IMG/VR virus record: IMGVR_UViG_3300009508_000011
Location: 1 to 64,000 of that record
Strand: one strand, 5' to 3'
Length of the DNA: 64,000 nucleotides
The notes below the pieces were generated by a model that had not been told where the DNA came from, searched no databases, and saw only the letters and a list, made by a program, of their open reading frames with translations. The position numbers were made by a program, and so were the translations under genes. Of the stretch, positions 1 to 64,000 are shown one piece after another (within the stretch, counting starts at the first letter, position 1; each line of letters opens with the position of its first letter).

Positions 1-827
1 CCGACTTTGCAGCTAATATCATCATGGGTAATAAGTTGATGGTTAAGCGTGTATCAGTTTACCAAGGGGTATTCGTACCATTCCTTACTGATATAGCTAG
101 ACTGTTCACTAGACTGTCACCTAAGATACAAAATCAATTGGTAGATAAGATTACCGAGAGTAAGGTTAAGTTACCTAAAGGTTCAACCATCGAAGAAGTT
201 ATTACTAGTTTCTTGGATAACCTTGAAGTATCTCTACCGTCTCCAGATTCATCTAAAGTTGTTACACAAATGGAAGAGTTAACCTCTTACATCGAAATCC
301 TTGATACGGCACTGGAAGCTTACTTCTCAGAAGACATCATGGATGCTGTAGTTGATACCGACTTGGAAGATTCTATTCTATCTACACAGGCAGCTATACG
401 TGCATACTTTATTCGTAACTGGATGCGTAATAATAACGTACTACCAGAAATCGAAACGTTGTTTGTACAGGATAGTGGTGCTTCAATTCTTGAACAGCAT
501 ACTGAGTTTGTCGAAGACATTCTTGCAATGATGTCAGATAAACTTCGTAAGACTACTAAGGTAGGTCGTAAGCATGAGCGTGATGCGGAGAAGGATATCA
601 ACAAGGAAGAGGAAGCAGCAGCAAAAGCTGAGGAAGAAGCACAAGCTCTTCTTGATGCTCAAGCTGAAGAAGAATCAGGTGGTGACGATAACTTAGATAC
701 CTTAGATGATGAAGAAAACATCGATGGTCAAGATGAGTTAGCTGATAACATCCCTGCTGAAGTTGAAGGTGGTGAAGAACCAACGGATACTCCAGAAGAT
801 GATGAATTAGACTTACCGCCAGCCTAG
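1..827 (+). CDS. 5'-truncated virion protein, probably the C-terminus of the portal (phiKZ gp129-like), with a very acidic tail
   Basis: Frame is open from the window edge (DFAANIIMGNKL...). The C-terminal ~70 aa are D/E-rich. Portal call rests on recalled similarity and synteny. Confidence 0.5.
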   Translation, partial: DFAANIIMGNKLMVKRVSVYQGVFVPFLTDIARLFTRLSPKIQNQLVDKITESKVKLPKGSTIEEVITSFLDNLEVSLPSPDSSKVVTQMEELTSYIEILDTALEAYFSEDIMDAVVDTDLEDSILSTQAAIRAYFIRNWMRNNNVLPEIETLFVQDSGASILEQHTEFVEDILAMMSDKLRKTTKVGRKHERDAEKDINKEEEAAAKAEEEAQALLDAQAEEESGGDDNLDTLDDEENIDGQDELADNIPAEVEGGEEPTDTPEDDELDLPPA

Positions 828-855
828 AGTTGACAAAAAAATAAAGGGCATAAAG

Positions 856-877
856 TAGGGAGCCGAAAGGCTCCCTA
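856..877. terminator. Bidirectional intrinsic terminator between convergent genes
   Basis: TAGGGAGCC-GAAA-GGCTCCCTA perfect stem. Confidence 0.85.
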
Positions 878-926
878 ATTATGACGTTCACTTACTCGTT
901 ATTCACCAAGACAGCATAAAGCAGAA

Positions 927-1214
927 TTAGTAAATAAGGATAATACCTTTATCCGTACGAACACGACCAGCAGCCACGTTAGCCTTAGGTGAACGGTCCA
1001 TTGCGAACGCGTGGAAACCAGCAGAAGTTAGTTCCTTGGTATTTGGTACGTTACGAGTACCGTCTTCGTTCAACATGTAATTAGTGATGCCAGAAATCAA
1101 TCCAGGCCATGTTTGTTCAACATAGGCAGGGTCTAGCTCACCAGTAGATTTCATTGGTAAGTTAGTATCGGCGTTAACCTCACCCAACTTAGCAAGAATT
1201 TCCTCTATAGTCAT
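927..1214 (-). CDS. Small conserved-type jumbo phage hypothetical protein (95 aa)
   Basis: GGAG RBS before ATG at 1214; C-terminus VRTDKGIILIY resembles small phiKZ-like phage proteins. Confidence 0.75.
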   Translation of the reverse strand: MTIEEILAKLGEVNADTNLPMKSTGELDPAYVEQTWPGLISGITNYMLNEDGTRNVPNTKELTSAGFHAFAMDRSPKANVAAGRVRTDKGIILIY

Positions 1215-1340
1215 AGCGGGAATCTCCAAAGTAATGCATTAAAAGAAATAGTTAAAGTAGCAAAGATATCATGAATTAGCGGTTCAGGACTATTATGCGT
1301 TCAGGACTAGCATATATATAGGTAACATTAAGGCAAAAAA

Positions 1341-1364
1341 ATAAAGGGGAGTAACCCCCTTTAT
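1341..1364 (-). terminator. Intrinsic terminator
   Basis: ATAAAGGGG-AGTAAC-CCCCTTTAT stem with an A-tract on the + strand, after the 1384 gene. Confidence 0.8.
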
Positions 1365-1383
1365 TCTGTTTACTAAATACCCA

Positions 1384-3582
1384 CTACTTTACTTTAGTAA
1401 ATGTGTAGGTTTTAGCAACTTGTTCAAGCTTACAGATACGGTAAACAACACCATCGGCCAAACGTAAAGAGAAATCACTAACACCAGTTTTAACTAGGCG
1501 TGAGAATATCGCTTGTACTGACTCATGTAATTGAGCATGGCTTGTATCTTGTATGTAGAACATTTCATCACTAGTAGCTGTAATGTTAAGTTCAGCAAGT
1601 GTGTAAGGTAATGCTAAGATATAACGCTCACGTTCAAGAAGAACTAGATTGTCAGTGGTCTTAGGTGCAGAATCACCTAACGCAGCTATTGCTTCATTAC
1701 GCATTTCGTCAGAAACTAGACGAATGTTATTGTGCATGATACGTGTAAGTATATCTTTCCACAATGCCGCTAGTTTAGCAGAACGGTTTTCAGCTAAGTA
1801 ATCAGTAACGTCACCGATGTCGTCAAATTCAGATATATCCAACTCAGCATCAAGTTGTGCATCTAAAGCATATCGAACATCACTAAGTAATTGTGCCGAT
1901 ACATATAACTGCATTGCACGTGGTAACGAACCAAGCTTCTCAACATATTCATCAAAACCATCAGAATCAAGAGATTCCATATCCGCGAATACTTGACGGT
2001 CAAAATCTTCAGCAACAACAAATGGTGTAACTAACTTGTCGTACGTTTCAATTGACTTATCTACAGAGCCTTGGGTCTGCGCTCTAATGGAAGCTACTGC
2101 AAACTCTTTGGTATCTGCCGTGGAGTAAGTAGCACGACTTTCATCGATAGTCTTACCAGTATGTTTAGTAACCATACCTTCATCTGCAACTTTACTTGCT
2201 GGTGCAGTAAGACTAGCACACTGTACAACGTGTTTAGGATGTACCGGAGCAACTGGTCCGTTTAGTGTGTGTTTAAGGTAATCCATATTTGCTTCCCCTT
2301 GTTTAACAGGAACTGTTTTAGATACGATTGACTCGTCTGAGTAATCAGCCCAGATATAATCAACCAGGATAGTTCCGTCGTCATATCCCATCTTGGCCTT
2401 ATCCGTATTTTCCAATTTAACTACTGGAATATCGGTTTGACCGTGAGGTAAGACTAGAACATTACACTGGTTGTCTTTACCAGTGACTACCGCAGCCTTA
2501 GGTAGATACTGACCATAGATTGCTCTGACTACACTATTTAATACAGGGCACTTGATTGCATCTGTAGAAGTTCGAGCATCGTCTTGCGCTATTGCTGATG
2601 TTACATTTACTTCGTGAGACATATCGGTAGTTCCTGTAGTTTGTGGCCCCTTTATTGGAGTGTCAAAGTTAACATCTTTACCAGTAGACTTAAATTCGTG
2701 TTGTGGTAAAAGTGCATCTAAATCGCTTTCGATTTCAGTAGTTACTTCATCAGTTTGTGACTGTGAAGACCTAGCTCCCCAAACCTTATCGGCATTCATG
2801 GGTTTCTTGTCTACCGCACCACGAGCTTTCCAATCTGTAGTAGATTCCTGTTTAGGTTTAGGACTGCTGTGTTGTTCGAAAGCTGTTGTGGTCGTACGTA
2901 TACCAGCAGCATTGCGAGAACTAACCTGAGGCTGACTATCACTAAAGAAGCCAGAGCGATTAGTACCACTTACTTGACGGTTCTGTGAACCCCAACCACT
3001 TTGAGCTGGTTGTTGGAAACCACCACGTTGTTGCTGCCATGCATTAGTTTGTGCAGGTTGACCAAACGCAGGTCGTTGGTTACCAAAATTACCAGAGGCT
3101 TGAGCGAACGTATTAGTTGGTTGACTAGATGCTACCAATTGCTCGGCTTGACCTTTCCATTCCATAGCACGTTGCTGATACTCAGGCGGTAATATCTGTT
3201 CAGCCAATTGAACATTACTACACCAGCGAACGGCAGCATCCATCTCAAAGATAGGTAACACCACTTCATTCTGGTACGCGTTAGGATTAACACCGCGTTG
3301 TCTTACTGCATCACACATACGTGCAACACAGCGAGCGTAGTCTTGGTTCTCAAAGTTGTTAGCACTTAGAGTGTTCCAAGTAGGAATGAAATATGGTTCA
3401 TCTATAACCACATTCTGTAAGACCCAACGGCCCATCCAGTATAAACCAGTAAACAGTGTAGGGTCGTTAACCTGAACCGTTGAAGGTGGGTTAATTGGCT
3501 GACTGTAATTAGGTTCCTGCTGGAGGGCTGCTTGTTGATTCATCAACTGGGTGAATTGTTGTTGATTACTCTGATTGAACAT
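1384..3582 (-). CDS. Large conserved hypothetical protein next to the nvRNAP gene, with a Q/G/F-rich disordered segment
   Basis: 732-aa ORF, AAGGA RBS; position downstream of gp123-like gene as in phiKZ-like phages. Confidence 0.8.
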   Translation of the reverse strand: MFNQSNQQQFTQLMNQQAALQQEPNYSQPINPPSTVQVNDPTLFTGLYWMGRWVLQNVVIDEPYFIPTWNTLSANNFENQDYARCVARMCDAVRQRGVNPNAYQNEVVLPIFEMDAAVRWCSNVQLAEQILPPEYQQRAMEWKGQAEQLVASSQPTNTFAQASGNFGNQRPAFGQPAQTNAWQQQRGGFQQPAQSGWGSQNRQVSGTNRSGFFSDSQPQVSSRNAAGIRTTTTAFEQHSSPKPKQESTTDWKARGAVDKKPMNADKVWGARSSQSQTDEVTTEIESDLDALLPQHEFKSTGKDVNFDTPIKGPQTTGTTDMSHEVNVTSAIAQDDARTSTDAIKCPVLNSVVRAIYGQYLPKAAVVTGKDNQCNVLVLPHGQTDIPVVKLENTDKAKMGYDDGTILVDYIWADYSDESIVSKTVPVKQGEANMDYLKHTLNGPVAPVHPKHVVQCASLTAPASKVADEGMVTKHTGKTIDESRATYSTADTKEFAVASIRAQTQGSVDKSIETYDKLVTPFVVAEDFDRQVFADMESLDSDGFDEYVEKLGSLPRAMQLYVSAQLLSDVRYALDAQLDAELDISEFDDIGDVTDYLAENRSAKLAALWKDILTRIMHNNIRLVSDEMRNEAIAALGDSAPKTTDNLVLLERERYILALPYTLAELNITATSDEMFYIQDTSHAQLHESVQAIFSRLVKTGVSDFSLRLADGVVYRICKLEQVAKTYTFTKVK

Positions 3583-3624
3583 CACGTTATCCTTTTATTT
3601 ATCAGAAATTAATTCATTGTTAAT

Positions 3625-5280
3625 TTAGTCACGCATGACCACTTTTTCCATTTCACGTAAAACCGCTTCATGGCGTTCAGGGATTTGTACAATATCAGTG
3701 GCGTCTAAGTCGACGTACGGGTTAACACAATCTCGTCCTGTCGGGTTGGACTTTGGTTGATTGAGGTAACTAGCAACAGCCATCTGACTACTGTGTAATA
3801 CTAATTGTGGGTCGTACTCGGTTGTATCCGAACTGTATCCATCATTAGCCTTTGTTTGCTGTACAATGTTACTGGTAATCTTCATGAACATATTGTCACC
3901 AGAGATTTGATGAGTGGCTGTTTCACCATGCTTCTCACCATTAATCTTGAAGATTGCATCGAACTTAAGAGTTTTAGACAAAGTTTCATTTATTGAATCG
4001 AAAGTCAATACTCTTTTATCAGGGGCGAGCTTGTACATTGTCATGAATATGCTGTAAGTAATATCGAATAGTAAGTAACGAAGAATTACGAGATTCTTGT
4101 TAAACATACTTGAGATACCAAGTAAAGCAGTTGTATCATCTACATTACCACGACGTGAACGCATTAAAGCACCCATGTTAGATATAATGTAGTGGAATAA
4201 ATCCCAGACATCAGATACGTTAATATCTGCACGTTTAAACTTCTGTACCGATAGTTCGTCAACATACTCCGATAGTGAAGCCATGTGTACGTCCATTTCA
4301 TTTGCAAGTTTACCTTCACTGCGCTGATTCTTAATAATACGGCCAAGAGCCAAACGCCACATACGAGGGTCATCTAATTCGTCTATTGCAACTTCCAAAG
4401 GAAGATGGTCAGCAACGTAGAAGAATGATGCAATGTAATCACGAACTATCTCACTGAAGTCACTCTTACGAACAACTAAGCGAATGGAACAACTTTCATA
4501 CATCTGCACACGTCTAGCTGCCTTTGGGCGAGTTCCCATGTGAGCATGTAGTGAAGATAATATGTACCATTTGTCAGACGGGTACATCTGACTGGTAAGT
4601 TCTGGACCACCAACAATAACATCAATACCGCAGAATCGACGCATTGTTTCTGTAAAACCAAACTGTGCAAACATGTAATGGATAATTGATACCTCACACT
4701 TAACAGCGTTAGGACCTTTAGCTTTATCGTCACCATTATTATATATGCGTGAAGTTACGACGGCTCCATGGTTTTGCAGGGTACTGTTAACCAAGAAGTT
4801 ATGACTTGCACGTTCAAAGTTTAATTTGGCTCGGGTGAGGGGAATGAACAAACCATTCTGCTCGATGGATATTGCTTTATCTGCAATAACCGGACTTACA
4901 AAGTAACGAGTGCCTTTTATCCGTATACAACCACCAGGCCCTACCGCAGGTAAGAACATGAATTTTGGTGGCATCGGTCGTGGACCTGTTCCGTCATCGT
5001 AGGAGAACATGAACTTAACTAGATAAACATCTGACTTAGAAAGTTCTATCTGATGTTTACCATAACGCTTACGCGTGAGTTCATTGTATTCTTCTTTCGG
5101 GGTACAACGGACAACGTCTTCGAATACCAATCCTTTAGGGAAAGATTTACTAGCACATTTCATTACGCCCTTGATATACATCATAGCTTCTCTGAGGTGC
5201 TCAACAGCTAACCCTCGACAGACTCTCTCATTGAACTTCGGTAGTCCATCATGTATTGAATTGAAAAGAAAGTTATCCAC
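3625..5280 (-). CDS. Non-virion RNA polymerase beta N-terminal subunit (phiKZ gp123-like)
   Basis: GTG start with GGAG; N-terminus LPKFNERVCRGLAVEH...FPKGL...RCTPKEEY matches the gp123 family as I recall it; synteny with MCP. Confidence 0.85.
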   Translation of the reverse strand: MDNFLFNSIHDGLPKFNERVCRGLAVEHLREAMMYIKGVMKCASKSFPKGLVFEDVVRCTPKEEYNELTRKRYGKHQIELSKSDVYLVKFMFSYDDGTGPRPMPPKFMFLPAVGPGGCIRIKGTRYFVSPVIADKAISIEQNGLFIPLTRAKLNFERASHNFLVNSTLQNHGAVVTSRIYNNGDDKAKGPNAVKCEVSIIHYMFAQFGFTETMRRFCGIDVIVGGPELTSQMYPSDKWYILSSLHAHMGTRPKAARRVQMYESCSIRLVVRKSDFSEIVRDYIASFFYVADHLPLEVAIDELDDPRMWRLALGRIIKNQRSEGKLANEMDVHMASLSEYVDELSVQKFKRADINVSDVWDLFHYIISNMGALMRSRRGNVDDTTALLGISSMFNKNLVILRYLLFDITYSIFMTMYKLAPDKRVLTFDSINETLSKTLKFDAIFKINGEKHGETATHQISGDNMFMKITSNIVQQTKANDGYSSDTTEYDPQLVLHSSQMAVASYLNQPKSNPTGRDCVNPYVDLDATDIVQIPERHEAVLREMEKVVMRD

Positions 5281-5372
5281 CTTTATCTCCTGTTATTTTA
5301 ATAAATGGGTATTGGGAAATTTATTACATAATCTACCACTCTATGATATAAGTGAGCGATGTAAAATTTAAC

Positions 5373-6620
5373 CTAAGATAACGCTTTCCATAGACCGACG
5401 CCTATGGTTACTGCACTTGCTACATATTTTAACCATGAACTTGTATCCTCTCTTGATTCACTTCTAATTGCGCTAGATTCTTTTATCTCAGCGAGTTTCA
5501 AATCTAACTCCTTCTTTTCTTTAGCAGTTTCCAGAGACTGCATTTTCATCTTTTGTTCTAACGCCTCCTTCTCCTGTATTAACTTTGCCTGCACGTCACC
5601 ATATTCATCATGTAACTTACTTAAAGCAGCTCTTTCCCGCTCTAGTGTATCCATCTCCATTTGACCGATGATGTTTTGACTAGTAGCAGAATCAGCTTCA
5701 ATGGCAGTTCTGAATATAGGTATCTCGTGCCAAAATTTAGTTATGCCTAATTCATCTTCTTTAACAGGTACGGGAACTACCATTCTATCCCCATCTCTTA
5801 TAAAGCGATAAACCCCAGTTGGTAATTGATGATTTCTCACCACTGGTAAAGTTCGTGTACGCTCACATATTCTAACGTAGTAGTTATGTGGACGCTCTCC
5901 CTCATTCCAGTTTACAAATGCCCCAAACGTAATACCCTTGCCGTAACTTCGTCCTTCAATCTTAGCGATTGCGTCAGGATGATATGGCGCGTCTAGATAA
6001 TTTGTTATCTTCGTTATAAACAGATTAAGCTCCGACATGTATAATGTATCTTCCTGTCCGAACTCACCCGTATAAACTACAGACTCCCAATCACACATCT
6101 TCAGATTGTTAATTCCGCCTGTCTCTCTCCAACCATCATTAATTGCTCTATCAATCAATCGTTCTGATATAATAGCCTCAATCCTCTCAGGTGAGGATTT
6201 ACTGTGAACAGTTACTCCCGAAGCAGCAGTTATTCTACAAGCAATTTCAAATGTACCCGTAATATTGGATGGGTCGTATGGTATTCTCCAATACAATCCT
6301 TTAGAGTCAAATATAACTACGTCAAAACCAAGTCCATTAAAATACTTAGTACGTTCCTCTAGAGAACATGGTCTGCTTCCAATACTAGTTGAGAAATAAT
6401 TCTTACTAGCAATCTCATCAGGTTTAAGTACTTTAATTCTACCAGTCATAGAAGCATTCTCTGTGACGGTTGAACAAGGTAGGTTCTGAGTAGTTAAGTT
6501 TTGCGGTATTAGTTCTGTAGAGTGGGACTCATCCGGATGGACTCTTGGAGTAGCCATTTTACTGAATGACTGTTTCCATAGTTGTCTTTGCCCGCTTACC
6601 ACAGTAGTAGTGCGATGCAT
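5373..6620 (-). CDS. Conserved hypothetical protein with C-terminal coiled coil and hydrophobic tail (gp122-like)
   Basis: ATG at 6620 with GAAGGGG RBS; heptad-rich E/K stretch, then VASAVTIGVGLWKALS. Confidence 0.7.
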   Translation of the reverse strand: MHRTTTVVSGQRQLWKQSFSKMATPRVHPDESHSTELIPQNLTTQNLPCSTVTENASMTGRIKVLKPDEIASKNYFSTSIGSRPCSLEERTKYFNGLGFDVVIFDSKGLYWRIPYDPSNITGTFEIACRITAASGVTVHSKSSPERIEAIISERLIDRAINDGWRETGGINNLKMCDWESVVYTGEFGQEDTLYMSELNLFITKITNYLDAPYHPDAIAKIEGRSYGKGITFGAFVNWNEGERPHNYYVRICERTRTLPVVRNHQLPTGVYRFIRDGDRMVVPVPVKEDELGITKFWHEIPIFRTAIEADSATSQNIIGQMEMDTLERERAALSKLHDEYGDVQAKLIQEKEALEQKMKMQSLETAKEKKELDLKLAEIKESSAIRSESREDTSSWLKYVASAVTIGVGLWKALS

Positions 6621-6657
6621 AAGGCCCCCTTCACTTAAAACTAATTGTCGTATCACC

Positions 6658-6683
6658 AGTATAATATATTTCTGAAATAATTT
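6658..6683 (-). promoter_or_regulatory. phiKZ-type early-like promoter (TATATTAT)
   Basis: Minus strand AAATTATTTCAGAAATATATTATACT; resembles the phiKZ early consensus TATATTAC. Confidence 0.55.
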
Positions 6684-6700
6684 AGGTCAGACGGCATAAA

Positions 6701-6718
6701 GGGTAGCATAAGCTACCC
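6701..6718. terminator. Terminator hairpin flanked by ACGGCATAA
   Basis: GGGTAGC-ATAA-GCTACCC. Confidence 0.75.
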
Positions 6719-6723
6719 ATGAC

Positions 6724-6972
6724 TTATTTAATATCCGGCGATGTTCTGGCTACTGTCTTACCATGGTCATTTATAAAGTAAGCATTACCTTTCATACTGA
6801 AGCCCATCCAAGCTCCACCATCACCAACAAAATCAACCATGATACGCTTAATTGGTTTATCTGTTAATTCGGTGTCAATAACTACCTTAGCTCTTTTACA
6901 TTCCACAAGCTCAAAGGTTTTTGTTGTATCTGAATCCACTCCATCCAGACTATCCATTAATTTAACAAACAT
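6724..6972 (-). CDS. Small hypothetical protein
   Basis: 82 aa, AGGAG RBS; AYFINDHGKTV-type C-terminus seen in phage proteins. Confidence 0.8.
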   Translation of the reverse strand: MFVKLMDSLDGVDSDTTKTFELVECKRAKVVIDTELTDKPIKRIMVDFVGDGGAWMGFSMKGNAYFINDHGKTVARTSPDIK

Positions 6973-7084
6973 TTTAGTTCTCCTAATAGTAGTAATAGTA
7001 GTAGTACCTTTAAGTACATATAAATGTATCAGTACTTATTTTTTTATCTATAGGACATAGGTAGCGGGTTTCCCCGCTTACCTG

Positions 7085-7750
7085 TTATACAGCTCTACGT
7101 ATAGAGCTACGTATCTGTGCAGCTATAGCTACTAGGCCATTTAGACCCACGTAATGGTTGGCGAAGAAAGACTTTGGTAACTTACCTGTATTCTCCTTAA
7201 CCGCTGCCTTTATTAACGTTCTGGCATTGTCACATGCCTTTGAAAAGAATTTACTATAATCTTCAAAGGTGACAATTTCCTTTTTTGCTATAGCTATTGC
7301 TTCTTTGGCAGTAAGGGTCTCACCAACCATATCTATAAAAGACTCACTCTCCAATGGTAGGAATTGACCATCCTTTACACTTTTCAATAGTTTCTTAAAG
7401 CGTTGGTCATCTAATAAAAACATAGATGCTAAGGTAGCGTCTCTCCAAGCAATGCTAGAGTTAATGGCTTCATATGGTACTTTTTTACCACTAAGGTCGA
7501 ATTTATCGATGTAGCCAGTGATATAGTCACCCATGGCTTCTTCCATGTTATCTATACCCATCATCACCCGCTTAATGTCCCAGCCAGTCCAGCCCATAAC
7601 CTTAAGTGCATCGCGCAATGGCTTATATAACAGGTCATCTTTAAAAGCACCAGCTAGTTGTCTAGTAATACCTTCATTACCAATTTCCAATTCCTGCGAA
7701 CACTCAACAGATACATTTAGCTCGATTGCCGACATAATACATTGTCTCAT
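7085..7750 (-). CDS. Hypothetical protein
   Basis: 221-aa ORF with AAGGA RBS. Confidence 0.75.
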   Translation of the reverse strand: MRQCIMSAIELNVSVECSQELEIGNEGITRQLAGAFKDDLLYKPLRDALKVMGWTGWDIKRVMMGIDNMEEAMGDYITGYIDKFDLSGKKVPYEAINSSIAWRDATLASMFLLDDQRFKKLLKSVKDGQFLPLESESFIDMVGETLTAKEAIAIAKKEIVTFEDYSKFFSKACDNARTLIKAAVKENTGKLPKSFFANHYVGLNGLVAIAAQIRSSIRRAV

Positions 7751-7780
7751 TTTTTCTTTTCCTTATATTTAAACAGCAAA

Positions 7781-7803
7781 AGCAAGGGGGGATACCCCTT
7801 GCT
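7781..7803 (-). terminator. Major capsid gene terminator
   Basis: AGCAAGGGG...CCCCTTGCT stem followed by a T-run on the minus strand. Confidence 0.75.
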
Positions 7804-7827
7804 CATGTCTAAATCAATTTAATTAAA

Positions 7828-9951
7828 TTAAACTTTTTCAGATAACACTTTATCAAGGTTGATAACTTTGATGCGTGCCATTACAGGTAACAAGCCAATG
7901 TGACGGTTACGAGTTTGTACAGTAGTAACGTTAGCAGTAGAACCACCACGAGATACTTGTGCACTAGATACCATTTCAGGAATCCAACCGTGAGCACCGA
8001 AGCTCAACGGGTCAGCTTCACCAGAAGCAGCTTCACGAGCGAAAGTCAAGAAGATTTCACCAGTCATGCGCTTGTCAGCTGAAGTAACTACTTTGTGGTC
8101 CATACCAATTGCAGCAGAACGCTCATCACCAGAAACCATGATGTGACGTTGTAATACTGAATCAGTAGCGATAACCAAGCGAGGCTTAGTTTCACGACCA
8201 TTAGTAATTGTTTCTAACGCCGTTTGGTAGTTAGAATCTTGAGCCATTGGGTAAGCTAAAGCACGGATTGCATTGATAATTGTATCTGCAACGTCAGCAG
8301 CTTTTTCATGCGACTTAGTTGAGTTGATTACCGCTGCCATGTCAATAGTAAGCTCTTTGTAGTAAGGGCTAACTAAGTGACGACCTGCACCTTCGATTTC
8401 TGGAACTGGCATGTCACCAGCTACAGCTTCAGCGTACTGCTTAAGCATTTCCGCACGAGAGAACAATTTGCTAACTGCATCGTTTGCATTACGCGTACGA
8501 GAGATTGCTGTGATTGTTTTCAAGTCAGTTGCTTTACGCTTGTCACTTTCGTTGATAGGCGCTTTAGCAGTGATTGGAGCATTGAAACCGATAGAGTAAC
8601 GCTCTACTTTACCAGTATGGCTACCTAAGATACCACGGTGACGCAAGTTAGCGTTTGAGTGATATGCTTCAAGAGTATAACCAACCAATTCGAAAGAAAG
8701 GTTATCGATTAACGCTTTACCAGCACCAGTGTTGATAGAGATACCTTGACCATCTACAGCGAACAAGCCGTTAGCAGAAGGAGCAGGGCTGTATAAGTTT
8801 AACTCACCAGTTTCAAGGTCTAGCTTACCAGACATTTGAAGAGTGATGTTTAACTTCTGGTCGTTTAATGAAGCAAGAGCTTCAGCGGCGATACCAGCAA
8901 TATCTTTACGGTCGCTTTGTAGAACAACAGTTTCGTTAGAGAACTGTACGCTCATTTCACGGTCAGAGTTACCTTCAGGCGACTTGAAGAAGCTTGAACG
9001 TGGTAAACCCTTAACGCTAACAGCGATAACTGAAGACTTAGTTGCCGCAGCATCAGTAACTTTAACATAGATTACGTCAAGGCCAGCGTTGCTGTCAATG
9101 CTATCTTCATCAGTAAGTTCTTGGCCGCCATTTAATGGAGAACCAGAGCTTAACGCTAACAAGTCAACTGAAACACCAGGCTTCAATGGAGCTGTAGTGA
9201 TATCAACACCGTCAACTGATTTTGTTTGTTTTGCAACTACTGCGTCGTCTGTGAAGAACTTAGCATTAGAACCGTCGTCAAGAACGATTGGGTAGATGCG
9301 AGTTGTTTCCGACTCAAGGATAGTGTGGTCAACCACAGCATCCAAAACTTTACGTTTGTTGAAGTCAGTAACATCACCAGTAGCAGCACGGCGAACTTCG
9401 CGATGTACAACTGTTTGCTCGATAGTTACATCAAGACCACCAACTTCTGGCGTAAGAACGATTGTTGGGAAAAGAGTTTCACCAAATTCGTCTTGTTGCG
9501 CAGACTCAAGGTTGAAAGCCATTGAGTAAGATTGGTAGTTACCAATTTTGCTTTGGTCAAATGCTTCCATTGCTGGAACACCTTGGCCATCAGCGATTAC
9601 AGTGACGCCTTCAGTGCTAACTGTAGGTTGAGAAGCTTTATCGTGATAAGCTTCGTAGTCACCAAGACCCATGGCAATAATTGTAGCTGCTTCAACGCCT
9701 ACTGAATCTTGGTCAGGATTTTCGATACCGGCTGCTTCTAAAGACGCAACGATATTACTACGAACATCACCGAACGCTGCTTCATGACGCGATAACGCAT
9801 CAGGGGCAACTGATTCAATACTTACTGTTACTGCTTCAACATTACCTGCTGAAATGAATTCATCGCCTTGAGTAGCGATGTCTGATTTTAGTTGAGTAGC
9901 GATGTCAGCTACACCAACTTTACCTTTCTGTGAAGAACTAAAACGTGACAT
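7828..9951 (-). CDS. Major capsid protein (phiKZ gp120-like)
   Basis: 707 aa from ATG 9951 (AAGGAAG RBS); strongly biased codons; FGETLFPTIVLTP and NLRHRG motifs; AME putative protease site; synteny with DnaB. Confidence 0.9.
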   Translation of the reverse strand: MSRFSSSQKGKVGVADIATQLKSDIATQGDEFISAGNVEAVTVSIESVAPDALSRHEAAFGDVRSNIVASLEAAGIENPDQDSVGVEAATIIAMGLGDYEAYHDKASQPTVSTEGVTVIADGQGVPAMEAFDQSKIGNYQSYSMAFNLESAQQDEFGETLFPTIVLTPEVGGLDVTIEQTVVHREVRRAATGDVTDFNKRKVLDAVVDHTILESETTRIYPIVLDDGSNAKFFTDDAVVAKQTKSVDGVDITTAPLKPGVSVDLLALSSGSPLNGGQELTDEDSIDSNAGLDVIYVKVTDAAATKSSVIAVSVKGLPRSSFFKSPEGNSDREMSVQFSNETVVLQSDRKDIAGIAAEALASLNDQKLNITLQMSGKLDLETGELNLYSPAPSANGLFAVDGQGISINTGAGKALIDNLSFELVGYTLEAYHSNANLRHRGILGSHTGKVERYSIGFNAPITAKAPINESDKRKATDLKTITAISRTRNANDAVSKLFSRAEMLKQYAEAVAGDMPVPEIEGAGRHLVSPYYKELTIDMAAVINSTKSHEKAADVADTIINAIRALAYPMAQDSNYQTALETITNGRETKPRLVIATDSVLQRHIMVSGDERSAAIGMDHKVVTSADKRMTGEIFLTFAREAASGEADPLSFGAHGWIPEMVSSAQVSRGGSTANVTTVQTRNRHIGLLPVMARIKVINLDKVLSEKV

Positions 9952-10035
9952 TCTGTTTTCTTCCTTATAAATACGTATTTTTAAAGAAACTCCATAGAGG
10001 AGTGACAACCACACATACTATAGTTAAAACTTTTA

Positions 10036-10572
10036 CTAAACTTTCTTTACGAACCGTTTAAATAGATTTAACTCAGCGACTTTTTCAAACCCTATCTGTT
10101 TCTGTAAAACATCAAGGAAGTTTTGTAACGAATGGACATTTCCGTCTTCAGTTACAGGGTTAACCACAACAGCAGCTACTTCTGGTTGAAGCATTACCGT
10201 TTCATAGTTATGTAAGTTAAACTTACGATTTTCAACTGACTCCTGTTCTAACACATCACCATAAACAAGTAGGTCACGTGGCAGGCCAGACTGAGTTAAG
10301 TTAAATTCTGCTTGTAGCATCTCCAGTTCGTTTGGACCAAACACATCCAATAAGTTTTCAATCCATCGGTCTACTGGGAATTCCATCTTAATAAGAGGGA
10401 AGTCCAAACCGGCTCCTGTTTCCGTAGCTTCTTGATTTGCTTTTAGAAGAAAAAATAAATCTTCCTTTGTTAGTATAGAAGACAATCGTTCAATATCTGA
10501 AACCACGGTCAAGGCCATGTTGTTAGCTTTGAGTTTACGACTCAGCCAAGCAGGTATAATAAATACTTGCAT
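10036..10572 (-). CDS. Conserved hypothetical protein (gp119-like)
   Basis: 178 aa between MCP and DnaB; AAGGA RBS. Confidence 0.75.
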   Translation of the reverse strand: MQVFIIPAWLSRKLKANNMALTVVSDIERLSSILTKEDLFFLLKANQEATETGAGLDFPLIKMEFPVDRWIENLLDVFGPNELEMLQAEFNLTQSGLPRDLLVYGDVLEQESVENRKFNLHNYETVMLQPEVAAVVVNPVTEDGNVHSLQNFLDVLQKQIGFEKVAELNLFKRFVKKV

Positions 10573-10629
10573 ATCAATTTCCTTAATCGTCTGTTAATGA
10601 ATAAAAATTATTTAGTAAGAGAATAGCCA

Positions 10630-12159
10630 ATGGACCATAAATTAGTTTTAGTCGACTTGATTACTCTAGTATACCGCGAAGCTGAGTATGAAGGCGCAGG
10701 AGTCGATAACACATCTTTAGTCCGTAGTATTGCGGATAAGATAAAAGTGTCCGAATCTGTCTCCGAAGTTACCAGCGGAAGAGATTCTATCGTTGCCTTA
10801 CGTGCAACCGTTTTCTGGATGCTCGAACAGGGCACAGCTACAGCATTCAATCGCGATGACTTGCTTCAAAGAATTAGAGTAAATGTGGCAGATGAATCAT
10901 ATTTAGTAGATGCACTCGAAAACAGTACTATACCTCTAGCAACTCAAGATGAAATTATCGATGCGATACAAAGAGCAGAGACCAAGTTAAGGGTTGAACT
11001 CAATAAAGAACAAGTAAAAGAAATAATTAAACAAGCCTACATGGATACCCACTTCAATGACAACTCCATCGATTGGCCTAACCTACCTGGTAAGATAGCA
11101 ACCAAGATGGAACCCTTTGCGGAATCTATGTCCGGTAGGCAGGTACATGACGAGATGGTGTCTGAGATTGACCTAGGTAACCTAAACTCAGTTGCCGATG
11201 CTTTGGGTAAGGCTAGAAGTACAAACTCCTCAGAAGGCGTTATGCGTCTAGGTTGGCAGGGCTTTAATGCAATGCTTGGTCAGGTGGGTGGTTTACGTAG
11301 AGGCGATGAAGTTTGTTTCGGTGCCCTACAACATAATTTCAAATCTGGCTTGTTGTTACATATACCTCGTCAGATTGCAATGTACAATACTCCATACATG
11401 CTGGATAAAACAAAGAAGCCGTTGATTCTTCACATCTCACTTGAGAATGCCGCTGAAGATAACATGATGATTCTATATAAGTGGTTAAAGGAAAACGAAA
11501 CATTCGAAGACTTTGATACCCGTGACCCAGATATAGATTTACAGGAAGCTGCTTCTTACGTACATGAAAAACTAACCGTCAATGGTTACCACTTTAAATT
11601 TTTAAGGTTCGACCCATCTAGCTTTACATTCGCTAAGTTGTGTACTTTACTTCGTGACTACGAGCGTGAGTATGAAATTCACCTATGCTCTATTGATTAC
11701 TTGAACATGATGTCTAAAGAAGGCTGTATGGGTGGTACCGACTCTGCTTTAATACGTGATTTATTCCGTAGAGTTCGTAACTACACTAACCCACGTGGTA
11801 TAACGCTACTTACAGCTCATCAGTTATCTTCGGATGCAAAACAGTTGGTACGTAATGGTTGTGAGAATTTCGTTAAGGAAGTAGCTAACAAAGGCTACTG
11901 GGCTGACTCTAAACAAATTGACCAAGAGTTAGATTTAGAAATTATTATCAACTTGGAAAGACCTGGTGATGGTTCTACTTTCCTTACAGCACACCGTGGT
12001 AAACATCGTATGCCTTTTATTACTCCAGAGAAAGATTTGTATACCGTATACAAGTTTGCTGAGGTTGGTGCAATACCAGATGACATCAATGGTGAGAGTG
12101 CCGCACTTAAGAAAGTAGGTATGGGTCCCATAGGTGGCGATGAGTTATGGGAGATGTAG
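10630..12159 (+). CDS. dnaB: DnaB-like replicative helicase (gp118-like)
   Basis: GGLRRGD...GALQHNFKS variant Walker A, ISLEN, IDYL Walker B, AHQLS, RGKHR arginine finger. Confidence 0.9.
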   Translation: MDHKLVLVDLITLVYREAEYEGAGVDNTSLVRSIADKIKVSESVSEVTSGRDSIVALRATVFWMLEQGTATAFNRDDLLQRIRVNVADESYLVDALENSTIPLATQDEIIDAIQRAETKLRVELNKEQVKEIIKQAYMDTHFNDNSIDWPNLPGKIATKMEPFAESMSGRQVHDEMVSEIDLGNLNSVADALGKARSTNSSEGVMRLGWQGFNAMLGQVGGLRRGDEVCFGALQHNFKSGLLLHIPRQIAMYNTPYMLDKTKKPLILHISLENAAEDNMMILYKWLKENETFEDFDTRDPDIDLQEAASYVHEKLTVNGYHFKFLRFDPSSFTFAKLCTLLRDYEREYEIHLCSIDYLNMMSKEGCMGGTDSALIRDLFRRVRNYTNPRGITLLTAHQLSSDAKQLVRNGCENFVKEVANKGYWADSKQIDQELDLEIIINLERPGDGSTFLTAHRGKHRMPFITPEKDLYTVYKFAEVGAIPDDINGESAALKKVGMGPIGGDELWEM

Positions 12160-12236
12160 TAACTAGTGGAGGAGTCCTCTCCTCCCTTAATTATATGACT
12201 ATTTTTTTAGTCATAGGTTTTAATTAGGAGAAATAT

Positions 12237-12824
12237 ATGAGCGATGAAGCCCAAGAAGAATGTATAGTGGTAAAGCACGAGTGCATTCAATGTAACAAAA
12301 CTAAGTGTGAAACTAACTTCCGCATTCTACGTGGCGAGCGTCGTGACGTATGTCTTAATTGTGAAAGTAAAAACACACGTGAAGTACAGACACGTAAACT
12401 TCGTAAAGAGTTTAATGTAACAGTGGAGGATATCCCTGGACACATCAAACATTGCCGTGCCTGTGATGAAGTTAAATCTATTAACGACTTCAAGAAGGAC
12501 AAGTCTAAAGACGGACACTACAGTAAATGTGGTGAATGTGCTGAAGCCGGTAATAAGTTAATGACTAATGCCGAATTGTCTGTATTCCGTGCTGGTAAAG
12601 CGGAAGTATTGGCCGAGAAAGTTGAAGAAGCTGTCGAAGATTTCAAGGTTGAAGTATCTGAAGCTGCCAAAGATAAAGTCTCTGCCGTTGTTAGCGATGG
12701 TAAAGAACTTATCGAAGATGTCAAAGACGTGGTTGAAGAAGTAACTGAAGAAGTAAAAGAGCATGTCGAAGAAGCAAAGGGTTTCTTTGTACGTGTTCGC
12801 GCATGGTGGAAGAACTTATTTTAA
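12237..12824 (+). CDS. Protein with two Cys4 zinc-ribbon modules and an acidic amphipathic C-terminus
   Basis: CIQC...CLNC and CRAC...CGEC; AGGAG RBS. Confidence 0.8.
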   Translation: MSDEAQEECIVVKHECIQCNKTKCETNFRILRGERRDVCLNCESKNTREVQTRKLRKEFNVTVEDIPGHIKHCRACDEVKSINDFKKDKSKDGHYSKCGECAEAGNKLMTNAELSVFRAGKAEVLAEKVEEAVEDFKVEVSEAAKDKVSAVVSDGKELIEDVKDVVEEVTEEVKEHVEEAKGFFVRVRAWWKNLF

Positions 12825-13057
12825 TGTTGTTCTCAGTTAACCGTGAAAAAGTACTACTTTTAGTTTTAGGTATCTTTCTATTGTCAGTGGTGGGTGCTCA
12901 TTGTAACACCGGAGATAATGGTATTATTTATTGTGGATTTGCCTTGTACTACGGTACATTAGGTATACTACTATCCTTGGGTTGGGATTGGTTATGTAAA
13001 TCAATCGATGACCTAGATGATACAGATACTCAGCATAAAGCAGAGGAGGGCGGGTAG
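12824..13057 (+). CDS. Small membrane protein with two predicted TM helices
   Basis: TAATG overlap with upstream stop; two hydrophobic stretches and an acidic tail. Confidence 0.7.
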   Translation: MLFSVNREKVLLLVLGIFLLSVVGAHCNTGDNGIIYCGFALYYGTLGILLSLGWDWLCKSIDDLDDTDTQHKAEEGG

Positions 13058-13074
13058 CCCTCCTCTATATGCCG

Positions 13075-14454
13075 TTAATCCAAATCCCGTTTGACCCATA
13101 AGGTCAAAGTACTATTACATCTTAGACGTTGGTCGGTGAATGCTTCTGTCTCTTTAGCGTACGCATGAGCACAGGACACCAATATACCAACAACACTACG
13201 TACTTCATCCTTCGCTGAATAAAGTAGCTTAGCGGGCATCCCAGGGCGTAATACGTCAGGGTCTGAGTTCTCCCACATTAAATTAACTACCGCCCCTCTA
13301 CGTACATTGAGTTCCGATAGTTGTTTATAATGATTAGAGGTTATCTTGTCATTTGAATATGGTACATAGTTTAACATGTCCTCACGTTCTTCGACAATAT
13401 ATTCTCTAAGATTAGAAGCCCTACTTATAGAAGTTATACCAGCTTCGGTTGAGGCATATGTATCCATCAACTTATTAGCATCTTGATATCTTACACCGTT
13501 ACCTAGGTTTTGTAGATAGGCTTCAGTGTTATCCAAATGTTGTATGTTACCAGTAGCTACAAGCTTAACGTGCTTTTCTTCAACTGAAAAAGAATTGTCT
13601 GTGGTTGGAGTAACGTTGTTATCTATCAACGCTATAGTCAGAGTTCTCTCAGATGATTCATACAAGTCAGTATTGTGTAGTCCCCATATATACCATTCAC
13701 CTCTTTCGATATAGCTACCTAGAGAAGTTTCATATAACCCGTACTTATTCTGACAATAATCAGGTAAGTCCATTAACTTAGTACCAGCAGGTATAAGTAA
13801 TTGTTTCGGGTCTGTAGTATTATCAGGTTCTCTAACATCTACACCGGCTAACTCATGTTGCTGTCTTTGATGTACTAAATCCAAATCAACATCTTTTTCC
13901 CAAGGTTCTTTACGAAGTTTAGCACGACATAAAGACCTTAGTAAGTCAGTCCAGTTTCCTGCGAAAATACCGGATATAAATTTAACTCGAATATTATCAA
14001 GTAATGGTTCAACTAACTGGAACTTAACGGGGATACGTTTAGAACGGTCACCCATACCAGTATCGTTGGTCATCTCACTACTTGCCCTTAGGCCTAAACT
14101 GGATTGGTCTACGAGGATAGCCCTATACAACTCTTTAGTGGCAAACTTGTTTGGGTTGATGGTATCAACAGTACCTAGAACAATTGGCTTTCTAAGTACT
14201 TCCACCTTAAGATACGATTTGAAAGGATATATCTTATTTACATAAGTTGCTATTCCAACATCGAAGTTAAGTAATGTCTTATCTGAGAAATCATTTCCAT
14301 AATCTCTCTCGATGGTTAAAGACTTAACATCATCTAAAACAAGTTCACCCTCTGGAGTAAAGAGAGTAACCACCCACATGAACTCAGGATGTGTAGGTGG
14401 AACTTCTGCTATTTTAAGTATTTCTTCGTAGAGGGTTGAGTCTCTTACTTCCAA
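13075..14454 (-). CDS. Virion structural protein (gp101-like, possibly baseplate hub)
   Basis: 459 aa; synteny in the gp98-101 cluster. Confidence 0.65.
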   Translation of the reverse strand: MEVRDSTLYEEILKIAEVPPTHPEFMWVVTLFTPEGELVLDDVKSLTIERDYGNDFSDKTLLNFDVGIATYVNKIYPFKSYLKVEVLRKPIVLGTVDTINPNKFATKELYRAILVDQSSLGLRASSEMTNDTGMGDRSKRIPVKFQLVEPLLDNIRVKFISGIFAGNWTDLLRSLCRAKLRKEPWEKDVDLDLVHQRQQHELAGVDVREPDNTTDPKQLLIPAGTKLMDLPDYCQNKYGLYETSLGSYIERGEWYIWGLHNTDLYESSERTLTIALIDNNVTPTTDNSFSVEEKHVKLVATGNIQHLDNTEAYLQNLGNGVRYQDANKLMDTYASTEAGITSISRASNLREYIVEEREDMLNYVPYSNDKITSNHYKQLSELNVRRGAVVNLMWENSDPDVLRPGMPAKLLYSAKDEVRSVVGILVSCAHAYAKETEAFTDQRLRCNSTLTLWVKRDLD

Positions 14455-14996
14455 TTTCTACTCCCCGTTAAATATCTAGCATCTATCTTAGTAGTTAACG
14501 CTGTATGTGCTTCAGGAGCTGTCTTAGCCTTCTGTTCGGACTTACGTTGACGTTTACCAAGGAATGACATAAGTTTACTAGACGTATCTTCTTCGCTAAC
14601 GAAGTGATGTCTAACGCGAGGGAATATGTAGGCTGCAAATTTATCTAACGTTTGCAAGTCTTCAATTGGTGGCATCTGACCGAATAGTCCATTACGTTGG
14701 AACTCGATGGCATCCTTAATGTGTTGGCAGATAATGCTGTACATCTGGAATGCCTTTTCGTTGTTATCAATCTCTACCTTGAAACCTTTACCATGGATAG
14801 TTGCCATCTCGGCAATTGTACGGATAGCACCAGTTAACATTTTGGCGTTACTAACATCGCGCCCCTCATCACCAGAGACGAATGTACCGAAGTCTTGTAA
14901 GACTGCATCTGAGTAAACTACCATCTCAGGAATTCTACATTGATATTTCCAATGGAATATCTTGTACCCTGCTGTTTGTGAGGAATCGCGTTGCAT
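14445..14996 (-). CDS. Conserved hypothetical protein (gp100-like)
   Basis: 183 aa, overlapping neighbours in an operon. Confidence 0.65.
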   Translation of the reverse strand: MQRDSSQTAGYKIFHWKYQCRIPEMVVYSDAVLQDFGTFVSGDEGRDVSNAKMLTGAIRTIAEMATIHGKGFKVEIDNNEKAFQMYSIICQHIKDAIEFQRNGLFGQMPPIEDLQTLDKFAAYIFPRVRHHFVSEEDTSSKLMSFLGKRQRKSEQKAKTAPEAHTALTTKIDARYLTGSRNWK

Positions 14997-14997
14997 G

Positions 14998-16245
14998 TTA
15001 TCTCTCCAATGCTAGAAGAAGTGCCATTATGATTGGCGTTTGGTAGAACTGACTTAAGTCGTCCCACTCATGTGCTTCTTTTGCTAAGTTAATTATTTCC
15101 GTGGTATCTAAAGCTTTACCTTCAAACCACATCATTAAATAGCGTTCAAGTTTAGACATTCCATCCGTCTGTTCGTTGTAATACCAACTAGATAAACAAT
15201 AATGTTCATCTAAAGTAGATGGGTGGTAGTTAATGTCCACTGGTTCAGTTGGAACAGGTTCCACTGGTAGCTTACCTACGACAGGTCTTCTAACCAACTC
15301 TAAAGTACTCCAAGCAATACCGCCCATAGCTGGCGACTGACTTAGACGTTTAGGTGGAATCTCTTCCATGTATTCTATTTGGTCTACAAACCAACGACTA
15401 CCTTCAAGTAATGTATCCCAGATAGTAGGGCTATCGAAGAACTCAATACCATTAACATTTAACATCGTTGGTACTTTCTGCCAAGGTATATCAAGTTTAG
15501 TAATAAACCTTAATAGGAAATGGTCGTAGATTCTTTTATCTTCACTGGTACTGTAAACTAAGGTGTTGAACTCACCATCCCAGAAGCGTCTTGTATAAGC
15601 TCCTGTAAGGCGTTCTAACAGCTCTCTCACGCTTTCACGCTCAATCACTTCTTCCTTAGTTTCGAATGCCCCTGAACCCTGTCTGAGGGCTTCCTTGTTG
15701 AAGTATACCGATTCGATTACCTTAGATAGTATATCATTCATCTTATCTTCGGTGGAATAGTCAACTAGTTTATATTCAATCTCGTATCCAGCTTCCCTGT
15801 AGATAGTTAATCGTCTAGTTGAGGTCACGGTAAATATCGCAGAACGACCATCGCCTACATCTGCCACAAACATATCGCCAGGATTTGGTTTTATGCTAGG
15901 GTATATATTGGACGTACCGTTAACAGTAAACTTATTAGTTTCTGGGTCTTGGTCTTGAGATAGAGGAGACTGTACTTTGAATTCAAGGTTCTTGATTTCT
16001 TTGTACTGTTGGTATACTTCACTCTGACCTTCATCTTGAGTACTACCAACTTGGTCCTGACCTAATATCTGACCGTAGTAGTTAACAGTCCAACTAGAAC
16101 CACTTACGTAAGTAAGAAGAGAACTATGGTCTACCTCTTTGGTATTGATTACATTATCCTGATACGCCTTAGGTACTTCCCTAGGACGAAGAGGTTCTTC
16201 TTGCTTTATCGGTTCATCAACCGGTTCATCTGTTACTAGAGGCAT
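14998..16245 (-). CDS. Virion structural protein (gp99-like)
   Basis: 415 aa; SLLTYVSGSSWTVNYY and PNPGDMFVADVGDGR motifs typical of this family. Confidence 0.7.
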   Translation of the reverse strand: MPLVTDEPVDEPIKQEEPLRPREVPKAYQDNVINTKEVDHSSLLTYVSGSSWTVNYYGQILGQDQVGSTQDEGQSEVYQQYKEIKNLEFKVQSPLSQDQDPETNKFTVNGTSNIYPSIKPNPGDMFVADVGDGRSAIFTVTSTRRLTIYREAGYEIEYKLVDYSTEDKMNDILSKVIESVYFNKEALRQGSGAFETKEEVIERESVRELLERLTGAYTRRFWDGEFNTLVYSTSEDKRIYDHFLLRFITKLDIPWQKVPTMLNVNGIEFFDSPTIWDTLLEGSRWFVDQIEYMEEIPPKRLSQSPAMGGIAWSTLELVRRPVVGKLPVEPVPTEPVDINYHPSTLDEHYCLSSWYYNEQTDGMSKLERYLMMWFEGKALDTTEIINLAKEAHEWDDLSQFYQTPIIMALLLALER

Positions 16246-17765
16246 TATTCTCTCCCGTAGTTCTGAGCAGTTACAGCAAACTGTCCAACTGTCAGAGTGT
16301 TACTTTCAGCACGAGTGTTATATCGTCTATTGGTTTCCCTAAGTCCTGTCTTTACAACATTCCATCTGGGTAGACTTATAGAATCGTCATCAAGTATATT
16401 AATACTATCCACATCGAATTTAGAATCAACTACGCGAATAACCTGTTTAGCAGTTTCACCATGAATTATTAATTCATCGGTAGCTCGTTCAGATAACATG
16501 GATAAATCATTAACGCAACCAATCCAGATATGGTAATGGTGCCTAGGGTCTAAGTCGAATGTAGCCCTAACAAATAAATTCTCATCTACGTGTATAGCAT
16601 CTTCATGTAATGGTAAACCATCGCGGTACAAGGCAATGTGGAATGGGTTCTGATATGTCTTAGTTAGTTTATCATGGTTCTTAACCATAAACTCACGTAG
16701 TAGTGGGTCTAACTGTACAGTGCCCATAGAGTCCAAATTAAATAGTTCTCTAGGGTCATCACCTACCATCATCATTAAACGTAGTAGAGTAGAATAGTGA
16801 CTACGTACTCGTTCAGGTAACCATTCGTCCCACTCAGGTATACTAACGCCACATATTGATTGCCCTGGTATGGTAGCTCCATCTAAACGCATAAAGCGGC
16901 TCTTGGTGTAATCAGCATGGTTAGGGTCAACTAACATATTGAAGTTTTCACCACGTAACCTAAGTGCCGACGGTACTAACTGATTATGTATCATTAAAGG
17001 ATAACCCATAGCGAATGCAGTAGGTTTATGATACTGGAACGTATAACTAAACGATGCAGACCACTGTTGAGTATTCTGTACTGCCACTGGTGGTTTCTCA
17101 AAACTGTACCAACCATTGAACCCAGTTTGTTTTTCACTAACTGAGAAGTTACTACTAGAACCAGCTTGATTGGTCATTACGGTTACTAACTCAGAGAAGT
17201 TAGCCTTTAACCAAGTCCCGAAGGTATCACCATAACCAGCTCTATTCTCACGTAACTTATAAAGCTCGGCTAGGATGTTCATCATTACTTTAGGTATTGC
17301 AAAGTGATATGCTGCTGTATGCTTCTGGTGTTGTCTACCATTACCTACTCTTCTACGGATACCGTTAACCCAATTATGAGCTGCCGATTCAGAGTTAAAG
17401 TACATTTCAACATTGAGTATTATTTCAACGTTGTGGTATATTGGCTTAATCCATACTCCAAGTTCTGGGTCGACAAAGGCTTCGTTGGTGTTAGGGTCAG
17501 GGATAGTACGTTCTAACATACCGTCATCCATAAACTCTTCTTCCATACTTACCTTAATTTTTTCACCTTGGTCAAACTGAGCTTCACTATCAGTCTCACG
17601 TATACCAGTATTAAGTGTACGTGCTTGACTGTCCCCTTTGTTAAGGTAAATATCAGTTTCCAACGATAAACCAGTTCTTTGGAGTAAGTCTCTAGCCACT
17701 GCGAATATAACTGGACGAGTGACAGCTTCTACCGTCTCTTCGACTTCGTGCGATATGATTGGCAT
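16245..17765 (-). CDS. Virion structural protein (gp98-like)
   Basis: 506 aa, first gene of the operon; TATG late-type motif upstream near 17795. Confidence 0.7.
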   Translation of the reverse strand: MPIISHEVEETVEAVTRPVIFAVARDLLQRTGLSLETDIYLNKGDSQARTLNTGIRETDSEAQFDQGEKIKVSMEEEFMDDGMLERTIPDPNTNEAFVDPELGVWIKPIYHNVEIILNVEMYFNSESAAHNWVNGIRRRVGNGRQHQKHTAAYHFAIPKVMMNILAELYKLRENRAGYGDTFGTWLKANFSELVTVMTNQAGSSSNFSVSEKQTGFNGWYSFEKPPVAVQNTQQWSASFSYTFQYHKPTAFAMGYPLMIHNQLVPSALRLRGENFNMLVDPNHADYTKSRFMRLDGATIPGQSICGVSIPEWDEWLPERVRSHYSTLLRLMMMVGDDPRELFNLDSMGTVQLDPLLREFMVKNHDKLTKTYQNPFHIALYRDGLPLHEDAIHVDENLFVRATFDLDPRHHYHIWIGCVNDLSMLSERATDELIIHGETAKQVIRVVDSKFDVDSINILDDDSISLPRWNVVKTGLRETNRRYNTRAESNTLTVGQFAVTAQNYGRE

Positions 17766-17861
17766 CTGCCGACTCTCCTAAAATGTTTGAATACATAAAA
17801 TTACGAAAACAAAAAAATAAAGGGAGCCTAAGCTCCCGATATTTAGTAACCAATCCAAAGA

Positions 17862-18023
17862 TTAGTTACGTCGACAAACTCCAGCATTACACATAGCGCG
17901 ACATTCACGATACTGACGCATTAAGTCAGCATAGTTAGGGTCAGCTTTACCAAGTGCCATGGCATTGGTACGTAGCTCAAGCATGTGTGCTTTCATCTGA
18001 CCGTGGGTCATTTGATTCATCAT
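17862..18023 (-). CDS. Small protein missed by the ORF track (53 aa, MMNQMTHGQMKAHMLELR...CNAGVCRRN)
   Basis: AGGA RBS, in-frame stop at 17862, followed by hairpin GGGAGC-CTAA-GCTCCC and a T-run. Confidence 0.75.
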   Translation of the reverse strand: MMNQMTHGQMKAHMLELRTNAMALGKADPNYADLMRQYRECRAMCNAGVCRRN

Positions 18024-18081
18024 AATGGATTATCCTAATGCATTTTGTTAATTAACAGTGGAAGAAACAACTCCCATATAA

Positions 18082-18855
18082 TTAATCTGCGGAGTGCACC
18101 CATTTATCAGTAGTTACCGAATACTCCTTGGCTAATGTAAGTATATCACCTCTTACACCTCTCCAACGTATCCAGAAATCACGACGCATACCTAGGCGTA
18201 TTTTGGCTGCTTTTACAGGGCCATTCATTCCCTTAGCGAGTATGGGAGTTTTACTGACTTCAAATGTTTTACCTGCTTCACCAGTTATGTACATGTCAAG
18301 AGACCTAATTTCATAATCAAGTTCATGATTACTCAATCTGTGTATTCTATCTAGTTCATCTTTGGTATACTCAGCCAATACAGTAATCATTGGTCTACCG
18401 TCAGCCTTTGATAATACATCATCCCATTCTTCAATGAGTCTACCCATCATGGCCTTATCGTCTACAGTTATCCTGCCGTCCTGATGACGCAAACCTGCAT
18501 CACCGAACATTAGCTCGAACTTGTACCATAGTGACCAATAGTTAGTTTGTAGTTGCTTAGGTACCTTACGTTCACCCTCTTTACTGTAAAGAGTATCCAT
18601 GCGGTAACCAACCTGATGTGGTTTATCAAAACTACCAATGCTGTGGTAATATCCAGGACGATTATCTGTGATAGCCCAGCCCTCACGGAATATTTTACTA
18701 TCGCCATCATTACCGAAAGAACGTACTTTCTTAAAGAGGTATACAAACTTCTTTTTCTTAAGTATTTCTCTAGCAATACAGATTGCCTCACGTATACAGA
18801 TTTGACCCCATGGGGAACTCTGGAACTCTTCCACGATGTGAAGTTCATTTTTCAT
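18082..18855 (-). CDS. Accessory hypothetical protein
   Basis: 257 aa; AAGGAAAAG RBS within a repeated leader. Confidence 0.8.
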   Translation of the reverse strand: MKNELHIVEEFQSSPWGQICIREAICIAREILKKKKFVYLFKKVRSFGNDGDSKIFREGWAITDNRPGYYHSIGSFDKPHQVGYRMDTLYSKEGERKVPKQLQTNYWSLWYKFELMFGDAGLRHQDGRITVDDKAMMGRLIEEWDDVLSKADGRPMITVLAEYTKDELDRIHRLSNHELDYEIRSLDMYITGEAGKTFEVSKTPILAKGMNGPVKAAKIRLGMRRDFWIRWRGVRGDILTLAKEYSVTTDKWVHSAD

Positions 18856-18887
18856 AATCTTTTCCTTTAATTTAAGATTGTTTAAAA
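18853..18887 (-). repeat. 35-bp leader/RBS repeat, copy 1
   Basis: CATAATCTTTTCCTTTAATTTAAGATTGTTTAAAA identical to 19481-19515. Confidence 0.95.
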
Positions 18888-19483
18888 GTTGAAGACTCGA
18901 TGTCTTCTTGTAGGTGGTCAGCAGATAAAATAAAGCATCTTTTATCTTCGCTGAATTTAATTACATAAGGTTCGAATATTTCAATATGCTCTGGTGAGTT
19001 AAGTCCACTAAGTAACATTTGATAACCTTCGGTGTTTATACTACCATTACTATTACGAGTGAACAAATCTAGGGCGTGTTTAAGAACTTCGTCCTCAACC
19101 AAGCCAATTGCTTCCCAAAGTAGACTACCACATATCAACTCTACCAAATCTTCATTTAGTACAATTTCACCGTCAATGCGATAACTGTTCATAATGTTGT
19201 TAAAGCGAATAGGTACTGAACCTTCAGTTAGAGTCTCACAGAACTCAAGTATGTTACCAAGCCATTCATTACCGCCAACAGCATAGAGTAAAACTAAAGA
19301 TTCAGGCGACATCAATACGTCGTTGTATTGTATATCATAAATCGACTTAGGGTCTTTACGTATCTCAGTAAACCGCTCTGCCTCAAATTTCTGTATATCC
19401 TCAAAGTCCCTAAGGTATAATAACACAGAACCCTTCAAATCTTCTAACGCTTTAATCTCTATATCTTCAAATACCTTACTCAT
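18872..19483 (-). CDS. Accessory hypothetical protein
   Basis: 203 aa, acidic; same leader as neighbour. Confidence 0.8.
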   Translation of the reverse strand: MSKVFEDIEIKALEDLKGSVLLYLRDFEDIQKFEAERFTEIRKDPKSIYDIQYNDVLMSPESLVLLYAVGGNEWLGNILEFCETLTEGSVPIRFNNIMNSYRIDGEIVLNEDLVELICGSLLWEAIGLVEDEVLKHALDLFTRNSNGSINTEGYQMLLSGLNSPEHIEIFEPYVIKFSEDKRCFILSADHLQEDIESSTFKQS

Positions 19484-19515
19484 AATCTTTTCCTTTAATT
19501 TAAGATTGTTTAAAA
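19481..19515 (-). repeat. 35-bp leader/RBS repeat, copy 2
   Basis: Identical to 18853-18887. Confidence 0.95.
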
Positions 19516-19518
19516 TGT

Positions 19519-19839
19519 TTATTCTAATACCGGGCGCATGATACTAAGGTCAACCTTACATCCATTGTCCATGTATAAATTATAAGCTATTCTTCCGTGT
19601 AGTTTTCTTTCTGGGTTACAGTCATCGAACTCTTGACCCAAGCAAGCACTTAGATGTTCTAGGAATAACTCAGCCAATGTGCTGTAGTGACACCAATCAT
19701 CAGTCCATGGTACAGCTATTAAATCTAGGTCTTGTTGTAGACTACCATGTATTGCAAGTGCGTAACCATTATCCCTAGCTATATCACATAGTCCAGCATA
19801 TAGCGTTGCGTACATTGGTGCTTGTGATGGTTCTTTCAT
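19519..19839 (-). CDS. Small nucleotidyltransferase-like protein
   Basis: HGSLQQDLDLIAVP (GS..DxD) plus distal VDL. Confidence 0.55.
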   Translation of the reverse strand: MKEPSQAPMYATLYAGLCDIARDNGYALAIHGSLQQDLDLIAVPWTDDWCHYSTLAELFLEHLSACLGQEFDDCNPERKLHGRIAYNLYMDNGCKVDLSIMRPVLE

Positions 19840-19912
19840 TACTTTCTCTTTTATTTAAAGTTAACTATTCAATAAGATTATATATGTCTGTAAAAAAGTT
19901 GATACGTCATAA

Positions 19913-19934
19913 GGGAGGGGATTTCTCCCCTCCC
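19913..19934 (-). terminator. Terminator after head protein gene
   Basis: GGGAGGGGA-TTTC-TCCCCTCCC. Confidence 0.8.
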
Positions 19935-20011
19935 CATGATAGCTAACACAAACAGCTTAACAATGTGTGGTTGTCAGTTTTGTGTGGTTAACTGTAGGTG
20001 TCAACTAACTT

Positions 20012-21346
20012 CTATTTGTAGTTAGAAAGCGACTTGTTACAAACCGTGATAGCAGCACGAACAGCAGCAAGGCCATTGTTAGTAATGCTAGTATGCGGTT
20101 CTGCAGACCAAGTTGTAAACGACTTAACGAAGTTCATAGCGCTCTTAGGGTAAGCACGAATTTCAGAAGAAGTATCTTCTAAACTAGATTCGGCTTTCTT
20201 AAGAGTATCACCACCCTTTTCAATGTCGTTAACAAGACCTTTGATAGTCTTGATGTTCTTTCCGCGCTCCCAAGCTTCAACACCGTCAACGATGTCAATA
20301 CAGAAATCAACAATTGATTTGATATCGGCTACAGCAAGTGTATCGATTTCAAGTTCTTCGATTGCGTCTTGTGAACGTTCGAAAGTAGACATGATACGAA
20401 CAGTGCGACCACGGAAACCTTCAGCAACGCCTAATGTACCAGCACCAGCTTCTTTTTCTGGTTCTTGTACAAAGATAGACATGTTACCAGGTAAGGCAGT
20501 ACCATAAACTTTAACGTTTTCAGAGAAACGACGGTCTTTGGTTTTAACTTCAGAAGCATCAAATGCTTTCTTGATTTTGCCCCAATCGTTATCGAATGCA
20601 TGAACCTTAGCAAGAGCAGAAGCATGTTGTTCAACAGTCCAGTCTTTACCAGGTTTGTATTCTTTAAGACCAGCTTTGATTACATCGCCACGGTCAATTA
20701 CACAACGAGTGTATGTATCGAACAAGCCATCAACAACAGCCTTAACAGTTTCAAGAGCATCTTGGATGTCTTTAGCTGACTTAGGAGCAACGTTGTTAAC
20801 AACTAATGGGTTGCCTGCGCTACCTACATCGGTTTTGCTTTCTTCAATTGATTTATCGATGTAGCCATCAGCACGTTCACGTAAAGCAATTAACTGCTTA
20901 CGAAGACGAGGTAATGCACCGAAGATTTTGTGGAAGAAGTCATCAACACGCTTCCAAATCTTTTTAACGAATTCTTTAATCGCTTTCCAGATATCCTGAG
21001 CGATAGATTTGATACCTTCAACAGATACCGTTTGACCTTCAGCACTTTCAAGACCAGGAGTAACAACCTCACCAGTGTGGATTGAACCAGCCATTGCTAA
21101 ATCAGAAGCTACGTCGATAAGACCAAGTTCGATAGCAGTAGCGCTTTCGATACCAGTAGAAACAGCAGCAAGGTTTTCTAAACCAGTTGCTAAGTCTTCA
21201 AAGCGGTCAGCTTCTTCGCCAAGTTGTACGATGTCCATGTGTGCTTCTACAGAAGCAACGATTGCGTTAGCTTGTTCAATTTCATCAAGCTCAACACGAG
21301 GAGCATGTTGTTGAGACACGCTACCAATAGTATTTAATCGAGACAT
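20012..21346 (-). CDS. Internal head (inner body) protein, gp93/95/97 family
   Basis: 444 aa; propeptide ending near VSVE; IWKAIKEFVKKIWKRVDDFF amphipathic helix. Confidence 0.8.
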   Translation of the reverse strand: MSRLNTIGSVSQQHAPRVELDEIEQANAIVASVEAHMDIVQLGEEADRFEDLATGLENLAAVSTGIESATAIELGLIDVASDLAMAGSIHTGEVVTPGLESAEGQTVSVEGIKSIAQDIWKAIKEFVKKIWKRVDDFFHKIFGALPRLRKQLIALRERADGYIDKSIEESKTDVGSAGNPLVVNNVAPKSAKDIQDALETVKAVVDGLFDTYTRCVIDRGDVIKAGLKEYKPGKDWTVEQHASALAKVHAFDNDWGKIKKAFDASEVKTKDRRFSENVKVYGTALPGNMSIFVQEPEKEAGAGTLGVAEGFRGRTVRIMSTFERSQDAIEELEIDTLAVADIKSIVDFCIDIVDGVEAWERGKNIKTIKGLVNDIEKGGDTLKKAESSLEDTSSEIRAYPKSAMNFVKSFTTWSAEPHTSITNNGLAAVRAAITVCNKSLSNYK

Positions 21347-21375
21347 TTGTGAATCCCTAAATTGAGTTCAAAAAA

Positions 21376-21399
21376 CTAGGGAGTCCGAAGACTCCCTAG
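21376..21399 (-). terminator. Terminator between head paralogues
   Basis: CTAGGGAGTC-CGAA-GACTCCCTAG with a T-run on the minus strand. Confidence 0.85.
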
Positions 21400-21432
21400 A
21401 GCTTTCAGTAGTTCTTAGCTATCGCTAACTAA

Positions 21433-22740
21433 TTAGTCGTATTGACCAAGTGACTTGTCACAAACTTCCAATGCAGCTTTAGCAGAAGTTATTGCTGCAC
21501 CAGTGAAACCATTGATTGGGTTCTGTAGTGCTTTCTGCGCGGCAGAGTAAGAAGCATTTGCTACTTTCTCAGCTGCTTTACCAGCTGAACCTAGGTCATT
21601 TTTACCTAGAGCATCGCCAAGTTTCAATGCTGACTTATCAGCAGCTTCTAAGTTTTTAGCGTGCTTGAAGTAATCGCTTTCGAAAGAAATGATTTCTTCA
21701 GCTAATGCTACAACTTGCTCAGCAATGTTTTTAGCAACGTCAGGAACTACAGCTTCAAACTCTTGGTCTTCTTTGAACTTAGGTGCTTCACCTTCAAATT
21801 CATAGCTAACGCCAAGTTTGTCAATGTTAGTTTTTAATGCAGTTGCATCATCACCGCCAGTAGGTGCAGTCACTACGAACTTACGACCACCAAGGAATGT
21901 ATCACTTGGGTAGTCAGTTGGGTAAGCACCAATAATGTCAACGTCCATGAATTTACCGGCAGCGATAAATTTACTTACGTCAGAACTTTGTAGGTCTTCT
22001 TTAGAAGCGCCAGCAAGTTTATCCATTGCACCAGCAATTTCACCAGCGAAATCACTAACGCCTTTAGAATTTTTACCGTACAAAGAAGTAGCTGTAGAAG
22101 TTAAGCTCTTAACGCCATCTGCAAGGTCATTTACATTGAAAGCACCATCAGTACCCATTAACGCTTTACCGAAAGAACCAAGTTTGATTTTTTCTGCGCC
22201 TTCTTTCTTAGTGCCTTTTTTGTCAACAGCTTTCTTAGCGATGCCTTCAGCACGTTTCTTCAACATTGCAGCACCAGAGAAAACTTTCTTAAACCAGGCA
22301 AAAACTTTCTGGCGAACTTCTTTGAACTTCTTAACTAAGTATTCCCAAAGCTGCTTAGCTTTGTCTTTGATAGCTTCAACAGAAACTTGAGTAGCTTCTA
22401 ATTGAGTGCTTGTTCCGCCGAATGCTTCAACAGAGATAACAGCATCAGAAGCAGAAAGACCAACACGTGACATGTGTGATTCAACAGAAACTTCTAACAT
22501 GCCAGCAGCTTGGCGGTCAAGACCACCGTCAGCGATTGAAGAGGCAGCTTGCTCAGCGATAGATTCAAGTGAACCGATAACGTTATCAAGGTCACCACAC
22601 AATGCCATGTCAGCTTCGATTTGTAGAGCTTCTACAGCTACTTCAGATTGAATAGCTTCAAGGCCTTCAGATGAACCGATTTCTACATTGGCGTATTTTG
22701 ATTGGGCAATTTGTGCCCCGATTTGATTTAAACGACTCAT
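21433..22740 (-). CDS. Internal head (inner body) protein, gp93/95/97 family
   Basis: 435 aa paralogue of 20012-21346; several SVE/SLE sites. Confidence 0.8.
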   Translation of the reverse strand: MSRLNQIGAQIAQSKYANVEIGSSEGLEAIQSEVAVEALQIEADMALCGDLDNVIGSLESIAEQAASSIADGGLDRQAAGMLEVSVESHMSRVGLSASDAVISVEAFGGTSTQLEATQVSVEAIKDKAKQLWEYLVKKFKEVRQKVFAWFKKVFSGAAMLKKRAEGIAKKAVDKKGTKKEGAEKIKLGSFGKALMGTDGAFNVNDLADGVKSLTSTATSLYGKNSKGVSDFAGEIAGAMDKLAGASKEDLQSSDVSKFIAAGKFMDVDIIGAYPTDYPSDTFLGGRKFVVTAPTGGDDATALKTNIDKLGVSYEFEGEAPKFKEDQEFEAVVPDVAKNIAEQVVALAEEIISFESDYFKHAKNLEAADKSALKLGDALGKNDLGSAGKAAEKVANASYSAAQKALQNPINGFTGAAITSAKAALEVCDKSLGQYD

Positions 22741-22753
22741 TTAAGAGTACTCC

Positions 22754-23293
22754 CTAGTTTGTTGCAACAAAGTTGGATTGGTTGCCGAATAAAACGACTA
22801 ACGTACATAACATATCGTTCACACCGTTTGGTTGTTGTAACCAGCGAGTGTATACGGACTCACACGGTTGTGAAGACCGTTTCATACGTGGCGAATTACC
22901 AGGCGGTAAGGATTTGAGAGGATGATAAATTATTTTTTCATCTTCTCCGTGGAATTCCACCAGCTGACGTCGGGTGTTAACACCCATCGGTCTATTACCT
23001 GTCTCAATAAATGAAACGGTATCTTGAAGGAAATCATAACTATAGTCAGATACACCAACAAGAGCACGGCGCTCATATATGGAAGATAAATGTTGAATTG
23101 GATTCTGGCCAAGTAATGTCTTAGCCGTACGAACCAATCTACCAATGAAATCCATAGAAACATTTTTAGACGTTGAGGTTCTATACTCAGCGTACAATGC
23201 TTCTACTTCAGGAGTGGCGAGGACTCGAACTTTCTCCCCCGCCTTAGGTGAGCCGAAGCAGAAGCCGAATGGACTAACTGCTACTTTACTCAT
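22754..23293 (-). CDS. Conserved head-cluster protein (gp91/92-like)
   Basis: ATG 23293 overlaps upstream stop; 179 aa. Confidence 0.65.
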   Translation of the reverse strand: MSKVAVSPFGFCFGSPKAGEKVRVLATPEVEALYAEYRTSTSKNVSMDFIGRLVRTAKTLLGQNPIQHLSSIYERRALVGVSDYSYDFLQDTVSFIETGNRPMGVNTRRQLVEFHGEDEKIIYHPLKSLPPGNSPRMKRSSQPCESVYTRWLQQPNGVNDMLCTLVVLFGNQSNFVATN

Positions 23294-24170
23294 CTTCAAA
23301 CATCTCCTGAGTTTGGAACTGTAACTTTTGAACACGAGCTTCATATCGCTCGATTATTTCTTCAAGTTTGGCATCCTTCTTACCTTCACGCTGATTGCGC
23401 AAGTGAGCAAGTTTGAATTCCAGAAGTTCTTTTTCTTCTTCTGCTTGACGCAAGCGGTGTACCTGCCATTTAATCCAAGCCATGCGAATATGATAGGCTG
23501 GGTTAAGGCGAGCACTGATAAAACCAAAACCGTTAGGGTCAATCTTATTTGAACCAACTGTTTCTTTAACCACTGCGATAGCTTCTGGTTTAACCTGCAT
23601 GTCAGGAATTTCTTCAAACTCTTTCTTAAGAACTTTTTCTTTCTTTAAGTTTGCTTTAACACAAACTAGGAAATCATTGAAGCGTTTTTCAATCCATCGT
23701 AGGTCACGAGAAAGAGCTTTGTCAACAGTGCCAGTATTACCCATAGCTTCTAAGCCGTAAGTAACTAACAATAAACGTCGAGCGTAAATTGACATAAAGC
23801 TCATTGATTCGATGTACTGGTTAATGTTAACCTTTAGGTAGGTCATCCCATCACGTACTACATCGTTGGAGTAGTGCTTATCAACTAACTCAATAACAGT
23901 TCCCACGTTTTTGGTACTTTGCTCAAGTGCAGTTCTTGCAAGCAATACAAGGTTCTTAGCTCGATGGTCAACTCTACGGTCTGCTATTTTCTGCAGTGCC
24001 AAGATATCTCTTGACTTAAAAGTGTAGTTCTTATCAAAGAACTCAGACGCACTAACGTAAGGAGGAATGGACTTACCATCCAATTCCTCTTTAAGATTAC
24101 GTAAGTCTTCTTTAATCTGCACTTTTTCCATAGAGGGTAACATTGAGCGAATGTAATTTTCGACTTTCAT
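23286..24170 (-). CDS. Internal head protein (gp90-like)
   Basis: 294 aa; GFISARLNPAYHIRM motif; synteny. Confidence 0.7.
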   Translation of the reverse strand: MKVENYIRSMLPSMEKVQIKEDLRNLKEELDGKSIPPYVSASEFFDKNYTFKSRDILALQKIADRRVDHRAKNLVLLARTALEQSTKNVGTVIELVDKHYSNDVVRDGMTYLKVNINQYIESMSFMSIYARRLLLVTYGLEAMGNTGTVDKALSRDLRWIEKRFNDFLVCVKANLKKEKVLKKEFEEIPDMQVKPEAIAVVKETVGSNKIDPNGFGFISARLNPAYHIRMAWIKWQVHRLRQAEEEKELLEFKLAHLRNQREGKKDAKLEEIIERYEARVQKLQFQTQEMFEDE

Positions 24171-24181
24171 GTTTACTCCGT

Positions 24182-25264
24182 TTAGAATTGTGGGGAATTA
24201 CCAAGTTGATAAGCCTTTAGAATCTCACCAACATCAGGGCCAGTACCTTTGTTCAATGACTTAAGTTCTTTAACGGCTAGTTGGGTTGGTTCTTCGATAC
24301 CACGATGGTAGATTGTAATTTGTTCCCACTCAGTATCAATGACCATCATAATCATTGTAAGAGTGTTCTCAAACATACGCTCACGGTCTTTAAAGCGTTT
24401 CATCTTGCCACCCAAATCTTTTTCGATTTGACGGCGAGTTTGGTCGCTTACGATAACCATTGCAGATGCATTGTTCACTGATGGCTCACCAGAGAATATT
24501 CCAGCGATACGATTCTTAGTCCGGCGATTGGCTAGCGTTGCAATCGTACCGTCCTTGTCCTGTATCATAGCCTTCTTATTCGCATCGATAAGGTCACTAC
24601 AGAGAACAATATCTCTCCAAAGCGAAAGTTCTTTTGCGTCCCATTGGATGTAACGCATTCGAGCTGAGGTGTCTTTCGCCTTACCGGCCATAAGCTTGAC
24701 AATAGCGTCTTGACCAGTGCTCTTAACACGTAGTCTAACAGACACATCAATATCGGCTTCGTGGCCATTTTCTTTAATCTGTACTTTAAGTAATTTACCT
24801 ACAGCAAGATTAGAAGCATCTGCTAATTTAGCATGTGCTCCAGAGTCAGTTCTTGAACTTGAGTCGTCTTCTTTACCACGACGTGAACGACGTGCTTCAG
24901 TTGAAACCGTCGGAAGCCCAACATCATATGACTCCATAGATAAAAACGAGCTGAAAGAACCAGCCGCAGATTTAACTGGAGAACGTTCAGTGCTAAGTTT
25001 ATCGAGTAGACGTGCTACGTCAACATTACCTACGTTAGTAGAGATACTAACTGCTTGTAAGTAATAGCCTGAAAAGATGCTTACTAATGAATGTAGAGCA
25101 TCGGTAATGTATGGTTGCTGGCGTAAGTTCTGGTCTAAGATAACTATCGGCTCAACACGAGTATCTTTAGTATACTCGATTAATGATTCAGAAGTGGCGC
25201 TACGCATTAGGTCGGTTACACGCCCTACCACTGAAAGGGTAGTGTCTACACTGTCCTTATACAT
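24182..25264 (-). CDS. Internal head protein (gp89-like)
   Basis: 360 aa; SLIEYTKDTRVEPIV, SGYYLQAV and SME motifs; synteny. Confidence 0.75.
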   Translation of the reverse strand: MYKDSVDTTLSVVGRVTDLMRSATSESLIEYTKDTRVEPIVILDQNLRQQPYITDALHSLVSIFSGYYLQAVSISTNVGNVDVARLLDKLSTERSPVKSAAGSFSSFLSMESYDVGLPTVSTEARRSRRGKEDDSSSRTDSGAHAKLADASNLAVGKLLKVQIKENGHEADIDVSVRLRVKSTGQDAIVKLMAGKAKDTSARMRYIQWDAKELSLWRDIVLCSDLIDANKKAMIQDKDGTIATLANRRTKNRIAGIFSGEPSVNNASAMVIVSDQTRRQIEKDLGGKMKRFKDRERMFENTLTMIMMVIDTEWEQITIYHRGIEEPTQLAVKELKSLNKGTGPDVGEILKAYQLGNSPQF

Positions 25265-25293
25265 GTTTTCTTTCCCCTTAGGAGTTAAGTTAA

Positions 25294-26388
25294 ATGTCTG
25301 ACAACAACAACGACAACCTTGGCTATAAGAACCAATCTGCTGTTCGCGATGCCGTATCTAAAGTAGGGAGTTCCAGAGGGGAACTCTCTAAGGCGGCCAC
25401 TAATGCGTTTTATGGCTTCAATCACCGTAATATTGGTTCACAAGTAAAGCCAAATAGCGATAACCACGGGTTAACGTTTTTTACCCGCCCTAGACTAAAT
25501 TTGTCATATGATAATATAGCTGGGGTGCGTACTTTTGCTCCGCTGCTTACCGGCGACGCCTTTACAATGGCAAGAGCAGTGCGAAGTATTCTAGACCCAG
25601 TATCACATAAAGGGATTGAAAAGCCAGGAATAGGACCTTTACAGTGTCCCATGGTGGACCCCCTCAATCCGTTTATACCTATACTATCAAACTTATTAAC
25701 TAGTGTTTCTGGTTGGCCTGATTCGGTAATGGATACACATACTTCACCCAATGGTCTCGCTAATGAATCATGGAGTATGATTGATTCACTACCCATGGAC
25801 TACAGTACTAATGACATTACAGTTAATCTACGTAATATATCAGGTGACCCCATTAGTTTACTCATGCATATCTGGACACAGTACGCCGCTCGTGTATCTG
25901 AAGGTAGTATGATGCCATGGCCAGAAGCCATTGCTGAAAATGAAAAGGATTACGATACTAGAATTTATCGTCTAGTCTTAGATAGTCGCCGTAAGTACGT
26001 TACGAAGATAGCTGCTTGTGGATACGGTGCTCCATACGTAAACCCACTAGGTGCTGACTTCAATTACGATTCAACACAACCAATGGTGCAAGACAACTTA
26101 GAAAAGTCTATACCTTTCAAGTGTAGTGGTTTTATATATAACGACCCCATTTTAATTATAGAGTTTAATACTCTAGTGACCTCGTTTAATAAAGCTATGG
26201 GTAATTCACTTCGTGACCAATTAATGGTTAAATTAAAGGACGAAGAAAAAGATTACTTTAACTATCAATCATATCCTCGTATAAACGAGAATGGTACGAT
26301 GGAACTTGAATGGTGGGTAAATAAACAAGACTATCTAGATGCAGCCGAAGAGTTGAAACAATTTAACCCCAATCAATATATTAGATAG
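25294..26388 (+). CDS. Virion structural protein (gp88-like)
   Basis: 364 aa; GLTFFTRPRLNLSYDNI motif; synteny. Confidence 0.75.
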   Translation: MSDNNNDNLGYKNQSAVRDAVSKVGSSRGELSKAATNAFYGFNHRNIGSQVKPNSDNHGLTFFTRPRLNLSYDNIAGVRTFAPLLTGDAFTMARAVRSILDPVSHKGIEKPGIGPLQCPMVDPLNPFIPILSNLLTSVSGWPDSVMDTHTSPNGLANESWSMIDSLPMDYSTNDITVNLRNISGDPISLLMHIWTQYAARVSEGSMMPWPEAIAENEKDYDTRIYRLVLDSRRKYVTKIAACGYGAPYVNPLGADFNYDSTQPMVQDNLEKSIPFKCSGFIYNDPILIIEFNTLVTSFNKAMGNSLRDQLMVKLKDEEKDYFNYQSYPRINENGTMELEWWVNKQDYLDAAEELKQFNPNQYIR

Positions 26389-26399
26389 AGGATTTAATA

Positions 26400-29306
26400 A
26401 TGGATAATATCCAATCTAGTGAATTACTTAATGACTTGGAAAAGTTTAGGAAGAATCCTAATGCCGTCCAGCGTTCAGTGTACTCACTTTTAGAAAAAGC
26501 CTCGGACGGTAGATTAAACATTATCGACCCAACTAACCCATTCTCCTTGTTATTAGAAAGTGCTGCAGTAATGAGCGCTGACGGTCTGAGTGAATGTGAA
26601 GCACTGACTCGTAGAGTATACCCTAAGTTGGTATCTAATGAAGACGAGTTATACGGACACATCTCAGATATGGAATATGTTGGTGTTTGGGGTTCTCCAA
26701 GTAGCAGTAACTTTCTATTCATGTTTAACGTGGATGAACTTAAGTCGTTATCTAAACAGATTACTGGTTCAACTAACCGTAAGTTGGTAATACCTAGAGA
26801 GACTCGTGTACAGGTAGCTAATGCTAATTTTAGTTTTTCCTACCCGATAGAGATAATCTTTGCTGCGTCTGGTGCTATCAGTGTTCTTTACGATACTTCT
26901 ATTCAATCGCCTTTCATGGCCTTGGAATCTAACGTCATCAATTTCAGAACTATGGTACATGATGGACACAATGTAATTATGTTTGAAGTTCCGGGTATGC
27001 AGTATACTATAGATTCGTCTATAGCATCTCTATCCAGCGCTAGTGGCTTCTCAACCACTATGTCTATACCAAACTACTTATATTACTGTAGAGTCTATCA
27101 CAGAGCCATTGGTGGTGACTGGGAAGAAATGGCCACTACTCACTCTGGTCAAGTTTATGATTCTGGTGTTCCAACGGCTACGTTAAAATACGTGGATTCG
27201 AAATTACGTGTTAAAGTTCCTGAGATATATTTTAATAAGGGACTGATGGGTGCGGATATACGAATTGATGTATACTCTACACGTGGTGATGTTCAATTGG
27301 CCTTGGCTGAATATCCACCTAATGCTGTAAAGGTTAGATGGACCGATTTAAACCACACTGATGAAGGCAGGTACACGGCTCCGTTATCCCAACTTACACA
27401 TAGTGTAATTGTTGGTACTGATGTTACCTCTGGCGGTAGTAATGGATTATCTTTCACTGAGCTACAGAACAGAACTGTTCGTAACTCTACTTATAAACCT
27501 GCTCCTGTAACTGAATACGATTTAAACAACGTATTGGAAGATAAAGGATACAATGTATTAAGTGTGATTGATAACGTGACTGACCGTACGTTCCTTGCGT
27601 CTAGAGCCATGCCTGCCCCAGTTGGTGGCCTAAGTTCTAGTCCTATAGGTACTACTGTAGAATCTATTCGCAGTTACCCTGAACTATTGTCTACGTTATC
27701 TACTGTACACTACAGTAATAAGGTTTGGAGTATTATGCCAAATACTCTATATAAGCGAGACGGTGAATCCATTACTTACGTGAGTGACATAGAGCGTCTA
27801 GAGCTAGAAGCCTCTTCAGGGGATGAACTGATATCGTTATTGGAACAAGAAGAATATTTCTTCAGTCCTTTCTTAACGGTTATGGATACTAACGATGATG
27901 TATTTGAATATAACAACTACTACATCGATGGTCCAGTCATCAATAATAAGTTCTTTGCCGCTGCCAATAGTAAAGTTGATTTTAAGGCCACCATAGGTGA
28001 TATATCTATTTACAGAGCACCTAACGGTTACGAGTTAGCAATCACTGTTAAGGGTGCGGTTGGTCATGAAGAATTACATCCTAGTAAAATAGGTCTTCAG
28101 TTAGCCTACCGTCCGGGCGGACAGATACAAAGAACCTACATTGACGGCGTTAACTACGGTAGAGATGCTGATGGTAACGTTATCTTTAGGTTCCCTATCG
28201 ATACTAAGTTTGAAGTACTTAAGGAACATCAGCTCCAGATAGAAAACTTCAATATGGTTGAGGGCGATACTTTAATGTATCCGGTAACTCCAGATACTGA
28301 GTTTGATTTCATACACTACATTAGTAATGTTGGACTCGATGTCGATAAGAGAGATGACCTACATGACATACTTGGTAAACCATTTGCTCCTGAAGATGCC
28401 ATTGTAATAACTCACGAAACAGCTAACATCAGATTGTTCGAGAGTCTAGATGGACTCATCAATCGTTCACGTGTAAGTATAAATGAACCAACATATGCAG
28501 TTTGGGATAGAGATGTTCCTAGCGTATATAAAGATGATGTTTATCAACGTGAAGCCGATACTGGACATTTAGTTTTAGTTGAGAATGATGGTGTATTTGA
28601 ACCTATACTACTACACTCTGAGGGTGACCCAGTGTTAGACAGTGAAGGTGTTCAATTGTACGACTTCCGTCAGGGTGACTATAAACTTGATGAGAAAGGG
28701 GAGCGTGTGGTTATTGGTAGTAACGGTGCGGTTTATTTCATAGAACAGATGTTGTTAGATGGTAGGTATCGCTTTGCTACTGAATCTGGTACTACTACTT
28801 ACCTAACTAACGTAGCTAATACGATAGTAAATTGGGTTAAGAACGACATTGAATCTATTGCTGATAAACTACTGGCAAGAACCGATTTGCTATTCTCACC
28901 TAAGAAGTCAAGTGGTACGTTAACTGCCTACTCTGTAGTTGGTGAACCTAAGAACATCAAAGCTGCTATCAGTGCACGTGTTGACCTGTATGTTAGTTAC
29001 AACGCATATTCCAATGCATCCATTAGGGGTAGTATAATAGATTCTGTAAAAGAAACTGTTATTGATGAACTTGGTAAATCTGAAATATCCACTGGTTCAA
29101 TTCACGATAAGTTAAGAAAGTTAGTTAGTGATGATGTTATCACTATTAAAGTACACTCATTCAACGGTGACTCTAACTTAGATGCGTTTGTTGTGGATAA
29201 TGATTCTGTAGGTTGTAGCCTAGCTAAATTACTAGAGCGTCAACCAGATGGGTCAATAGCACTAGTTGATGATTTGGAGATAAACTTCATACGTCACAAA
29301 AACTAA
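26400..29306 (+). CDS. Large virion/baseplate wedge protein (gp87-like)
   Basis: 968 aa; DPTNPFSLLLE, GGSNGLSFTEL motifs; synteny. Confidence 0.75.
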   Translation: MDNIQSSELLNDLEKFRKNPNAVQRSVYSLLEKASDGRLNIIDPTNPFSLLLESAAVMSADGLSECEALTRRVYPKLVSNEDELYGHISDMEYVGVWGSPSSSNFLFMFNVDELKSLSKQITGSTNRKLVIPRETRVQVANANFSFSYPIEIIFAASGAISVLYDTSIQSPFMALESNVINFRTMVHDGHNVIMFEVPGMQYTIDSSIASLSSASGFSTTMSIPNYLYYCRVYHRAIGGDWEEMATTHSGQVYDSGVPTATLKYVDSKLRVKVPEIYFNKGLMGADIRIDVYSTRGDVQLALAEYPPNAVKVRWTDLNHTDEGRYTAPLSQLTHSVIVGTDVTSGGSNGLSFTELQNRTVRNSTYKPAPVTEYDLNNVLEDKGYNVLSVIDNVTDRTFLASRAMPAPVGGLSSSPIGTTVESIRSYPELLSTLSTVHYSNKVWSIMPNTLYKRDGESITYVSDIERLELEASSGDELISLLEQEEYFFSPFLTVMDTNDDVFEYNNYYIDGPVINNKFFAAANSKVDFKATIGDISIYRAPNGYELAITVKGAVGHEELHPSKIGLQLAYRPGGQIQRTYIDGVNYGRDADGNVIFRFPIDTKFEVLKEHQLQIENFNMVEGDTLMYPVTPDTEFDFIHYISNVGLDVDKRDDLHDILGKPFAPEDAIVITHETANIRLFESLDGLINRSRVSINEPTYAVWDRDVPSVYKDDVYQREADTGHLVLVENDGVFEPILLHSEGDPVLDSEGVQLYDFRQGDYKLDEKGERVVIGSNGAVYFIEQMLLDGRYRFATESGTTTYLTNVANTIVNWVKNDIESIADKLLARTDLLFSPKKSSGTLTAYSVVGEPKNIKAAISARVDLYVSYNAYSNASIRGSIIDSVKETVIDELGKSEISTGSIHDKLRKLVSDDVITIKVHSFNGDSNLDAFVVDNDSVGCSLAKLLERQPDGSIALVDDLEINFIRHKN

Positions 29307-29319
29307 AAGACGGCATAAA

Positions 29320-29341
29320 GGAGTGGTCTACTGACCACTCC
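29320..29341. terminator. Bidirectional terminator flanked by ACGGCATAA
   Basis: GGAGTGGTC-TACT-GACCACTCC between convergent genes. Confidence 0.85.
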
Positions 29342-29354
29342 TGTCTTTATGCTG

Positions 29355-30590
29355 TTAGGTAGATTTCTTAGCATTGGCAAATGCGTCTTCAACAATTTTA
29401 TTGGTAAGTTTAATACCTTTAAAGAGAGAGCGTTTACCTTTGATTGAAACCATAGTCATAATCCTAATGAAGTTATTGGTAGTGCGGATAACCGTCAACT
29501 GTAAGTTAATAGCATCACGTACCATCTTAACGTCAGTAGAACTTAGTGCTAGTTTCTCTAAGTCATCACCACCAAGTTTATTGATTTTATCTTTAAGCTT
29601 TTCAAATGCCTTGGTGTAATCATCTACGCTATCAAACAGTTCTTCGTCAGACTTTTCAAAATTGAGACTAGCCTTCAATTCATCTAGGAAAGGACGAACC
29701 TTGTTTAGTTTACCAGCGTAGTGTTTAATGATTATTTCGTTACCTACTTCACTAGATTCTAGCTCACGAACCTTATCTTCAAGTTTGCGATAAGACTCTG
29801 CTACTTTACTGATGTCTGAAACATCACCACCACCTATTCCCAAATTACTAAACTGGCTAGTGAGGAACTTAGAGGCTGTAGCTGTGATACCTTTAGATGC
29901 TTTAGTTGGTACCGTAAGTAAATCTTGATGTGTTGCAAAGAATGCATCACCACCTTTCAATTTACCGTAGGCTTGTATGAATTTCTGAGTAGTTGATACC
30001 ATCTCTTCATACATGTCAATTATAAAGTCGTTGATGCCGTTGTACATGTTAACGTCTGGGTTGACTAATATCTTAACATCCCATTCATTCATCTTTGTAT
30101 TATCAACTACATCTTTAATAACTTTAACATTGGCAAAGGCAGCCTTTATAACATCGCCAGCATCTACCGTAACCTTTTCGATGGTCTTATCCAGAATTTC
30201 TTCATGTTTAGCAATGGCTCCATCTTTCTTAGAGTCTCCATCACCGAATAACCATTCAAAAGGCTTAATGAATAATTTCAAGACGCCGAATATCAAATTA
30301 AATATTAATTCGAATATCTTCCCGATTCCATTAGCAATACCTTCCCAGAATCCTTCGACTGCTACATTTACGTTAGTCTTAGTTGGGAACATAGTGAACA
30401 TGTTCGGGGTCACTGATTCTAAGGACGGAACCTGATTGATAATTGTCATACCGGTCTCACGGTCAACAGTGTTGCTAGATTCAATCGAAACGAAAGCACC
30501 TAGCAAATCATTCTGTCCATCAACAATCAGAGCGGCTTCTTGAGAAACTTGAGCATGTAGTGCGTCTAATTCTTCAAGAAACGTTTCCAT
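29355..30590 (-). CDS. Virion head protein with cleavable propeptide (gp86-like)
   Basis: 411 aa; SIE/SLE/AVE sites followed by GFWEGIANGIGKIFELIF helix. Confidence 0.65.
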   Translation of the reverse strand: METFLEELDALHAQVSQEAALIVDGQNDLLGAFVSIESSNTVDRETGMTIINQVPSLESVTPNMFTMFPTKTNVNVAVEGFWEGIANGIGKIFELIFNLIFGVLKLFIKPFEWLFGDGDSKKDGAIAKHEEILDKTIEKVTVDAGDVIKAAFANVKVIKDVVDNTKMNEWDVKILVNPDVNMYNGINDFIIDMYEEMVSTTQKFIQAYGKLKGGDAFFATHQDLLTVPTKASKGITATASKFLTSQFSNLGIGGGDVSDISKVAESYRKLEDKVRELESSEVGNEIIIKHYAGKLNKVRPFLDELKASLNFEKSDEELFDSVDDYTKAFEKLKDKINKLGGDDLEKLALSSTDVKMVRDAINLQLTVIRTTNNFIRIMTMVSIKGKRSLFKGIKLTNKIVEDAFANAKKST

Positions 30591-30994
30591 TATTTAACCC
30601 CTAGTACCTGATAGATGAAGTTAAGGTCATCGGCACAGTCAGTGTATTCGGCTTTCATTGCAGCAACAGTACCAACCATTGGGAAGTGTACTAATTCATA
30701 ACGCTTCTTCCAAAGACGATATACTTCAGCTTGTACCGCATCTACATTAACAACTACGTGTTCATTAATCTTACCGATTAATTCATTAGCGTTAATAGCG
30801 TTAACGTTCATGTAGTGTATTTTAGGATTGTTCTCTAAGCGAGACGATGGTAATTCAAGTTTAGCTGCTACAATAGCCGCTACGAACTTGGTTTGTAGTG
30901 CTTCACGTTTTTCTAATGGAATATTACCATTGTCAAACGCCACGCGTAACACACGTACGCGACTAATCATTTCTTTTATTTGTTCAATAGACAT
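30590..30994 (-). CDS. Small virion protein (gp85-like)
   Basis: 134 aa, coupled to neighbours. Confidence 0.65.
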   Translation of the reverse strand: MSIEQIKEMISRVRVLRVAFDNGNIPLEKREALQTKFVAAIVAAKLELPSSRLENNPKIHYMNVNAINANELIGKINEHVVVNVDAVQAEVYRLWKKRYELVHFPMVGTVAAMKAEYTDCADDLNFIYQVLGVK

Positions 30995-30997
30995 GGC

Positions 30998-32266
30998 TTA
31001 ACTAGCTCCCAGATTACTGAATTTAGCAGCAGTTACAAAGAAGTCATTATTTAGTAACTTCTCGATTGTTTGCTGTGCTTCCTTTTGCTTTAATTGGTTT
31101 CGTGTAGACGGAGATAAAACTTTCCACACCAATTGTAAAGAACCATTACGTTGAGTCATGGACTCGGTGATTGCATCAATAGCTGCAAGGTCGTCGACCA
31201 ACGCTTGTTTAGTATCTTTGTCAAGCTTCTTATTTTTAAGTTGCTCAACTAAATCACGACGAATGCGGTCTACTCTATCCTTAGGAAGGTCATACGTAGA
31301 CTCATGTGGGTTATTTGAAACAACCAACATAGCTAGTAAGATAGTAGCCGGACCACCAAAATATATAGCGGCAAAAAAGCTCAATGCTTTTAACATTTCT
31401 AGACTATAGAAGACACCAGAATTGCGATATACAGGATTACGGTTATAACGTTGGATTTTATCCAATGCAGTAACCAATGCCATACCACCACCATGCCTAG
31501 TAGCAAATTGGTCAGAGATAAATTCAAAGCCGGTAGCGTCATACATGCTAGCACCAGTCTCAGAGACAGACTTCTGAATCTCAGCTTGAAGCATTACAGT
31601 AGCTACACCTTCTTTGTTCTCCATGTTAATCAATGCTTGCTTGTCTTCAAAGGAAACATTACGTAGCTTTTCATAAGCATCTATAATCTTAACCTTGTCA
31701 GTTTTTCGTTCAGGGTAGAACAAAGCACCTACAGCGGCATTAACGGCATGATTCATTGTGATTGTCTGACCGACCATTTCAAAGTAACCAAATAGGTGAC
31801 CTAGTTCATGTAAGATAATAGCAGCTATCTCAGCACTAGACATCTTTTCAGACCTGAATAAGTTCTCAGCAACCCAGATAGAGGTTTGTACTTTACGGAA
31901 GTCTCCGTGTACCTTACCTTCTTCTAAGTCAACCCAACCTTCAACAATATCTTTACCTTTAGAAATTACGGCTAGAGCGTCCTCGTCACCATAATTCACA
32001 TTTTTCATTTTACCTAACAAGGGATGATTCTTGTCAAGCTTTGGAACGCTAGCGAAAGCACTCCAGTCAATTTCTGTTAGGCTAAGGGTAACGTTGATGT
32101 GTGTTTTCTTTTCAATCAAGTCCGCGATACCTGATTTGATTAGAGTGACTTTATTAATATCCCCTTTACGGAAAGTATCAATCAGACCAGTCAAACTTAA
32201 AAACAACACGTCACTACGCTGAACCTTAATTGCCTCAATGCCTATACCGGCAGTACGCAGATTCAT
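30998..32266 (-). CDS. Virion protein with HExxH zincin motif (gp84-like)
   Basis: AIILHELGH; distal EFISDQFATRHG (E..AD.FA-like); hydrophobic segment. Confidence 0.75.
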   Translation of the reverse strand: MNLRTAGIGIEAIKVQRSDVLFLSLTGLIDTFRKGDINKVTLIKSGIADLIEKKTHINVTLSLTEIDWSAFASVPKLDKNHPLLGKMKNVNYGDEDALAVISKGKDIVEGWVDLEEGKVHGDFRKVQTSIWVAENLFRSEKMSSAEIAAIILHELGHLFGYFEMVGQTITMNHAVNAAVGALFYPERKTDKVKIIDAYEKLRNVSFEDKQALINMENKEGVATVMLQAEIQKSVSETGASMYDATGFEFISDQFATRHGGGMALVTALDKIQRYNRNPVYRNSGVFYSLEMLKALSFFAAIYFGGPATILLAMLVVSNNPHESTYDLPKDRVDRIRRDLVEQLKNKKLDKDTKQALVDDLAAIDAITESMTQRNGSLQLVWKVLSPSTRNQLKQKEAQQTIEKLLNNDFFVTAAKFSNLGAS

Positions 32267-32553
32267 TTGGGATAACTCCTTGCAAGGTTAGTGTTTGTGC
32301 AATTGCATAACATAATGAGTTTTTCTTATTTAGTCGACACATAACCCAGTCCTTAGAGACTGGTAATACTTAGTGTAGTATACTTACTATCTTTTATTTA
32401 AGGCATAGTAATCCCTAATCCACTAGTTATATACTAACGTATAAACTATTGTCTTGGCGTTCACCTAAACGATAACTATTTTGAGTATTTTTTTAAAATC
32501 AACTAAATCTAGAAACCAAAAAAAAAAGAATCCCGGAAGATTCTTAATTTTAG

Positions 32554-32892
32554 TTATGCGTCGTGCATATCGAATACGCCGTCTATGGTCAATTCATTGT
32601 ATTTACTTAAGAAAGATAAAAGCTCATCCACTTGTTCATCCGATGTAATAACGGTAACCTTTATATCATTGAATTTATTAACTGGGAATGTTGCATAATG
32701 TACAAATTCATTAATTTCGTGCATTAACGGTTTAAGGTCTTCGTCCATAGTCTTAATTGAAACCGTAACCTCCTTTCCATTTGGGCGTCCCATAACGGAT
32801 AGTCCCTTGGCAAAGGCACTTGGAGTTAAGACCTTTTTCTCGACCAATAATTCTTGCATTGTTAGTACGTGTTTCTTTACATTTTTCATCAT
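32554..32892 (-). CDS. Accessory early protein, paralogue of 53052-53363
   Basis: 112 aa behind the 46-bp cassette; aligns by eye with the 53052 ORF. Confidence 0.8.
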   Translation of the reverse strand: MMKNVKKHVLTMQELLVEKKVLTPSAFAKGLSVMGRPNGKEVTVSIKTMDEDLKPLMHEINEFVHYATFPVNKFNDIKVTVITSDEQVDELLSFLSKYNELTIDGVFDMHDA

Positions 32893-32924
32893 CTTTTCCT
32901 TTTATTTAAGATTAATATATTAAG

Positions 32925-32970
32925 TCACTAATGTAATATGTATCTATCGTTTTCTGGGAACGACAAAAAA
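32925..32970 (-). promoter_or_regulatory. 46-bp early promoter/stem-loop cassette, copy 1
   Basis: TCACTAATGTAATATGTATCTATCGTTTTCTGGGAACGACAAAAAA; minus strand holds CATATTAC. Confidence 0.8.
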
Positions 32971-33014
32971 TACTGAGCCACTTCTTGTTATAGACCAATC
33001 TAAAGAGTTAAATC

Positions 33015-33248
33015 ATGGGGTTAGAATCATCACCAATAGACCCAGAACAATTAAAGTTCGGGGACACAATTTATTCCCATAAAGGACATAGACCATTTGT
33101 GGTTATGGGGTTTTGTAAATACGCACTTGACTGTAGTATCACTATGGTTAAATTTGTTAATGTTAAAGCTACTGCTGATACGCCACCCGGTCAAGAGTGG
33201 GTGTTAGACCTATCAACAGTTCTAAAGATGTTTGTTAAGGATATTTAA
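33015..33248 (+). CDS. Small hypothetical protein (SH3-like/DUF1653-like pattern)
   Basis: GDTIYSHKGHRPFVVMG pattern; coupled to the polymerase start. Confidence 0.6.
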   Translation: MGLESSPIDPEQLKFGDTIYSHKGHRPFVVMGFCKYALDCSITMVKFVNVKATADTPPGQEWVLDLSTVLKMFVKDI

Positions 33249-33249
33249 A

Positions 33250-35031
33250 ATGAGTAATTTACCAAAAGGTGTTAAAGGTTACGAGTGTAAACACGCCTTC
33301 TACACAGAAGCTACTGATAAGTCAAAAGACGACATAGTCTTAGTTAAACGTAATGTTCACCATGAAGACGGTACGATTACTCCAGAAGTAACCTTTGTGG
33401 AAAACTATGAGCGTGAGTTCTGGGTTGTCAATGAAGCACACCGTACCTACACTGAAAAGAAAGCGTGGGAAGATGAATTCAAATGTCGTAAGTTTAAAAC
33501 TCGTCAAAGTTACCTTACCGATAAAGTTACTCGTGCTTTAGGCCGTAGTCCTAGTGGTTGGGTTAGTAAGTCTATCCTATTCCGTTCACCTTACGTGTAT
33601 GGGGCAGATATAACAACCTCTGCTTTAATCAAGCGAGCATACATGGATAAGTTTGAAGATTGTACTTCTGAATCTACCATGGGCGTAATGGATATCGAGA
33701 CCGATGTTGTTAATGGTAACGGTAGTGAGATAATTTCTGCCTCATTTACTTTCCGCGATAATATTTACCTTGCCTACACTGAAAAGTTCATGGGTAAGGT
33801 TATGGACTACTCTAAGAAACTACAAGAGAAATATGAGTTCTATATCTCAGGCCTTGCTGATGATTTAGATAAAGTCTTACAGGGTAATGAAATCACTAAG
33901 AAGCGCAGACAGGTACTTGAACGTGCTCAGGCTACCTTACGTGCTCGTTCTAAAGTTAAGATACACACAAAGCTTGTGGGGAGTCCTGCACAGGTAACTA
34001 ACTATGTATTTAACGCAGCCCATGAACATAAGCCAGACTTCATTGCTTTCTGGAACATGAACTTCGATTTACCCAAAATGATTGCTTCCTTAGAACAAGC
34101 TGGAGTAGACCCTAAGCATGTTTTCTGTGAACCAACTTTACCTGAGAGATATAAACGTTTCAACTATAGAGCTGGTCAAGCCATTAAGCAAATTGCTGGT
34201 GGACGTACAATGTCTAAACATCCTGCCGACCTTTGGCATGTTGTTGATGCACCTGCATCATTCTACTTAATCGATGCTATGTCAGTATTTAAACAGGTAC
34301 GTGTAACCGAGGGTAACCGTAATAGTTATTCGTTAGATGCAATACTAACAGGTGAACTGAACCTTGGTAAACTTAAGTTTACTGAAGCAGACCACCTTAC
34401 TGGTCTAGATTGGCACGTATTCATGCAGACCAACTACAAACTAGAATATCTTATCTATAACATCTTTGACTGTATGTCAATTGAAATCTTAGATGATAAA
34501 AATAAAGATATTGCGCTAACGGTACCTACTCTTTGTCAGCATTCTGACTACGCTAGATTCCCTAGTACACCTAGACGCCTGTGTGACGACATGCACTTCT
34601 TCTTGAAGCAACACAAGAAAGTTATATCTACAACATCAGATGCCATGTCTGAAGATTTAGATAAATACGTTGTTGGCTCTAACGATTGGATTGTTACACT
34701 ACCTAGTCACTTGGTTGCAGATAACGGTCTTAAGTTATTAGATGAAGCACCGCATATAAGTTCAATGCTTCGTGTACACGTTGCCGACCTAGATGTTGCG
34801 TCTAGTTACCCTAACACAGGTTCTTTCATGAACATGTCAATGGAAACTACTAAACGTGAATTGGTTGGTGTTGGTGATATTAGTGAGTACGATAAACGCA
34901 TGTCTGGTTTGAACCTAACCGCCGCACGTACTAACGCAGTGGAATGTGCTGGTACATTCTTTAAGTTCCCTACCATGGATTCAATGTTAACTGAATTCCG
35001 TAAACAAAGAGAAGCTGGAGAATTACAGTAA
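33250..35031 (+). CDS. Split family-B DNA polymerase, exonuclease plus motif-A subunit (gp82-like)
   Basis: ExoI MDIETD, ExoII FWNMNFD, ExoIII YNIFDC, motif A DLDVASSYP; motifs B/C absent. Confidence 0.88.
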   Translation: MSNLPKGVKGYECKHAFYTEATDKSKDDIVLVKRNVHHEDGTITPEVTFVENYEREFWVVNEAHRTYTEKKAWEDEFKCRKFKTRQSYLTDKVTRALGRSPSGWVSKSILFRSPYVYGADITTSALIKRAYMDKFEDCTSESTMGVMDIETDVVNGNGSEIISASFTFRDNIYLAYTEKFMGKVMDYSKKLQEKYEFYISGLADDLDKVLQGNEITKKRRQVLERAQATLRARSKVKIHTKLVGSPAQVTNYVFNAAHEHKPDFIAFWNMNFDLPKMIASLEQAGVDPKHVFCEPTLPERYKRFNYRAGQAIKQIAGGRTMSKHPADLWHVVDAPASFYLIDAMSVFKQVRVTEGNRNSYSLDAILTGELNLGKLKFTEADHLTGLDWHVFMQTNYKLEYLIYNIFDCMSIEILDDKNKDIALTVPTLCQHSDYARFPSTPRRLCDDMHFFLKQHKKVISTTSDAMSEDLDKYVVGSNDWIVTLPSHLVADNGLKLLDEAPHISSMLRVHVADLDVASSYPNTGSFMNMSMETTKRELVGVGDISEYDKRMSGLNLTAARTNAVECAGTFFKFPTMDSMLTEFRKQREAGELQ

Positions 35032-35050
35032 GAGGCAAAAAAAAATAAGT

Positions 35051-35080
35051 GGAGAGCTTCGGCTCTCCCTTATGCCGTAT
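35051..35080. terminator. Bidirectional terminator plus TTATGCCGT; 30 bp identical to 43507-43536
   Basis: GGAGAGC-TTCG-GCTCTCC CTTATGCCGTAT. Confidence 0.9.
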
Positions 35081-35134
35081 AAACTTTATGTCCAGTTTCT
35101 ATTAGTTATAGAACATTCAAATTTATAGAATTCA

Positions 35135-35542
35135 CTAAACATCCCGCTCTCCGTTACCAATACGCTTAAGGTTATTGTCATCGTAGAAGTTATCTACCTT
35201 AGCCATAGTCCAAGCTAACTTGAATCGTGTCCACCACCTTAAAGGCTTAACACGCATTCTACGTTTAGCTTCTCTGTACTTCCTGCCATTTCCAAACTCA
35301 AACATGTACTGACCAGAATAATACTTAACTTCAATAAACCAAAAGTTTATGAACATAAAGTTCATGAGGATAGTATCCCCATCACGTAACCACCTAGCTG
35401 AGGTGTCCCTTTCTAAGACGTCGCTAAGTTTATAAGAGGCCTCAATCGCTTCCTCTAATGCAGCTATTTCTTCTTCATTTAAATCCAATTTTTTATTACC
35501 CACGAAGTCTCTCCTTTTATTTAAACGGTATAGACGAGGCAC
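35135..35542 (-). CDS. Hypothetical protein
   Basis: 135-aa ORF; start uncertain. Confidence 0.6.
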   Translation of the reverse strand: MPRLYRLNKRRDFVGNKKLDLNEEEIAALEEAIEASYKLSDVLERDTSARWLRDGDTILMNFMFINFWFIEVKYYSGQYMFEFGNGRKYREAKRRMRVKPLRWWTRFKLAWTMAKVDNFYDDNNLKRIGNGERDV

Positions 35543-35565
35543 TAGGCCTCGCTATTTATTGGGTG

Positions 35566-35946
35566 TTAAACTTCTGGTTCAGGTGGTGGCTCTACAGGAG
35601 CAACTGTTGTTGTAACAGTGCGGTAAGCATAGCCATTTTCATCTCCAGTGCGTTGATAGAAATCGCCACGATAGCAAAGTAATGTAGTAACTGCATCGGT
35701 AACTTCTTCAAGACCATCTTCTAACCCATCATCAAATGCTTGCTTGATGTAGTCGTCAGAATCAATTGCTTCCGCAGGAACTTCGTACACAGTAGTAGAT
35801 TCTGGAATAGAACCATATACCTTACCATCAATGATGCCTTTAAGTACCATAGGACGCTTGGTATTTAGATTTACGGTGTGGTCCATTTCCACGAATTGGT
35901 CTGTGATTGCCGGGTCGTTAATTAAAATCAATTCAACTTTATCCAC
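35566..35946 (-). CDS. Hypothetical acidic protein
   Basis: GTG start with AGGAG RBS; 126 aa. Confidence 0.75.
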   Translation of the reverse strand: MDKVELILINDPAITDQFVEMDHTVNLNTKRPMVLKGIIDGKVYGSIPESTTVYEVPAEAIDSDDYIKQAFDDGLEDGLEEVTDAVTTLLCYRGDFYQRTGDENGYAYRTVTTTVAPVEPPPEPEV

Positions 35947-35959
35947 GAGTTTCTCCTAG

Positions 35960-36901
35960 TTAGAATATTAGTAGTTGACCAACCTCTATCAGAGAAGGGT
36001 CTTTAATATCGTTCTTTGCAACCAGTTCACCTACGGTTGTATTAAGACGACGTGCTATAGAATAAAGGGTATCCCCATTGGTAACTAGATATAAGTTCTC
36101 AGTTACGTCTATAAAGGTACCATATTTAAGAGTGGTGTAGCTAACACCATTGACAGACATAAGAACTTCTGGGTGTATATTGTACATCTCAGCAATCTCT
36201 CCAATGGTATCGCCACGTTGTACATAATACTTGGTTCCGTTAACAAACCCCATGATGTCCTGAACATATGCTCTGGTCTCACGGAAGTTAGGTAATAGGT
36301 AACCACCATTAACCTTGCGTAGGTTATTAGGCCCTGCATTGTACGCACCCAAAACAATCTTAAGTGTGTACTCACTATGTTCAGATAAAGGCTTATCGAA
36401 TAGTAAGTCGTGTAGGTAAGCTAGATAACGAGCAGCGGCATCTGCCGACTCAAAGTTATCCATTATGTTTTCAACACCAAGGAAGTTAGCAGTACGGGGA
36501 CGTATCTGAAACATACCTTTAGCATTACGGTGAGATACCCTAGTATTATCTAGATGTGTCTCTTTCATACCCATACCTAGGAGTACTTTACCCGGTAGAC
36601 CATATTGATAACCTATAACATCCAACTCATCTATAGTTGGTACATCATCTGGATATCTGTTAAACGTAACAGCAGTTACCTTAACGTCTTCTACTATTAC
36701 TTCTTCTTCAACCACAGGTTCCTCAACCTTAGGTTCTATTTTTACTGGTTCAGGAGCCGCAACTGGCTCCACCTTTACTACTGCTGGTTCTATTACTTTA
36801 GGTTCATGTAAGTATTCAGATAACATCCATGTAGTCATCACCGCAATAATTATCGTCGTTACAAACGAGTAACGGGTTAGGGTCTTCTTTAGCATTTTCA
36901 T
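35960..36901 (-). CDS. Membrane-anchored SLT lytic transglycosylase with two LysM domains
   Basis: N-terminal TM; KETH catalytic Glu, AKGMFQI, YNAGP; YYVQRGDTIGEIA and YLVTNGDTLYSIA LysM repeats. Confidence 0.9.
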   Translation of the reverse strand: MKMLKKTLTRYSFVTTIIIAVMTTWMLSEYLHEPKVIEPAVVKVEPVAAPEPVKIEPKVEEPVVEEEVIVEDVKVTAVTFNRYPDDVPTIDELDVIGYQYGLPGKVLLGMGMKETHLDNTRVSHRNAKGMFQIRPRTANFLGVENIMDNFESADAAARYLAYLHDLLFDKPLSEHSEYTLKIVLGAYNAGPNNLRKVNGGYLLPNFRETRAYVQDIMGFVNGTKYYVQRGDTIGEIAEMYNIHPEVLMSVNGVSYTTLKYGTFIDVTENLYLVTNGDTLYSIARRLNTTVGELVAKNDIKDPSLIEVGQLLIF

Positions 36902-36906
36902 ATCTC

Positions 36907-37161
36907 CTATACTAAAGTATATAATACAGAAAGTTCAGAATTAACTTCTTTAACTTCTTGGTTTCTGTATTTATTTAAGTGAGTAATCACTTGGTTTATT
37001 TTCTCTTTTATTTCTTTACGTGTTTTAGAGCTAACAATCCATTTGATATACTGTAAGATTTTGGCAGCCGTAGCAGCCTTAAGAGTATTGCATGTATCAG
37101 TACTCACAATAACAAGAGAGCTATGTAGAGTCTGTATACGAGTTTTAAATATGTTTGACAT
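36907..37161 (-). CDS. Small basic accessory early protein
   Basis: 84 aa behind cassette copy 2; AAGGA RBS. Confidence 0.75.
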   Translation of the reverse strand: MSNIFKTRIQTLHSSLVIVSTDTCNTLKAATAAKILQYIKWIVSSKTRKEIKEKINQVITHLNKYRNQEVKEVNSELSVLYTLV

Positions 37162-37222
37162 GACGATTTCCTTTTATTTAATCGCTATAAAATTAATGGG
37201 TTGAGTATATTTTCATACTACT

Positions 37223-37268
37223 TCACTAATGTAATATGTATCTATCGTTTTCTGGGAACGACAAAAAA
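37223..37268 (-). promoter_or_regulatory. 46-bp early promoter/stem-loop cassette, copy 2
   Basis: Identical to 32925-32970. Confidence 0.8.
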
Positions 37269-37272
37269 ATAA

Positions 37273-37292
37273 GGAGGGACCGAAGTCCCTCC
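37273..37292 (-). terminator. Terminator abutting the cassette
   Basis: GGAGGGAC-CGAA-GTCCCTCC. Confidence 0.85.
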
Positions 37293-37349
37293 CTGTCCAA
37301 GTCGGACAATGCTGTGGGCTCCAGAGAGATACAACCCACATAACATTGA

Positions 37350-37784
37350 CTACTTAGCTATACGTTTACGAATGGTTACAGAGGTGATTGAATCTATGCG
37401 GTTAATCCAACTGAAGTCAAACTCTTCTATAGTATCTTCAGGTGGTGCCATAGAGGTACTTTTAAACACATCACGGCAATCGGAGTACCTTTCAATTCCT
37501 CTAATGGTAGTGATGTAAATAATAAAATCGCCAGTGTCTATTTCTAACTCAGCAACTTTGACATTAGGCTTTTTAATCTCAACCAGTACGATTGCTTCCA
37601 ACTCCCCACGAATGAGAGCTTCCAATTTATCATAATCGATAACTCTTTTCTGGCCGCTGTCAGTGTTATGTTCATTAATGAAGTTCTTCCATGCTCCCTT
37701 GAAATTAACAACTTCAACTGGAGAGAATTCAAATGAGGTATCCTCATCATTTCTTAAAACCTTTCTTACCTTTATAGGGTACAT
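37350..37784 (-). CDS. Accessory hypothetical protein
   Basis: 144 aa; AAGGAAAAG RBS; CATATTATAC early-like motif near 37833-37842. Confidence 0.75.
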   Translation of the reverse strand: MYPIKVRKVLRNDEDTSFEFSPVEVVNFKGAWKNFINEHNTDSGQKRVIDYDKLEALIRGELEAIVLVEIKKPNVKVAELEIDTGDFIIYITTIRGIERYSDCRDVFKSTSMAPPEDTIEEFDFSWINRIDSITSVTIRKRIAK

Positions 37785-37877
37785 ATTACTTTCCTTTTAC
37801 ACAGTACTAAGTTTAATGCTTTATTGCACTAGTATAATATGTGTTTGTTATTGTTTATAATTAAAGGTGTAGGTATA

Positions 37878-38021
37878 ATGAAGAAACGAAGACTTCTTCT
37901 AGCATTACTTTTCGTATCACCGTTGTTAATAACCCCAGCTACCATTTTACTAGAACCAATGCACGGTGCGGATATGATAGATGGTTGGGTTGAGAGAACA
38001 ACAGATACTAGATATGCATAG
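37878..38021 (+). CDS. Small signal-peptide/membrane protein (47 aa)
   Basis: MKKRRLLLALLFVSPLLITPA; AGGT RBS; hairpin downstream. Confidence 0.55.
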   Translation: MKKRRLLLALLFVSPLLITPATILLEPMHGADMIDGWVERTTDTRYA

Positions 38022-38029
38022 ATGTCATA

Positions 38030-38055
38030 AGTAGGAGTCCCAACGGACTCCTACT
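38030..38055. terminator. Bidirectional terminator followed by TTATGCCGT
   Basis: AGTAGGAGTCC-CAAC-GGACTCCTACT. Confidence 0.85.
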
Positions 38056-38071
38056 CACTTATGCCGTTTAA

Positions 38072-38803
38072 CTACTTAGAACTGTAGAAACCACGAACCT
38101 TCTGACCAATGTCAGCTGTATATTCACTCAATAACGTATCGAATGAAATAGCTTTCAATGCAGCACCACGACCTTCTTTATCCGCAGTAGAAGACATCAA
38201 TACTAAGATGTTTTCGAAACGAGCACGAGAGGCAGGTGGAATACGCATTTCATTGAAACCACGGAATAACATGTTATCTGCGAACGTACCTGGGTACTCA
38301 GCCATGATATCCAAAGCACTACCGAACACTTCAGTAAATGCAGCACCTTCAAGGTTGTTAATGATTGCACTAATCGCTTGGTACAATTTCATTTGATTAC
38401 GTAAAATTGTTAACTTGTCATTAGGCTTGTTAGGAGCCATTGTAACAGCGTATTCAAGAATTGTTTGACAGTTAGGGTTTAACTCAGCTTTAACTTCTTC
38501 TGAGATTGTTTCTAACTCAACAGCAGGACTAGCAGGAGTTTCCTGACTATCACCAGCAGGCGGTGGAGTTTGCTCAGTGTCGTCGCCAGCAGGTGGGATA
38601 ACTACTGTTTCTTCAGAACCAGCCGCAGGACCTTCTTCGTCACCACTACCTTCAGTAGGAGTTCCTTCAGCAGGTTTGTTGTTAGATACTTGTTCAGGTG
38701 TGCCACCCGTTTGTTCAGTACCTTCAACTTTAGTTTCGGTGTTTTGCTCGTCACCAGATTTAACTTCTTGCTCTTTAGCAACTGTTTGTTTTTTTCTAGA
38801 CAT
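38072..38803 (-). CDS. Conserved hypothetical protein with disordered P/E/T-rich N-terminus
   Basis: ATG 38803 with GGAG; folded C-terminal half (EYAVTMAPNKP...NQMKLYQAI). Confidence 0.75.
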   Translation of the reverse strand: MSRKKQTVAKEQEVKSGDEQNTETKVEGTEQTGGTPEQVSNNKPAEGTPTEGSGDEEGPAAGSEETVVIPPAGDDTEQTPPPAGDSQETPASPAVELETISEEVKAELNPNCQTILEYAVTMAPNKPNDKLTILRNQMKLYQAISAIINNLEGAAFTEVFGSALDIMAEYPGTFADNMLFRGFNEMRIPPASRARFENILVLMSSTADKEGRGAALKAISFDTLLSEYTADIGQKVRGFYSSK

Positions 38804-38816
38804 TCTCATATCTCCG

Positions 38817-39266
38817 TTAGTTATCATTCATTTCGTCTTCGAGGTCTTGTAGGGCATTGTTCTTCTCTTTAGATATCTCTAAAGCAACATCCATGATGTG
38901 CTCAGCTATATCACGAGGCAACTCCATAAATTCATTCAAGGACAAACCAAAAGTTTTAGCGATGTTACGCTTACCAAACTTACGAATGGCATCATATAGT
39001 AAGCTGTCAGGACTGACCTGCTCAGCTGGATACATCTTAACGTAATCCAAGCCAGTAACATCTCTGTCATCGTAATTAGCTATACCATACGCTGTGTCGT
39101 AAGCCTCTACTTGCAAAGTCTTTGCGAGCAAAGTACTAATACCGGTTTGGGTTTCGAAAAGGTTGCTAAGTTCTTTACCGTACTCAACACCCCTCTCTAA
39201 TCCAAATTTAGTATCTATGACAGAGGTCGGCTTACCGTCGACTGAATTCTTTGCTCGCAGAGGGTA
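38817..39266 (-). CDS. Tail/baseplate assembly chaperone-like C-terminal ORF, probably reached by -1 frameshift
   Basis: Frame open from 39311 with no ATG/GTG/TTG before TTG 39131 and no RBS there; FGLSLNEFMELP resembles T4 gp51/tail-chaperone T motifs. Confidence 0.55.
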   Translation of the reverse strand, partial: YPLRAKNSVDGKPTSVIDTKFGLERGVEYGKELSNLFETQTGISTLLAKTLQVEAYDTAYGIANYDDRDVTGLDYVKMYPAEQVSPDSLLYDAIRKFGKRNIAKTFGLSLNEFMELPRDIAEHIMDVALEISKEKNNALQDLEDEMNDN

Positions 39267-40672
39267 AAAAAAGTTGTGGTCATATCCAAAGGAATGAATT
39301 CCGGAACATGTTCACCACGGATAACTTCATCAGGGTTATCACCTTTACCTTCTTTGATACTATCGCCGTAGCGGAGTCCACACGATGGACAATCAGTATT
39401 CGGGTAACCAATAACTGCAATGGTACAATCTTCAATGTACTCACCAATACTATTCATGATTGATGTACGGATTGTATCTTCCGCAGAAAAATCAGAACAG
39501 ATACTATCGATTGTATCGCGGTCATCGATAACGTCAGGAGATTCTTCATCACCCAAGTCGATAGATTTAATCCAGTGTGAATACTGACGCAGTGTTGCTA
39601 AACGACCTTGGTCTGTAATGTACTGGTCACGCTCACCACCTTTAAGTGGGATACGGAAAGCCTTGTCAACCATATTAACAGTAGTGTCAACCCAGTTGAA
39701 ACCAACTTGTTCAAAGTCGTATACGTTAGGAACCGCCAGTGTCATTTTAATACCGTCACCACCAAGTATTTCAGTAGTGCGAGTATTAAAAGCAAAGCCT
39801 TCTTGGTACTTAGCAATGTCTTCAGCAGTGTGTGTAGCATTACGCTTAGACATATGTTTCATTTGTTCTTCCGATAACTTAGAAGTATCAACTACACGTA
39901 AACGTGCAATGTTAACAGTACCTTCAGAAATATGATTACATTTAGTAATCTGTGCAACACAAGGTTCACGTAGCTCGTACCCATCAGGATACATAGTACA
40001 GACAATGCCCCATACCAGACTAGGTAAGTCAGTAGAAAGAATGATACGTTTTAGTTCTTCAGTATCTTTAGTACCAAAAGTAGTATCGTAAACATGCGCA
40101 AGGATAAAGTTAACTAAATAACTTTGAATATATACGCTACTGTTAGAGAAAATCATTCCGTTGGTAACACGACCAAGTGTAATCTTCTCTTGAGCAATGC
40201 GACGATTAAGTTCAAGAATAGCTGCGTTACTAGGAGCTTTAAGAGTTACCCACCCGCCAGTGTGCCATAAAGGAATAGGTACAATAGAACCAAGACCAAG
40301 TCTAGCCTTAACTTTCATTACTGCGGCTTCACCTGAAACAATACCAGAAGAGTCTTTAGCTCTTAAACGTGAAGCAGTGATTGGCTTATCATCGTGAGTA
40401 GGTCGGTTTGTCCATTCAGCTGAATCATCTTCCAAACGTTTACGGAATGTCTGACCACTCATTAAATGGTCTACACCTTTAGATACCGCTTCCATCCATA
40501 GTAAGGCATTTGGTCCAGCCTGTTGAATGTTTGGTAATTTACGAACATCTTTATCGATGGTGGTTGCGTTTGCATTGAGAAGCACTAAAGCTTCTTCAAT
40601 CGTTACAGGTTTTTCGCTAGGTTTATCACGTAGCGATTTAATCTCTGCCTTTGGGTCAATATTAACTGACAT
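39215..40672 (-). CDS. Baseplate hub/tail assembly protein (gp77-like; T4 gp26-like Cys motifs)
   Basis: 485 aa; PC...KC and CPSCG; ends with FF codons on a T7 run. Confidence 0.6.
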   Translation of the reverse strand: MSVNIDPKAEIKSLRDKPSEKPVTIEEALVLLNANATTIDKDVRKLPNIQQAGPNALLWMEAVSKGVDHLMSGQTFRKRLEDDSAEWTNRPTHDDKPITASRLRAKDSSGIVSGEAAVMKVKARLGLGSIVPIPLWHTGGWVTLKAPSNAAILELNRRIAQEKITLGRVTNGMIFSNSSVYIQSYLVNFILAHVYDTTFGTKDTEELKRIILSTDLPSLVWGIVCTMYPDGYELREPCVAQITKCNHISEGTVNIARLRVVDTSKLSEEQMKHMSKRNATHTAEDIAKYQEGFAFNTRTTEILGGDGIKMTLAVPNVYDFEQVGFNWVDTTVNMVDKAFRIPLKGGERDQYITDQGRLATLRQYSHWIKSIDLGDEESPDVIDDRDTIDSICSDFSAEDTIRTSIMNSIGEYIEDCTIAVIGYPNTDCPSCGLRYGDSIKEGKGDNPDEVIRGEHVPEFIPLDMTTTFFTLCEQRIQSTVSRPLS

Positions 40673-40674
40673 TA

Positions 40675-41124
40675 TTACTCCCCTAAATTACCGGCACACA
40701 GTTCGGTGATTTGCTCCATAGTTGGAGCTGTTAAGTTAATGAAACGGTCTTGCCATTGTTGATAGCGAGAACCAACACTGATTGTAATATTCATTACTTC
40801 AATGTCACTGGTCTTTTTACCAATGGCATCTATTTCAGACATACATTGTTTATCGATGTTGTCCAATTCGATTTTTAATGCATTCAGGTCACGAGCTAAG
40901 GTATTAGCAAGTGCACCAACAGCAACTTCATCCAGTTTAACTTCTGGATTACTTTTAGCTGCTATAATCAATTCTTTGATTTGGGCACTATTACCGATTA
41001 ACCCTAAACAGGCTGCTCGAATGTCTTTGGCTTCTGCGATAAAAGTATCACGCTTAGATGCTTTCTTAGCAACTTGCTTAACTGGTACTTTGCCATTTTT
41101 ACGTTTGTTATTAGATTCGGGCAT
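40675..41124 (-). CDS. Conserved hypothetical protein (gp78-like)
   Basis: 149 aa; basic N-terminus; TATG late-type motif upstream near 41168. Confidence 0.7.
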   Translation of the reverse strand: MPESNNKRKNGKVPVKQVAKKASKRDTFIAEAKDIRAACLGLIGNSAQIKELIIAAKSNPEVKLDEVAVGALANTLARDLNALKIELDNIDKQCMSEIDAIGKKTSDIEVMNITISVGSRYQQWQDRFINLTAPTMEQITELCAGNLGE

Positions 41125-41215
41125 CGATTGCTCCTTTAATATGAATTCAATTAAATTTAGTGCTACACATAACTAAACAGATGTGAGTAAAAAATACCCT
41201 AAGGAGAAATGAGTC

Positions 41216-42040
41216 ATGTATTTAGGCGAATTACTTAGAAATAATTACGACATCGAACGTGTCGCTATTACTATCAAAGCCCTTGAGCTTTTCATGTCGA
41301 TGGACTATTTACAAGCCGAGGCTGACTTAGAGAAACTTATTAGTGACTGGGGTAACCTTACAGACACATCTAGTCTCCTTAGTGAAATAGATAACAGAAT
41401 CATCGAACACCTAGTATTCATTGTTCACGAATACGGCATAACACTCAATAGCGACTACAATCCATCCTTGTACGAAATGTACACTTTGGTTAACGGTATA
41501 GAGTTATTAACTCAGTACGACCAACCAGAAGACCTGTTGGATGTTATCGAAGCACAGGAAGATAATGTAGAACGTATGGTAGAGGCCATAGGGTTAGTTG
41601 TTAAGGATATGTTAACTGGTAATATCCTAGACTACTATAACATAGTGGAAAGCACTACCGAAGATTTCTGGAAGAATTTGATTTTGGTGGTTGAAGGTAC
41701 TAAAGAAGAGATTGTGGACTTCGATGCTAAGGTAAATATTAAACCTCCTCTTACTCCTAGTAAAGTGTGGGAGTGGATTGAACTTAGTGGACGTGCTGGT
41801 TACAGACTAGATGCTGCATTTAAGTTACATGACCAGATGTTAGAAGAAACTCTGGAACAGACTCCTAAGCGCGTTGCTATACAACAAATTTGTTTGGAGC
41901 TTAAGACCTTAGTACATTACTCAGGCAATGAAGATAAATCTGACGATGTTGTTTATCAACTATTAGAAGAACTTGACCCCAATCCAGACACATTACTAAT
42001 GGCTCAGTCGTTCCTACCGTACATTGACTTGGGACTTTAA
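41216..42040 (+). CDS. Conserved acidic hypothetical protein (gp79-like)
   Basis: 274 aa directly before the vRNAP subunit; AAGGAG RBS. Confidence 0.7.
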   Translation: MYLGELLRNNYDIERVAITIKALELFMSMDYLQAEADLEKLISDWGNLTDTSSLLSEIDNRIIEHLVFIVHEYGITLNSDYNPSLYEMYTLVNGIELLTQYDQPEDLLDVIEAQEDNVERMVEAIGLVVKDMLTGNILDYYNIVESTTEDFWKNLILVVEGTKEEIVDFDAKVNIKPPLTPSKVWEWIELSGRAGYRLDAAFKLHDQMLEETLEQTPKRVAIQQICLELKTLVHYSGNEDKSDDVVYQLLEELDPNPDTLLMAQSFLPYIDLGL

Positions 42041-42058
42041 CAGACCAAAGGTTTAAAC

Positions 42059-43315
42059 ATGAATAAAAAAGCTTTTTTATTATTCCTTGCCCGTAATAAG
42101 TTATACGCAAAAAAGAAAGTATTAATTTCTTCTTTCGCTATAATTCAACCGGAAGAGCAAGGTACATCTGAACCTTACGTGGGTCAGGTAACAACACGTG
42201 ATGGTAAAGTGACCATCATGGATGACCAATTAGAACCTCAAATACTTGAAGGTTGGGTTGATGGTAAACCATATCTAGACGTAAACGAAATCGTAGAGTT
42301 AGACTCAGGCGATATCCCAAACGTTAAAGATAAAGTTAAAACTACATACGGCATTGCTTTAGTTAACCTACTAATGCTTACACATGCTTTTGGTGACAAA
42401 ATTCCATACATGAATGGTGTTATCGGGTACGGTAGACTTGAGTCTAAGGTATTAGAAGCACTACATGGTGGAGACATCAGTGTAGAGGAGCTTAGGGTCT
42501 TTCTTAAAGCCGCTTCTTGGTCTACTGGCATAATGCCATTGTTTATAGCACCGACCTCTCCTAAGTCCATACAGGGCGCTCCAGAGGCCAAGGCACTACG
42601 TAAGAAATTAATCGAAGAACGCAAAGATAGATTGGATGACCCAACTGCTCTTGCTGAAATCGATACCGCACTTTCAAAACTAGATAAAGAATACATCGAG
42701 GGTGATGTTACTGAGGCTTTCTATAAGTCAGGTAAGGCACACAACGTAACTCGTAAACGTATGTACTCTATATTCGGTGGTGAAGCAGATATGGAGAATC
42801 CATCTAAGATGAATCTTGTATCTAACTCATTGGAAGAAGAGTGGGACGTAGAACAAATGCCAGCAATGATTAATGCCTTGCGTATGGGTTCTTATAAGCG
42901 TGGTGCAGAAACTGCATTAGGTGGTGCTGACTTTAAAGATTTATCTCGTATGTTCCAAAACATCAAGATAACCGAAGATGACTGCGGTACTAAGGTTGGT
43001 AAGAGAACTTTATTTACTAATGAAAACTACAAACGTCTAACTGGTCGTACTACGGTTAAAGGTAAGAAATTATCTGATACAGATGCTAAAGCTTTAATTG
43101 GTAAACGGGAACTGTTACGTTCACCACAAGCCTGTAAGACTAAGGGTTCTAACTTCTGTAAGGTTTGTGTTGGTGAAGCAGTATCAATCAATCCTAACTC
43201 CGTAGGTATGCTTGCAGCTAATCTAGGTGCTTCTTTCTTAAGTATCATGATGGCAGCCATGCATGGCCGTGCGTTGACACTGGTAGAAGCAGACTTAAAT
43301 GAGGTACTATCGTAA
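42059..43315 (+). CDS. Virion RNA polymerase beta'-middle subunit (gp80-like)
   Basis: RMGSYKRGAETALGG, ITEDDCGT, LRSPQAC...FCKVCVG Zn site, MAAMHG. Confidence 0.88.
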   Translation: MNKKAFLLFLARNKLYAKKKVLISSFAIIQPEEQGTSEPYVGQVTTRDGKVTIMDDQLEPQILEGWVDGKPYLDVNEIVELDSGDIPNVKDKVKTTYGIALVNLLMLTHAFGDKIPYMNGVIGYGRLESKVLEALHGGDISVEELRVFLKAASWSTGIMPLFIAPTSPKSIQGAPEAKALRKKLIEERKDRLDDPTALAEIDTALSKLDKEYIEGDVTEAFYKSGKAHNVTRKRMYSIFGGEADMENPSKMNLVSNSLEEEWDVEQMPAMINALRMGSYKRGAETALGGADFKDLSRMFQNIKITEDDCGTKVGKRTLFTNENYKRLTGRTTVKGKKLSDTDAKALIGKRELLRSPQACKTKGSNFCKVCVGEAVSINPNSVGMLAANLGASFLSIMMAAMHGRALTLVEADLNEVLS

Positions 43316-43488
43316 TGAATTACTTTAACAGAGTACATAGACACATCAGTGACGTAGCTAATGTTACATTACCATATCGGGACATCGATGCGCATAATAA
43401 CTCACGCATTAAGGCCTCTAAGCTTTTTAAGCCTCGTGGTAAAACCTTCGATAAAATGTGTAAGTTAAGTAAAACAACCAAATGGTAA
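43315..43488 (+). CDS. Small basic protein missed by the ORF track (57 aa)
   Basis: TAATG overlap, GAGG RBS, ends just before terminator 43507. Confidence 0.65.
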   Translation: MNYFNRVHRHISDVANVTLPYRDIDAHNNSRIKASKLFKPRGKTFDKMCKLSKTTKW

Positions 43489-43506
43489 TAAGTAAGTACA
43501 TAATCA

Positions 43507-43536
43507 GGAGAGCTTCGGCTCTCCCTTATGCCGTAT
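43507..43536 (+). terminator. Terminator plus TTATGCCGT; identical to 35051-35080
   Basis: GGAGAGCTTCGGCTCTCCCTTATGCCGTAT. Confidence 0.9.
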
Positions 43537-43596
43537 TTGTATGATAGTCGCCAGCTATCAATCGTGGTTAACTACATTAACTGAAAGGATTAAACC

Positions 43597-43989
43597 ATGG
43601 ACATTGAAAGTGCATTAAGGTTGGCGTATCGTGCTGGTAAGGAAGATGCATTATTACCTGATGGGGAAAACGAAGCAGTGGTGAGTATATTAAAAAATAT
43701 AAACCTTCGTAGATTCTCAATAGGTGATTGGATATTCGATATTAAACAAGTAAGAGCTTTAAAGGCACCTGTACATGGTGTACCATACAGTGCCACTGCC
43801 ATGATGACCTTGAATGGTGCAAGTGCTTACATAGATACTTTTCTAACTAAGGATTACGGTAGTTTAAGTAGAAAAGATTTTACGTCGATGACCACCGCAT
43901 CAAAATTGTTAGGTACTGAACGTTTGACATATGACCGCATTAAACCAAACCTTAAAAGAAGTGAAAGTTTAGACTTAACATCTACCTAA
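43597..43989 (+). CDS. Hypothetical protein
   Basis: 130 aa; AAGGA RBS; terminator at 44006-44023. Confidence 0.75.
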   Translation: MDIESALRLAYRAGKEDALLPDGENEAVVSILKNINLRRFSIGDWIFDIKQVRALKAPVHGVPYSATAMMTLNGASAYIDTFLTKDYGSLSRKDFTSMTTASKLLGTERLTYDRIKPNLKRSESLDLTST

Positions 43990-44027
43990 GGTGAAAAAAA
44001 AATAAGGAGGGCTAGTGCCCTCCGTAT

Positions 44028-44762
44028 TTATGCAGTCCATTCATAACCAGTGGACATTAACCCATCCCACACATCTTTAGTGTATACTTTAAAGGGTCCA
44101 ATTAATTCTGTACTGTTGGACAGTATGTGCTCAATTAAATCCTCCTCTTTAATCGTATACCAACCATCTAGATAATCAACAACCTCAGAGGTGTCATTGA
44201 AAATATATGGCACATTAGAAATAGTGTGAACAAGTACTGGTTCGATATCCAGACGCCTCCATACGTTGGTTCTATCAACCATATACATATTGCGTCTAAG
44301 TTTCTTATCGAACACGCAAATCATACTTGGTTTAGGCGAGTCATCCTTACGCAAAACTCCGTGAGTATAGAATTTTAATCTACCGTGAATAAATCTAATC
44401 TGTCCCCTAAGTAAATAATTTAAGAAGACTTTGGTCGAGGTATCCACAGGAATGAATAGTACTACTGTAGCACCTTTCCTAGATTCATCCCAAGCCTTCT
44501 TAATGAACTTACCCTTATTAGCGGTATCGTTAGGTGGTGCACAGAAGACTACTTCATTGCTCCAATCTTTCACTAGTGCATCATCTTCAATGGTGTAGTA
44601 TTTATCACACTTAGCATTATCGGCACTAGCTGCTGCATCTAGAGTAAAGTTAAACTCTCTATCCAGCTGATTGAAAATGTCCTCTATGGTCCCGTTGCTG
44701 TCAGGGGTACTGGGTCCAAGATAGGTCTTGTCCACAAAGTTATTCTTAATTCTATCTGCCAT
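44028..44762 (-). CDS. Phage N6-adenine DNA methyltransferase family protein with degenerate catalytic motif
   Basis: FTLDAAAS...NAKC..YYT.EDDAL..DW and IRFIHGRLKF family motifs; motif IV reads FCAPPN instead of NPPY/F. Confidence 0.8.
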   Translation of the reverse strand: MADRIKNNFVDKTYLGPSTPDSNGTIEDIFNQLDREFNFTLDAAASADNAKCDKYYTIEDDALVKDWSNEVVFCAPPNDTANKGKFIKKAWDESRKGATVVLFIPVDTSTKVFLNYLLRGQIRFIHGRLKFYTHGVLRKDDSPKPSMICVFDKKLRRNMYMVDRTNVWRRLDIEPVLVHTISNVPYIFNDTSEVVDYLDGWYTIKEEDLIEHILSNSTELIGPFKVYTKDVWDGLMSTGYEWTA

Positions 44763-44850
44763 CGTAATTCCTCATTTTATTTAAACTTTCCTTTTATGTG
44801 TTTACGAAAAAAATAAAGGGGCACTAAGCCCCTTTTTATTCTCAGCTATT

Positions 44851-45936
44851 TTATTGCTGGTCAAGTAGACCGACCTTAGTAACTAAACTTAACAGACAAG
44901 TTTGTGCTTCATCTGATTCCATTCGGTTAATAATATCGAAAACGAATTGAGAGGCAAAATCGGATAGCCTTACACACTCTGCTGTGGTTATGGTGTATTG
45001 TCCAGGATTAGAGAATAAAAGTATTGAGCGTTCTTTCTGTACATCAGTAAGACGCTGTATCAATAATTCTTTCCTTTGTTCCAATGGCATACGACCAAGT
45101 GTGTATGAAATAGCTTTACCAACTATCACGCCCTCATGAGTTAGAGATGGATAGGTCTGTACTACAGGTTCCTTATCCACTATATCTTCCTCATCGAACA
45201 GGATTTCTTTACGTATCTTAACCTTGGCGTAAACCTCAGTCATGGTATTCATACTTGTATACCCACGTAAGATGTCTTGTTGCTTTTCTGACATATCTTT
45301 CAATTGACGATTGGTCAACTTACAATTCAGATGTAACAACTCCTTAATTGAATCGGAATCAAATGTCAGGTCTTCGCTATAAGTAGCTAAGTTAGCATTC
45401 GCCCAATTTCTTAAGGATGACTCCAGTTCGTCTTCATATACAACACCATCATCGCTCACTCCTGCAAGTAACATTATTGCAGCGACGTCTCTTGCATCAC
45501 GTTCACGTAGTTTTAATACGTTAAGCTCAGAAGAGTTGAACTCTACCCTTAAACCGTTAGATAAGGCGTCTAGGATTTCGTCAGGTGTTTTACACGGGTC
45601 TGATTTCAGATTCAGAACGTTTAATAAAGACCCTAGCTGCTTGCGTTCGATTATTTCGTCTACAAGTCTAGTAAGAGTTATCCTATCAAGGTGCCTAATT
45701 TCAGATACCAATCCACGGACTACAAATACTGCTATTGTCGTATCATCACTTCCGATTAGTTCCCTAACCGTTGAAAGATAATTACAGGTCTTTTGGACCC
45801 AACGTTCAGTCACCTGTGGTTCCATCATAAACCGTGACCATATTGTTATTAGAACTGCTGCCAGTTCGTTTTCTTTGATGGATGAGTGTTCAACAATTGG
45901 AACTTTTCTAATAAGTCCTGTATCAACTGTGTACAT
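44851..45936 (-). CDS. Hypothetical protein
   Basis: 361 aa; AGGAG RBS; terminator at 44815-44835. Confidence 0.8.
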   Translation of the reverse strand: MYTVDTGLIRKVPIVEHSSIKENELAAVLITIWSRFMMEPQVTERWVQKTCNYLSTVRELIGSDDTTIAVFVVRGLVSEIRHLDRITLTRLVDEIIERKQLGSLLNVLNLKSDPCKTPDEILDALSNGLRVEFNSSELNVLKLRERDARDVAAIMLLAGVSDDGVVYEDELESSLRNWANANLATYSEDLTFDSDSIKELLHLNCKLTNRQLKDMSEKQQDILRGYTSMNTMTEVYAKVKIRKEILFDEEDIVDKEPVVQTYPSLTHEGVIVGKAISYTLGRMPLEQRKELLIQRLTDVQKERSILLFSNPGQYTITTAECVRLSDFASQFVFDIINRMESDEAQTCLLSLVTKVGLLDQQ

Positions 45937-46005
45937 TGTTTTTAACTCCTAATATAGGTGATATCACAATGAGTTGTTAGTTGCACTGCTACTCCATGGT
46001 ACTAC

Positions 46006-46767
46006 TTAGTTTATATCAAACTCACCACGCACTTTCATGCTGGAGTTCAGGTTGATGTTAATGCTAGCAACCCTTTTTCTAAAGTACAGAGGCATGTTAA
46101 TGAAAGCCAGTAGGTCTAGTATTGCTAAAGACATACTTGACGGTAACTTACCTGTATCCTTAATAACGACTAACAACTCCCCTTTTTCTTTCAACGCATA
46201 ATCGTCCTCCAATGTTTCTATAAACTTACTACACATAGCCGCACGACAAACTAATGTCTCTTGGTTCTGTATAGATATAACACCACACATCTTGGCATAG
46301 TGGAACAGCCAATCAGTTTGACCTTCAAAACAAGCCTTGTTACCAGCTTTGAGTTGTGTCAAATAGTACTCCATAGATTTCAGGATAATATCTGCCATGA
46401 AATCATTGCAACCTTGTAACTCTCGGATTTCTACCAATAGTTCATGTCGGTACACCTCTACCAAAGCCGCGTACACTCTAAATGAGCTAGGCATGGTGAA
46501 GTACTCTGACAAATACAAGTTTGACGGTATATCGGATATATCAACGTAATTAATTGTTTCAATATCCGGACTAGTTTGAGCGACAACTTCTTTTTGCTTT
46601 GGTTGTACCACCTCAGTTGGTGGTCTATGTACTTGGTTGTCTTTTGCTTCAGATTTTTCGGTAATAGCGCCGTCCCTAAGGTTGGCGCATTTAGCAGCTA
46701 CGTTTAATGCTACATTACCAAGAAATTCTAAAGTCCAGTTGGTTATGGGCTTTAGTCTTTCCTTCAC
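46006..46767 (-). CDS. Hypothetical protein
   Basis: 253 aa; GTGA overlap with helicase stop. Confidence 0.7.
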   Translation of the reverse strand: MKERLKPITNWTLEFLGNVALNVAAKCANLRDGAITEKSEAKDNQVHRPPTEVVQPKQKEVVAQTSPDIETINYVDISDIPSNLYLSEYFTMPSSFRVYAALVEVYRHELLVEIRELQGCNDFMADIILKSMEYYLTQLKAGNKACFEGQTDWLFHYAKMCGVISIQNQETLVCRAAMCSKFIETLEDDYALKEKGELLVVIKDTGKLPSSMSLAILDLLAFINMPLYFRKRVASININLNSSMKVRGEFDIN

Positions 46768-48293
46768 TTTAGCGGTCTCCCTATAATGAATGAAGATTCC
46801 ATTTCACCTATCGATTTAACACGTGGACGGAGAAGCTTTTTCTTCTTCTCATGGTACTCCATATGCTTCGGTAGATTCCTCGCTAGGATATACATGAAAT
46901 CTGGTTCAACATCAGGCCAATCCTTTAACTTCCTCAACCTGCCCACAATCTGGATATTAGCCTGACTGGAACTGATATTGGTCGTCATTAGACTGTAGCG
47001 TAACCCTGGTATATCAACACCAGTACCTGCCGATAAAGCAGTAGACACAGAAATGTCTGATTCCATAAGGACTTCATAGTCATCCTCAGAAATGTACCGT
47101 GCAACATCTAGGGTAGGGTTTCGTATAGCCAAGTGGTCAGCTATCTTACCACACATCTCCTTAGTAGCCGCAAAGACTAAAGCTTTCTGCCCGTCCTCTC
47201 TACGACCAACGTACATGTCATATACCAGAGCATCAATCATCGCTAGGTATTGTGCTAGATAAAGAGGCTTCTTAAGAATGCTTTCTTCAAATAGCGTATG
47301 ACTATACATCTTCTGTTGGTTGATGTGTCTAATCTTCTCAGGTTCCCACAACTCGTACGTAAGTGCTCGCACACGAATGTATCTATCGAAATCACCAGGC
47401 ATGAAACGCATTCGCTCAGGCCATTGTATCTGTAACATTTTGTTACGGAATGGTGAGTCGGTAGTTATAGTAGCCGATAGGAAGATGGTCTTAGGTATAT
47501 GTGCATACAAGTCCATCTTGAAGATTTGATGTTGGTTTTCATGGGCTTCGTCAACAACTCTTAATCCAACCCCTAGAACTTTCCACAGCTCCCAAGGTTT
47601 TATCGGATAACCTCTCAGCTTACCCATCTCGTAATCTTTATAGAAACGAGCAAGTGTTGTAGTTGAAGCAATGATAGCCTTGTAATTGAATTCTCCAGCC
47701 AGTGATAAATTGATTGCACTTAACAAAGCTTTACTGCCACGTATAACGCAAATCTCTTTCTTACTTAACTGTAGACATTCTTCAAGGTCACCAATCCATT
47801 TCTCGATATACTTACCACCCATTTGGAAACAGGTAAGTACCCCAAGAGTTTCAGCAGCTTTTTGACTACAGAAAGTTTTACCTTGTCCTGTAGCAAGTGT
47901 AACTACTTTAGATTCACCGGGGTCTTCCATATACTGGATTACCCGTGGTTGGTCATCTCTTGGTTGCCAATGGTCAGGAATACTGTAATTCACTTCATTA
48001 GGAGTGTACATTCGCTTATGCGTTATGTCAATCAGATGAATTGGAATGCCAGCGTTCTTTACCATATCGATGAATTCATCGTACTGGTTAATGTGGAAAC
48101 GATAATAGCTTCTGTCAGCACACGAGGCTGCATAGACTTTCTTAGCTTCCTTGTGAAACTTACCTCTCGCGTAGAATCCCGCCCACTCAATGAGAGGACG
48201 GAGAAAATTACCGATGAGAGGTCGCATACGAGGTGATATCTTAGTCACCGAGAAATGGTGACTATAAACAGATATGTTACAATATTGACTCAA
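46764..48293 (-). CDS. Superfamily 2 DEAH helicase (gp75-like)
   Basis: LATGQGKT, VVDEAH, LSAT, QIVGRLR. Confidence 0.92.
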   Translation of the reverse strand: MSQYCNISVYSHHFSVTKISPRMRPLIGNFLRPLIEWAGFYARGKFHKEAKKVYAASCADRSYYRFHINQYDEFIDMVKNAGIPIHLIDITHKRMYTPNEVNYSIPDHWQPRDDQPRVIQYMEDPGESKVVTLATGQGKTFCSQKAAETLGVLTCFQMGGKYIEKWIGDLEECLQLSKKEICVIRGSKALLSAINLSLAGEFNYKAIIASTTTLARFYKDYEMGKLRGYPIKPWELWKVLGVGLRVVDEAHENQHQIFKMDLYAHIPKTIFLSATITTDSPFRNKMLQIQWPERMRFMPGDFDRYIRVRALTYELWEPEKIRHINQQKMYSHTLFEESILKKPLYLAQYLAMIDALVYDMYVGRREDGQKALVFAATKEMCGKIADHLAIRNPTLDVARYISEDDYEVLMESDISVSTALSAGTGVDIPGLRYSLMTTNISSSQANIQIVGRLRKLKDWPDVEPDFMYILARNLPKHMEYHEKKKKLLRPRVKSIGEMESSFIIGRPLK

Positions 48294-48318
48294 AATTAAC
48301 CTCTCCCGTTGTTGCCAG

Positions 48319-50295
48319 TTACCCCGCTAGAATATTGTCGAAGTTGTGGTCAGGATTATTCTTGTTGATATAAGACGAAGCACGCATTATAACATCACCA
48401 TGTCTTTCAAATGCCATAGCCGCAGACATACTACGGTTAAACATATTCTCACGATGAATGTTAAACGATTCTTCCTCTTGACCAATAGGTGGACAATTTG
48501 AATTGGCCCGCACAGTTGATGTTACCATAGACGACAATAACAATATCTCAAGATGCAATACATTTACATTAGCTCTGCTATTTACAATATCGTAAAGTTT
48601 ACGCAGCGCCTCAGCAGAAGTCTTACATGCAAAGACACCATTACGACCTTTCTTCTCAATGAAGTTAGATATGCTTTTCATGTACTCAAGCATGTTCATG
48701 TGTCGTTGTGGCATTACCAAGAATGGTTTACTAAACGTCCAATGTGCTAAATCAATCACATAGTCGCCATAGTTATCAACTTCCCAACCGTACTTCTTCA
48801 AGTACTCTAGAAATTCATAAGTAAAGCTAGCTAGACGTGGTCCTACTGAAGTAGGTACAATATTATCCACGTTCTCATCTACACCTTTACTGTTTTTGAT
48901 TGTTCGTCTAATAACGATTTCAGCCATAGCAGCAAGTGTTGTAGTAGGGAGAATTTTAACATCAACAACTTCAGGGTTATTAATGTCTTCCAGATATTTA
49001 ACGTACTGTTCTGGAATAACTAACTTTGGACTTTGGTCTTTCAGGGTCATGTGGAATTGAATCTTAGACTGGTCAGTAGTGTTCAACTTAATGAACTCCG
49101 CATCACGAGCTTCTATATTCAAATGTTCAGCAACCGATGAACCATCTTCATGTTTGGTAGACATTACCTTTTGGGTTACGAATGAACATAACGCAATAGC
49201 ACTAATGTGTCCCAATCTAGTAGCCTGCTTATAATACATCTGACTTGGTATTGAATAACTCAAAGACCCACAGCATGTTTCACAGACCATATACTCATGA
49301 CGATGTTTACATTCCAAAGCAGAACGTAAGCGAATTAACTTACCTTCCAAATGTTTAGATTGCTTAGTAATTTCTTCCAGTTTACCATCTGCTGTAACAT
49401 GTACCTTACCAGCAAGATTACCAAGTGATTTCTTTGTAACTAAGAATTCAACTGTACCGGAAGTTCCACAGTCACCGGGAACTAAACCTTTTACGTATTG
49501 GTTTTGTAAAGATACTTTACGACCAAAGTACTCAGTAGCACGTAGAGGTTCAGTTGTAACTTTAAGTGCCTTAGTACCAGAGCGTGACTCCATAGCAGAA
49601 TCAGCAATCTTCTTAAGACCCTCAGCGTATCCCGGCATAACTGGTCTACGGAATATATTGGAATCGTAATCTGTTATAAAACCACGAGGACCAATAGCCT
49701 GTAATACCTGACCAACCGATATTAAAGATGCACGACACGCTACACAGACAGCATTGTCATTAAGTGTAGGACAGTTCATTATAATGTCAGTAATCTGGCG
49801 ATAGGTTTGCTCAAGACTAGCAGTACTAGGACGCGCTTCAGCCTTAGCTTCCTTTATTACAGGATGTTCTAACAGTTCAAGATAATCGAGAACTGAGATT
49901 GTTGTTACGTATGCTTCTAGTTCTTCACCAGTAAACACAAATACATTGTTAAAGATAATCATTGCCATACGGTTTAATAAATCCATATCGCGACAGATAC
50001 CTTGGTCGAAACATTCCCACAGAGGCCGTGAGATTAATTTCTTATGGACACTATTACCGAAAACAACATTACCGATATGGTGATGTGGCAATAGAGGTAA
50101 CTGAGGGAATTGACGATGGTAATCCCAATAGATAGTTGACACTATAGTCTTACGACCATTGAGTGTTTCTATTGTACCATCATCGAACTCCACCTGCATC
50201 GTTAACACGTCACAGTAACGTTCCATAAGTTCTTCCATCGAGAGAGGTAACAAGTCTCTCGCTTTAACTACGCCATCAAGGTGTATTGGATGCAT
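48319..50295 (-). CDS. Non-virion RNA polymerase beta' C-terminal subunit (gp74-like)
   Basis: IGPRGF, ESRSGTKAL, DCGT, LRSALEC...CETCCG, TQKVMSTKH trigger-loop equivalent. Confidence 0.9.
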   Translation of the reverse strand: MHPIHLDGVVKARDLLPLSMEELMERYCDVLTMQVEFDDGTIETLNGRKTIVSTIYWDYHRQFPQLPLLPHHHIGNVVFGNSVHKKLISRPLWECFDQGICRDMDLLNRMAMIIFNNVFVFTGEELEAYVTTISVLDYLELLEHPVIKEAKAEARPSTASLEQTYRQITDIIMNCPTLNDNAVCVACRASLISVGQVLQAIGPRGFITDYDSNIFRRPVMPGYAEGLKKIADSAMESRSGTKALKVTTEPLRATEYFGRKVSLQNQYVKGLVPGDCGTSGTVEFLVTKKSLGNLAGKVHVTADGKLEEITKQSKHLEGKLIRLRSALECKHRHEYMVCETCCGSLSYSIPSQMYYKQATRLGHISAIALCSFVTQKVMSTKHEDGSSVAEHLNIEARDAEFIKLNTTDQSKIQFHMTLKDQSPKLVIPEQYVKYLEDINNPEVVDVKILPTTTLAAMAEIVIRRTIKNSKGVDENVDNIVPTSVGPRLASFTYEFLEYLKKYGWEVDNYGDYVIDLAHWTFSKPFLVMPQRHMNMLEYMKSISNFIEKKGRNGVFACKTSAEALRKLYDIVNSRANVNVLHLEILLLSSMVTSTVRANSNCPPIGQEEESFNIHRENMFNRSMSAAMAFERHGDVIMRASSYINKNNPDHNFDNILAG

Positions 50296-50324
50296 AATTG
50301 AATATTTCCTTTTAAGTTAATTCG

Positions 50325-52493
50325 TTATTTACCAGGTTTATACGGAGCGTATCTAAATTCAACGCCACCGCACATCATCAAATGTTTCATGAGTTGCAAT
50401 GGACGTGAGTTACCACGAGGTATTTTCTTACGGTTAACAACACAATCAATATCGGTAGGTTTCTCAGCCGTCATTATATTGTGGTTAATTTCTTCTGATG
50501 AATACAACGAGTTAGTTCTATCCAACAATTCCGCTACTATATCTGGGTCCATAACCGCAGACATTAGACGTACCTCTGATTCACCTGCAAAACGCACAGG
50601 AGATTCACGATAAGGGTTAAGATATTTATCCGCTCTACCCAACTGTACAACAATGCCGTGATGTTGACGCTTAGCAATTGAAGTAGTTGACCAATCTTCA
50701 CCAGTTTTATCTAGCAACATCATGTACTTAGTATCAATGGCTACAGGACGCTTAGTAGTAATCATCTTACCTGAGTTACCACGATAGGTAACAGGACCGA
50801 CAATACTTTTACAATTAGCTTCTATATCCTTGACTTGCTGAATACCGATGTTAGGACTATTTGGTGGCAGCATTAAAGTAATGGCTTCTTGGTCAGTTAG
50901 TTTAGGATTACCCACTTCACGAACATGATTATCTTGTTTATCTTTACTATCAAGATGTTTCATGCAATACCAATACATATACGGCGACGCTGCTTTATAA
51001 TACGCCATTAGAATCTGATAACCTTCTTCCAATGATGCACAAGCACGAACACGTCTAGCACATTGTGTACTGGCTTGGTTAGTCCACTGCTCAAATATCT
51101 GACCAACATTAGAACGCTTAATTACTGAAAGCGGGTCTTTAATAACATCTGCTACAATACCACAAGCAGTAGTAGGCATATCAGCATCTGGACGAATACC
51201 AACTATTACACCTTTTGTACCGTGAGTATCCGTAATCTTGTAACCGATTGTTGGAACCTTACGATAGGCATAAGTTATTTCAATGTTGAAGTCATCTAGA
51301 GGGGCTTTGTTCTTGGTGCGAACAACTCTATCCTTACTTGAGTCATTAAAGTTAGCATACGCTTCAACTACCCAAGAATGGAAAGCAGGAGTTATATCCA
51401 AGTTACCACGACGTTTACTATTGTTCTGCTGATAAAGCTCTATTATTTTTCTATAGAACAAATCCTTACTTTGCACATACTTCAACATCTCGTCATCCAT
51501 TCCAGTAGGAGTGGTTCGATATCTAGCATTGTGGTCAGTTAGTATTTCAACATCTACAATAGTTGCACCAGGCTGAGCATAAATCGTTTTGTCAAATTCG
51601 ATGTCTACTCTATCACCCAACAGATTACGAGGATGTAAATCTGAGATGGTTAAGTTTTCATCTATCGTACGGAAAGCCATAACTAAACCGTCTTCACGAA
51701 TTTTCTCACCGGGACCAGGGAAAGGTTTATAGTGATTCTCATCACCGTACAGATTAAGTGGGAATATATGCTTACCACAAGAAGCTGTACGAGTACCTAA
51801 CATAGTCGTTGCCAACTTACGTTGATAACTCTCACTAATTTCAAAACCATCCTCAATGATACCTGGGACAGTCATGTAAGCTACGTTAGTTTCAATACCG
51901 TACTCGTAGTTACCTTCATTATCTACACAAGGAGAATCTGCAAGTACTGTACCTTTACCAACATTGCCACCTTTAGTGATGCGTTGTAAAGCATGTGTGT
52001 TCTGTTTGTATTTCCAACCCAGACTTGTGTGCTGGAAGAAGTATTTCTCAAGTAGGATACTTCCGATTTCTTTTGTTTCAAAATCTTCATATACTACCAA
52101 GGTAGAAGGGTTTTCTTTAATAGCTCCCTGAGATACCTGCTTAGCATATTTAGGGAACACACCAAGGATTGTTGCATTGACAGGAATGCGTTGATTAAAA
52201 GTGTACTTACCAAATTCACGTTCCGTACCAGTAAGGTTACGACGTACTGTAGAGCCTTCAGTTACCAAACGTTGTTTAAGGTGAGATGCTTGCATCTGCT
52301 GACGAGATGCTGAGTTAACGGCTACCCAAGGATTCAAATTTGTTGGAGCACCAACAAGTTCAATATCTAATTCGTTGACTAAACTGGCCTTCCCCTCATC
52401 GTCAAGGGTCACGAACAGTTCTGTCTGTAAATCCATATACAATGGTTCACCGTCCATATCCGTGATATGAAGAAATCGTTTATCATCAATCAT
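50325..52493 (-). CDS. Non-virion RNA polymerase beta C-terminal subunit (gp71-73-like), uninterrupted
   Basis: GYKITDTHGTKG, PLSVIKRSNVGQIFE, VRFAGESEVR. Confidence 0.92.
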   Translation of the reverse strand: MIDDKRFLHITDMDGEPLYMDLQTELFVTLDDEGKASLVNELDIELVGAPTNLNPWVAVNSASRQQMQASHLKQRLVTEGSTVRRNLTGTEREFGKYTFNQRIPVNATILGVFPKYAKQVSQGAIKENPSTLVVYEDFETKEIGSILLEKYFFQHTSLGWKYKQNTHALQRITKGGNVGKGTVLADSPCVDNEGNYEYGIETNVAYMTVPGIIEDGFEISESYQRKLATTMLGTRTASCGKHIFPLNLYGDENHYKPFPGPGEKIREDGLVMAFRTIDENLTISDLHPRNLLGDRVDIEFDKTIYAQPGATIVDVEILTDHNARYRTTPTGMDDEMLKYVQSKDLFYRKIIELYQQNNSKRRGNLDITPAFHSWVVEAYANFNDSSKDRVVRTKNKAPLDDFNIEITYAYRKVPTIGYKITDTHGTKGVIVGIRPDADMPTTACGIVADVIKDPLSVIKRSNVGQIFEQWTNQASTQCARRVRACASLEEGYQILMAYYKAASPYMYWYCMKHLDSKDKQDNHVREVGNPKLTDQEAITLMLPPNSPNIGIQQVKDIEANCKSIVGPVTYRGNSGKMITTKRPVAIDTKYMMLLDKTGEDWSTTSIAKRQHHGIVVQLGRADKYLNPYRESPVRFAGESEVRLMSAVMDPDIVAELLDRTNSLYSSEEINHNIMTAEKPTDIDCVVNRKKIPRGNSRPLQLMKHLMMCGGVEFRYAPYKPGK

Positions 52494-52615
52494 TCTTATA
52501 GTTTCCTTTTATTTTATTAAGAGTGTATGCCATTAGATAATATATGTTTATAATTATTTAATCGGGTAGGTATCTCTTTTTATGTTTAGTTCTTAGAAGC
52601 TTCGGAGACCAGCTA

Positions 52616-52951
52616 ATGGATATCACCAAAAGCATGAATAGTGAAGGAGCTGACATTTTCTACGACTCCGATTTCCGGAGTGTTCTGGAAGACCATGTCC
52701 CTCTACTGAGAGATGATGCTGCTACAGAAATAGTTAATGTCAAATCTAACGTAGCCTATAAATTTGAATACGATTTAACTGGCTATTTATCATCTATTAA
52801 TGTACCACATTACTTACATTGGATAACAATGAGAATTAATGGATGGAAGAAGGATACAGAGTTCTTCAACCCAACTATGATTCGAATTCCGCATCGTAAT
52901 AGTGTAAATAAAATAAAACAAATGTTTGAAGCAACCACTACAAAAAAATAG
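52616..52951 (+). CDS. Small conserved protein, LysM/T4 gp53-like baseplate wedge candidate
   Basis: HWITMRING...IRIP pattern; TATG motif at 52581; GGAG RBS. Confidence 0.5.
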   Translation: MDITKSMNSEGADIFYDSDFRSVLEDHVPLLRDDAATEIVNVKSNVAYKFEYDLTGYLSSINVPHYLHWITMRINGWKKDTEFFNPTMIRIPHRNSVNKIKQMFEATTTKK

Positions 52952-53051
52952 ATGGCTGCGTATTTTTTTCACTTAAAAAGCAGGGGATTCTCAGGAATCC
53001 TCGCTTATGCCGTTCGGTTAAAACAAAAAAAAGAGGGAATCCCCTCTTTCT

Positions 53052-53363
53052 TCATCGGATAGATATTCTACTTACAGAACAACTAGATTTCCCCACTAAC
53101 TTCTCAAGCTCTATGGCATCACTATCCTCATCCACATCGATGACGACCGCTAATGTTTTTGGTTTATTGACAGTGTAATAATCCAATAATTTGTTTAGGT
53201 CAGGAACCATTGAGTCCTTATCTTCACCAGTCAGTAATATGGTAACCTTGCCACTATGTGGACCACTGACATATATACCCTTTTTAATCGTGCAAGGAGT
53301 AATAACTCCTAACTCTACCAATTTCTCATGTGTGCCCATTGGTGCTTTATTAACGTTTCTCAT
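53052..53363 (-). CDS. Accessory early protein, paralogue of 32554-32892
   Basis: 103 aa behind cassette copy 3. Confidence 0.8.
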   Translation of the reverse strand: MRNVNKAPMGTHEKLVELGVITPCTIKKGIYVSGPHSGKVTILLTGEDKDSMVPDLNKLLDYYTVNKPKTLAVVIDVDEDSDAIELEKLVGKSSCSVSRISIR

Positions 53364-53416
53364 TTATCTTTTCCTTTTATTTAAAGATTAACGATACTAA
53401 TGATTTAGTATCTAAC

Positions 53417-53462
53417 TCACTATTGTAATATGTATCTATTGTTTTCTGGGAACGACAAAAAA
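53417..53462 (-). promoter_or_regulatory. 46-bp early promoter/stem-loop cassette, copy 3
   Basis: 44 of 46 bases identical to copies 1 and 2. Confidence 0.8.
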
Positions 53463-53569
53463 AAGAAGAGCGCTGGCCCTTCTTTTAGATTGGTTACCAA
53501 AATCATGTTCAAGGAGAAGAACATGCAAGGTAATCCTCTAATGAAGACTACCTAACATGTAACTCCTAC

Positions 53570-54850
53570 TTACCAGCTACCACGATTGAAACTGTTTCCG
53601 AATCCACCTTGGTTACCTGTAGGGTAAGGGGTAGATTGGCGACCAGTTGGTTGTTGACCAAATGGGTTTCTTTGTGGGTTAGACCAACTAGGACCTGATT
53701 CTTGATGGAATCCAGTATTTTGTTGGAATGGTGTTGCTTGGCGAACAGGCTGTGCTTGTGGTTGTGCAAACATGTCTTGAAATCGTTTCTTACCACCATC
53801 CTGCTCAACTGGAGCTGGCTGTTTGTGTTGTTGGAACGGTTTCGGTGTAACAGGTTGTTGCTGAGCTAACTTTTCAGATAGCGTCATTTTACGACCTTCT
53901 TCACGTGCTTGTTCTGCCTTAGCACCCCAATCTAATTTCTTAGTTGGTTTGGCAACAGCAGCTGCTGTGTCTTCAACCTTTTCAACTTCATCAGGGTCAA
54001 CAGAACCTTCATTGCCACGAAGATTAGGAATAACACCTTTGTATTGGTCAAGGTCTTTAACATCATCAGCCCAATCGATATCGATTAATAGGTCTTCAAA
54101 GTCATCACCCCAAACTTTCTGGAACTTACGAAGAACTACATTTAAACGATGTGCGATATTGATGTAGGCGTGTAACAACGCGTGGAACGATGGAGCCACC
54201 ATTGAGTTACTACCAAAGCTATACGCTTGGTCGTTAATGTCAGGTAGAATGAAATCAAACATATCGAAGAATGGTTGGTAATCACACTTACGGAACTTAA
54301 CGCCAAATATAGTACGGTCTTTGTTTTCACTTTCAGTACGCAGCGGAGAATGAATACTGGCAAGGCGTTTAAATTTCTTACCGTCCATTTCACCAGAACG
54401 CTTAATGAATAAACCAATAATCTTTTCGGCTTCGTTAGGATTGATTTTATCCAATAGCGAATCCATTGACTTAAAGGTCTTCTCATCGAACTCAGGTACA
54501 AGAGTAAGGTACTCTTTTTGCTTAGTGGTTAATTGTTTTTGACGCGCTGGGTCAGTAGCAATTTCACCGAGTACGTGAATGATTGTTGCAGCAGTGAAGT
54601 TCAATTTAAATTGCATCTGTTTACGTAGTTCAAACAGAACAGCAGATTCACCACGCATTACATTTTCAGACATCGGATGGAAAGCAATACAGTTATCCCA
54701 ATCTGGGTTACGTAATACTTTCTTAGTAGGTAAGATTAATTGCTTATCAGCAATCTCCACAGGACCTTTAAAGGCTGTAATAGCACCTTCTTTATTAACA
54801 TCCCAACCAGCAGATTCTGCAATTGCCGTATATAATTCTATTAAATCCAT
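53570..54850 (-). CDS. Nucleus-localised protein (phiKZ gp70/Nlp-like) with Q/G/F-rich C-terminal tail
   Basis: 426 aa; AFHPMSENVMRGES motif; directly downstream of the gp69-like gene. Confidence 0.7.
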   Translation of the reverse strand: MDLIELYTAIAESAGWDVNKEGAITAFKGPVEIADKQLILPTKKVLRNPDWDNCIAFHPMSENVMRGESAVLFELRKQMQFKLNFTAATIIHVLGEIATDPARQKQLTTKQKEYLTLVPEFDEKTFKSMDSLLDKINPNEAEKIIGLFIKRSGEMDGKKFKRLASIHSPLRTESENKDRTIFGVKFRKCDYQPFFDMFDFILPDINDQAYSFGSNSMVAPSFHALLHAYINIAHRLNVVLRKFQKVWGDDFEDLLIDIDWADDVKDLDQYKGVIPNLRGNEGSVDPDEVEKVEDTAAAVAKPTKKLDWGAKAEQAREEGRKMTLSEKLAQQQPVTPKPFQQHKQPAPVEQDGGKKRFQDMFAQPQAQPVRQATPFQQNTGFHQESGPSWSNPQRNPFGQQPTGRQSTPYPTGNQGGFGNSFNRGSW

Positions 54851-54906
54851 TATGGACTCCCGTTTATTAAAGTCTTGTTGTAGGGGATGTAATCATCCCC
54901 GTGTTA

Positions 54907-56334
54907 TTACCAGTTATTGTTGTTACCGCCACCGAATATCTGAATGTTACTTGCAGGTTCGGTAGTCATCCCAATAGATGAGGTGATTGAATCGATATCA
55001 ACAGCCAATGAATTAAGGTCGTTGTTAGTAGAACCTATAATAGGTGCAGTAAGACCATCAGCAAACGAAGGTATTACATACGGTACAGGAACATCGCCAT
55101 CAACGCTAATCTCAATACGTGTCTCACCAAGAATATCTACATCAACATCTATAGTAACAATGAAGTTCCAGTTATTGGTAACATCAGGCATTACGATATT
55201 AATAAGACGGTCAAGGAACAGTTGAATGTAACTGTCTAGAGGAATGTCCTCTACGAATCCACGTGGTACATCCGTGATACGTGCATCAGGTTGCCCATTT
55301 AAAGTAGCATTGGTTGCTGAGAACTTAACACGAGTAAGTAGACACTCCATAGCTAGAGGAGGTACTGTATTCGATAAGATTGTTGACATAACTGCTGTTA
55401 CATCAGAACCTTTAAAGTGCTCAGTATGTGACGTGTGTTGCGTAGCTTGCTTAAGCGCAGGCTTCAACTCAAAGTGGTTAGTTACGTGCATGGTGGATGG
55501 TGACATATCACATAATGCTCCGTAGGTAATGAAACCATCTTCGAAGTAATTGTTTTGGTCATCCCATAGACGTAGTAAACCATCATCCTGAATACTAGAC
55601 TCACGAACCTTAGTTGTTGCTTCACTATATATGTCAGACATTGTACCTGCCATATGGTCAGCATTGTTCTGAGCCGAATGAAGTGCTTTCATTGACTTAG
55701 CCAAATACTGATTGTGGTTAGTGTTAGCACGTTCAGATTTAAATGCACCACGAGCAATGTTAGCTCTGAAATCTAGTACATCCATATCTTGTTGCTGGTA
55801 ATAACTAGTAGCCTGTAGACTATTGAATACATCTTCAGGACGCATTACTACACTTTGACTTTGGAAACCTTGACCATGTATCTTAAGGTCATTAACCACG
55901 ATGTGATTAGATTCAAAAATCTGCCACTGGTTAAGACCGATTAGACGCAATACAATAACGTTGTTAATGTACATACGCATGTTAGGGTCAAGACTACCAC
56001 CCATGCCTACACCTACGTGGTCGGTATAACCAATTACGATTTTACGAACCGGTGTATTAGCTACCATCATCTCCACTTCCATGAAGAAACGGTAACGGCG
56101 TTCACCCCAACCATGACTGATGTTAATATCACGACCAGCCTCAGAAGTAGGACGTATAATAGTAGAAGCTACACCAGCTACACTGTTAGCTGAAATGTTT
56201 CTACCATCTTGCGTAGCATTCTTTAATAGTTCAATGTTACGCGTATCGTCCAAATAAGTATTGTAGGGACGAGCTGCCTGTTGGTGGTACTCGCCTGTTT
56301 CAATAAACATTAACTTAGTTACGTTAAATGACAT
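54907..56334 (-). CDS. picA: Phage-nucleus protein importer PicA/Imp1 (gp69-like)
   Basis: 475 aa between gp68- and gp70-like genes; GWGERRYRFFMEVE and MRPEDVF motifs; assigned by synteny. Confidence 0.7.
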   Translation of the reverse strand: MSFNVTKLMFIETGEYHQQAARPYNTYLDDTRNIELLKNATQDGRNISANSVAGVASTIIRPTSEAGRDINISHGWGERRYRFFMEVEMMVANTPVRKIVIGYTDHVGVGMGGSLDPNMRMYINNVIVLRLIGLNQWQIFESNHIVVNDLKIHGQGFQSQSVVMRPEDVFNSLQATSYYQQQDMDVLDFRANIARGAFKSERANTNHNQYLAKSMKALHSAQNNADHMAGTMSDIYSEATTKVRESSIQDDGLLRLWDDQNNYFEDGFITYGALCDMSPSTMHVTNHFELKPALKQATQHTSHTEHFKGSDVTAVMSTILSNTVPPLAMECLLTRVKFSATNATLNGQPDARITDVPRGFVEDIPLDSYIQLFLDRLINIVMPDVTNNWNFIVTIDVDVDILGETRIEISVDGDVPVPYVIPSFADGLTAPIIGSTNNDLNSLAVDIDSITSSIGMTTEPASNIQIFGGGNNNNW

Positions 56335-56420
56335 TTTAACTTTCCTTTTATTTAGCAATAAGATGCTTGAAGTTGTTGATTACACTACGATAATATATAC
56401 TTAAATATCGTACGGATAGA

Positions 56421-57953
56421 TTATACGGTTTCTTCATTGTTGGTAGATAAACCACGGAAGCGTTTATCCAAGTCCATCAAGAAGCGTGCACACTCAGGTC
56501 TGAAGTTTCCGGGAACAATCAGTTGAGTACCTGTAAGATTTTCTTCATCAATTGACGGTGGTAGGTTATACTCGATATTGACTGAGCTAATCTTGTTAAG
56601 TAGAGAGTCAATCCAATCATTACCTACATTATTCTTAGGCGTAAGTTGTTTAGCACTTGAACGTCTATAATGCGGGTAGATATCAGATAGTATCTCTAGG
56701 TCTGCTCTTGACACACGAGACTTAACATGTCCTTCACCACCAAGGGAGAATTCATCTGGGTCACGTGCTGTGAACTTAGCACTACATAAATTACCAAGTA
56801 TCGGAAAACCACGAGTATAGTATATTGCCTGAACAATACCTAACAAATGACACATATGTACATGGGTAATGTGATACTGAGCACTAGGTGCGAATATCTC
56901 ACCAGCCAAGCTTCCACAAAGCATGTAATGGGCTTCGTTGATTACCAAGTTAGAACGATTGAGGGTATCAATACATTCCTTCACGAACTTGAGGTTAACA
57001 TCTGGTTCAAGACGTGTTGCCATCTCTCTCCAGTGTTTGATAATGTAATGTTCAATATCGCGAGGAACCCGTTTGGATAACTCTTGTCGAACACGTGTGT
57101 TTTCCATGATGGAGAGATTATCTTCATCTCGGTTAGTTTCGGTGGGTCGATGTTTATCACCAATACGCTCAAACGATTTATCCATCTGGTCCATTTTGGA
57201 TTTCAGATAGTTATACATTTTACGTACGATGTGTTCAGTACCGTCATTAGGGTCTATTAAAAGAACCTTACGAATAACTGCAAAGGCAAGTAACCACTCA
57301 GGTAATTCTTCAGTACTTAAAGCACCATATACTGCCGATGTTGTTTTACGACTGTATGTAGAGTTTACCGTGACGTATGTTGATAACCTTTCCCATTCTG
57401 GTCTAGCTAAGATACGTGGGTCTATAAGTTCCATTGTACGGTACTCTTTATAAGCAGTACCAACGTCTTTATAGATTACTGCCATATACTCACCAATAAT
57501 TGGGAGTAAAGGTTTGAGCACCATACCTAAACGAACCAGTCCCTTATACTCACTACGAATATAAGTTAATTCACGAGGGCCATCATCTGGACTATAATGT
57601 TCATTCACTTCACCTGCATTAATATCCAAGTGTAACTCTAGCCATCTAAACATTCTACAGACATCTAACGTATCGTACAGTCGTGAGATATGAGATTTCA
57701 ACTTAGCAGTTAAACGCTCACGGGAACGCACTGAATCAAATGAATCACGTATGTCATCGTAGATACCTAAAACATCTCTTTGTTCATCAGGTGTTAAAGA
57801 AGCAAGATATCGATTAAGTGGCTCTATGCTTCTACCTGGGTCGCTCACATTACTTCGGTCGAAGTTCTGCGTATTAAACTTGACTTGTAAATCATCAAGC
57901 TCAACATCCACAGTTGTGAACTTATTGTTAGTCGGGGTTATCGTTAAAGGCAT
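56421..57953 (-). CDS. nvRNAP promoter-specificity (sigma-like) subunit (gp68-like)
   Basis: 510 aa; TYIRSEY, LKPLLPIIGEY motifs; own early-like promoter at about 57995-58020; synteny. Confidence 0.75.
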   Translation of the reverse strand: MPLTITPTNNKFTTVDVELDDLQVKFNTQNFDRSNVSDPGRSIEPLNRYLASLTPDEQRDVLGIYDDIRDSFDSVRSRERLTAKLKSHISRLYDTLDVCRMFRWLELHLDINAGEVNEHYSPDDGPRELTYIRSEYKGLVRLGMVLKPLLPIIGEYMAVIYKDVGTAYKEYRTMELIDPRILARPEWERLSTYVTVNSTYSRKTTSAVYGALSTEELPEWLLAFAVIRKVLLIDPNDGTEHIVRKMYNYLKSKMDQMDKSFERIGDKHRPTETNRDEDNLSIMENTRVRQELSKRVPRDIEHYIIKHWREMATRLEPDVNLKFVKECIDTLNRSNLVINEAHYMLCGSLAGEIFAPSAQYHITHVHMCHLLGIVQAIYYTRGFPILGNLCSAKFTARDPDEFSLGGEGHVKSRVSRADLEILSDIYPHYRRSSAKQLTPKNNVGNDWIDSLLNKISSVNIEYNLPPSIDEENLTGTQLIVPGNFRPECARFLMDLDKRFRGLSTNNEETV

Positions 57954-57989
57954 TCTGTTCTCCATACTTTTATTAACAGGGTCTTAACT

Positions 57990-58020
57990 CACTAAGATAA
58001 TATATGTTTAAAATTATTTA
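57990..58020 (-). promoter_or_regulatory. Early-like promoter (TATATTATC)
   Basis: Minus strand AAATAATTTTAAACATATATTATC; near-identical copy at about 52536-52560 and a related one at about 56388-56408. Confidence 0.6.
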
Positions 58021-58509
58021 GTTGTAGTTCTCTAACCACATATTTATCGGGGTAAGACTAGCCACCGTAAATGGTTCATATTTATCACTATAGTCTCTCT
58101 CCACAGTGAAGTAATCAATCTCGGTTAAGATACCATCGAAGGTAGCACCAGAAACACCGATGGAATAATCCACATCTTCAAGTATTCCTATCCTAGGGTT
58201 ATAACCTAATACCTCACCAATTAACATCATCTCCCCTGAGTCTGCACATCTACTAATTGATAAATTATTAACGTAACAGAAGGTAAGTTCATCAGTTGGG
58301 GTAGTACGGCAATGTACACCTATAGAATCTGCACTGAAGTCCGTAATGGTAGGTTCACCTGACACTAACCTAAAGAAGCTTCTACACTTTATATTTCTAA
58401 ATAGTACATCGTAACCATTGGGGTATAGTTCTTTTTCTAGAGTAAGAAGTTTAACATACCACTTACCTAGTAAACTATGTCCTTTATTTATTGTTCTAAA
58501 ATTAGACAC
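58018..58509 (-). CDS. Accessory hypothetical protein
   Basis: 163 aa; AAGGGG RBS. Confidence 0.75.
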   Translation of the reverse strand: MSNFRTINKGHSLLGKWYVKLLTLEKELYPNGYDVLFRNIKCRSFFRLVSGEPTITDFSADSIGVHCRTTPTDELTFCYVNNLSISRCADSGEMMLIGEVLGYNPRIGILEDVDYSIGVSGATFDGILTEIDYFTVERDYSDKYEPFTVASLTPINMWLENYN

Positions 58510-58580
58510 TTCAATTCCCCTTTAAGCAAAAAAATAATGGGGACGAGAATCCCCAATATTGTTCCCTTTTTTAGAGGGTC

Positions 58581-59048
58581 TTACTTAAGATTCCAAAACA
58601 CTCTCGATTGACCGTTGGTAGAACGACGAGCTGCCTGAGCATCTTTCTTAAGTCTACCTTTACTTGGTCTATTCTTCTTATCTGCTTTAACAGCACGAGG
58701 ATTAACACAAGCTGGATAGACATCCATTTCTTTCAGGTACATGGTATCACGCCCAAACTCTTTATAAGCCTCGTTACCAATGAGACCTGTATGAAGATGT
58801 TCGAGATTACCCACCTCGTTTATAAAGAACTCACCGTGCGGTAGGAATTTACGTTCAAACTTCCCATGCCACTCACCATTAAACTCTTTATGTTTCTCAC
58901 CAGATGGGTATTCCGTAGGAGCACATGCGCTACACTTAGCGATGCCTAAATCTTCAGGCTTATTCATGGACTCCATATTTTTACAATGATACCAGCCAAG
59001 GGCTGTATTTTCACTACAGCCACATACTTGACATTGGTATATACTCAT
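58581..59048 (-). CDS. Cys-rich (CxxC x2) hypothetical phage protein
   Basis: CQVCGCSENT...CSAC...GEWHGKF. Confidence 0.75.
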   Translation of the reverse strand: MSIYQCQVCGCSENTALGWYHCKNMESMNKPEDLGIAKCSACAPTEYPSGEKHKEFNGEWHGKFERKFLPHGEFFINEVGNLEHLHTGLIGNEAYKEFGRDTMYLKEMDVYPACVNPRAVKADKKNRPSKGRLKKDAQAARRSTNGQSRVFWNLK

Positions 59049-59051
59049 TCT

Positions 59052-59741
59052 TTAAAATGGTATATCTTTATCGAATCCATCATTACCACCAGATGGAGCA
59101 GGTTTACTGTAACTATTGTTATTATTGTTGTTGCTGTAGTTGTTACCACCACCCTGACCGCCGTGTTGACCACGTGGTGCAGGTTCTTTGTAAATAGCAG
59201 TAGCAACGTTAGCAAGCAACTCACCAACATGGTTAAAGTAACCACGAGTAAATAACTTAGATTCGAAATCTTTAGGTACAGGTTGACCTTCAGCATCGGT
59301 TAAGTTATGGAAGAATGGGGACTGCATGTAGAAAATCGCTTTAGGGCGGTCTTTAGCAACCAATGAGATGTAGATACGACCATCTTCAGCTTTACCGATT
59401 ACGGTCTTGGAAATTTCTACAGGTGTATCAGAACGCTTACCGCCAGGCCATAAGTAGTTCTTGTTAGAAATGTAATAGCGACAAGGACCTGCATGGTTAA
59501 CAACTTCTTCGCTAAGTTCAAGTAATGCACGTGCTGTACGGATATCCATAGCTGCACGGATTAAACCATTATCTTTATCACCTTCAACGCCAGTATAGAC
59601 ATCGATACGTGGATTGCCATCTTCAGTAAGATAGAATAGGAAAGAAGGTGCTTGTTTAGCTCCGTCAATCTTCTCGCCATACATACGAAGTTTCTGATGG
59701 TCCAAAGCGGTTTTGGTACGCTTTTTAAATTGTTGTGACAT
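59052..59741 (-). CDS. chmC: ChmC-like nucleus-associated nucleic-acid-binding protein (gp67-like) with SSB-like C-terminal tip
   Basis: 229 aa upstream of the gp68-like gene; G/N-rich linker ending FDKDIPF; assigned by synteny. Confidence 0.65.
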   Translation of the reverse strand: MSQQFKKRTKTALDHQKLRMYGEKIDGAKQAPSFLFYLTEDGNPRIDVYTGVEGDKDNGLIRAAMDIRTARALLELSEEVVNHAGPCRYYISNKNYLWPGGKRSDTPVEISKTVIGKAEDGRIYISLVAKDRPKAIFYMQSPFFHNLTDAEGQPVPKDFESKLFTRGYFNHVGELLANVATAIYKEPAPRGQHGGQGGGNNYSNNNNNNSYSKPAPSGGNDGFDKDIPF

Positions 59742-59773
59742 CGTTTAAATTCCTTACTAGGTTCTTATCAATA

Positions 59774-59796
59774 AATAGGAGAGCAGTGTAATTTTT
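59774..59796 (-). promoter_or_regulatory. Middle-type promoter (AAAATTACAC)
   Basis: Minus strand GAAAAATTACAC; similar AAATTTACAC near 63510 and AAATTTTACA near 5360. Confidence 0.45.
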
Positions 59797-59883
59797 CACC
59801 GTAATGCTAACTTATTCGTTTTGTTAATGAGTCAAGGCGACTACTATATAATCGCCTCAGTGTGTACTTTTTATACTAAGAAG

Positions 59884-60699
59884 TTATCTTGGTTTACTAC
59901 GTAACATTTCCCTAAGTAGGTCAGCTCCCAATTTATCAGTGAGCTTACTTAAGTCAGATTCAATCTTTGGTTTAGTAGTTATCGGAGACCATTTACGCTC
60001 CTTGGCCAATGTTATTAACTCAGTTTTAAGTTTACGTGGGTAGGCTGCAAAGCTTTCCCCGTCCCCAAATATCTGTAAAGTCATTGCGTTGAATGGCATA
60101 AGCTCCGTATCCTTACCAGACAGTTTACTGTTCCAGTAAGTTTTGTTTTTGACTTTGCCTGTATGCGATTCTAATAATTTACAAGATGGGAAACTATATT
60201 CTGATAATAAATCAATTGGTTGGTGTGTTAATAATAGTACGGGTCTATCTTCCCCGATTAACTTTATGTCAAAGATTTTAACCATCTCACCAAGTGCACC
60301 TACTACTTCTAATAGGGTTTCGTTGGTAAGCTGTAGTTCGTGTTTCTGCTTTGCTGTTTTATGACCTTTAGGCAATGCATGTTTGAAACACTTAGCCAAA
60401 CTTTTCTTCTCGGTGACATAATATACGACACGACGAGAATCATGACTCGCTTGTTGTATTATATCTCCAAGTAGTTGTACTTCTTCTAAGATAACAGGAG
60501 CGACATCCATAGGACTAATAGATATCTTCTCATCTGTCGACAAACAATTAAGGCAGTTACGAACTAGAGTACGTAGGTTAATCCAAATATCTCCAGACTC
60601 GCCACCTTCTTTTAAAACCACTTCCTCAATTGGGATAGCGGTAGGTACAGATACCGGGACTTGCTGTCCCAGTTCTCTGTTTAATAGTGCTGTATTCAT
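59884..60699 (-). CDS. Conserved core hypothetical protein (gp66-like)
   Basis: 271 aa; WINLRTLVRN and LLESHTG motifs; synteny. Confidence 0.7.
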   Translation of the reverse strand: MNTALLNRELGQQVPVSVPTAIPIEEVVLKEGGESGDIWINLRTLVRNCLNCLSTDEKISISPMDVAPVILEEVQLLGDIIQQASHDSRRVVYYVTEKKSLAKCFKHALPKGHKTAKQKHELQLTNETLLEVVGALGEMVKIFDIKLIGEDRPVLLLTHQPIDLLSEYSFPSCKLLESHTGKVKNKTYWNSKLSGKDTELMPFNAMTLQIFGDGESFAAYPRKLKTELITLAKERKWSPITTKPKIESDLSKLTDKLGADLLREMLRSKPR

Positions 60700-60701
60700 A
60701 A

Positions 60702-61847
60702 TTACAATACTCCGTCAAGGAGACTTAACATCTCCTGTCTCTTAGGTGCATCTATATGTTCAAGACGACCCTCAAGTAAACGTTTGACAGATTCTTTAGT
60801 AATGTCTACGGTTTGATACTTAGTGACTAATTCCATCTTAGAATCATTAACCATATCCTCAGCCGCCTCACGATTAATTGTCCACTTCATGGTTTCCCAC
60901 ATCATTTCCAATTCACGTTTAGCAGTAGCTACTTCCGAACCAGCTCTTGCAATTATTCTGACATGTGAACCACCACGTAACTTCTCAAGACGTTCCTTTA
61001 AAACATCTAATGTGTCCGCTAGTGATAAGTCCAAACAATTTACCGTAATAAACTTAGTAGCCAAGTCATTTTCAACAAAGATGATATCATTAGGGGCATC
61101 TGCGTGTATCTTAACACGGTAATGTCCCTTAGCACCCTCTTCACCATGACACAATCTATCGAACGAACCATTTACTAAAACCATGGAATCGTATTTAGAT
61201 AGCTTATGTGAGCGTTGAGTGTGATGATGACCTATGTCGATAAAGTATTCTGTTATACCTAGGTATCTATCGGAAAGGTGATGTGAAATGTTTATGTGCT
61301 GTGGTATTTGAAATTCAAACAAACCGTGCATTACACTGAAGTCAACTTTCTTTAGACCTTGGTCATGTAACAGACCTTTAACCTGCTTCCAAGTATCGTT
61401 AGGGTCATGTTCCCATTCATCTGGTACATAGAGTACATTTATATCTAAAGACTCTATATATTCGATTGAGAGGTTCTCAACCCATCTGAAATCACATCTG
61501 GATTCCAGTAGCTCATGTATCTGTGTAAACATACAACCCTGCTTCCAGTCATGAGAGGGTGTCCCCTCAAGTAGACGCAAAACGATGTTATGTTTTTCAC
61601 ATAGTTGTAAAAGGTAGCGAATGAATATCTGAATCTCACCCACACCATTAAACGATAGATACAAGTTACGGTCGAAGAAGTCCCCAGCAATAAAGATTAC
61701 ATCTAATTCAGAAGTTTCTTTGTTGTTAGGGAATGCCTTATAAAGACCTTCAACGATGTTTACAGTTGGTACTCTAGGGTGACCAACATGAATGTCAGAA
61801 ATAAAAGCAGCGTTTAATTCACCGCGTTTAAGTCTTTTAGAAATCAA
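60702..61847 (-). CDS. sbcD: SbcD/Mre11-like metallophosphoesterase nuclease (gp65-like)
   Basis: SDIHVGH, AGDFFDR, EGTPSHD, MHG, GHHH, NGSFDR. Confidence 0.88.
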   Translation of the reverse strand: MISKRLKRGELNAAFISDIHVGHPRVPTVNIVEGLYKAFPNNKETSELDVIFIAGDFFDRNLYLSFNGVGEIQIFIRYLLQLCEKHNIVLRLLEGTPSHDWKQGCMFTQIHELLESRCDFRWVENLSIEYIESLDINVLYVPDEWEHDPNDTWKQVKGLLHDQGLKKVDFSVMHGLFEFQIPQHINISHHLSDRYLGITEYFIDIGHHHTQRSHKLSKYDSMVLVNGSFDRLCHGEEGAKGHYRVKIHADAPNDIIFVENDLATKFITVNCLDLSLADTLDVLKERLEKLRGGSHVRIIARAGSEVATAKRELEMMWETMKWTINREAAEDMVNDSKMELVTKYQTVDITKESVKRLLEGRLEHIDAPKRQEMLSLLDGVL

Positions 61848-62402
61848 TTACATTTCCTCAAAATCATCTTCATCCAATTGTGGTTGTGGAGCATCAGCCT
61901 TTATCTCACCAGCGGCTTTTACATTACCTATTGGTGGATATCCGTAATATTCAAGAATGGCATTCCATTGACGTATCTCATCAATATTTACACCTTCTTT
62001 AACCACCTTACTACCAAGGTTATCTACCAAGTACTTAACACCTAAACTTGGATGTCTATCTTGGTACTGCCTGGCTTCATTGGCTATTGTATTAGCACTT
62101 ACACGTGAGTCGACGTTAATAAGCGTTGGATGACGTTTAACCAAAGGTGGAACAATAAAGATAACCTCATTGTTCTTAATCACATTAACTGATTCGTAAG
62201 CTGTGCCCGAAATATCTAACCATGGAGATAGGTCGACATTCTTTTCCGTAGATACAAACATAGGTAAGTATTTACTACGGAATTCTGATTCAGGGATAGC
62301 TCTAACTATATTATCAGTCATTTCTGAGATACTCAACATTGCATCGACTAATTCGCTAGGCATTGTCATCTCATTTGTTTCGTAATCGTCTCTATCTGAC
62401 AT
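61848..62402 (-). CDS. Conserved hypothetical protein (gp64-like)
   Basis: 184 aa; IPESEFRSKYLPMF and FIVPPL motifs. Confidence 0.7.
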   Translation of the reverse strand: MSDRDDYETNEMTMPSELVDAMLSISEMTDNIVRAIPESEFRSKYLPMFVSTEKNVDLSPWLDISGTAYESVNVIKNNEVIFIVPPLVKRHPTLINVDSRVSANTIANEARQYQDRHPSLGVKYLVDNLGSKVVKEGVNIDEIRQWNAILEYYGYPPIGNVKAAGEIKADAPQPQLDEDDFEEM

Positions 62403-62808
62403 CTACTGGTTCCCCATTATTAAGTTGGTCAACAACCGTCTCCAAGGAAGAGTTACGTACAGTTAATAGATACTGCATGTCTGCCTTAGAACCATCATTG
62501 ATGACCATACCACGAACAACTATGTTTAGTTGTGAACCTTCTTCCTTTATAGTAACGTTAATATCCACTGAGTCAAATTGCTTAGCCAGATATTCATCTA
62601 GTAGTTTTTGCATAGAACTTTGTAGTTGTACTAGATTGTTATTATATTCGGAGATGACCCACTGAATACTGGTTATCTTTTCAGAAAAGGTAACCGATTG
62701 AGAGAAATCACTTGAGAACGCATAGGCCATAGCAGCATCTAAGCGCTCTGGTACGTCCTCGTTATGTAGCCAACCCTTAGGTGACAGTTTAGGTATCGTT
62801 CTTTCCAT
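62392..62808 (-). CDS. Conserved virion protein (gp63-like; possible gp25-type sheath initiator)
   Basis: 138 aa; IPKLSPKGW...SDFSQS pattern. Confidence 0.55.
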   Translation of the reverse strand: MERTIPKLSPKGWLHNEDVPERLDAAMAYAFSSDFSQSVTFSEKITSIQWVISEYNNNLVQLQSSMQKLLDEYLAKQFDSVDINVTIKEEGSQLNIVVRGMVINDGSKADMQYLLTVRNSSLETVVDQLNNGEPVDVR

Positions 62809-62856
62809 TCTGGAATGACTCCATTACAAAAAAGAAAGGGCGAACCCTTTCCTCAA

Positions 62857-63462
62857 TTATAGTCTGTCGTTAAGACGAGACGTTGTGTCTTCACGACCGC
62901 GCTTCATCAACATACGTTGAGTTTGCCACGCTGCTTCAATGTCTACTTGCTGTTGGAAAGTTAAAACATCCTCATCAGCTGTGTATGATTCGAAGTAACT
63001 TGTACAACCACCACCATCTTCGTCTTCTATAAAGATTCCGTCAGTGACACGTCGATAATCGTAATGGTCTTCACCAATACGGTCAGGTTCCCAATCATCA
63101 TACTTATCAGAATAACCATCACATAGTTGGTCATTTCTCATTTGTCGTATAACTGGGTCAGCCATTAGCCAACGTTGCATAGTAGTTTTAGCTTGCTGTA
63201 GCCCGCCTAAATCACCAATATACTTAATGTCGTCTGTATCCCACATATGTCGGAACTTACGAGCTAAAGCTTCGGTGCGTCGGAATGCTTCATCACTTGT
63301 GGCACGTTCAACCATTTCTTTCTTTTCTTCGAAAAAGGTTCGTCCCATGTCGGTTAGGTTTTCCCAACCGCGAGAGAACTGTTCTTTGACATAGTCAACG
63401 GTTCCCTGATGTGGCATACCATAGACGGCAGCATCAAAAACGTCTAGCGAATCTATCTGCAT
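62857..63462 (-). CDS. Conserved hypothetical protein (gp62-like)
   Basis: 201 aa; QRWLMADP...LCDGYS...HYDYRRVTDG. Confidence 0.7.
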   Translation of the reverse strand: MQIDSLDVFDAAVYGMPHQGTVDYVKEQFSRGWENLTDMGRTFFEEKKEMVERATSDEAFRRTEALARKFRHMWDTDDIKYIGDLGGLQQAKTTMQRWLMADPVIRQMRNDQLCDGYSDKYDDWEPDRIGEDHYDYRRVTDGIFIEDEDGGGCTSYFESYTADEDVLTFQQQVDIEAAWQTQRMLMKRGREDTTSRLNDRL

Positions 63463-63520
63463 TCTAGTATCCTTTTATTGATTAAGCCTACCTATAAAGA
63501 TAGGCACTAGTGTAAATTTA

Positions 63521-63958
63521 CTATTTGGTTTTACTTTCTTTCTCTACTTCATCAAAGAACATATCCAATTCTTCCAGACGACGTTCAACGTCATCGTTCA
63601 GATGTGACATAAATTCTTTATTGAAGTGTTGCAGTGGTACAAAGATAATACTACGATGTACCTTTACGATATCATCACCCCACTCACCTTCTAAGTCGTC
63701 AGGTAAGTCACCAGGATAATATATGCCTATACGAGCTTTCATTCGTTCTTTTACGAACTCCATAGTCTCTTTATCTAGGCGGTAGTCACCCTGCTCAATT
63801 GAACATTCTGGATTATACAGCTCTATGTTCTCATTGTAACATAAAGAGTATACCTTAAGTTCATCCTCACTCATTGAACGTGGTGGGCGATGTAGAAAGA
63901 ATGGATTGTTAGGTAGTTGGTCACGTACAGATATAAAATTAGCACCTGCCATTTCCAA
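63521..63958 (-). CDS. Hypothetical protein
   Basis: 145-aa ORF; start may differ. Confidence 0.65.
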   Translation of the reverse strand: MEMAGANFISVRDQLPNNPFFLHRPPRSMSEDELKVYSLCYNENIELYNPECSIEQGDYRLDKETMEFVKERMKARIGIYYPGDLPDDLEGEWGDDIVKVHRSIIFVPLQHFNKEFMSHLNDDVERRLEELDMFFDEVEKESKTK

Positions 63959-64000
63959 CTCTTCTTTCTGTACATTAGTTTCTAGATTAGGGTAGTCGAA

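What the first reader, a model, noticed from the sequence alone, without database searches (positions are those of the whole stretch)
44028..44762. Dam-family methyltransferase with a broken catalytic motif in a GATC-depleted genome
Family motifs are intact, but motif IV reads FCAPPND (codons checked) where NPPY/F is required. An extra ~80-aa C-terminal domain is also present. Some members of this phage family, such as T1 Dam, methylate GATC, which this phage seems to lack. The intact ORF suggests repurposing as a catalytically dead DNA reader targeting host GATC, a SAM sink or a decoy for restriction-modification systems.
Basis: partly seen in the sequence, partly recalled or inferred. Interest (0 to 1): 0.65.

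Follow-up and report, generated by a model that had tools for sequence, protein, structure and literature searches.

The report
Conserved dead Dam-like protein, GATC-free phage
A marine jumbo phage with no GATC site in its genome keeps, under purifying selection, a relative of GATC-methylating phage Dam enzymes whose catalytic NPPY motif reads APPN and which has gained an extra C-terminal domain, so it is most likely a repurposed non-methylating protein rather than a decaying gene.

Summary
Window 44028-44762 (-) encodes a 244-aa PF05869 Dam-family protein whose motif IV reads C-A-P-P-N where 67 of 67 aligned canonical relatives have N-P-P-Y. It carries an extra ~75-80-aa C-terminal domain. 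The 206,117-bp genome has 0 GATC (about 700 expected).

This is not decay. Six relatives (30-96% identical) all have A/S-PP-N/S plus the C-terminal domain. They form one clade inside the canonical family. The motif is encoded by different synonymous codons, and dN/dS is 0.08-0.28. Other near-invariant positions are also replaced (W23, H114; in subgroups P26, R107, D109, F144), while the presumed AdoMet-side motifs are kept.

Every relative sits in a related phiKZ-like phage contig with 0 GATC; this genome also encodes a chimallin homologue. The closest characterised relative, M.Phi93DAM (45% identity), methylates GATC and protects against DpnII.

The C-terminal domain resembles homing-endonuclease DNA-binding modules by fold only, and it is acidic.

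Best reading: a conserved pseudo-methyltransferase derived from a GATC Dam. Its present role is unknown; a host-GATC reader, an R-M decoy or altered chemistry are all untested.

The parts
44028..44762 (-). Gene for the 244-aa Dam-like protein (stop codon included)
   Evidence: ORF list and sequence; PF05869 at E 2.9e-26; the only match to this protein in the whole genome
44277..44693 (-). Methyltransferase-like core, residues 24-162 (small gamma-type N6-adenine methyltransferase fold without a target-recognition domain)
   Evidence: Extent of the Pfam match. AF2 model has mean pLDDT 84. Best Foldseek PDB matches are PCIF1/CAPAM, M.TaqI and EcoDam, E 3e-4 to 6e-3. 45% identical to the GATC enzyme M.Phi93DAM
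44529..44543 (-). Motif IV, residues 74-78, C-A-P-P-N in place of the canonical C-N-P-P-Y
   Evidence: Codons TGT GCA CCA CCT AAC. 67/67 canonical relatives have N..Y. Relatives have APPN, APPS or SPPS, encoded by differing synonymous codons
44031..44270 (-). C-terminal domain, residues about 165-244, specific to the clade; beta-beta-beta-alpha-alpha-beta-alpha, acidic
   Evidence: Absent from canonical relatives. AF2 pLDDT about 80-90. Fold matches: I-HmuI Z 5.7, sCTP Z 5.5, I-TevI DNA-binding domain Z 4.6; ESM Atlas GIY-YIG/HNH+NUMOD clusters at TM 0.58-0.70; BFVD HNH/GIY-YIG/NUMOD proteins at E 0.016-0.25. No Pfam or PHROG family. Net charge -11, pI 4.1
44006..44023 (.). GC-rich hairpin (GGAGGGC-TAGT-GCCCTCC) flanked by A/T runs, between this gene and the convergent 130-aa gene; probably a bidirectional terminator
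   Evidence: Read directly from the sequence; not tested further
44818..44832 (-). Hairpin (GGGGC-loop-GCCCC) followed by a T run on the minus strand; terminator-like end of the upstream 361-aa gene, making the Dam-like gene its own unit
   Evidence: Sequence; conserved in the orthologous upstream regions of P0001, P0003 and P0005
44785..44803 (-). Degenerate copy (4 mismatches) of the phage promoter-like motif RACAYATATWATNNTANTG, 41 nt upstream of the ATG
   Evidence: The motif has 10 matches in the window, all on the minus strand, against 0.68 expected. The orthologue upstreams of P0003 (0 mismatches) and P0005 (1 mismatch) carry it

Best explanation
The gene encodes a conserved pseudo-methyltransferase. 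Shown: it descends from the small phage Dam enzymes (PF05869). Its closest characterised member methylates GATC and protects phage DNA from DpnII-type restriction. Shown: in one lineage of marine phiKZ-like jumbo phages (this genome also encodes a chimallin homologue), motif IV changed from NPPY to A/S-PP-N/S and other near-invariant positions (W23, H114) were replaced. Positions P26, R107, D109 and F144 then drifted in sublineages. Residues that by analogy form the AdoMet-binding side stayed invariant: T25, F-x-L-D42-A-A-A, T57 and D66-W67. A new ~75-residue acidic C-terminal domain was added, and the whole protein stayed under purifying selection. Shown: all of these phage contigs lack GATC entirely, so the protein cannot be protecting its own DNA at GATC. 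Inferred: it can no longer make N6-methyladenine (about 85% likely). Inferred: it now works by binding rather than by catalysis, with the basic methyltransferase-like core holding AdoMet and/or nucleic acid. Inferred: the acidic C-terminal module contacts a partner or regulates the core. Its target (host or foreign GATC-bearing DNA, a host R-M or Dam component, or something else) is not known.
For: Family membership is shown, and the fold. Motif IV reads APPN against 67/67 NPPY. Of 268 collected family sequences, 239 have NPPY and 9 NPPF; non-canonical motifs occur only in this clade plus three singletons.

Six relatives at 30-96% identity share the non-canonical motif and the C-terminal domain. 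They form one clade (SH-aLRT 89) nested in the canonical family. Selection is purifying: dN/dS is 0.28 (closest pair), 0.14-0.16 and 0.08, and the motif is encoded by different synonymous codons in different members.

The pattern of change fits a pseudoenzyme. Former near-invariant positions 114 and 144 now vary within the clade, while the motif I/II/III-like residues are invariant.

In Hia5, Hin1523 and Nme1821, changing DPPY to APPY alone abolished adenine methylation (PMC3299994). M.Phi93DAM is 45% identical with E 2e-35 and is a validated G6mATC enzyme (PMC4190342).

There are 0 GATC sites in G000 (206 kb), in G001 (218 kb) and in every kin locus. No other DNA methyltransferase family was detected in the genome.
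Against: There are no biochemical data of any kind. Conservation of the AdoMet-side motifs could equally mean that the protein is still an enzyme with another acceptor. The C-terminal domain's likeness to DNA-binding modules is by fold only and weak (Z 4.6-5.7, E >= 0.016). Its acidity argues against DNA binding by that domain. Metatranscriptome contigs cover the neighbouring gene but not this one, so expression is unproven. One relative (P0130) lacks the N-terminal AdoMet-side half. It comes from a 4x long-read contig, so this may be an assembly artefact or real.
Confidence: 0.6

Rival explanations
1. It is still an enzyme. The AdoMet-binding half is intact, and the remodelled pocket (A/S at position 1, N/S at position 4, N for W23) accepts a different substrate or does different AdoMet chemistry. 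Possible acceptors are another base atom, a modified base, RNA, protein or a small molecule.
For: AdoMet-side residues are invariant across relatives down to 45% identity. Positions 23, 75 and 78 are fixed to new residues within the APPN group rather than drifting. Purifying selection is strong.
Against: To my knowledge no amino-methyltransferase works without D/N/S at position 1 and an aromatic at position 4. D-to-A alone kills Hia5-type enzymes. In the wider clade the motif itself varies (APPN, APPS, SPPS), and former pocket positions 114 and 144 are variable. That looks like relaxation rather than a newly tuned active site. No base-modification pathway partner was found (no TGT).
Confidence: 0.2
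2. It is a catalytically dead GATC reader. It keeps the ancestral GATC recognition and binds GATC on host, plasmid or competing-phage DNA. In an infected cell that is all non-self DNA, because the phage has none. It would mark, block or recruit something to that DNA.
For: The closest characterised relative is GATC-specific. Every genome or contig carrying the variant has 0 GATC, while control contigs with canonical relatives have GATC at 0.3-2.2 times expectation and phiKZ at 1.4 times. The methyltransferase-like core is basic, pI 7.6-9.5.
Against: Specificity in PF05869 is not known to be uniformly GATC, and how these TRD-less enzymes recognise it is unknown. The co-occurrence amounts to one phylogenetic event, since all carriers are related phages. 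No nuclease of the DpnII, MutH/Sau3AI or DpnI families is encoded. Total GATC loss is sufficiently explained by restriction avoidance, as in Staphylococcus Kayvirus phages (PMC7596081).
Confidence: 0.12
3. It is an anti-defence decoy or a cofactor trap. It would mimic a methyltransferase subunit to poison host R-M/BREX-type complexes, use the acidic C-terminal domain as a DNA mimic, or sequester AdoMet.
For: The C-terminal domain is acidic (net -4 to -11). The gene is a stand-alone unit lying in variable regions of related phages. The AdoMet-side motifs are kept.
Against: There is no similarity to known anti-restriction proteins. Stoichiometric sequestration of AdoMet is implausible at cellular AdoMet levels (general knowledge). 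Nothing here tests an interaction.
Confidence: 0.06
4. It is a decaying relic of a Dam gene that became useless once the genome lost its GATC sites.
For: The catalytic motif is lost and no GATC substrate remains in the genome. One relative appears N-terminally truncated.
Against: The reading frame is intact in all full-length relatives, down to 45-50% identity, with synonymous sites saturated. dN/dS is 0.08-0.28. The derived motif is conserved through synonymous change. A folded domain was gained and conserved.
Confidence: 0.02

Closest known systems
M.Phi93DAM of Lactococcus phage Phi93 (PF05869; also T1 Dam-type small phage methyltransferases)
   Same: Same family and fold: 45% identity over 131 residues, E 2e-35. 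The N-terminal T-P region, the F-x-L-D motif, D-W, P-P, K-A-x-x-E and G-R-L-K-F are shared. Both are stand-alone phage genes. M.Phi93DAM makes G6mATC and protects against DpnII (PMC4190342).
   Different: M.Phi93DAM is 140 aa with NPPY, P-A-R-T-D-T, H and A-P-F-P-S. The window protein has APPN, P-V-D-T-S-T, L and S-P-K-P-S plus about 80 extra C-terminal residues. Its genome has no GATC to methylate.
Catalytically dead methyltransferase paralogues such as METTL14 (EPPL in place of DPPW), from general knowledge
   Same: The methyltransferase fold is retained under selection although motif IV is degenerate, which implies a binding or scaffolding role.
   Different: METTL14 works with an active partner (METTL3). 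No second DNA methyltransferase family was found in this phage. The AdoMet-side motifs appear conserved here, and the families are unrelated.
C-terminal DNA-binding modules of free-standing homing endonucleases (I-HmuI, I-TevI; NUMOD-containing HNH and GIY-YIG proteins, including phiKZ gp56 and relatives)
   Same: The best fold matches of residues about 165-240 in three independent libraries. Like those proteins, the module sits C-terminal to an enzymatic head, in a stand-alone phage gene.
   Different: There is no sequence-level family match and the scores are weak. The domain is acidic whereas DNA-binding modules are normally basic. The head is methyltransferase-like, not a nuclease.
Complete restriction-site avoidance, e.g. 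Staphylococcus Kayvirus phages lacking all GATC (Sau3AI) sites
   Same: A large phage genome with zero GATC (PMC7596081). Here the avoidance is achieved by synonymous codon choice: Asp is always GAC before a C, 447 of 447 times.
   Different: Here it occurs in a marine phage lineage whose genome encodes a chimallin homologue. It is shared by relatives whose synonymous sites are saturated, and it coexists with a retained but motif-dead Dam homologue. The host and the selecting nuclease are unknown.

Membership tests
PF05869 phage Dam (DNA N6-adenine methyltransferase) | Sequence match above the curated Pfam threshold | tested here: met
   92.6 bits against a cut-off of 28.1, E 2.9e-26; nested inside the family tree
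PF05869 phage Dam (DNA N6-adenine methyltransferase) | Catalytic motif IV (N/D/S)-P-P-(Y/F/W) | tested here: not met
   APPN here; 67/67 aligned canonical relatives have NPPY; 250 of 268 collected sequences are canonical by the regex tally
PF05869 phage Dam (DNA N6-adenine methyltransferase) | AdoMet-side motifs (T-P region, F-x-L-D-small-small-A, D-W) | tested here: met
   T25, F39, T40, L41, D42, A45, T57, D66 and W67 are conserved with the canonical family. Their role in AdoMet binding is inferred by analogy and was not measured
PF05869 phage Dam (DNA N6-adenine methyltransferase) | Other near-invariant family residues (W23, P26, R107, D109, H114, F144) | tested here: not met
   All are replaced (N, I, D, S, L, K); positions 114 and 144 vary within the clade
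PF05869 phage Dam (DNA N6-adenine methyltransferase) | Methyl transfer to adenine N6 in DNA (GATC for characterised members) | not testable with these tools
   Needs an enzyme assay or a methylome. The genome offers no GATC substrate
Pseudoenzyme (selected, non-catalytic derivative of an enzyme family) | Catalytic residues lost while the fold is kept | tested here: met
Pseudoenzyme (selected, non-catalytic derivative of an enzyme family) | Purifying selection and conservation of the derived state across divergent relatives | tested here: met
   dN/dS 0.08-0.28; the motif is kept through synonymous changes; 7 sequences form one clade
Pseudoenzyme (selected, non-catalytic derivative of an enzyme family) | Demonstrated absence of catalysis | not testable with these tools
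   Inferred only, from motif logic and D-to-A mutants of other adenine methyltransferases
Homing-endonuclease-type (I-HmuI/I-TevI/NUMOD) DNA-binding module, for the C-terminal domain | Fold similarity | tested here: inconclusive
   The top hits are consistent but weak: Z 5.7, 5.5 and 4.6; TM 0.58-0.70; E 0.016-0.25
Homing-endonuclease-type (I-HmuI/I-TevI/NUMOD) DNA-binding module, for the C-terminal domain | Sequence match to NUMOD/HTH families, or to any homing endonuclease | tested here: not met
   No Pfam or PHROG match. There is no other copy in the 2,747 ORFs taken from two whole kin genomes, four kin loci and one phiKZ locus. The word search found only the close orthologue
Homing-endonuclease-type (I-HmuI/I-TevI/NUMOD) DNA-binding module, for the C-terminal domain | Basic, DNA-compatible surface charge | tested here: not met
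   Net charge -4 to -11 and pI 4.1-5.2 in all seven members
Restriction-site avoidance (GATC) | Observed count far below expected, achieved through synonymous choices, and shared by relatives | tested here: met
   0 against about 700 in G000 and in G001. No GAT before C, no ATC after G, no TCN after xGA. 0 in all kin loci. Controls are not depleted to zero
Restriction-site avoidance (GATC) | A GATC-cutting enzyme in the host (or phage) that imposes the selection | not testable with these tools
   The host is unknown. No DpnII, MutH/Sau3AI or DpnI family member is found in the phage

The most novel reading that the evidence does not exclude
The phage lineage uses 'no GATC' as its definition of self. 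The dead Dam homologue would keep the ancestral GATC recognition and act as the targeting or marking subunit that directs an unidentified activity against every GATC-bearing DNA in the infected cell: host chromosome, plasmids and co-infecting phages. Its own genome would stay invisible to that activity.
Probability: 0.1. Interest if true: 0.85.

Novelty: new variant of a known kind. Interest (0 to 1): 0.58.

Why it matters
Phage orphan methyltransferases are normally read as anti-restriction enzymes. Here a member of such a family has lost its catalytic motif, has gained a new domain and is still maintained by selection. It sits in a widespread marine jumbo-phage lineage that has removed the family's known target site (GATC) from 200+ kb of DNA. 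That gives a concrete, cheap test case for pseudoenzyme evolution in phages: one small soluble protein with a clear ancestral activity and clear predictions. It also bears on how chimallin-encoding phages deal with restriction before or outside the nuclear shell. In addition, it warns annotators that 'DNA N-6-adenine methyltransferase' labels transferred by Pfam match alone are wrong for this clade.

Tried and rejected
- **Close DNA relative among 50,697 phage records:** none found.
- **Klebsiella phage GZ7/RCIP hits covering 82% of the query:** these looked like relatives with the C-terminal domain. The gene is a canonical CNPPYS Dam, and the alignment merely ran through its stop codon. Rejected.
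- **P0138 (289 aa):** it matched across the full length in the profile search, but it has NPPF and an unrelated tail. It lies in a temperate element with TGT, PAPS-reductase and D12 methylase genes where GATC is twice the expected count. Not a clade member.
- **M.EcoGII and Hia5 as family references:** both belong to other classes (beta and alpha). They were used only for the D-to-A mutant precedent.
- **PDB sequence searches, single protein and profile:** no usable hit.
- **C-terminal domain by sequence:** nothing in Pfam, PHROGs, a local HMM search of kin genomes, or the region-restricted word search.
- **GATC nucleases and other methyltransferases in the phage:** PF04556, PF02976, PF06044, PF01555, PF02086 and PF00145 were all absent. 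The PF05063 search is uninformative because its control did not ring. TGT is absent.
- **Expression:** metatranscriptome contigs cover 45079-45555 in the neighbouring gene but not this gene. This is no evidence either way.
- **Neighbouring genes (361, 253, 130 and 57 aa):** no family assignment.
- **Complex prediction:** not used, because no specific interaction is claimed.

Full report
**What is at the coordinates**

Window 44028-44762 (minus strand) is an intact 244-codon ORF with an ATG start and a GAGG ribosome-binding site. It lies between two hairpin-plus-T-run elements, so it looks like its own transcription unit. The protein matches Pfam PF05869 (Dam, phage N6-adenine methyltransferase) at E 2.9e-26 over residues 24-162, and phrog_111 at E 5.8e-43.

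Residues 74-78 are encoded by TGT GCA CCA CCT AAC, which reads C-A-P-P-N. In a 73-sequence alignment, all 67 canonical relatives have N at position 75 and Y at position 78. Canonical relatives end by about residue 150-170, whereas this protein continues to 244.

The window has no GATC, against 189 +/- 14 in shuffles. The whole 206,117-bp virus record (direct terminal repeats, GC 40%) has none either, against about 680-740 expected.

**The motif is a conserved derived state, not damage**

The word-index search and a full profile search of 1.84 billion representatives found 8,730 family members. Only a handful share the C-terminal domain:

| Protein | Identity to query | Motif IV | Note |
|---|---|---|---|
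| P0001 | 96% | APPN | |
| P0002 | 65% | APPN | |
| P0003 | 62% | APPN | |
| P0004 | 66% | APPN | fragment |
| P0005 | 50% | APPN | |
| P0121 | 45% | SPPS | |
| P0130 | 30% | APPS | N-terminal part missing |

Across 268 collected family sequences the tally is NPPY 239 and NPPF 9. Non-canonical motifs occur only in this clade and in three unrelated singletons.

In a maximum-likelihood tree of the methyltransferase core, the seven variant rows form one clade (SH-aLRT 89). The clade is nested inside the canonical family. Its sister is a marine canonical group that includes a Pseudoalteromonas prophage protein. The motif columns were not removed from that tree.

The A-P-P-N residues are encoded by different synonymous codons in different members (GCA/GCT, CCA/CCT/CCG, CCT/CCC/CCA, AAC/AAT). 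Pairwise dN/dS is 0.28 for the closest pair, 0.14-0.16 for the 62-65% pairs and 0.08 between P0002 and P0003. dS is near saturation in the distant pairs.

**More than motif IV has changed**

Among positions that are at least 85% invariant in canonical relatives, the clade has replaced these:

- W23 to N
- P26 to I or L (kept as P in P0005 and P0121)
- N75 to A or S
- Y78 to N or S
- L103 to F
- R107 to D (A in P0121, R in P0130)
- D109 to S
- H114 to L, I, S, A, K or R
- F144 to K, Y, H or I

These residues are kept: T25, L33, E36, F37, F39, T40, L41, D42, A45, C52, T57, L63, D66, W67, P76, P77, K89, E93, T108, R123, R128, F131 and S146.

The AF2 model (mean pLDDT 84) is a small Rossmann-type core. 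Its best solved-structure matches are N6-adenine methyltransferases: PCIF1/CAPAM, M.TaqI and EcoDam, at E 3e-4 to 6e-3.

The next step is inference from my memory of M.TaqI-type gamma-class enzymes, not a residue-level superposition. By that analogy the conserved set corresponds to motifs X, I, II and III, the AdoMet side. The replaced set corresponds to the flipped-adenine pocket and catalytic loop.

Changes universal in the clade (positions 23, 75, 78, 114) were followed by drift at other formerly invariant positions in sublineages. That is the pattern expected after loss of catalysis with the fold retained.

Experimental precedent comes from a different class. In Hia5, Hin1523 and Nme1821, changing DPPY to APPY alone abolished adenine methylation (PMC3299994).

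**The link to GATC**

The closest experimentally characterised relative is Phi93_04, M.Phi93DAM of Lactococcus phage Phi93. It is 140 aa and 45% identical over 131 residues, E 2e-35, and has CNPPY. SMRT sequencing and DpnI/DpnII digests showed that it makes G6mATC and protects against DpnII (PMC4190342). An ancestral GATC specificity is therefore plausible, though not proven for this branch.

**The genomes that carry the variant**

The phage is a distant phiKZ-like jumbo phage:

- The RNA polymerase beta subunit is about 35% identical to those of Erwinia, Klebsiella, Pseudomonas and Xanthomonas jumbo phages.
- Neighbouring genes are RNAP beta/beta-prime pieces and a helicase, arranged like phiKZ gp71-gp80.
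- The genome encodes a homologue of the phiKZ nuclear shell protein gp54, E 3e-35, outside the window.

Near-identical sequence occurs in marine, aquaculture, sponge and sand metagenomes from 14 studies. P0001, P0002, P0003 and P0121 sit in syntenic positions in related contigs. P0130 sits in a related phage but at another locus, inside a variable island.

Every one of these contigs has 0 GATC:

| Sequence | GATC found | Expected |
|---|---|---|
| Whole 218-kb relative G001 | 0 | about 730-790 |
| L003 | 0 | 74 |
| L005 | 0 | 62 |
| L006 | 0 | 17 |
| L032 | 0 | 74 |
| L034 | 0 | 77 |

Codon context shows how this is achieved:

- Asp before a C-initial codon is GAC 447 times and GAT never, against 70% GAT elsewhere.
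- ATC never follows a codon ending in G.
- TCN never follows a codon ending in GA.

Control contigs with canonical family members have GATC at 0.3-2.2 times expectation, and phiKZ has 1.4 times. Complete GATC loss in a large phage has a precedent in the Staphylococcus Kayvirus phages, attributed to Sau3AI (PMC7596081).

All carriers are related, so the co-occurrence of 'variant motif' and 'no GATC' counts as one evolutionary event, not as replicated evidence. The phage encodes no recognisable DpnII, MutH/Sau3AI or DpnI family nuclease. It also has no other DNA methyltransferase family and no TGT. The MT-A70 search is uninformative.

**The C-terminal domain**

Residues about 165-244 fold confidently both alone and in the full model. 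Three independent structure libraries give the same kind of top hit:

- Solved structures: I-HmuI C-terminal region Z 5.7, a DNA-binding sCTP Z 5.5, the I-TevI DNA-binding domain Z 4.6.
- ESM Atlas clusters of GIY-YIG and HNH endonucleases with NUMOD domains, including a 'PHIKZ179 family', at TM 0.58-0.70.
- BFVD HNH, GIY-YIG, NUMOD4 and 'I-HmuI-like NUMOD-like' proteins, including those of PA7, Psa21, phiKZ gp56 and Goslar, at E 0.016-0.25.

The scores are individually weak, and there is no sequence-level match to anything outside the clade. The domain is also acidic in all seven members, with net charge -4 to -11 and pI 4.1-5.2. The methyltransferase-like part is basic, with pI 7.6-9.5.

I therefore treat 'homing-endonuclease-type DNA-binding fold' as a lead about the domain's origin. 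It is not evidence that the domain binds DNA. It may instead contact a protein or the core itself.

**Interpretation**

- **Best supported (confidence 0.6):** a selected pseudo-methyltransferase derived from a GATC-type phage Dam. It can no longer make m6A and cannot be protecting its own GATC-free DNA, so it acts by binding.
- **Still an enzyme with altered chemistry or acceptor (0.2):** favoured by the conserved AdoMet side, disfavoured by the variable motif and pocket.
- **Dead GATC reader aimed at non-self DNA (0.12):** attractive but untested.
- **R-M decoy, DNA mimic or AdoMet trap (0.06).**
- **Decaying relic (0.02):** contradicted by the selection data.

**Limits**

- No biochemical, methylome or expression evidence exists. 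Metatranscriptome contigs cover only the neighbouring gene.
- The host is unknown.

Noticed in passing
whole genome G000 (window = G000:C1:1-64000) and kin genome G001: Besides GATC, several 6-bp palindromes are absent or nearly so, and they differ between the two relatives. CTCGAG is 0 in G000 and 1 in G001; GCATGC is 0 and 1; GAGCTC is 2 and 16; CTGCAG is 11 and 0. This looks like lineage-specific restriction-site avoidance layered on the universal GATC loss.
   Followed up: partly
window 6654-6672, 19870-19888, 32926-32944, 37224-37242, 37827-37845, 52530-52548, 53418-53436, 56383-56401, 57990-58008, 63709-63727 (all minus strand): A promoter-like motif, RACAYATATWATNNTANTG, occurs 10 times against 0.68 expected. 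All copies are on the minus strand. The copies checked (e.g. 19870-19888, 37827-37845, 52530-52548, 57990-58008) lie 44-62 nt upstream of ORF starts, including the RNAP beta gene. It is probably a phage RNA polymerase promoter class.
   Followed up: partly
G000:C1:71182-72954 (-), outside the window (locus L039): A 635-aa ORF is homologous to the phiKZ nuclear shell protein gp54 (chimallin): E 3.2e-35, 27% identity over residues 21-616. The phage is therefore probably nucleus-forming.
   Followed up: partly
window 41216-52493: The gene order is a split RNAP beta-prime-like piece (42059-43315), a helicase (46764-48293), a beta-prime-like piece (48319-50295) and RNAP beta (50325-52493). This mirrors phiKZ gp80, gp75, gp74 and gp71-73. 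The Dam-like gene lies in the zone that holds small accessory genes gp76-78 in phiKZ.
   Followed up: partly
window 45079-45555 (inside the 361-aa ORF 44851-45936, minus strand): Contigs from three marine metatranscriptome runs (two studies) cover this part of the neighbouring unknown gene at 99% or higher identity. None covers the Dam-like gene. DNA carry-over in these libraries cannot be excluded.
   Followed up: no
L034:10001-10576 (related phage, 126-kb contig): A divergent copy (APPS, 31% identical) sits at a different genomic position, next to dCMP deaminase, thymidylate synthase and DHFR genes. It lacks the N-terminal ~60 residues, and an in-frame stop lies upstream. The contig is a 4x long-read assembly, so the truncation may be an error.
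   Followed up: partly
L035:6343-13284: A canonical NPPF family member (P0138) lies in an integrase-bearing element. Its neighbours are a radical-SAM gene, a TGT/DpdA-like gene, a PAPS-reductase-like gene and a D12-class methylase, and GATC is twice the expected count there. This is a DNA-modification island unrelated to the finding.
   Followed up: no
L032:10001-11960 versus window 44028-45936: In the P0121 phage, the Dam-like gene and the ~350-aa gene that seems to correspond to the window's 361-aa neighbour (homology inferred from size and position only) sit in the opposite order to the window, but remain adjacent. Either the unit moved locally or the two genes are linked.
   Followed up: no

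What the first reader, a model, noticed from the sequence alone, without database searches (positions are those of the whole stretch)
53570..59741. Nlp-, PicA- and ChmC-like proteins all end in G/N/Q-rich tails capped by an aromatic residue
The C-termini are ...NPFGQQ...NQGGFGNSFNRGSW (Nlp-like), ...QIFGGGNNNNW (PicA-like) and ...GGQGGGNNYSNNNNNNSY...DIPF (ChmC-like). Three clustered nucleus-associated proteins share a low-complexity, FG-bearing tail design. This suggests a common docking code or a disordered selectivity mesh at the shell pore, analogous to FG-nucleoporins.
Basis: inference. Interest (0 to 1): 0.62.

Follow-up and report, generated by a model that had tools for sequence, protein, structure and literature searches.

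The report
Disordered tails on phage-nucleus shell proteins
Three neighbouring proteins of a nucleus-forming jumbo phage really do end in floppy, glycine/asparagine/glutamine-rich tails, but these are three different devices (one a near-copy of the bacterial SSB tail, two sharing a single co-evolving end residue) and not one nuclear-pore-like mesh.

Summary
The tails are in the sequence as quoted and are not chance. Of about 230 ORFs in this 206-kb uncultured chimallivirus, the most G/N/Q-rich C-termini belong to ChmA (outside the window), the gp70-like protein, ChmC and PicA.

The proteins are orthologues of ChmC/Imp6 (PhiKZ gp67), PicA/Imp1 (gp69) and PhiKZ gp70/PhiPA3 gp64. All three are reported as shell-associated in PhiPA3.

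The shared "FG-nucleoporin mesh" reading is not supported. The tails are 44, about 20 and about 140 residues long, and G/N/Q richness is lineage-specific for PicA and gp70.

- **ChmC:** an N/G-rich linker (already published) ends in an acidic tip, FDKDIPF. The tip is FDDDIPF in close relatives, identical to the E. coli SSB C-terminus.
- **gp70-like:** every orthologue has a long disordered tail, but its composition varies by lineage.
- **PicA and gp70-like:** the last residue co-varies. It is W/W in all members of this clade (ChmA too) and I/I in the sister lineage. It is identical in 10 of 30 lineages against 2.5 expected.

This suggests a shared C-terminal anchor pocket, which is inferred and untested. 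A tree-aware test was underpowered, and only 3 of 9 prospectively checked lineages matched.

The parts
59052..59741 (-). ChmC/Imp6 orthologue (229 aa)
   Evidence: tblastn hits PHIKZ067 (E 4e-14) and PhiPA3 061. phrog_3284 matches at E 1e-42. Synteny with the gp68, PicA and gp70 orthologues holds in all loci examined.
59055..59186 (-). ChmC disordered tail (residues 186-229): N/G-rich linker plus acidic tip
   Evidence: Composition is G20 N20 P11 S9 %. The tail aligns with the N/G-rich tails of 18 orthologues. The published PhiPA3 equivalent is needed for condensates and for shell localisation.
59055..59075 (-). ChmC acidic tip FDKDIPF-COOH, resembling the bacterial SSB C-terminus
   Evidence: Positions -1 F, -2 P and -4 D are invariant in 10/10 clade members. 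26 of 33 ChmC orthologues match D-[ILMVFT]-[PSG]-x?-[FWLM]-COOH, and three end in exactly FDDDIPF. The ChmC profile's best PDB hits are SSB tails, with consensus fddDipf aligned on FDDDIPF. The E. coli SSB tail was read from NC_000913.3. It is the only such C-terminus among about 230 ORFs.
54907..56358 (-). PicA/Imp1 orthologue (483 aa from TTG; more likely 475 aa from the ATG at 56334)
   Evidence: tblastn hits PhiPA3 063 and the PhiKZ gp69 region (E 2e-42). phrog_3141 matches at E 1e-86. The AlphaFold2 model has mean pLDDT 79.6 and pTM 0.79. The near-identical database protein P0020 is 475 aa.
54910..54969 (-). PicA disordered tail (about the last 20 residues, ...TEPASNIQIFGGGNNNNW), ending in Trp (codon 54910-54912)
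   Evidence: pLDDT is below 50 for the last 20 residues. The terminal W is present in 11/11 clade members, while every other tail position is shared by at most 7/11 and all last-12-mers differ. PicA orthologues usually end in a hydrophobic residue (W, I, V, L, F or Y); 4 of the 30 lineages tabulated end in K, N, D or N.
53570..54850 (-).
   Evidence: tblastn hits the PhiKZ, 201phi2-1 and PhiPA3 gp70/gp126/gp64 genes. phrog_3520 matches at E 2e-88. Residues 1-285 fold with pLDDT above 90. No known fold was found: best VIA Z 6.4, Foldseek E above 0.3.
53573..53992 (-). gp70-like disordered tail (residues 287-426): Q/P/G-rich with F/W/Y about every 4-14 residues in its last third, conserved short motifs (KKRFQDM, RQSTPY), terminal Trp (codon 53573-53575)
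   Evidence: pLDDT is below 50 from residue 287. Composition, aromatic spacing and [FW]G enrichment were computed; pooled over the clade, 69 dipeptides were observed against 19.8 +/- 4.1 expected. The terminal W is present in 10/10 clade members.
56421..57965 (-). nvRNAP subunit gp68 orthologue (514 aa); context gene with no low-complexity tail, used as a negative control
   Evidence: phrog_3209 matches at E 8.5e-75. BLASTP matches the gp68-family ORFs of all loci. Its last residue shows no excess of matches with PicA or gp70.
58018..59048 (-). Two small ORFs (163 aa, and a 155-aa Cys-rich protein) lying between ChmC and gp68; context only
   Evidence: One search lists both. phrog_11861 matches the 155-aa ORF. 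Genes of similar size occupy this position in clade relatives but not in PhiKZ or PhiPA3.

Best explanation
The three tails are genuine disordered C-terminal extensions on orthologues of three chimallivirus proteins that sit at the phage-nucleus shell. They are three different devices that share only one element.

(1) ChmC carries an SSB-style tail. The N/G-rich flexible linker is already shown, in PhiPA3, to drive RNA condensates and shell localisation. It ends in an acidic tip (FDKDIPF) that is the truly conserved part and is residue-for-residue like the bacterial SSB C-terminus. I infer that it works as SSB tips do: as a short docking peptide for partner enzymes, or as a self-inhibitory mimic of nucleic acid on the Whirly core.

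(2) The gp70-like protein has a well-folded 285-residue domain of unknown fold followed by a 140-residue disordered tail. All orthologues have such a tail, but its composition differs by lineage. Here it is Q/G/P/N-rich with F/W-Gly 'stickers'. I infer a tether or a multivalent cohesive role.

(3) PicA has only a short linker of about 20 residues.

The shared element is the very last residue. PicA, gp70-like and ChmA all end in Trp throughout this clade, while the residues before it drift freely. In other lineages the PicA and gp70 ends change together (I/I, V/V, LGLL/LGLL, DLF/DLF, F/F). I infer that both termini plug into one and the same pocket. The most likely site is the ChmA lattice, whose own C-terminal segment is known to dock on neighbouring protomers.

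Shown: sequence features, conservation and co-variation. Inferred: every binding step.
For: Genome-wide enrichment of such tails in exactly ChmA, gp70-like, ChmC and PicA comes.

ChmC tip: -1 F, -2 P and -4 D are invariant in the clade. 26 of 33 orthologues keep the motif, and three have exactly FDDDIPF. An unbiased profile search of the PDB returns SSB tails as top hits, with fddDipf aligned on FDDDIPF. The E. coli SSB tail was read from the genome. No OB-fold SSB (PF00436) is encoded in this phage record. ChmC co-purifies with the RNase HI-like Rhc in Goslar (PMC13648698).

Terminal residue: W in 11/11 PicA, 10/10 gp70-like and 4/4 ChmA of the clade, with all other tail positions variable. 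A prediction made beforehand, for the sister lineage whose PicA ends in Ile, was met: its gp70 also ends in Ile. The last residue is identical in 10 of 30 lineages against 2.5 expected under permutation (P about 1e-5; 9 of 22 on conservative collapsing). Control pairs (PicA-gp68, gp70-gp68, PicA-ChmC) show no excess. ChmA, PicA and gp70 all match in this clade, in Goslar and in an IMG/VR lineage. ChmA CTS2, its last 10 residues, docks on a neighbouring protomer and is required for assembly.
Against: No binding was shown. The one complex prediction (PicA + ChmC) gave no verdict. The tree-aware sign test on aromatic versus aliphatic ends had only 4 independent contrasts (3 same way, 0 opposite) and p 0.25. 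The permutation test treats lineages as independent. Among 9 lineages looked up after the hypothesis was formed, only 3 matched (binomial P 0.03). In about a third of lineages gp70 ends in Arg and does not match PicA. In Pseudomonas phages ChmA ends in Tyr while PicA and gp70 end in Leu, so ChmA mimicry is not general. PhiKZ gp70 did not co-purify with Imp1. In Goslar, ChmC lacking its tail still forms shell puncta. The ChmC-SSB similarity has weak E-values (0.19, 0.66) because the region is low-complexity, and a search with the tail alone found nothing. That the literature does not mention an SSB-like tip holds only for the library searched.
Confidence: 0.5

Rival explanations
1. One reading: the three tails together form an FG-nucleoporin-like disordered selectivity mesh at a shell pore.
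For: The gp70-like tail of this clade is uncharged-polar with F/W next to Gly more often than shuffling gives; pooled over the clade, 69 dipeptides against 19.8 expected. All three orthologues are shell-associated in PhiPA3. PicA is the import factor.
Against: There are only 5, 1 and 0 FG-type dipeptides in the three tails. The PicA tail is about 20 residues and its FG is absent in 4 of 11 clade members. gp70 tails elsewhere are R/D/E-rich (about 46-64% charged residues) or Met/Gln/Pro-rich with 2-3% aromatic residues. Import selectivity is reported to map to folded surfaces of Imp1/PicA and of the cargo, not to terminal signals. No wide pore to be filled has been described in the papers read.
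Confidence: 0.07
2. The tails mainly act as condensate-forming disordered regions with a shared 'grammar'. They co-partition ChmC-RNA droplets, gp70-like and other phage proteins at the shell. The terminal residues are just the last stickers.
For: The ChmC tail is required for RNA condensates in vitro. The gp70-like tail has a sticker-spacer design. A fourth protein in the window (1384-3585, 733 aa) has an internal Q/G-rich stretch with FG/WG motifs of the same style. The E. coli SSB linker itself contains WGQPQ, like the clade's gp70 tails.
Against: This does not explain why exactly the last residue is invariant while the other stickers drift. It does not explain the concerted W/W to I/I switch. 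It does not explain why ChmC conserves a specific acidic tip and not its bulk composition. The PicA tail is too short to drive condensation.
Confidence: 0.25
3. The tails are neutral low-complexity drift, and matching ends are coincidence or shared ancestry.
For: Composition is lineage-specific. The tree-aware test is not significant. Six of 9 prospective lineages do not match. The 'last hydrophobic within five residues' criterion was defined post hoc.
Against: Every orthologue of gp70 and ChmC retains a tail. The terminal W is kept in all clade members, at 60-82% PicA identity among the database relatives, while neighbouring positions vary in sequence and length. Matched ends occur for five different residue types (W, I, V, L, F), which needs at least four concerted changes. 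Control protein pairs show no excess. Deleting the ChmC tail has phenotypes in PhiPA3.
Confidence: 0.15
4. The ChmC tip is a mimic of the host SSB C-terminus. It either recruits host SSB-partner enzymes to the phage nucleus or titrates them away from host SSB.
For: The tip is identical (FDDDIPF) or nearly so to the E. coli SSB tip. ChmC orthologues bind ssDNA as well as RNA and are very abundant. A host topoisomerase is imported into the PhiKZ nucleus. No OB-fold SSB is found in this phage record.
Against: The host of this phage is unknown, so its SSB tip could not be compared. Pseudomonas phages insert a residue (IPxF), and Goslar and 201phi2-1 have degenerate tips. An acidic tail with a terminal aromatic residue is a common convergent feature of ssDNA-binding proteins (general knowledge). 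It may act only in cis, as the ChmC authors suggest for the S/D/E cluster.
Confidence: 0.2

Closest known systems
ChmC / Imp6 of PhiPA3, PhiKZ and Goslar (Enustun et al., NAR 2024, PMC11077065)
   Same: It is an orthologue by sequence and synteny. It has the same tail plan: an N/G-rich stretch of about 40 residues followed by an acidic stretch. The published tail is needed for RNA condensates and, in PhiPA3, for shell localisation.
   Different: The paper describes the end as an S/D/E 'electronegative cluster' and nowhere mentions SSB. Here the conserved element is a defined tip, F-D-x-D-[IVM]-P-F-COOH, identical in relatives to the SSB tip.
Bacterial SSB C-terminal tail (intrinsically disordered linker plus acidic tip ...DFDDDIPF)
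   Same: It has a G/Q/N/P-rich linker of similar length and the same terminal heptapeptide. It sits on an oligomeric single-strand nucleic-acid binder. The linker is linked to phase separation (ChmC oligomer and binding).
   Different: The core is reported as a Whirly fold, not an OB fold. PF00436 finds nothing in this genome. Partner binding by the tip is untested. ChmC prefers RNA.
ChmA (chimallin) C-terminal segments CTS1/CTS2 (Laughlin et al. 2022)
   Same: It is a flexible G/N/Q/S-rich linker ending in a short segment, with a terminal aromatic residue, that docks on a neighbouring protomer. In this clade ChmA ends in the same residue (W) as PicA and gp70-like.
   Different: Docking of the PicA or gp70 ends on ChmA is only inferred. 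In Pseudomonas phages the ChmA end (FY) differs from the PicA/gp70 ends (LGLL).
FG-nucleoporins (cohesive GLFG-type domains)
   Same: The polar, nearly uncharged distal part of the gp70-like tail has aromatic-Gly dipeptides spaced about every 8 residues.
   Different: There are an order of magnitude fewer repeats. The feature is not conserved across orthologues. No pore or transport receptor is known. PicA and ChmC do not fit.
PicA/Imp1 and PhiKZ gp70 / PhiPA3 gp64 (Morgan 2024; Kokontis 2024 preprint; Enustun 2023)
   Same: They are orthologues, with the same gene order ChmC-gp68-PicA-gp70 beside nvRNAP genes. Both localise to the shell in PhiPA3.
   Different: None of the papers read analyses their C-terminal tails. 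The co-varying terminal residue is, as far as the searched library shows, undescribed.

Membership tests
ChmC / Imp6 | Sequence homology to PhiPA3 gp61 / PhiKZ gp67 | tested here: met
   tblastn gives E 4e-14 to PHIKZ067 and 6e-12 to PhiPA3 061. phrog_3284 matches at E 1e-42.
ChmC / Imp6 | Position in the conserved nvRNAP block, upstream of gp68 and PicA | tested here: met
   The gene order is the same in PhiKZ, PhiPA3, 201phi2-1, Goslar and more than 25 other loci. Two small ORFs are inserted in this clade.
ChmC / Imp6 | Whirly-fold homotetramer that binds RNA | not tested
The fold and the binding are taken from PMC11077065.
ChmC / Imp6 | C-terminal N/G-rich disordered region followed by an acidic stretch | tested here: met
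PicA / Imp1 | Sequence homology and synteny with PhiPA3 gp63 / PhiKZ gp69 | tested here: met
   tblastn gives E 6e-38 to 2e-42 over about 90% of the protein. phrog_3141 matches at E 1e-86. The annotated neighbours agree.
PicA / Imp1 | Required for selective protein import; binds Imp6 | not testable with these tools
   The complex prediction with ChmC gave no verdict.
PhiKZ gp70 / PhiPA3 gp64 family | Homology of the N-terminal domain of about 285-330 residues, and position directly downstream of PicA | tested here: met
   Shown. There are 16 invariant columns in alignment A4.
PhiKZ gp70 / PhiPA3 gp64 family | Long disordered C-terminal region | tested here: met
   pLDDT is below 50 from residue 287. 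Tails of 110-301 residues are present in all 34 orthologues measured, with lineage-specific composition.
FG-nucleoporin-like mesh | Many FG repeats on long hydrophilic spacers in each component | tested here: not met
   There are 5, 1 and 0 FG-type dipeptides, and tails of 144, about 20 and 44 residues.
FG-nucleoporin-like mesh | FG character conserved among orthologues | tested here: not met
   R/D/E-rich and M/Q/P-rich gp70 tails occur in other lineages. The PicA FG is lost within the clade.
FG-nucleoporin-like mesh | Anchored around a transport channel and bound by transport receptors | not testable with these tools
   No such pore or receptor is described in the papers read.
Bacterial SSB (PF00436) | OB-fold ssDNA-binding core | tested here: not met
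   Pfam gives no hit for the 229-aa protein. PF00436 is absent from the whole phage record. So this is not a member, only SSB-like in its tail.
Bacterial SSB (PF00436) | Disordered G/Q/P/N-rich linker ending in an acidic tip D-D-D-I-P-F | tested here: met
   This phage has FDKDIPF and three relatives have FDDDIPF. The profile consensus aligns on the SSB tip.
ChmA-type docking tail (CTS2-like) | Same terminal residue as ChmA of the same phage | tested here: inconclusive
   Met in this clade (W), in Goslar (F) and in one IMG/VR lineage (F). Not met in the Pseudomonas, Xanthomonas and Burkholderia phages.
ChmA-type docking tail (CTS2-like) | Terminal segment binds a groove on a ChmA protomer | not testable with these tools

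The most novel reading that the evidence does not exclude
ChmC is the chimallivirus counterpart of SSB. It is a Whirly-fold oligomer that has convergently acquired the whole bacterial SSB tail. It uses the FDDDIPF-type tip to recruit phage or host genome-maintenance and RNA-processing enzymes to single-stranded nucleic acid at or inside the phage nucleus; candidates are the RNase HI-like Rhc, helicases and topoisomerase. Separately, PicA, the gp70 family and in some lineages ChmA share a one-residue C-terminal 'plug' code that inserts them into the same pocket of the shell lattice. If so, the identity of the last residue would help determine which proteins can join which phage's shell.
Probability: 0.25. 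Interest if true: 0.8.

Novelty: new member of a known kind. Interest (0 to 1): 0.5.

Why it matters
How proteins attach to, and pass through, the protein shell of the phage nucleus is an open question. The factors (PicA/Imp1, ChmC/Imp6, gp70/gp64) are known, but their contacts with the shell are not.

Two concrete, cheap-to-test handles come out of this window:
- a defined seven-residue tip on ChmC that equals the bacterial SSB docking peptide;
- a single terminal residue that PicA and the gp70 family (and sometimes ChmA) share and change together.

Both predict that C-terminal tags or truncations will disturb function. That would also be a practical warning for localisation studies that use C-terminal GFP fusions.

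If the SSB analogy holds, it would link mRNA handling, replication factors and import at the shell through a motif whose biochemistry is already well understood. If neither holds, the tails are ordinary lineage-specific disordered regions, and the only established part is the published ChmC condensate tail.

Tried and rejected
- **Nucleotide search:** megablast of the region against GenBank phages found nothing. The phage is known only from metagenomes.
- **Pfam:** nothing above threshold for any of the nine proteins.
- **Locus search with a PicA alignment:** the 17-sequence alignment was too divergent for the search for related loci. Single-protein scans with P0042 and P0034 found no IMG/VR relatives.
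- **Complex prediction, PicA + ChmC (1:1, own alignments):** score 0.00, no verdict. This is not evidence for or against binding.
- **Cis-docking of the terminal Trp:** not seen. The tails of PicA and gp70-like have pLDDT 34-43 to the very end.
- **Fold of the gp70-like N-domain:** Foldseek against the PDB gave no hit at E below 0.3. The VIA-wide best was Z 6.4, to a designed helical protein. A run of ribosome-hibernation-factor chains at Z about 4-5 lies within the noise the tool describes. I do not assign a fold.
- **Sequence search of the ChmC tail alone against the PDB:** no hit. Only the full profile reached the SSB tails, at weak E-values.
- **Tree-aware sign test of aromatic versus aliphatic ends:** 4 independent contrasts, p 0.25, underpowered.
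- **Looser criterion:** 'last hydrophobic residue within the final five' gave 13 of 23 identical. It was defined after seeing the data, so I do not rest on it.
- **Clamp-binding or PDZ-type recognition of the LGLL/W ends:** considered from memory only and not tested, so not claimed.
- **Literature:** none of the papers read analyses the PicA or gp70 tails or an SSB-like ChmC tip. This holds only for the library searched. The journal version of the Imp1 paper was not among the search results, so only the preprint was read.
- not used.

Full report
**What is there.** The window is the first 64 kb of a 206,117-bp IMG/VR virus record with direct terminal repeats. Between 53570 and 59741 the minus strand carries six ORFs:
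- 59052-59741, 229 aa
- 58581-59048, 155 aa
- 58018-58509, 163 aa
- 56421-57965, 514 aa
- 54907-56358, 483 aa
- 53570-54850, 426 aa

Megablast finds no close GenBank phage and Pfam finds nothing. PHROG profiles match five of these six ORFs strongly; the 163-aa ORF has no family. By tblastn the 229-aa protein lands on PHIKZ067 and PhiPA3 061, the 483-aa protein on PhiPA3 063 and the PhiKZ gp69 gene, and the 426-aa protein on the next gene, PhiKZ gp70 / PhiPA3 064 / 201phi2-1 gp126. The 514-aa protein is the gp68-type nvRNAP subunit.

The three are therefore ChmC/Imp6, PicA/Imp1 and the gp70/gp64 family. In PhiPA3 all three localise to the nuclear shell (PMC10643120). In PhiKZ, Imp1 binds Imp6 directly but not gp70, and gp70 is listed among nuclear proteins (bioRxiv 10.1101/2024.03.27.586873). 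Identity to cultured phages is only 22-35%. Ten to twelve metagenomic relatives at 60-99% PicA identity form a clade with this phage.

**Is it more than chance?** I called about 230 non-overlapping ORFs over the whole record and ranked them by G+N+Q content of the last 30 residues. Ranks 1, 2, 4 and 6 go to a 631-aa protein at 71140-73035 of the record (outside the window), the gp70-like protein, ChmC and PicA. The 631-aa protein is ChmA, the shell protein itself. Eight ORFs end in Trp, and three of them (ChmA, gp70-like, PicA) are among the six most G/N/Q-rich tails (P 5e-4, post hoc). ChmC is the only ORF ending in an acidic-[ILMV]-P-F motif.

**The tails are not one design.**
- *PicA.* AlphaFold2 with my own alignment gives a confident model (mean pLDDT 79.6, pTM 0.79) in which only the last 20 residues are disordered.
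- *gp70-like.* Residues 1-285 have pLDDT above 90 and residues 287-426 are uniformly below 50.
- *ChmC.* The tail is 44 residues by alignment.

Across orthologues the gp70 tail is always present (110-301 residues) but its make-up changes by lineage:
- Q/G/N/P with F/W in this clade
- Q/P/M in the Erwinia, Salmonella and Pseudomonas phages
- R/D/E, with about 46-64% charged residues, in the Serratia, Klebsiella and Burkholderia phages and one IMG/VR lineage

The G/N run of PicA (GGGNNNNW) is unique to this phage. Relatives at 75% identity have GSADSSKW or ADQGGTGNSNW, and the 'FG' is replaced by IIT in four of eleven. FG-type dipeptides number 5, 1 and 0 in the three tails. This does not fit an FG-nucleoporin-like mesh.

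Within the clade, aromatic residues of the gp70-like tail sit next to Gly far more often than shuffling gives (69 against 19.8 +/- 4.1, pooled over related sequences). The tail also holds conserved short motifs (KKRFQDM, RQSTPY). It is therefore a sticker-and-spacer region, not featureless.

**ChmC: an SSB-type tail.** The N/G-rich region followed by an acidic region is already published for PhiPA3, PhiKZ and Goslar. Deleting it abolishes RNA condensates in vitro and, in PhiPA3, shell localisation, whereas Goslar ChmC without it still forms shell puncta (PMC11077065).

What I add is that the conserved part is the extreme tip. In ten clade members -1 F, -2 P and -4 D are invariant, while the linker varies in length and sequence. 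26 of 33 orthologues from very different phages fit D-[ILMVFT]-[PSG]-x?-[FWLM]-COOH, and three end in FDDDIPF. A profile of the family searched against all PDB sequences returns single-stranded DNA-binding proteins as its best hits (7f2n, and 1eqq which is E. coli SSB). The match lies in the tails, with the consensus 'fddDipf' aligned on 'FDDDIPF'. The E-values (0.19, 0.66) are weak, as expected for low-complexity sequence. I read the E. coli SSB tail from NC_000913.3 to avoid relying on memory...[45 protein letters not shown].

The ChmC paper does not mention SSB, and a text search linking jumbo phages, Whirly and SSB tips found nothing relevant. No OB-fold SSB is detectable in this phage record. 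In Goslar, ChmC co-purifies with Rhc, a protein with an RNase HI-like domain (PMC13648698).

From established knowledge of SSB, the tip is the docking site for many partner proteins, and acidic tails of ssDNA-binding proteins also fold back on their own binding surface. I infer that the ChmC tip does one or both of these. That is inference. The ChmC authors' 'electronegative cluster' idea covers the second possibility.

**The shared element: the last residue.** In this clade PicA ends in W in 11 of 11 sequences and gp70-like in 10 of 10. No other position of the last 16 is shared by more than 7, and all last-12-mers differ. ChmA ends in ...ARTKW or ...ARTTW in all four genomes checked.

Comparing 19 phages first, I saw that PicA and gp70 ends resemble each other within a phage and differ between phages:

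| Phage | PicA end | gp70 end |
|---|---|---|
| PhiPA3 | DLGLL | GLGLL |
| PS119XW | DLGLV | GLGLV |
| 201phi2-1 | NLGLL | GMGLI |
| Goslar | KGNF | VNRF |
| LucasX | SGLL | GGVL |
| TARA contig | DSIV | PGGV |

I then made a prediction. P0030 is a PicA at 54% identity that ends in ...PGAI, so its neighbouring gp70 should end in an aliphatic residue and not in W. The contig shows ...GNGSI. Another lineage fetched afterwards has ...GNFNF / ...GRGRF, and Halocynthia phage JM-2012 has ...EDLF / ...GDLF.

Over 30 lineages the last residue is identical in 10 against 2.5 expected when gp70 ends are permuted (P about 1e-5). After conservative collapsing of related phages it is 9 of 22 against 2.0 expected. 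The same test on PicA-gp68, gp70-gp68 and PicA-ChmC shows no excess. ChmA shares the residue too in this clade (W), in Goslar (F) and in one IMG/VR lineage (F).

**Limits of that result.**
- The permutation treats lineages as independent.
- On a PicA tree, only four independent contrasts of aromatic versus aliphatic ends exist (three go the same way, none the opposite), which cannot reach significance (p 0.25).
- Of nine lineages examined after the hypothesis was formed, three matched (chance 0.083 each; P 0.03).
- In about a third of lineages gp70 ends in Arg, and the rule fails there as stated.
- In Pseudomonas phages ChmA ends in Tyr while PicA and gp70 end in Leu.

I therefore hold the co-variation as real but partial. 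The common-pocket explanation is an inference. ChmA's own last ten residues dock on a neighbouring protomer and are needed for assembly (Laughlin et al.). That makes the lattice the most economical candidate receptor, but nothing here shows it.

**What did not work.** The one complex prediction allowed (PicA with ChmC) returned no verdict. Neither tail is predicted to dock back on its own domain. The gp70-like domain has no recognisable fold.

**Verdict.** The ChmC tail is already known apart from its SSB-like tip. These are orthologues of known proteins, so I file the finding as a new member of a known kind. It carries two new, testable details of moderate interest.

Noticed in passing
window 1384-3585 (-): A 733-aa ORF has no Pfam, PHROG or GenBank-phage match. 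It has a Q/N-rich N-terminus and an internal Q/G-rich disordered stretch (about residues 150-215: ...FGNQRPAFGQPAQTNAWQQQRGGFQQPAQSGWGSQNRQ...) with FG/WG motifs in the same style as the gp70-like tail. It is one of only six ORFs in the genome with a 30-residue window of at least 45% G+N+Q.
   Followed up: partly
G000 record 71140-73035 (-), outside the window (L009:7140-9035): ChmA, the shell protein, has the most G/N/Q-rich C-terminus of the genome and ends ...GGYTNQNARTKW. This tail is far better conserved among clade relatives than the PicA and gp70 tails.
   Followed up: yes
window 56334-56358: The PicA ORF as listed starts at a TTG. The near-identical database protein is 475 aa, which implies the ATG eight codons downstream (MSFNVTK...) is the real start.
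   Followed up: partly
window 58018-59048 (-): Two small genes lie between ChmC and gp68: a 155-aa Cys-rich protein with CxxC pairs (phrog_11861), and a 163-aa protein with no family. They are present in clade relatives but absent at this position in PhiKZ, PhiPA3, 201phi2-1 and Goslar.
   Followed up: no
window 52616-52951 (+): A gene of about 110 aa (phrog_3455) is transcribed divergently just downstream of the gp70 orthologue. An opposite-strand gene of 95-121 aa lies between gp70 and the RNAP beta gene in most chimallivirus loci examined. Its function is unknown.
   Followed up: no
L046 (E. coli K-12 ssb) versus the gp70-like tails of clade relatives (P0006, L040): The E. coli SSB linker contains [10 protein letters not shown]. 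Several gp70-like tails of this clade carry repeated [WF]GQPQ units (for example TWGQPQ, SWGQPQ, SFGQPQ). So the SSB-linker style is not confined to ChmC.
   Followed up: no
gp70 orthologues in L018, L020, L022, L023, L041-L045: In the Serratia, Klebsiella, Burkholderia and Erwinia PhiEaH1 phages and one IMG/VR lineage, the gp70 tail is an R/D/E-rich mixed-charge region (RDRDYDDR-type repeats) instead of a polar one. It often ends in aromatic-Arg-Arg.
   Followed up: partly
model m4a34d7d2d39d, residues about 64-249 of window 53570-54850: The structure search lists many ribosome hibernation factor chains (HPF/RaiA/pY) at Z 4-5 over the same part of the gp70-like domain. This is below the level the tool regards as meaningful, but they are the most recurrent family in the list.
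   Followed up: no
window 50325-52493 (-): A 722-aa ORF lies next to the cluster. Its counterparts in related contigs carry PF00562 (RNA polymerase beta), consistent with the nvRNAP gene block that surrounds chmC, picA and the gp70 orthologue.
   Followed up: no

What the first reader, a model, noticed from the sequence alone, without database searches (positions are those of the whole stretch)
59052..59150. ChmC-like protein carries a bacterial SSB C-terminal tip mimic
It ends GGNDGFDKDIPF after a G/N/Q linker, closely copying the architecture of E. coli SSB (linker plus DFDDDIPF). The SSB tip recruits ExoI, RecQ, PriA, RecO, Ung and RNase HI. A non-OB phage RNA/ssDNA-binding protein with this tip could recruit or titrate host or phage genome-maintenance enzymes, such as the neighbouring SbcD and SF2 helicase.
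Basis: partly seen in the sequence, partly recalled or inferred. Interest (0 to 1): 0.6.

Follow-up and report, generated by a model that had tools for sequence, protein, structure and literature searches.

The report
SSB-like tail tip on phage ChmC
A nucleus-forming jumbo phage's abundant RNA/ssDNA-binding protein ChmC ends in a disordered linker and an acidic ...FDKDIPF tip like that of bacterial SSB. This tip is conserved across the whole ChmC family, which suggests ChmC is a protein-recruiting hub in phages that have no recognisable SSB of their own.

Summary
Window 59052..59741 (-) encodes a 229-aa protein that ends ...SGGNDGFDKDIPF after an N/G/S-rich disordered linker.

The protein is the ChmC orthologue of a 206-kb chimallivirus. 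It matches PhiPA3 gp61 and sits in the conserved gene order SbcD-gp60-ChmC-gp62-PicA. ChmA is present in the genome. The AF2 model has a Whirly fold (Z 9-10 to plant Whirly ssDNA-binding tetramers), so it is not an OB fold.

The tip is not chance:
- Of 98 distinct ChmC sequences, 91 end in an acidic cluster plus a terminal F/M/W/L, and 71 have Pro within the last four residues.
- Three end in FDDDIPF, the same last seven residues as E. coli SSB.
- Within clades the tip is about as conserved as the folded domain. The linker is not, and its length varies.

Tip variants follow phage clades (ΦPF, DDDFPM, ΦPxF), not hosts. I therefore favour a co-evolving phage-encoded partner, plus fold-back on ChmC itself, over pure host mimicry.

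No known SSB family was found in this genome. PF00436 is also absent from phiKZ, PhiPA3, Goslar, 201phi2-1 and AgentSmith.

The partner is unknown. The single complex prediction (Rhc + tail) gave no verdict. None of the ChmC and chimallivirus papers I searched for the term mentions SSB.

The parts
59052..59741 (-). chmC gene (229 aa plus stop): the chimallivirus Whirly-fold RNA/ssDNA-binding protein
   Evidence: ORF and translation. phrog_3284, E 1e-42. tblastn and BLASTP to PhiPA3 gp61, 28-30% identity, E 2e-16 pairwise. Collinear with the PhiPA3 gp59-gp64 block.
59175..59741 (-). Folded Whirly domain, about residues 1-189
   Evidence: AF2 model with mean pLDDT 83; residues 11-190 mostly above 90. 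VIA-align Z 8.7-9.9 to plant Whirly proteins (WHY2, WHY1, PBF-2, StWhy2), Z 8 to MRP1/2 and Z 7-7.5 to PUR-alpha; the next unrelated row is Z 4.8. Foldseek returns the same families at the top.
59079..59174 (-). Disordered N/G/S/Q-rich linker, residues 190-221 (RGQHGGQGGGNNYSNNNNNNSYSKPAPSGGND)
   Evidence: pLDDT below 50 for residues 193-227. Composition N 27%, G 20%, S 13%. Among relatives the length and sequence are not conserved: identity 0.21-0.31 within clades, and protein length ranges 218-274 aa.
59055..59078 (-). C-terminal tip GFDKDIPF (residues 222-229): aromatic, acidic cluster, Ile-Pro-Phe-COOH
   Evidence: Read directly from the sequence. 6 of 7 residues identical to E. coli SSB FDDDIPF. 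Right-aligned column counts in 62 tails: -1 F32/M24; -2 P48; -3 F24/I17; -4 D49; -5 D48; -6 D37/E9. Tip identity within clades is 0.55-0.87, against 0.62-0.70 for the folded domain.
60702..61847 (-).
   Evidence: phrog_100 SbcD-like, E 8e-44; weak Metallophos match. 30% identity to PhiPA3 gp59, E 9e-55.
59884..60699 (-). Context: conserved gene of unknown function immediately upstream (PhiPA3 gp60 / phiKZ gp66 homologue)
   Evidence: phrog_3229, E 4e-67. 35% identity to PhiPA3 gp60.
54907..56358 (-). Context: homologue of PhiPA3 gp63 (annotated as similar to phiKZ gp69, which is PicA/Imp1, the nuclear import factor on the shell)
   Evidence: BLASTP E 5e-43. The PhiPA3 annotation note gives the link to phiKZ gp69. 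The identity of gp69 as PicA is from PMC13648698.
46764..48293 (-).
   Evidence: Weak PF00270 match, E 3e-6.

Best explanation
The gene encodes ChmC, the abundant early protein of nucleus-forming jumbo phages. [quoted passage not shown]

Its C-terminus is built like that of bacterial SSB: a disordered, low-complexity G/N/Q linker ending in a short conserved tip (aromatic, acidic cluster, Φ-Pro-Φ-COOH). I propose the tip works as SSB-type tips do.
1. It is a docking peptide that tethers partner proteins to ChmC-coated RNA/ssDNA and into ChmC condensates. There are four tips per tetramer on flexible leashes.
2. When no partner is bound, it folds back on the basic nucleic-acid-binding face. This tunes nucleic-acid binding and condensation.

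Because tip variants are fixed by phage lineage rather than by host, the main receptor is most likely phage-encoded. It would sit in or on the phage nucleus. Candidates are the shell and import proteins (ChmA, PicA) and the replication/repair set (Rhc, split DNA polymerase, helicases, UvsX, SbcD).

Shown here: sequence, fold, disorder, conservation, clade-specificity, and absence of canonical SSB genes. Inferred: that the tip binds proteins, and which ones.
For: Identity as ChmC. ChmA, the DNAP-C homologue and Rhc are present in the same genome.

Whirly fold, with plant ssDNA-binding Whirly tetramers as the best structural matches.

Disordered linker plus tip.

Family-wide tip. Of 98 distinct ChmC sequences, 95 have at least 2 acidic residues in the last 9, 94 end in F/M/W/L, 91 have both, 84 have an aromatic at -10..-5, and 71 have Pro in the last 4. 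Three sequences end in FDDDIPF and five in DDDIPF.

The tip is as conserved as the folded domain, while the linker drifts and changes length. That argues for a specific contact and not only for charge.

Tip class is clade-specific on a tree of the Whirly domains: 16 changes against 54.8 in shuffles.

No SSB, gp32, Enc34-type or DUF669 family was found in this genome. PF00436 is also absent from phiKZ, PhiPA3, Goslar, 201phi2-1 and AgentSmith.

Literature:
- PhiPA3 ChmC is a homotetramer that binds ssRNA (Kd 58 nM) and ssDNA (184 nM). Deleting residues 204-251 abolishes condensates and nuclear-shell localisation. A Goslar ΔC mutant fails to rescue titre (PMC11077065).
- E. coli SSB condensation needs the linker and is enhanced by tip-OB contacts (PMC7584906).
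- A GFP-Rhc pulldown in Goslar recovers ChmC (PMC13648698).
Against: No binding partner was identified. The single complex prediction allowed (Rhc + tail) gave no verdict and cannot be counted either way.

A published AF2 screen of phiKZ Rhc against all phiKZ proteins did not list gp67.

In Goslar, ChmC-ΔC still supports growth of the phage nucleus. The tail is therefore not essential for bulk DNA replication there, although Goslar's tip is one of the most degenerate (VAFDGLAF).

Published ΔC mutants remove linker and tip together, so no experiment isolates the tip.

A few lineages have lost the Pro or the whole pattern: Goslar, Eowyn, 201phi2-1 and the GFGDVMAF group. My sample is rich in related metagenomic sequences, so the raw counts overstate independent conservation.
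Confidence: 0.5

Rival explanations
1. Host mimicry. The tip copies the host SSB C-terminus so that ChmC, made early and in large amounts in the cytoplasm, captures or titrates host SSB-binding enzymes (ExoI, RecQ, RecJ, PriA, DnaG, RNase HI, Ung). This would either disarm them or carry useful ones to the phage nucleus.
For: FDKDIPF matches FDDDIPF at 6 of 7 positions. Three relatives are identical over 7 residues and five over 6. SSB tips are nearly invariant in Gram-negative hosts (PMC4137731; PMC5872125, abstract). Prophage DUF669 proteins with a DDDIPF end have been suggested to mimic SSB (PMC13687109). Chimalliviruses lack a recognisable primase and clamp (PMC13648698), so borrowing host factors is conceivable.
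Against: Tips follow phage clades, not hosts. Pseudomonas phages carry ΦPxF (phiKZ FDEDMPSF, PhiPA3 FDDEIPNF) or GFGDVMAF, although PaSSB ends DDDIPF. Goslar and Eowyn differ strongly from DDDIPF, the ending shown for K. pneumoniae and E. coli SSB. A 22-member clade carries DDDFPM. An extra residue between Pro and the terminal Phe should not fit pockets that read Pro-Phe-COOH (inference from established SSB-Ct complex structures). Most host proteins are excluded from the phage nucleus, where ChmC acts. The host of this phage is unknown.
Confidence: 0.15
2. There is no specific partner. The acidic end is only an 'electronegative cluster' that keeps the protein soluble, suppresses non-specific RNA binding and, with the N/G-rich linker, sets condensate properties. 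This is the published reading of the ChmC tail.
For: PMC11077065 describes an N/G-rich region followed by an S/D/E-rich region of about 15 residues, and shows that ΔC abolishes condensates. In E. coli SSB the tip also binds the protein's own OB fold and enhances phase separation (PMC7584906). Degenerate tips in Goslar and 201phi2-1 keep the acidity and an aromatic residue but not the Pro.
Against: Charge alone does not explain position-specific conservation of Φ at -3, Pro at -2 (48 of 62) and F/M at -1 (56 of 62), nor an aromatic about 7 residues from the end. It also does not explain exact variants being held fixed within clades whose folded domains have diverged to about 60% identity. For example, DDDFPM tip identity is 0.87 against 0.62 for the domain. 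Placement at the extreme C-terminus, with a free carboxylate, is typical of pocket-binding tips.
Confidence: 0.25
3. Chance resemblance: a low-complexity tail that happens to end like SSB and has no function of its own.
For: Short motifs in biased sequence can arise by chance. The linker itself is not conserved.
Against: The motif is found in 91 of 98 family members but in only one of 256 ORFs of at least 100 aa in the genome. It is conserved as well as the folded domain.
Confidence: 0.02

Closest known systems
ChmC of cultured chimalliviruses (PhiPA3 gp61, phiKZ gp67, Goslar gp176, 201phi2-1 gp123; Enustun et al., NAR 2024, PMC11077065)
   Same: Orthologue by sequence and synteny. Same Whirly fold and the same disordered N/G-rich C-terminal region followed by an acidic end.
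   Different: The published description treats the end as an S/D/E-rich electronegative cluster and does not mention SSB (0 occurrences). In this phage and its clade the end is a near-exact SSB tip (ΦPF-COOH). The phiKZ clade has ΦPxF or GFGDVMAF, and Goslar and 201phi2-1 are degenerate.
Bacterial SSB (E. coli SSB: OB-fold tetramer + G/Q/P-rich linker + MDFDDDIPF tip)
   Same: Tetrameric ss-nucleic-acid binder (tetramer shown for the PhiPA3 orthologue). Disordered low-complexity linker of variable length. Conserved acidic tip ending in Ile-Pro-Phe. The linker is needed for condensates.
   Different: The fold is Whirly, not OB. There is no PF00436 match. The orthologue prefers RNA about 3-fold over ssDNA and binds phage mRNAs. 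Tip partners are unknown. This is an analogue, not a family member.
Prophage DUF669 proteins with a DDDIPF end (PMC13687109)
   Same: A phage-borne protein outside the classical SSB family whose C-terminus resembles bacterial SSB, including the DDDIPF motif. The authors suggest SSB mimicry or host-protein recruitment.
   Different: Unrelated domain: no PF05037 match in this genome. Those proteins are in temperate phages replicating in the cytoplasm, not in a closed phage nucleus.
Phage SSBs with acidic C-terminal tails (T7 gp2.5, T4 gp32)
   Same: From established knowledge: an acidic C-terminal tail (in gp2.5 with a critical terminal Phe) binds the phage's own polymerase, helicase and other proteins, and competes with ssDNA for the protein's own binding cleft. 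This is the mechanism I favour here.
   Different: They are OB-fold proteins. No gp32 family match was found here. Their tails are not Φ-P-Φ tips.
Plant Whirly proteins (WHY1/2/3, StWhy2, PBF-2)
   Same: Best structural matches, Z 8.7-9.9. They are tetrameric non-OB ssDNA-binding proteins regarded as organelle SSBs that guard genome stability (PMC3245945).
   Different: Only 5-13% sequence identity. The hallmark KGKAAL motif is absent from P0001 (its sequence has GKAEDG). No long G/N linker with an SSB-type tip is described for them in the text I read.

Membership tests
ChmC (chimallivirus nucleus-associated Whirly-fold RNA-binding protein) | Sequence homology to PhiPA3 gp61 / phiKZ gp67 | tested here: met
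   tblastn E 6e-12 to PhiPA3 gene 061 and hits in 121 phage records, mostly chimalliviruses. Pairwise BLASTP E 2e-16 over the full length. phrog_3284, E 1e-42.
ChmC (chimallivirus nucleus-associated Whirly-fold RNA-binding protein) | Position in the conserved block SbcD-like, gp60, ChmC, gp62, gp63 (PicA), gp64, in a genome that encodes ChmA | tested here: met
   Collinear BLASTP hits for PhiPA3 gp47, gp53 (ChmA, own genome 71140-73035), gp54, gp55, gp59-gp64. Two small extra ORFs are inserted after chmC.
ChmC (chimallivirus nucleus-associated Whirly-fold RNA-binding protein) | Whirly/PUR-type fold | tested here: met
   AF2 mean pLDDT 83. Z 8.7-9.9 to plant Whirly, 8 to MRP1/2 and 7-7.5 to PUR-alpha, with a clear gap to the next row at Z 4.8.
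ChmC (chimallivirus nucleus-associated Whirly-fold RNA-binding protein) | Disordered N/G-rich C-terminal region followed by an acidic end | tested here: met
   pLDDT below 50 for residues 193-227. Composition.
ChmC (chimallivirus nucleus-associated Whirly-fold RNA-binding protein) | Basic residues of the RNA-binding face (PhiPA3 K30/K48/K59 and R35/R44/R63) | tested here: inconclusive
   In the pairwise alignment only R44 aligns with a conserved Arg (R45 here). Other basic residues sit at shifted positions (K29, K56, R62).
ChmC (chimallivirus nucleus-associated Whirly-fold RNA-binding protein) | Homotetramer, RNA binding, condensates with RNA, nuclear-shell localisation | not testable with these tools
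   Known only for PhiPA3 and Goslar orthologues (PMC11077065).
Bacterial SSB (PF00436) | OB-fold ssDNA-binding domain | tested here: not met
   No Pfam match. The fold is Whirly. So it is not a member of the SSB family.
Bacterial SSB (PF00436) | Disordered G/Q/P/N-rich linker of variable length | tested here: met
Bacterial SSB (PF00436) | Conserved C-terminal tip D-D-D-[IL]-P-F at the free C-terminus | tested here: met
   DKDIPF here, 5 of 6 positions (6 of 7 with the upstream Phe). Exact DDDIPF in 5 relatives. Family-wide consensus.
Bacterial SSB (PF00436) | Tip binds partner proteins of DNA metabolism | tested here: inconclusive
   One complex prediction (Rhc homologue + tail 188-229) gave no verdict. 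No other pair could be run.
Bacterial SSB (PF00436) | Coats ssDNA at replication and repair sites | not testable with these tools
   The PhiPA3 orthologue binds ssDNA with Kd 184 nM in vitro. The in vivo substrate shown so far is mRNA.
Plant Whirly ssDNA-binding proteins | Whirly fold tetramer | tested here: met
   Fold met. The tetramer was not tested here.
Plant Whirly ssDNA-binding proteins | KGKAAL hallmark motif (PMC3245945) | tested here: not met
   Not present in P0001. The nearest string is IGKAEDG.

The most novel reading that the evidence does not exclude
ChmC is the missing SSB-type hub of the chimallivirus nucleus. It would be a Whirly-fold tetramer that has converged on the full SSB design (tetramer, disordered linker, acidic Φ-P-Φ tip). 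It would coat nascent RNA, R-loop and replication-fork single strands, and use its four tips to recruit the phage's own replication, repair and shell machinery into condensates. Candidates are Rhc and the split polymerase, helicases, UvsX, SbcD, PicA and ChmA. In phages whose tip is an exact host copy, such as this one, it could also recruit host SSB-interactome enzymes. The three tip dialects (ΦPF, DDDFPM, ΦPxF) would then mark co-evolving receptor pockets that could be found by covariation.
Probability: 0.3. Interest if true: 0.8.

Novelty: new variant of a known kind. Interest (0 to 1): 0.6.

Why it matters
Chimalliviruses replicate and transcribe DNA inside a protein shell that keeps most host proteins out. 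No SSB, clamp or primase has been recognised in them.

ChmC is already known to be essential, very abundant and able to bind both RNA and ssDNA. Recognising that it carries a family-wide SSB-type linker and tip gives three things:
- a concrete, testable handle on who organises single-strand transactions in the phage nucleus;
- an alternative reading of published ΔC phenotypes (loss of shell localisation and of phage yield) as loss of a docking motif rather than only of condensation;
- an eight-residue target for mutagenesis and peptide pulldowns.

It would also be a clear case of the SSB 'tetramer + leash + tip' design arising on a non-OB fold.

Tried and rejected
The verdict was 'no answer', so it is not evidence for or against binding. 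SbcD-like, SF2 helicase, DNAP, ChmA, PicA and host ExoI could not be tested.
The host remains unknown. The only hint is that relatives occur in Tara and other metagenomes.
- Sequence search of solved structures found nothing, either with the whole protein or with the tail alone.
- Pfam has no family for the protein.
- Megablast of the 6-kb neighbourhood against GenBank phages found nothing.
- A chance origin of the tip was considered and rejected.
- I considered that the tail is needed for bulk replication, as in E. coli SSB. The published Goslar ΔC result, where the nucleus still grows, argues against that strict form.
- I did not run the large representative-protein search. The word search and GenBank phages already gave 98 distinct family members.

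Full report
**Observation.** The minus-strand ORF at window 59052..59741 encodes 229 residues ending ...GQHGGQGGGNNYSNNNNNNSYSKPAPSGGNDGFDKDIPF, followed by a TAA stop. The tip GFDKDIPF lies at 59055-59078. E. coli SSB, read from NC_000913.3, ends ...PSNEPPMDFDDDIPF after a G/Q/P-rich linker. The last seven residues therefore match at six positions, and the overall layout (folded domain, low-complexity linker, acidic Φ-P-F end) is the same. In the whole 206-kb genome this is the only one of 256 ORFs of at least 100 aa that ends in Φ-P-[FMLW] preceded by at least two acidic residues.

**What the gene is.** Pfam has no match. PHROGs gives phrog_3284, function unknown, E 1e-42. tblastn against GenBank phages hits 121 records, almost all phiKZ-like jumbo phages, including PhiPA3 gene 061 and 201phi2-1 gp123. 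PhiPA3 gp61 is the protein named ChmC (PMC11077065). The window belongs to an IMG/VR virus record of 206,117 bp with terminal repeats and 40% GC. A local BLASTP shows it is collinear with the PhiPA3 block: DNA polymerase, ChmA (own genome 71140-73035), nvRNAP beta, gp55, SbcD-like, gp60, ChmC, gp62, gp63 (PicA), gp64. So this is the ChmC orthologue of an uncultured chimallivirus. Its relatives come from metagenomes, including Tara.

**Fold.** An AF2 model built on 27 homologues has mean pLDDT 83. Residues ~11-190 are folded as a repeated beta-beta-beta-alpha unit, and residues 193-227 are below pLDDT 50. Foldseek ranks Whirly, PUR and MRP proteins first. VIA-align gives the following:
- Z 8.7-9.9 to plant Whirly proteins (WHY2, WHY1, PBF-2, StWhy2)
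- Z 8 to MRP1/2
- Z 7-7.5 to PUR-alpha
- Z 4.8 for the next unrelated row

The closest solved structures are tetrameric ssDNA-binding proteins that plant biologists regard as organelle SSBs (PMC3245945).

**Is the tip conserved?** I collected ChmC sequences from four sources: two word searches of the large protein collection, 16 IMG/VR loci and 16 cultured phages. This gave 98 distinct sequences.
- 95 have at least two acidic residues in the last nine.
- 94 end in F/M/W/L, and 91 have both features.
- 84 have an aromatic residue at -10..-5.
- 71 have Pro in the last four.

Right-aligned columns for 62 tails read: -6 D37/E9, -5 D48, -4 D49, -3 F24/I17/L6/V5, -2 P48, -1 F32/M24. Everything upstream is G/N/Q/S. 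Three sequences end in FDDDIPF and five in DDDIPF, exactly as E. coli SSB does.

Within three clades, mean pairwise identity is as follows:

| Region | Mean pairwise identity |
|---|---|
| Last six residues (tip) | 0.55-0.87 |
| Folded domain | 0.62-0.70 |
| Linker | 0.21-0.31 |

The linker also varies in length; within a clade the proteins differ by 17-56 residues. The tip is therefore under selection comparable to the folded domain.

**Tip variants follow phage lineages.** On a quick maximum-likelihood tree of the Whirly domains, tip classes cluster strongly: 16 changes against 54.8 in shuffles. Near-copies inflate this figure.
- This phage's clade (13 rows) carries ΦPF.
- A 22-row uncultured clade carries DDDFPM-type ends.
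- The phiKZ-like Pseudomonas clade (38 rows) carries F-D-[DE]-[DE]-Φ-P-x-F (phiKZ FDEDMPSF, PhiPA3 FDDEIPNF) or GFGD[VA]M.AF.
- Several deep lineages (Salmonella SA002 GFDESIPF, Erwinia Ea35-70 DFADDLPF, Burkholderia FLC9 SEDLPF) carry ΦPF.
- Goslar (VAFDGLAF), Eowyn (YDDDVWG) and 201phi2-1 (ELASFDW) are degenerate.

Klebsiella, Salmonella and P. aeruginosa SSBs all end DDDIPF (PMC4137731). Phages of hosts with the same SSB tip therefore carry different ChmC tips. I take this as evidence (inference) that the principal receptor co-evolves with the phage, so it is phage-encoded. Exact copies such as the one in this window could still cross-react with host SSB partners.

**Context for function.** Four SSB-type families (PF00436, gp32 PF08804, Enc34-type PF10991, DUF669 PF05037) give no match in this genome. 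The last three rang in no control genome, so their absence is weakly shown. PF00436 is also absent from the complete genomes of phiKZ, PhiPA3, Goslar, 201phi2-1 and Bacillus phage AgentSmith, while ringing in 10 control bacteria.

In the literature:
- The comparative survey of jumbo phages does not name an SSB for this group (PMC7824862).
- The two 2026 preprints on the chimallivirus polymerase note the lack of a clamp and primase. One has no occurrence of SSB or 'single-stranded'.
- No paper in the library links ChmC with SSB. Both papers holding the two terms are unrelated to phages.
- PhiPA3 ChmC is a homotetramer that binds ssRNA (Kd 58 nM) and ssDNA (184 nM).
- Removing residues 204-251 abolishes condensates and nuclear-shell localisation.
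- Goslar ChmC knockdown gives small nuclei with less DNA. ΔC still supports nucleus growth but not phage yield.
- GFP-Rhc pulldowns recover ChmC, along with RNA and DNA polymerase subunits.
- E. coli SSB is a tetramer whose linker is required for phase separation, and whose tip both recruits partners and binds its own OB fold (PMC7584906).

The parallel with SSB is therefore architectural and behavioural, on a different fold.

**Mechanism proposed.** The tip is an SSB-type docking peptide on a flexible leash, four per tetramer. It tethers partner proteins to ChmC-coated single strands and condensates. When free, it folds back on the basic nucleic-acid-binding face. The receptor is most likely a phage protein in or on the nucleus.

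The published ΔC data fit either a shell-anchoring role (ChmA, PicA) or a recruitment role for enzymes needed late in infection. They argue against an absolute need for the tail in bulk replication, at least in Goslar, whose tip is degenerate.

Rivals:
- Host SSB mimicry or titration (0.15). The clade-not-host pattern weakens it.
- A purely electrostatic, condensate-tuning 'electronegative cluster' with no partner (0.25). The position-specific Φ-P-Φ conservation weakens it.
- Chance (0.02).

**What could not be settled.** The single complex prediction allowed (Rhc homologue, own genome 161456-162940 minus strand, with the tail) returned no verdict and is not evidence either way.

**Novelty and score.** ChmC and its disordered tail are known. 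What is new:
- The tail ends in a family-wide, position-specific SSB-type tip, in some phages identical to bacterial SSB.
- ChmC reproduces the complete SSB design on a Whirly fold.
- This occurs in phages lacking any recognisable SSB.

I rate it a new variant of a known kind, with interest 0.6. The strongest reading not excluded is that ChmC is the SSB-type hub of the phage nucleus. I give that a probability of about 0.3, and it would deserve about 0.8.

Noticed in passing
window 61848..62402 (-): A 184-aa protein (phrog_5171, unknown function) just upstream of the SbcD-like gene also ends in an acidic/aromatic tail...PQLDEDDFEEM. It is the only other ORF in the genome with a strongly acidic, hydrophobic-ended C-terminus.
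   Followed up: no
window 58581..59048 (-) and 58018..58509 (-): Two small ORFs sit between chmC and the gp62-like nvRNAP subunit gene, where PhiPA3 has none. The first is 155 aa, has paired CxxC motifs at its N-terminus (phrog_11861) and starts 3 nt after the chmC stop. It is followed by a terminator-like hairpin at 58538-58555 (-), so it may be co-transcribed with chmC. The second (163 aa) matches no family.
   Followed up: partly
L007 (Erwinia phage pEa_SNUABM_54, MW879341.1 235866-237278): The ChmC gene of this phage is a tandem duplication: one 470-aa protein with two Whirly modules followed by an N/G/Q-rich tail.
   Followed up: no
window 44028..44762 (-): A Dam-type N6-adenine DNA methyltransferase (PF05869, E 3e-26) is encoded near the helicase and nvRNAP genes.
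   Followed up: no
P0103: A Goslar-type ChmC cluster of 145 members is labelled in NCBI as a Salmonella enterica protein. This suggests jumbo-phage sequence inside bacterial assemblies.
   Followed up: no
Aeromonas phage pAEv1810 (NC_070999.1; L009): This phage has a ChmC homologue ending SFDDDIDF, but this genome's ChmA found no match in it at E <= 1e-3. Either its ChmA is very divergent or ChmC occurs there without it.
   Followed up: no
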